DNA of 18,812 bases from Paramoeba atlantica (lineage: Eukaryota > Protista > Discosea): NCBI GenBank assembly GCA_977017575.1, contig CDRNVI010000116.1, positions 1-18,812 of the forward strand. Reading direction: 5' to 3'. This document shows positions 1-18,812 of this stretch, one piece after another. The position numbers were made by a program, and so were the translations under genes. Under the pieces are notes generated by a model. The model had not been told where the DNA came from. It saw nothing but the letters and a program-made list of their open reading frames with translations, and searched no databases. Numbering within the stretch: the stretch's first letter is position 1; each line of letters starts with the position of its first letter.

Positions 1-630
1 GTTTCGGGTCTAATTATTATAACTATAAATATATTAATTACAATTAAAAAATTTAATAATTTTTTATTTTGCTACAATAATTAACTCACTGACCCATTAT
101 GCAAAAGGTACCTTTTAACATATAATTATTTATGCTTAAAGTGCTATTTAGTATTAAATTTCAAAATCTATTTCAACATTTTTAAAAAATTTCTTTTCAT
201 CTTTCCTTCACAGTACTTTTTCACTATCGCTCAATAATAATTCTTTAGCCTTTAGAGATGGTACTCTAATCTTCAAACAAATTTAGTTTTTATTTTACTC
301 AAAACCAATAATAATAATAAAAAATAACAAGACTATTACTTATTTTGTTAATTATTCCAAATTATTATATTTTTTATTTATATTATTGTTTAATTTAGCT
401 ATTTTATTTTCGCTCGCCACTACTAATAATATCATTTTTATTTTTTTTAACTAATTACTAAGATGATTCAATTCATTAGATATTCTTTAATTATTTAATT
501 TAATTGGGTTTTCCCTTTAGATACGTGAATATTGAAAAATTATTATTATTTTACTTTCACATTACGTTTTAAAACGTCTATAAACTTATTATTGGCAAGA
601 TATCCGTTTAATACTATTTTAAATTTATAA
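1..630 (-). rRNA. rnl: Mitochondrial large-subunit rRNA, 5' portion (continues past the window start; 5' end approximate)
   Basis: The reverse complement has conserved LSU domain I/II motifs in the expected order: CGGATATCTTGCC, GAATTGAATCATCTTAGTA, CGATAGTGAAAAAGTACTGTG, GTACCTTTTGCATAATGGGTC, AGACCCGAAAC. Confidence 0.93.
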
Positions 631-689
631 AAAAATTTTAAAATGATTTGTTTAAAAATTATTCAACATTATTATATATTTTAATCAAA

Positions 690-770
690 TGGAAGTGGTA
701 GGATTCGAACCTACGATGTATAAATACAATAGATTTACAGTCTACCGCTTTACCGCTCAGCCACACTATA
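690..770 (-). tRNA. trnY: tRNA-Tyr(GUA); acceptor positions 1-3 mismatched
   Basis: Anticodon arm GTAGA-CTGTAAA-TCTAT, T arm GTAGG-TTCGAAT-CCTAC, long variable arm. 5' TATAGTG vs 3' CACTTCC. Confidence 0.95.
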
Positions 771-778
771 AAAAATTA

Positions 779-852
779 TAATTGGTATAGGACTCGAACC
801 TATATCTAATGATTTAGAAGATCATAATTTTAACCAATTAAACTAACCAATT
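779..852 (-). tRNA. trnR: tRNA-Arg(UCU)
   Basis: Anticodon arm ATGAT-CTTCTAA-ATCAT. Fully paired acceptor stem AATTGGT/ACCAATT. Confidence 0.95.
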
Positions 853-879
853 AAATACAAAACAACAAAAATAGGTTGA

Positions 880-1119
880 TTAAGTATATAAGATTAAGAA
901 AGCCATCATTAGGGCAAACAGAACAATTGCTTCTGTTAATGCGAAACCTAATAAAGTATAACCAAATAAATCGTTTTTAATTGTAGTATTACGTGAATAA
1001 GCAATTAAAAAAGCTCCAAAAACTATTCCTATACCTACTCCAGCACCTGCTAAACCTATAGTAGCTAAACCAGCACCTACTTTTTTTGCAAAAATTAACA
1101 TAATTTCTTGTCCTGCCAT
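880..1119 (-). CDS. atp9: ATP synthase F0 subunit c (79 aa)
   Basis: [17 protein letters not shown] glycine zipper and LGFALTEA helix with the catalytic Glu. TAA stop. Confidence 0.97.
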
Positions 1120-1218
1120 TTTCGAAAATATTTTTATACATATATTTTACTAATTAATAAAAATTCAAAATTGATTACATATTCAAATGTAATCCATAAT
1201 AATATTTACGTAATTATA

Positions 1219-1291
1219 TAAGAAGAGTAGGACTCGAACCTACATCTGTGGCTCATGAGACCACTGAGTTAACCTATTACTCCATCTTAAA
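1219..1291 (-). tRNA. trnM: tRNA-Met(CAU), probably the initiator; acceptor positions 1-3 mismatched
   Basis: Anticodon arm GTGGT-CTCATGA-GCCAC with G29:C41 and G30:C40. A11:U24 in the D stem is an initiator feature. 5' TTTAAGA vs 3' TCTTCTT. Confidence 0.9.
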
Positions 1292-1309
1292 AAATAATTA
1301 ACTCATCGT

Positions 1310-1392
1310 TATTGGAGGAGGGACTCGAACCCTCAAGCCTAAAAGGCAATAGATTTTAAGTCTATCATGTTTACCAATTCCATCACACCATT
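1310..1392 (-). tRNA. trnL: tRNA-Leu(UAA); A2-A71 mismatch
   Basis: Anticodon arm ATAGA-CTTAAAA-TCTAT, long variable arm. 5' AATGGTG vs 3' CTCCAAT (also an internal U6-U67 mismatch). Confidence 0.94.
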
Positions 1393-1447
1393 AAAAAATA
1401 ATTAATAAAAATTTTTGTATATGAAAATAAAATATTATCTCTTATAC

Positions 1448-1465
1448 AAACCCCCCAAACCCCCC
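1448..1465. repeat. Tandem (AAACCCCCC)x2, i.e. G6-T3-G6-T3 on the transcribed strand
   Basis: Read directly. Two C6 runs in an otherwise nearly all-A/T tRNA spacer. Confidence 0.85.
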
Positions 1466-1566
1466 TTATTATATGTGACAAATAATATACTTAAATCAGT
1501 GTATAATAGATTTCAAAAATTTACAAAAAAATTTTATTAAATTAAATTAATACGGATAAAATAATT

Positions 1567-1638
1567 TCATTTCTAAGGGATTTGAACCCTTATTTCTGCT
1601 GTGAAAGAGCAATGTCCTAACCATTAGACGAAGAAAAA
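1567..1638 (-). tRNA. trnE: tRNA-Glu(UUC); U1-G72 and U2-U71
   Basis: Anticodon loop CTTTCAC, T arm AAGGG-TTCAAAT-CCCTT. 5' TTTTTCT vs 3' AGAAATG. Confidence 0.94.
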
Positions 1639-1938
1639 TAAATCATATATTATTAAAGTAAGATATATCTAAAATAAATAATCATATTAATTTACTAATT
1701 TTTTATTTTATTAAAAAAATAAAATCTTTTAAATTACTATAATTATTTATTTTATAATTTTTTCTCTTTTTAAAAAAATTTTAAGTAAAATATGTATGTT
1801 TTATGACTGTTATTTCATATGGTAAATGTACATTTATCATAAATTGATATAATAGATATAATAGATAATATTTTATATTTTATATACAAAACATCTTGAT
1901 TATATAGTAATAAAATAAACATATTTTATTATATTTTA

Positions 1939-2012
1939 TGCGGAGGAAGGGATTCGAACCCTCATCTTTTAACTCGACAGGTTAAAGCTTTAGCCTATTA
2001 AGCTACCTCCTT
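1939..2012 (-). tRNA. trnD: tRNA-Asp(GUC); positions 1-2 mismatched
   Basis: Anticodon arm TTAAC-CTGTCGA-GTTAA. 5' AAGGAGG vs 3' CCTCCGC. Confidence 0.94.
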
Positions 2013-2025
2013 GTTATTATAATTA

Positions 2026-2096
2026 TCAGGACGATAGGATTTGAACCTATAACGTCTACACCCAAAATAGATATTTTACCTTTAAACTACATCCTT
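2026..2096 (-). tRNA. trnP: tRNA-Pro(UGG); A1-G72 mismatch
   Basis: Anticodon arm TCTAT-TTTGGGT-GTAGA. 5' AAGGATG vs 3' CGTCCTG. Confidence 0.94.
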
Positions 2097-2130
2097 ATAA
2101 AAAATATTTTTTCTTTTTTTATACATACAA

Positions 2131-2203
2131 TACAGATGAGGGGACTCGAACCCCTAAAATTTAGTGCCTAAAACTAATATGTCTACCAATTCATCACATC
2201 TAT
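2131..2203 (-). tRNA. trnL: tRNA-Leu(UAG) with a short 5-nt variable loop
   Basis: Anticodon arm TTAGT-TTTAGGC-ACTAA, Leu-type D arm ATG-AATTGGTAGA-CAT. 5' ATAGATG vs 3' CATCTGT (U2-G71 wobble). Confidence 0.92.
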
Positions 2204-2269
2204 CTTTACAAATTAATAAAAAAATTTTAATAAAATATATATTTTATTAATTTTATTATTCTTAATTTA

Positions 2270-2342
2270 GGTAAGAAATGAGACTTGAACTCATACTATC
2301 GAAATCACAACTCGATGTGCTAACCTATTACACCATTCCATA
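2270..2342 (-). tRNA. trnH: tRNA-His(GUG); positions 1-3 mismatched, C73, G-1 not encoded
   Basis: Anticodon arm TCGAG-TTGTGAT-TTCGA. 5' TATGGAA vs 3' TTCTTAC plus discriminator C. Confidence 0.93.
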
Positions 2343-2348
2343 TTTTTA

Positions 2349-2421
2349 TAGATAGTATAGGGCTCGAACCTATAACCCTCAGCTTAAAAGGCCGATGCTC
2401 TACCAATTGAGCTAACTATTT
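2349..2421 (-). tRNA. trnK: tRNA-Lys(UUU); A2-C71 mismatch
   Basis: Anticodon arm TCGGC-CTTTTAA-GCTGA. 5' AAATAGT vs 3' ACTATCT. Confidence 0.95.
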
Positions 2422-2430
2422 TTTTATTTA

Positions 2431-2503
2431 TAACCCCAGATAGACTCGAACTATCAATTTGCACTTATCAAATGCATGTTTTAACCAATTAAACTATAGG
2501 TAT
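2431..2503 (-). tRNA. trnI: tRNA-Ile(GAU); positions 2-3 mismatched
   Basis: Anticodon arm TGCAT-TTGATAA-GTGCA. 5' ATACCTA vs 3' TGGGGTT. Confidence 0.94.
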
Positions 2504-2530
2504 TTATTATATTTATATTAAATTTAAAAA

Positions 2531-2603
2531 AGTTAGGAAACGGACTCGAACCGATATCTATAGATTTGCAATCAATTATAATAACCATTTATACTATCCT
2601 TAA
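2531..2603 (-). tRNA. trnC: tRNA-Cys(GCA); positions 1 and 3 mismatched
   Basis: Anticodon loop TTGCAAA, U73 discriminator. 5' TTAAGGA vs 3' TCCTAAC. Confidence 0.92.
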
Positions 2604-2616
2604 AAAAAATTTTAAT

Positions 2617-2688
2617 ACTTAGGAGTAGGACTCGAACCTACACGATTTGCTGCCAAAAAACAATACTTTACCTTTCAGTCACCCTATT
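2617..2688 (-). tRNA. trnQ: tRNA-Gln(UUG); positions 1-2 mismatched
   Basis: Anticodon arm TTGTT-TTTTGGC-AGCAA. 5' AATAGGG vs 3' TCCTAAG. Confidence 0.92.
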
Positions 2689-2720
2689 TTATTATATTTA
2701 ATTATATCATCTATAATTAA

Positions 2721-2792
2721 CACAGTTGATAGGATTTGAACCTATGTCATTAGTTTTGAAGACTAATATGTTAACCACTACACTACAACTAT
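2721..2792 (-). tRNA. trnW: tRNA-Trp(UCA), able to decode UGA
   Basis: Anticodon arm TTAGT-CTTCAAA-ACTAA, G73. 5' ATAGTTG vs 3' CAACTGT. Matches TGA at conserved Trp sites in the CDSs. Confidence 0.93.
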
Positions 2793-2793
2793 T

Positions 2794-2867
2794 TATCCCC
2801 CATAGGACTTGAACCTATATCAGTACCATTATGAGTGATATGTCTTAACCAATTAGACCAGAGGGAT
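2794..2867 (-). tRNA. CAU-anticodon tRNA: elongator Met or lysidine-type Ile(CAU), identity unresolved
   Basis: Anticodon arm TATCA-CTCATAA-TGGTA. Paired acceptor ATCCCTC/GGGGGAT resembles that of the Ile(GAU) tRNA. No initiator features. Confidence 0.88.
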
Positions 2868-2883
2868 TATATTAGTAAAATTA

Positions 2884-4546
<1,663 letters not shown>

Positions 4547-4553
4547 TGTAAAT

Positions 4554-5423
4554 TTATACTAAATAAAAAATATTCTCTTTTCCATCTTTTAATTCTAATA
4601 TAAGAGGAGCTACCATATCACTACCTCAACAATATATAATCATATATAAAAATAATCATACTACATCAACAAAATGTCAATATCAAGCTGCAAATTCAAA
4701 ACCTAAATGGTGATTACGTGAAAAATGTGATAAATATATACGATAAGTAGTCATACTTAAAGCTATAGTACCAACAATAACGTGAAAACCATGTAAACCA
4801 GTACAACAAAAAAAAGTTGAACCATAAACACCATCTGAAATATCAAAAGCAGAAACACTATATTCATAAAACTGAAAAGATAAAAATAATACAGCAAATA
4901 CAATTGTAACAACCATAGTTAATAAACATTTATCCATATATCCTTGTTTTAAATATAAATGTGCTAAAGTTAAAGTAGCACCTGATGTTAATAATAATAA
5001 AGTATTTAATAAAGGAATACCAAAAGGATCCATAATTATTTCACTCATTCCTACGGGAGGTCAACTACAATTTAATTCTACTGTAGGAAAAATACTTGAA
5101 TGAAAAAAAGCTCAGAAAAAAGCTACAAAAAGCATTACTTCTGAAAAAATAAAAAGTAAAAAGCTTATAATTAAGCTTGATTGAACTTGTTTAGTATGAT
5201 GACCTTCATAACTTGCTTCAATTACTATATCTCTAAATCATAAACATATAATAAATATTACCATAATTAAACCTATAAAAAATACAGGTACACCATAATA
5301 AAATCCTTGAAAAAAAGTTACTAAACCTACTGGCATTGATAATGCAAACATAGATAATAATAAAGGTCATGGACTAATTGTTACAATATGTCAAAAATGA
5401 AAATGTTTAAATTTATTAATCAT
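4554..5423 (-). CDS. cox3: Cytochrome c oxidase subunit 3 (289 aa, code 4)
   Basis: HIVTISPWP at the N-terminus, [28 protein letters not shown]. TAA stop. Confidence 0.97.
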
Positions 5424-5426
5424 ATT

Positions 5427-6446
5427 TTATATACTATTTTCTTTATTTAAAAATTCTTTTATTGATAAATTAAGTTGATCTTGTCATCAATCATAGAAAC
5501 CTCTAGTAAAAACAATAGCATTACTTCCATCTTCATAAAAATAATGATAATAATTTATTAGTTGATTAAACGAATTATTTCTAAAATCTTCACAAGCTAA
5601 ACATAAATATGTAATATAATCTAATTTAGTTATACTATATATTTCAATAGGCATAAAACCATGATTTACACCACATAATTCACTACATTGACCATAAAAA
5701 TGACCAATTCTATCTATAAATAAATTTACCTGATTTAACCTACCAGGACAAGCATCTATTTTTATACCTAATGAAGGGACAGCTCAACAATGTAATACAT
5801 CACTAGCTGTTACATATACTTTTATAAAAGTATCTACAGGCAATACTACTGGATTTGTAGTTTCTAATAAACGTAAACCTTTATCTGATAATTCATTAGT
5901 AGGTACCATATAACTATCGAAACTAAATTCAGCTATATTATTTGAAAAAGAACCTCCTAACTCTATATTTGTATTACTCGCAATATCATATACAATTTGA
6001 GGATTATCTAAACTAAATACAAAAGAATAAGATCAATATCACTGATGTCCTGTAACTTTCATTGTTAACAGACTTACACCAGATATTTCCATAGCATATA
6101 ATAAAGCAAAAGACGGTATTGCTATAGATATTAATATTAAACTTGGTATTATAATTCAAAGAGTTTCTAATAATGTATTATGCGAAATTCTTACATTATA
6201 AAAATTTTTTACTTTATTAAAAATCTCTAAATTACTATTATTATTTATTGTAAATGTACTTAAAGTGAAATAAATCATAGCAAAAGTAAATACAACAATA
6301 AAAACTAAAAAAAACATAATATGATTATGCAAATCAATAATTCCTCGAGCTATAGTATTAGCTGGGTATTGAAAACCTAATTGTCCAGGTAAAGCATAAT
6401 CTGCCTCTAAATTTGAAAAAATTATATTATTTACAAAATTAATCAT
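5427..6446 (-). CDS. cox2: Cytochrome c oxidase subunit 2 (339 aa, code 4) with insertions and a long C-terminal extension
   Basis: KVTGHQWYWSY, DVLHCWAVPSLG, CuA motif [15 protein letters not shown]. Open frame to TAA at 5427. Confidence 0.97.
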
Positions 6447-6451
6447 TTTTT

Positions 6452-7951
6452 TTAAATATTAATACATCATTTATTATAAGAGCCTAAAAAACTTTCTAAA
6501 AAGTTATAATTTAGACCAACTTTATCAGGATGAATTACATCATTTAAAAATTGAAAAAAAGGTAATCAAAATAATTTTTTACTTTCTAAAACCATTTCTT
6601 CAAATACACCATTTATTTTATTTATAGCTAATTTATCAAAAAAACCTTTAGAACCTGCAAAAACTGATAATAAAGATAAATCTAATGAATAATTATTAAA
6701 TCTACTTTGTACAAATAATTCAGTTAATCTATAACCACGATCTAATAATTGTTGAGTAACAGGATCTATATCACAACCTAAACTAGCAAAACTTTCAACT
6801 TCTCTAAATTGGGCTAAACCAACCTTTAAAGAACCTGCTAATGATTTCATTAATTTAGGTTGTGCAGCTCCACCAACTCTACTAACCGATAAACCAACAC
6901 TTACTGCTGGTCTTATACCTGAATAAAATTGTTCAGTATCTAAAAATATTTGACCATCTGTAATAGATATAACATTAGTTGGAATATAAGCCGAAACATC
7001 TCCTTCTAATGTTTCAATAACAGGTAAACCGGTTATTGAACCTGAACCTAATTTAGTAGATAATTTAGAAGATCTTTCTAATAATCTAGAATGTAAATAA
7101 AAAACATCTCCTGGATAAGCTTCTCTACCTGGTGGTCTTCTTAATAATAAAGACATTTGTCTATAAGCGGCAGCATGTTTAGTTAAATCATCATATATAA
7201 TGACACAATGTTTTTTATTATCTCTAAAATACTCACTTATAGAAGTACCTACATAAGGTGCTAAATATTGTAATGATGCAGATTCAGAAGCAAATGCACT
7301 TACAATAACTGTATATTGCGCTGATTGAAATGATTGTAAAGTACTAAATATTCTAGCAGCTGTTGATTTTTTTTGACCAATAGCTACATAAACACAATAT
7401 AAATTAACATTTTTAAAATCAACATTATTATTATAATTTAATTGATTAATAATAGTATCGACAGCTATAGAAGTTTTACCTGTTTGTCTATCACCAATAA
7501 TTAATTCACGTTGACCACGACCTATAGGAATTAAAGAATCTATAGATTTCATACCTGTTAACATAGGTTCATGAACAGATTGTCTAGCGATAATACCTAC
7601 TGCTTTTTGCTCAACATTTTTAACTTCTGTTGCAGCAATAGCTGTATCATTATCTATAGGCTCACCTATAGCATTAATAACTCTACCTAATAATTTAGAA
7701 GAAATATTAATAGTCATTAATTTACCTGTATTTTTGACTCGAACCCCTTGTTTAATTAATTGTTCATTACCAAAAATAACAGAACTAATTTCATTTTCAG
7801 CTAAGTTTAATGCTAATCCTTTAGCACCACTAGAAAATTCTAAAACTTCTCCTGCTTTAGCGTTTTCTAATCCTTTAATTGTTGCAATACCATCCTTAAC
7901 TTTAATTACAATTCCAAAATAAATATTATTTTGCTGATTATTAGCGTCCAT
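6452..7951 (-). CDS. atp1: ATP synthase F1 alpha subunit (499 aa, code 4)
   Basis: Walker [42 protein letters not shown]. Reads through TGA at 6566-6568 to TAA at 6452. Confidence 0.98.
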
Positions 7952-8066
7952 AATTATTTATCTTAAAATACATAATTATTATTATAATAAATTTATGTGT
8001 AATAACGATAAATAAACACACAAAACAAAAAAAGATCAAGTTTAAAGATATTATTATTTTAATAAA

Positions 8067-8780
8067 TTAAAAATAATATCTTGTATAAAAATTCATTATA
8101 TTTAAAAAAGTATAAGAAGTAACCGGAGCAAAAAAAGGTACATCATATATATTAAGACTTATAAATTTAAAAACAAAATTATTATAATCATATTCAATAT
8201 AATTAGGTATAATACTTCGAGATCAATTTTTTGTTTTTATATTATAATATAATTTTTTTTTAAAATATAATATTTTTTTTTTATTTAAAGTTAATATATC
8301 ACCTTTTTTTAAATTATATTGTGGATTAATTATAATATTATTATTAACAATAATATTACCATTAAATATTCATTGTCTAGCTGATCTAACACTTTTAACT
8401 AAATGTAATCTATAAACTAATACATCTAATCTAGATTCCATCATATAAATAAAATAACTTAAAGCATATTTTTTTTTAAAACTTTTTTTTATGATTTTTT
8501 TTATATTTTTAATACTTAAAAAACCATAAAAAATTCTAAATTGTCTTCGTAAAATAAAATATTTACCATATCTAGTTCTTCTTCTAAAATATACAGGTTT
8601 CTCAAAATTATTAATCCTATAAAAATTTATTCTTTTATTATATTTAAATTTTTTTATTTTTAATAATTTAATAATATAATTTCTAATTAATAATAATTTT
8701 CTATTTAATATTATTCTACCTCAAAGATCTCTTTTATAAACTCTTATTAAATTTAATTTTTTATAATTTACTTTTAACAT
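8067..8780 (-). CDS. rps4: Ribosomal protein S4 (237 aa, code 4)
   Basis: N-terminal RDLWGR, RQFRIFYG, S4 domain ESRLDVLVYRLH...SARQWIFNGNIIVN, C-terminal PNYIEYDY. Confidence 0.93.
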
Positions 8781-9379
8781 TTTTTAAATAAAATTCTATT
8801 TTGCTTATATATATATTTTCATAAATTATATATAATTAAAGAATTATTAACCATAATATTATAACAAATATGAATATCCTTTTCTAAAAATGATGTGTTT
8901 TTTATAGATAATATTTTATATTCTAAAAATATTTTAAAAAAATTATTATAATCTTTTCAACTATCTTTTGACATAAATACTATATCAGGTAACCTTTTTG
9001 ATCTATAATTAACTATATTTTTATAATGTTTTCGACCTTTTTTAATAAACATATAAAAATTAGATATAAAACCATAAATTTTATCTAAATATACCATATA
9101 AAAATTTTTTATTTTTACTCTTTTTAATGAAGTATTAATTATATTACTATCTGATAATAAACATAATAAAGATATACCTAATTTAGTTGAAATATAATTA
9201 ATTATATTAATTATATTTTTTATATTAAAAAATATAGAAACAATATCTATAATTACATAATTATGTAATTTACATCAACCAATTATATTATTAATTTGTT
9301 GTCTACCTCATTTATTTTTTTTATGTAAAGATATATTATAATTACTTGAAATTAACTGATTTAAATATAAATACTTCAT
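8774..9379 (-). CDS. rps2: Ribosomal protein S2, divergent (201 aa, code 4); overlaps the rps4 start by 7 nt
   Basis: Continuous K/I/N-rich ORF with S2-like segments (YVIIDI, YGFISNF, RLPDIVF), directly downstream of nad2. Confidence 0.72.
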
Positions 9380-9391
9380 AAATTATTATTA

Positions 9392-10885
9392 TTATATTAT
9401 ATAATTTAAATATTCTAATAAAAAAGGCAATAATAATATAAAAATCGAATTTACTACAAATAATATAACAATTATGTAAGCATAACTTTTTTTTAAAGGA
9501 GTTAAAAAAAATCAATAAAAACTATTATTAAACATAATAATTTTTATTAACCTTAAATAATAAAAACAACTAACTACACTAAATAAAAGTCCAATTACTA
9601 CTAATAAATAATAATTTTGTTTTAATGCACTAATGAAAATAAAAAATTTACTGAAAAATCCAGCTAATGGTGGTATTCCTGCTAATGAAAATATAGCTAT
9701 TAATAAAATTATAAATAATAAATTATTAGATTTTATAATATATAAAAATTGATATATAGTATTAATCCCTTTATAATTATTAAATTTAAATATATTTAAT
9801 CATATTATTAAAATATTTATTAAAGCTAAAATATAAATTATTATATATAAAGTTAAAGTCAATACATCATTTAATATTAAAATTAATAATATAAAACCCA
9901 TATGATTAATAGAACTGTAAGCTATTAATCTTGAAAATTTTTTAGATTGTAAAGCCCCTAATATACCTATAAATCAAGATAATAGTATAAATATTAAAAA
10001 AAATATTTGTCAGTCGATTAAATCTTTTATTAAAATTATAGAATATATTTTTCAAAAAAATATTAATATAGCCAATTTAGGCAATAATGCAAAAATAGCT
10101 AATACTATTTTCAAAGAACCTTCATAAATATCTGGTAATCATATATGAAACGGAGGTATAGCTAATTTGAAAAATAATCCTATATTAATAAATAATAAAC
10201 CTATAAATATATAAGAATCCCAATTTATATTATATAAACCTAATTCAAATAATTTTGATAAATCATAAAAATTAGTAAATCCAGTTACACCATATATAAT
10301 TGCTATACCTACTATTAATAAACTTGATGAAAATGATCCTAATATAAAATATTTTAAACCAGCTTCTATAGAACTATTCTTATTTCTATTTATTGCCGCT
10401 AAAATATAAAAACATAAACTTTGTAATTCGATAGAAAGATATGCTGTAATAAAATCATATGATAATAATAAAGTTATCATACCAATAAAAGATAATAACA
10501 TTAATATATAAAATTCAAATATTAATAATTTATTTAATCTCATATAATTATAAGAAGTAACTAATAATATAATCATAATTATTGACAATAAATTTTTATA
10601 AAAAAAAATTATACCGTCACTATATAATAAATAAGATGAAATAATAAAATTATTATCTATATTATTAATATTTAATAATATAAATAATATTAATATAAAT
10701 ACCAATAAATTAATAGTACAATAAACTAATTTTATATATTTATATACATTAATATTTGAATAAAAAATAATAAATACTAAAATTAATAAAACACCAGAAA
10801 TTAAAAATATTTCTGGTAATAAATATTTAATATCATTATATATAGAATGATATTCCTGATTTTTAAAAATAATTGTAAAATTCAT
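9392..10885 (-). CDS. nad2: NADH dehydrogenase subunit 2 (497 aa, code 4)
   Basis: YLSIELQSLCFYILA, SIEAGLKYFILG, FKLAIPPFH, LAYSSINHMG, AGIPPLAGFFSK. Confidence 0.96.
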
Positions 10886-10896
10886 AATAATTAAAT

Positions 10897-12369
10897 TTAA
10901 ATAAGTGATAAAATTGATAGATAAGTTACATTAAAAATTAAATCAGGATAAAAACCTAATAAAAAATTTAAAAAAATAAATGGTAATATTAAAAAGAATT
11001 CTCTTTTAGTAATATCTGAAAATTTTATAAATCATTTTTTATAATAAAAATTATTATAAATCATTATATTATAATTTTTTATTTCACCGAAAATTAATCT
11101 ATTATATAACCATATTGAATAAACAGCTGCAAAAACAACACTAGTAAATAATAATAATGAAATTTTTATATTTCATAAAAAAACTCCTATTAATATTAAA
11201 ATTTCACCAATAAAACCACTTGTTCCAGGGAAGCCCATATTACTTAAAGAAAAAATCATAAATATTACAGCAAATATAGGCATAACTTGTACTAAACCTC
11301 CATAATAATATAATATACGACTATGATAACGATCATATAAAACACCTATGCAAAAAAATAAAGAACTTGATATTATACCATGACTAATCATTAAGAATAA
11401 ACTACCTTGTAAACCTTCTAAATTATTAGCAAATAAACCTATTATTGCAAAATTCATATGTACAACAGATGAATATGCTATTATTTTTTTCAAATCTATT
11501 TGTCTAATTGTTACTAACGAACCGTATATAACACTAATTATACAAATAACTATAACTAAAGGTGAAAAAAATTTCATTCCATAAGGAAATAAAGGTAATA
11601 AAAATCTTAAAAAACCATAAGTACCTAATTTTAATAAAATACCAGCTAATAAGATAGAACCTGTTGTAGGTGCTTCGACATGAGCTTCTGGTAATCATAT
11701 ATGAAAAGGTATCATTGGTACTTTTATAGCAAATGCTATAAAAAAACCTAATCATAATATTAATTGTCGTTGATCAGAAAATTCAATATATTTAATTATA
11801 TTTCAATTTGTAGAACCTACATGTAAGTAAATTATTAAAAAAGATACTAACATAAATATTGATCCAAAAAAAGTATATAAAAAAAATTGATAAACAGCAT
11901 GAATTTTTCGTTGTCTTGAACCTCATATACCTATAATAAAAAACATAGGTATTAAAACACCTTCAAAAAATATATAAAAAAAAAATATATCTAAACAACA
12001 AAAAATACAAAAAACTAAAAATTCTAATATAAATAAAGTAATAGTAAAATCTTTATTACGATATTTCACACTTTCTCAATTTACTAATAACGAAATAGGT
12101 AAAAGTAAACTCATTAATAATATAAAAAAAATAGAAATACCATCTATACCTATACTAAAATCCATACCAGGATAATAACTAATACTTGATTGAAATTGAA
12201 TATACGAATAATATATATTAAAATTACCTAATAATTTAATACAATAAAAAAAAATTATTATACTAAATAATAAAGATAATTGTTTTAATAATATAATTTT
12301 TTTCTTAGGTATTAAACTTAAAATAAACGCAAAAAATAATGGTAAAAAAAGTAAAATTTTTAATAACAT
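10897..12369 (-). CDS. nad4: NADH dehydrogenase subunit 4 (490 aa, code 4)
   Basis: IDGISIFF, KVPMIPFHIWLPEAHVEAPT, KKIIAYSSVVHMN, SHGIISS, MGFPGTSGFIGE. Confidence 0.97.
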
Positions 12370-12402
12370 TCAAAATTTTTTATATTTTATTATTCTAAAA
12401 AA

Positions 12403-13389
12403 TTAAGGTAAAAAATCAAAACCAATCATTATACCTGCATAGAAAACTAATAAACCTAATGATAACGGTAAAAATACTTTTCAACCTAATATCATTAATT
12501 GATCATATCTATATCTAGGTAACATGGCTCTTATTACTATAAATAAAAATATCATTAAAACAATTTTTATTGTAAATCATACTATAGGCGGTAAAAAAAA
12601 ATTAAAATTAAAAGGTGGTAATCAACCTCCTAAAAATAAAATTACATTTAATGCACTCATTAATATAATATTAGCATATTCACCGATAAAAAAAAAAGCA
12701 AATCCTACTGATGAATATTCTACATTATAACCAGAAACTAATTCTGCTTCTGCCTCAGGTAAATCAAAAGGGTGTCTATTAGTTTCTGCAACAGAAGATA
12801 TAAAAAATAATAAAAATAAAGGAAAAAATGGTATAATAAATCAAATATCCTCTTGAGCTAATACTATATTACTTAAATTTAAAGAACCTACACCTATTAG
12901 AAGAGTTATTAATATTATACCTATAGATACTTCATAAGATATCATTTGTGCAGCAGATCTAAGAGCACCTAAAAATGCATATTTTGAATTACTAGCTCAA
13001 CCAGCTATAATAACACCATATACACTTAAAGAAGAAATACCCAAAATAAACAAAACTCCTATATTAATATTAGATATTACTACATTTTCATCAAAAGGTA
13101 TTAATATTCAATTTATTAAACTTAATAATAATGTTAATATTGGAGCTGCTATATACATTAAATAATTTGAATTTACCGGTATAACAGGTTCTTTTATCAT
13201 TAATTTTAAACCATCGGCAAAAGGTTGCAAAATACCTAAAAAACCTACTTTTATAGGACCTTGTCTTCGTTGTATATAACCCATAACTTTTCTTTCAAAA
13301 ACTGTAAAAATAGCTACAGTTACTAATACAGGTACTATTAAAATTAAATATTTTAATATTGTTATAATTAAAGTTAACAAAAAATTCAT
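12403..13389 (-). CDS. nad1: NADH dehydrogenase subunit 1 (328 aa, code 4)
   Basis: [60 protein letters not shown]. Confidence 0.97.
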
Positions 13390-13402
13390 ATTTTAAAATC
13401 TT

Positions 13403-15433
13403 TTAATGAAAATTATTATATATTTTTTTAGAATTAATTAAACAACTGTTTAAAATTTTTGATGATTGTAAAAATTTATTATTAGAATATATATTAGTCA
13501 TATTTTTATATAAATTTTTATTTTTCAAAACCATAATATTTTTATAATTTGATATTTCATTATTATTATATATATTTAATATAGTATTTATATTTATATT
13601 ATAAGAACTTAATAATAATCTAATATTACTAAAAGATAATTTCATAATCTTTTCATCACTAATAATTGTTTTAAATAATATATATAATATTTTTCAATCA
13701 TTTCTTGCATTCTTCGGCGGAAATAAAATAAATTTTGTCGATTGACAATAACCAAATATATTTATAAATAAACTTTTTTTTTCATAATGAGTTATTGATG
13801 GTAATAATAAATCATAATTATTAATTTCTTTTAATATAGGTAAATAACAACCTTGAAAAATATTATAATCACAATTATAATTTAAATAATTATAATTATA
13901 ATTATTTAAATTATATAAAATATTATTTTCTTTATAAATCATTTTTTTAAAACTATAATCATTAAATTTTACTAATGAATTAAATAAATTTAATTCATTA
14001 GCTATAATATTTATATTTAAATTATTTAAAAACCCTATATTAATACTTGATTCTAAATTTAAATTTTTCAATGTTGTAATTAAAAAATTAAATAAAGTAT
14101 TATCATTTAATAAAATTAAATTTTTAGATGCTTTTAATACAATATTATTTAATAAAGATTTTCCCTCTATAAATTTTTTTACTTCTAATAAATTAGATGA
14201 ATAATTTATATTTTTATAATTTTGATTATAAGAGGTCCCTATATTATAAATATTTAATAATTTTAAATCTTTAAATCGTTTTAACTTTATATTTAATAAA
14301 GGATATTCTAATCTAATATTTATATTAATTAATATAATATTTTTAAATTCATTTAATTCTTTATATATATTATAATCTAAAATATAATTTTTACGATTAT
14401 TTGAATTCCTAGTTAATTTTTTATAATTAATAGTAAATTCATGATTATTAAAATAATTTTTTCCTTTTTTTATTACTAAAGCAGTTTCACTATCTATATT
14501 ATCACCTATTAAAAAATGTAAATTACTATTTAAACATTTTTTTAATATTAAATTTAATACTTTTTCTCAACTATATATAATAAATTTATTTGCACCTTCC
14601 TTTTTTAAAGGATTAATTATTCGATTATTCTTTTGATTATCATAAGAAAAACGAGTTAGATCTGAGATTCAGATCTCATGTATATAATCATTAAATAAAG
14701 GTAAAACTCTTAATATTTCACTATCTCTAATATCTATTCTAATATTTATATGTAATAAATCATTAATATCTATAGTATTTCAAGAAATAAGTTCTCAAGG
14801 TCTAGAAATGAATGAATAAGGTTTAGAAGTTAAAGCACCTACAGGGCATAAATCAATTAAATTACCAGATAATTCCGAATTAATATTTTTTGATAAAAAA
14901 TTACTTATTTCTATATTTTGTCCTCGACCTATCAAACCAAAATATTTATAACCAATAAACTCATCTATAAAACGTATACATCTAGTACAATGAATACATC
15001 TTGTCATAATAGTTTTTATTAAAGGTCCACAATCTTTATCATTAACAGATCTTTTATTTTCATAAAATCTACCTCTATCATTACCAAAAATTAATGATTG
15101 ATCTTGTAAATCACATTCACCTCCTTGATCACAAATAGGACAATCTAATGGATGATTTAATAATAAAAATTCTAAAACACCTTCTCTAGCCTTTTTAACT
15201 AATTTAGTATTAGTTAATATATGCATATTATTATTTAAAGGGGATGCACAAGAAGCTATAGGTTTTATAGCTCCTTTTACTTCAACTAAACACATTCTAC
15301 AATTACCTGCTATAGATAATTGTTCATGATAACAAAATTTTGGTATATCTATATTAATCATATTACATAATTGTAATATAGTTTTCATATTATTATCTTT
15401 AACTGCAATATTATTTATTTTATAATTATTCAT
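13403..15433 (-). CDS. nad11: NADH dehydrogenase subunit 11 (75-kDa Fe-S subunit, NuoG homolog), 676 aa, unsplit
   Basis: Fe-S motifs [45 protein letters not shown]. The three track ORFs share one frame and are joined by TGA(Trp). Confidence 0.96.
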
Positions 15434-15434
15434 T

Positions 15435-16022
15435 TTATGGATTCTTTATAAACCTTTTATTTTGTTCAAAAATTACCTGTTCTTTTAGATAATATGTTCT
15501 TTTACATGTTAATATAATAACACCAATCATAGCTAATAATAATATAAGACTAAGTATTATAAATAATATATAATGCTTATCGTATAATATTAAAGATATC
15601 AAATTTAAATTTGATATATTATATAAAATATTATAATAATTTATATAATTATTATTGTTTGAGGAATCTATATTAAAAATTACATTAATCGGTATATAAT
15701 ATAAATAAATTAAAAATATTATTAATAAAGTTAATAATATAATACCTATCAAATATTTTATATTTAATTCATTCAATTCTATAACTTTTATATTTAACAT
15801 ATAAATAATAAATAAAAATAATACTGCTATTGCACCTATATAAACTATTAAAAACACCATAGACATAAATTCCAACTCCAACAATAATAATATAAAAACT
15901 ATATTACAAAAAACTAATATTAAATAAATAATAGAATGTAAAGGATTTTTAGAAATTATTACTAAAATAGCCGATACAATACTTATTATAAAAAAAAATA
16001 TATAAAATAAATTTTGATCCAT
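15435..16022 (-). CDS. nad6: NADH dehydrogenase subunit 6 (195 aa)
   Basis: [38 protein letters not shown]. Confidence 0.96.
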
Positions 16023-16039
16023 ATGTTTTAAAAAAAATT

Positions 16040-16910
16040 TTACTTATTTTTATATTTATTTATTAAAATTATAGCAATTAATATAAATAATAATTCACTA
16101 TTTAAATTATTTATAGGTAATATATAGAATATAATTAAACTAACAGATGAAATAATAAATAAGAACAAATAATTAAAAATATAACCTGTTGGGAAAAAAT
16201 ATTTATAATTAATACTTAAAGAATTTCATAATCTAACTAAACCTAAAGGCCCTATTAATTCTATAATACCTCTATCAATATTTTTAAATACTATATAGGA
16301 TAATTTAATAAAACCTCCTAAAATTATTTTATTATAAATAGTATCCACATACCATTTATAAGAAAAAAAACTTGCAATATTATTATATCTTTTAAAATAT
16401 AAATAATTATTACTTCTTAAAACTTTATATAAATAAGTATAATAATAATTTATTAAAAAAAATAATTATTATACCAGACATACTAAAAAAAAAAGGAATA
16501 TTTTTTATATATCAAGGTAAAAATTCTGATTCTAAAATTAAAATATTTCTAGTTGAAATTATATTTAATCAATTTAATCAAGTATCATTACCTAATCCTA
16601 TAAATAAATCTTTATTAATATAACCAAAAAATATACTATTTAAAGCTAATATAAATAAAGGTAAAGACATAAAAATATTAGATTCATGTATTAATTCAAA
16701 CATTTTTCTATAACCATTAGGTGATGTTATAAAAACATATACTAATAACCTAATACTATATAATGATGTAAACAAAGCTGCTATAACACTTAATCAATAA
16801 ATAAAAGAACTATCTATTATATATGATATATAAGTAATTTCAATTATAACATCTTTAGAATAAAACCCTGTTAAAAAAGGTATACCCATTAATGCTAAAG
16901 AACCTATTAT
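16040..16910 (-). CDS. nad5: NADH dehydrogenase subunit 5, 3' part only (5' part lost at the junction); +1 frameshift in a T8 run at ~16455-16462
   Basis: [49 protein letters not shown] at 16040. Confidence 0.94.
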
Positions 16911-17367
16911 TGCACTAAATGATAACTTATCTACTTTGGTTAATAATACGTGTAACGGTACGTTGCTATGCTGTGCCCATCTAATCATGTGTTGATCGGT
17001 TTTCTTTTAGTGGATGACGACAATCCATGAGTAACACTAATCCTCGCAAACATTGGCGATCAAGCAAATACTGTTGTAGTAATTGTTCCCAATTGGCTTT
17101 AATCGTTTGGCTGACTTTAGCGTAGCCATAACCAGGCAAATCAATCAAACGATTCGTATCATCTAAACAAAAAATATTAATTAATTGAGTGCGGCCTGGC
17201 GTTTTACTAATCCTGGCTAATTGCTTATGTTGGGTAATTGCATTTAATGCACTGGATTTTCCTGCATTTGACCGACCAACAAAGGCTACTTCAGCACCCT
17301 TATCTTCTGGTAACTGTGCTAAGTTGGCAGCACTGTGGGAAAAATAAATATTATGGTAATTGATCAT
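16911..17367 (-). CDS. engB: Bacterial ribosome-biogenesis GTPase EngB/YihA, C-terminus cut at the junction, +1 frameshift at ~17000-17003
   Basis: G1 GRSNAGKS, G2 SKTPGRT, G3 DLPGYG, G4 TKVDKL (after frame correction). Trp is encoded by TGG, consistent with the standard code. Confidence 0.95.
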
Positions 17368-17406
17368 CTATTATCGGCTCAATATATTTGTTATCCTCAT
17401 TGAACA

Positions 17407-17435
17407 TAGACTAACCTATATTTTTCAGTTATAAA
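17407..17435 (+). promoter_or_regulatory. Possible sigma70 promoter for dsbA-uvrD
   Basis: TAGACT-N17-TATAAA in the divergent engB/dsbA spacer. Such motifs are common by chance in AT-rich DNA. Confidence 0.3.
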
Positions 17436-17498
17436 AGCACATTGTGTTAGCCCATGCTAAGATTAACCTTGAATAAAATAACTGCGGAATCAAAAACT

Positions 17499-18274
17499 AT
17501 GTATTTATATACTCAAAGCGTTTTGAATGTAGGCGAGGCAGCAAGTCTTCAAATCAACAAGAGTGTATTGAAATACATGACTGTTGTGAGGAGGCGTAGC
17601 CAACGAAGACCTAAATTTAAAACGCGAAGAGTATACCAGCCACTACGCTATGTGATTAGCATCATTACACTGACAATCATAACTAACGCTTATGCTGCAC
17701 CGACGTTTATCGCTGGCAAAGATTATCGGGCACTATCACCTACTGCGCGTTCTGCTGCTGCTAATCTTGCACCTGATGCCACTGAACAACCCTACTGTTA
17801 TTGAATTCTTTAGTTATGGTTGCCCGGCATGTTATCGTTTAGAACCAGACATGAAAAAATGGGTTGCCGGTAAACCAGCTAATGTACACTTTCAACGGAT
17901 CCCAGTAACATTTCAACCTGGCTGGAACGAATATGCTAAAGCATATTATATTGCCGAATCATTAGGTATCTTAAACAAGATCACGCCTGCCATGTTTAAT
18001 GCTATTCATGTTAAACATGATAATCTCGCTCAAACAACTGCGCTAGCAAAATTGTTCGCTCAATACGGCGTTAGCCAAACTCAATTTAATGCTATTTTTT
18101 CAACAGTCACCAGCATTGACACTAGCCATAGCAAATGGTGATAAACTGATGCAACTATATGGCATTAATGCAGTGCCGACTATTATTGTGAATAACCACT
18201 ATGTAACATCTGCTGTAATGACAGGTGACTCAACTAAATTATTTCAAGTGATTGACTATTTAATTAAGAAATAA
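17499..18274 (+). CDS. dsbA: Periplasmic thiol:disulfide oxidoreductase DsbA, with an in-frame 42-codon element in the signal peptide and two +1 homopolymer frameshifts (~17790-17792, ~18095-18100)
   Basis: VIEFFSYGCPACY active site, RIPVTF, cis-Pro loop GINAVPTIIVN, signal peptidase site AYA-A. The three track ORFs join after removing one base at each site. Confidence 0.92.
17508..17635. mobile_element. 128-bp ERIC-like imperfect palindromic miniature element (MITE-like)
   Basis: Terminal inverted repeats TATACTC/GAGTATA with TA at both ends. Nested pairing: GCG/CGC, TTTTGAAT/ATTTAAAA, TAGG/CCTA, CAACA/TGTTG, TGTAT-tgaa-ATACA. Size and internal blocks (GGCAGCAAG, GAG..TGACT, GTGAG, GCCAACG) resemble ERIC as I recall it; not aligned. 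Confidence 0.82.
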
Positions 18275-18310
18275 ATTAATAAGTAACGCTATAACTTGCA
18301 CTTAAGAGTA

Positions 18311-18812
18311 ATGCAAATGACTGCTAATCTACACCATCCACTCATCGCAACACTAAACGATGCGCAGGCAGATGCAGTACGTGCCCCATTGGGAAAATTG
18401 TTAGTATTAGCCGGTGCAGGCAGTGGTAAAACCCGTGTATTAGTTCATCGTATCGCTTGGTTATTACAACATCACGATGCCTCTCCTTATAGTATTTTAG
18501 CCGTGACATTTACTAACAAAGCAGCCGGTGAAATGCGTGCACGTATTGAAGCATTGCTAGGACGCTCAATTGCCGGGATGTGGGTTGGCACCTTCCATAG
18601 CCTAGCACATCGCCTTTTACGCACACATTGGCGTGATGCTAATCTACCTGAACATTTCCAAATTCTCGACGCAGATGATCAACACCGTTTGATTAAACGT
18701 TTAATCAAAGAATTAGGCATTGACGACACTAAATTTGCACCGCGACAAGTACAATGGTACATCAATGCTAAAAAAGATGAAGGATTGCGTGCTCAACAAT
18801 TACAAGATGACG
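18311..18812 (+). CDS. uvrD: DNA helicase II (UvrD), 5' part
   Basis: LNDAQ, LVLAGAGSGKTRVLVHRIAWL, ILAVTFTNKAAGEM, WVGTFHSLAHRLLR, FQILDADDQ. Open to the window end. Confidence 0.95.
   Translation, partial: MQMTANLHHPLIATLNDAQADAVRAPLGKLLVLAGAGSGKTRVLVHRIAWLLQHHDASPYSILAVTFTNKAAGEMRARIEALLGRSIAGMWVGTFHSLAHRLLRTHWRDANLPEHFQILDADDQHRLIKRLIKELGIDDTKFAPRQVQWYINAKKDEGLRAQQLQDD

Follow-up and report, generated by a model that had tools for sequence, protein, structure and literature searches.

The dsbA gene of a protist-associated gammaproteobacterium carries a true in-frame insertion of an ERIC element at a TA dinucleotide in codon 4, inside the signal peptide. The inserted element belongs to the 128-bp size class of its MITE family and is read here, with good though incomplete confidence, as a tolerated passenger and not as an adaptation. 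The case provides a clean natural example, complete with an orthologous empty site, of a bacterial MITE surviving inside an important gene. The insertion lies near the end of the window, by which is meant the whole 18,812-nt stretch of DNA that was analysed (contig CDRNVI010000116.1 of the Paramoeba atlantica assembly GCA_977017575.1).

The window consists of two parts. From position 1 to approximately 16909 it is AT-rich mitochondrial DNA of the protist (GC ~20%) with the genes atp9, cox3, cox2, atp1, nad2, nad4, nad1, nad11, nad6 and nad5. From 16911 onward it comprises ~1.9 kb of bacterial DNA (GC ~39%) on which dsbA lies between a 5' portion of engB (minus strand) and the beginning of uvrD. 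The bacterial part corresponds to one locus (L016) of OZ220716.1, a public chromosome of 2,447,832 bp (2.45 Mb) from a MAG labelled "Gammaproteobacteria bacterium", at 99.84% identity over 1,902 nt, the only differences being three 1-nt gaps (0 mismatches). None of the contigs in four public runs spans 16909/16911, engB continues in L016 upstream of the point at which the window switches to nad5 (with ~1 nt of microhomology at the junction), and in run X2 the mitochondrial contig goes on into other sequence past the joint. These observations mark the junction as an assembly chimera.

As it stands in the window, dsbA occupies three frames and engB two. The extra bases lie in homopolymers (TTTT at 17000 in engB; CCC at 17790 and TTTTTT at 18095 in dsbA), and all three are missing from L016 and from the contigs of runs X1, X2 and X4. 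Real pseudogenisation of dsbA and engB was considered and rejected on these grounds. Both dsbA frameshifts and the engB frameshift are homopolymer assembly errors, and the extra bases suggest a long-read assembly with leftover indel errors. In L016, engB is an intact gene of 198 aa (TIGR03598 match at 241 bits) and dsbA is one intact ORF of 257 codons (774 nt) beginning at the ATG at 17499, as it also is in runs X1, X2 and X4. A public gene call for this protein (P0236) has 272 aa and starts 15 codons further upstream. Apparent dsbA and engB pseudogenes in such a chimeric, indel-bearing contig are not to be trusted at face value. A further single extra base, at 16455 in the mitochondrial part, is missing from the contigs of other runs.

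The coordinates of the insertion and of the related features are collected in Table 1. The dsbA frame opens with ATG at 17499, TAT and TTA, followed by the codon TAT (codon 4, 17508-17510) in which the element begins; the element ends within the codon TAC (codon 46, 17634-17636). Between them 42 codons and 0 stops are added. When 126 nt are removed and one TA is kept, the gene encodes a 24-residue signal peptide, MYLYQPLRYVISIITLTIITNAYA/APTF. The outer arms of the palindrome (26 nt) are 81% complementary, and the full-length hairpin has a folding energy of -44.4 kcal/mol (z = -6.1), which 0 of 200 shuffles equalled. The left terminus, TATACTC, is the same as that of the Salmonella ERIC, SeRU-1 (PMC2759123, Table 1a). 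An earlier sequence-only reading had described a 128-bp imperfect palindrome, TATACTC...GAGTATA, at codon 4 of dsbA, with its terminal TAs in Tyr codons, 42 stop-free codons and a 24-aa signal peptide after removal of 126 nt. The coordinates 17508-17635 are borne out and the sequence agrees in each of these respects.

That reading had also supposed an empty TA site in DsbA orthologues, and such a site exists. The closest DsbA among 5.8 billion proteins (P0001, ~60% identity) lacks the insert. It starts MRFYQQFSY, encoded by ATG CGT TTT TAT CAA, with a single TA that falls in the Tyr codon TAT at the homologous position, and its signal region reads MRFYQQFSYFIALLL...AYG/APSF. On the contig that encodes it (L004), uvrD likewise follows dsbA, and its product is 78% identical to the UvrD of the window. 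The 42 inserted residues are found in 0 of eight aligned DsbA homologues. All runs containing the organism have the insertion, and no empty allele was seen in the contigs of those runs.

Table 1. Features of the window, and ERIC copies in OZ220716.1 and in other genomes. Positions without a locus name are those of the window.
Feature	Position	Strand	Remark
nad5-engB junction	16909..16911	.	assembly chimera, from mid-gene nad5 to bacterial engB
engB/yihA, 5' part	16911..17367	-	truncated by the chimera; spurious additional T at 17000
dsbA CDS	17499..18274	+	real gene of 257 codons; spurious bases in the window at 17790 (C run) and 18095 (T run)
Signal-peptide coding region	17499..17696	+	predicted; now 66 codons, ancestrally 24
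ERIC-family MITE copy, 128-bp size class including both terminal TAs	17508..17635	+	hairpin, contig breaks, depth, homology
Left terminal repeat, TATACTC	17508..17514	+	first TA is positions 1-2 of Tyr codon 4
In-frame internal ATG, codon 27	17577..17579	+	near the hairpin apex; candidate alternative start
Right terminal repeat, GAGTATA	17629..17635	+	last TA is positions 1-2 of Tyr codon 46
uvrD, 5' part	18318..18812	+	runs off the window end
cysC (adenylylsulfate kinase) copy	L015:425-551		six codons before the inferred ancestral stop
Composite copies, 152-177 bp	L005:1717-1893, L021:820-971 (to 985 in the comparison with hemL), L024:4154-4326, L030:5521-5672, L031:6138-6310
Interrupted copy	L011:4182-4488		~177 bp after copy position 113, with inverted repeat CCTAAAATC...GATTTTAGG
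Deletion derivative, 66 bp	L008:103-168		both arms kept
Second ERIC subfamily copy	L016:4649-4777		arms much nearer the E. coli consensus than those of the main subfamily
metE-metR ERIC loci	L001, L009, L012, L014, L018-L020, L022, L023, L025-L027, L029, L033-L036, L040-L043		decayed ends

Published ERICs of E. coli and Salmonella are 127 nt long, start with TATACCC or TATACTC and end with GGGTATA or GAGTATA (PMC2759123, Table 1a); terminal TAs and duplication of a TA target are also published features of the family. The element in dsbA is collinear with enterobacterial ERIC copies from E. coli, Citrobacter and other genera at ~70-73% identity over ~110 nt. When the dsbA copy was used as the BLAST query against 28 Gb, the ERIC in the metE-metR spacer of E. 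coli (two genomes) was matched with 70% identity over 110 nt (E = 0.04). An alignment of 22 sequences, including 14 symbiont and seven enterobacterial copies, is almost gapless and has a mean column identity of 82%. The hairpin is shared across this alignment, with compensatory changes in 19 of its 39 pairs, and the change in the apical stem from CCCC/GGGG in the enterics to CAAC/GTTG in the symbiont is a compensated one. The metE-metR spacer ERIC is an old orthologue common to E. coli, Citrobacter, Enterobacter, Phytobacter, Kluyvera, Scandinavium and Pseudescherichia. It has a canonical ERIC core, and its arms (TTTTGAATTTAGG / TAAATTTAAAA) match the main subfamily of the symbiont and not the E. 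coli consensus.

The size and hairpin, the full-length similarity including the core, the TA ends with their duplication and the multicopy, mainly intergenic distribution are all those of ERIC. The departure is in host range, described as Enterobacteriaceae and Vibrionaceae, which is a non-structural criterion. Judged by these comparisons, the element is a real ERIC-family member that agrees on all structural features examined. An Rfam scan of 16800-18812 with E up to 1 returned no family, a distant BLAST search of a plasmid collection gave just 27-30-nt chance matches, and a promoter/terminator scan found nothing within the element and upstream sites at chance level.

In two runs, the contig depth summed over 17476-17643 exceeds that of the flanks ~40-100-fold (~465,000 versus 12,000 in X2, and 43,000-75,000 versus 700-1,100 in X4), which suggests several tens of copies, a copy number from depth being approximate. 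Many contigs turn into unrelated sequence exactly at 17508 and 17635. A scan of the left-arm pattern over one genome per species (185,579 species) matched 19 loci of OZ220716.1 and one orthologous locus in 20 Enterobacteriaceae genomes. The 19 loci selected in this way amount to 152 kb of the 2.45-Mb chromosome and hold at least 21 full copies, namely 14 of 126-128 bp, five composite, one interrupted and one of a second subfamily, in addition to fragments. Nearly all copies have the ends TATACTC...GAGTATA, and the same hairpin is adopted by every one of the 20 family copies folded. The dsbA copy is 87-94% identical to the other full copies of the chromosome, the nearest being the one at 94%, and has about 4-5 private substitutions. 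Four of the 14 standard copies belong to the 128-bp class, the sole class able to keep a reading frame (net 126 nt); the modal lengths of 126-127 bp would shift it.

Several variants accompany the standard copies. In the right half of their hairpins the composite copies contain an additional, nested palindrome that is richer in G+C (about GCTTGCCC.GGACTTGATCC.GGG), and they look like either a MITE within a MITE or a distinct subfamily. The ~177-bp interruption at L011 may be another small mobile element inside an ERIC copy. The second-subfamily copy ends 1 nt past the stop codon of a 492-aa ORF. Compared by eye with the printed E. coli consensus in reverse complement, it agrees at 21 of its first 24 nt, and its presence means that two ERIC lineages coexist in OZ220716.1. 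Contigs of three runs also show the 66-bp short form, as a joint in which CAAAGCA links 17536 to 17612. No IS-sized parent with matching termini was found in the 152 kb. An extra terminus match in the same sequence lies inside an nrdB-like gene and was dismissed as chance.

Nineteen of the 21 copies are intergenic, one (in dsbA) is read through and one clips the 3' end of cysC, and many adjoin a stop codon at a distance of 0-12 nt or immediately precede a start. Because this census covers 152 kb picked by the left-arm pattern, more coding copies may exist. The cysC copy supplies that gene with its last three codons and TGA (..NNILKVF), and in-silico removal restores an end of ..NNILHVRELS before the stop. 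Other candidates were discarded as coding insertions: at L039 the frame is open into the gene but Hfq starts (MSKGQ) downstream of the element, and the genes that follow the copies before rlmD, hemL and a DUF47-family gene also start downstream of the elements. At L021 the probable GTG start of hemL lies 6 nt beyond the end of the composite copy, whose terminal GAAGAG is a possible ribosome-binding site.

The frame used in dsbA is open in most copies and the other frames contain 1-7 stops, although one open frame of six in 128 nt is about what chance would give. When the 43-residue translation was searched with phmmer against 1.84 billion representative proteins, it turned up in no other real protein; the four matches were the symbiont DsbA, two tiny ORFs called on intergenic copies and, by chance, one unrelated repetitive protein. 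An RPE-like family (RPEs being Rickettsia palindromic elements) with a preference for in-frame invasion of protein-coding genes could account for the frame that is open in most copies and for the in-frame position of the dsbA copy. It is nonetheless highly improbable, given the 19 intergenic copies against a single one read through, modal lengths that would disrupt a frame, an open frame at chance level and phmmer matches limited to DsbA, two small intergenic ORFs and a chance match.

The sequence-only reading had placed the repeat in the ERIC family and had supposed it to be multicopy. Both proposals hold, the first because the element is homologous and collinear with enterobacterial ERIC and shares its termini, length, hairpin and TA flanks, and the second through the full copies of OZ220716.1 and the contigs that break at both element ends. 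Its further suggestions of RPE-like behaviour and of an undescribed family of protein-invading repeats are not supported by the results. One read-through and one 3'-end clip among 21 copies, with the frame kept by only four standard copies of 14, do not resemble RPE behaviour; the family is the known ERIC family, the peptide occurs in no other real protein among the 1.84 billion, and intragenic ERICs were already reported by Delihas (2007).

The dsbA product is predicted from its sequence and structural model to be a DsbA thiol:disulfide oxidoreductase with a CXXC motif and a thioredoxin fold with helical insertion. The catalytic CPAC and all invariant DsbA columns are kept, the DsbA homologues carry Pfam PF01323 and PF13462, and the best match among solved DsbA structures is the PDB entry 4jrr, presumably a Legionella protein, with E = 2e-42. 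At the N-terminus, the predicted features of a Sec type I signal peptide are all present, with a basic n-region, a hydrophobic core and small residues at -3/-1. Hydropathy averages 2.5 over the h-region VISIITLTIIT (11-residue window), and AYA/AP, the predicted cleavage motif, aligns with the cleavage regions of the eight aligned DsbA homologues. The insert contains 11 K/R and one acidic residue and lies wholly N-terminal to both. In the AlphaFold model, residues 1-44 have pLDDT <50, a helix spans residues 47-63 and the DsbA domain (from residue ~70) exceeds 90. The resulting n-region, of 50 residues with a charge of +10, is unusual, and targeting might be impaired.

The preferred reading, that of a tolerated passenger, runs as follows. 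A non-autonomous ERIC-family MITE of the 128-bp class inserted at the TA in codon 4 (Tyr) of dsbA, and with a net gain of 126 nt and an element open in the frame hit, the reading frame goes on. The 42 added residues would then lengthen the cytoplasmic n-region of a cleavable Sec signal peptide. With the hydrophobic core and AYA/AP untouched, signal peptidase would presumably release the same mature DsbA as in the ancestral state. Removal of the insert together with the signal peptide, leaving mature DsbA unchanged, would be the reason why this one coding insertion has survived under purifying selection. An insertion in a part that is cut off after export supports the view that rare coding copies mark tolerant positions and not a special protein-invading ability.

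The hairpin begins 9 nt downstream of the ATG at 17499 (+10 of the ORF), where it could affect initiation. The computed cost of opening the region from -18 to +15 around this ATG is 9.8 kcal/mol, versus 4.7 for the empty-site allele. The cost is thus approximately doubled by the hairpin, which on this folding model likely lowers dsbA initiation and expression. A fairly unlikely alternative is that the start has been displaced, with DsbA translated from the ATG at 17577 as a 40-residue signal peptide beginning MTVVRRRSQRR, and with the left half of the element serving as a structured 5' leader. This ATG is present in frame in the element, translation from it would place a classic basic n-region ahead of the h-region, AGGAG stands 13 nt upstream of the ATG in most family copies, and other copies are found directly upstream of the true starts of hfq, rlmD, hemL and the DUF47 gene. 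In the dsbA copy, however, AGGAG has become AAGAG by mutation, and a spacing of 13 nt is long. This ATG also lies in the apical stem, where opening its ribosome-binding window has a computed cost of 15.7 kcal/mol, above that of every other candidate start. GGAAT stands ~11-13 nt before the ATG at 17499, in a region conserved with the orthologue in L004. By these computed and comparative indications, the ATG at 17499 is probably still the start.

A second alternative is that poor initiation or failed export has crippled dsbA, making it a young, still-intact pseudogene in a reduced symbiont genome. The strength of the hairpin at the start of the ORF (-44 kcal/mol from +10), the genome size of just 2.45 Mb and the existence of one relative that has engB-uvrD without dsbA between them speak for such decay. 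It is judged decidedly unlikely all the same, since the 774-nt ORF is free of stops and frameshifts in the MAG and in three runs despite the ~4-5 private substitutions of the element, and since the CPAC motif and every invariant column of DsbA persist. The substitutions themselves bear on the question. The dsbA copy alone breaks two G-C pairs (columns 33-96 and 53-76) that are kept in 21 of the 21 other aligned copies, and its hairpin is the second weakest of the 14 standard-length copies, which would be expected if translation matters. The weakened hairpin is compatible with relaxed or opposing selection in a translated region, the numbers being small.

A joint reading goes further than the tolerated passenger in two respects, proposing that the ERIC hairpin and the basic 42-residue extension have been co-opted to regulate DsbA and, separately, that ERIC has a much greater age or horizontal mobility than its described range indicates. 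This reading is considered unlikely. If the co-option were true, the element might attenuate translation or present an RNase target at the ORF start, serve as an extended signal peptide that changes targeting, or do both. The wider view of ERIC would rest on two ERIC subfamilies in a deep-branching non-enteric lineage.

Comparison with known systems helps to place the tolerated insertion. Like the ERIC/IRU (RU-1) elements of Enterobacteriaceae and Vibrionaceae, the element is an imperfect palindrome of ~127 bp that can form a long RNA/DNA hairpin, and it has termini of the form TATAC(C/T)C...G(G/A)GTATA, TA ends and a duplicated TA target. The collinear homology includes the GGCGGCAAG and GCAGCCAAC blocks and the central AGGAG...GTGAC core, and tens of dispersed copies are located near gene ends. 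In contrast to ERIC/IRU, the host is a protist-associated gammaproteobacterium whose DsbA and UvrD are far from their enterobacterial counterparts, the apical pairs are CAAC/GTTG in place of CCCC/GGGG, and composites of 152-177 bp with a nested second palindrome occur. The open frame is on the strand opposite to the 42-aa ORF that Delihas (2007) reported in E. coli ERIC.

The ERIC sequences within annotated genes described in that study are mostly C-terminal tails or small ORFs, and the MITE-derived signal peptide described there comes from RU-2/YPAL and not from ERIC (Delihas, 2007). As in those cases, an enterobacterial-type MITE gives rise to translated residues, and the C-terminal fusions resemble the cysC case. 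Unlike the earlier ERIC cases, dsbA is a conserved housekeeping gene whose reading frame passes through a full ERIC close to the N-terminus, and an orthologous empty site is at hand. Intragenic ERICs have been on record since 2007 (Delihas, 2007); the novelty lies in the host lineage and in the N-terminal position.

The dsbA insertion is like RPEs in that a palindromic repeat resides in frame inside a protein-coding gene without destroying it. RPEs are often coding, including roughly half of the R. conorii copies in some families (PMC10969869), whereas one of 21 copies is read through here, a comparison made by coding share. A 2024 review gives the range of ERIC as Enterobacteriaceae and Vibrionaceae and contrasts ordinary MITEs with the frequently coding RPEs. 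The QMITE1 and QMITE2 elements of Coxiella burnetii also show occasional in-frame 3' fusions, e.g. in enhC (PMC5896051). They are similarly MITEs of an intracellular gammaproteobacterium that encode basic peptides, but they insert mostly into hypothetical ORFs or the 3' ends of genes and not into a signal peptide (PMC5896051), and by name they form an unrelated family.

No enterobacterial protein is among the best 115 DsbA or the best 120 UvrD matches. The named UvrD matches, at ~60% identity, are from unclassified Gammaproteobacteria MAGs and an Endozoicomonas-like genome, and an ESM Atlas search with UvrD gives taxonomy to phylum only. The Legionellales-like affinity suggested in the sequence-only reading is here a putative one. 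ERIC-type elements are extended by this case to a protist-associated gammaproteobacterium outside the described families, which bears on the age and horizontal spread of ERIC. Two relatives (L044 and L045) have no dsbA between engB and uvrD and hence offer no further empty sites, and no ERIC-like copies were found in 36 kb of relatives. At the contig end upstream of dsbA in the empty-site relative (L004:1-150) there are approximately six tandem 24-nt units (GACGGACGTTGTAGGTTGCAAGAT-like).
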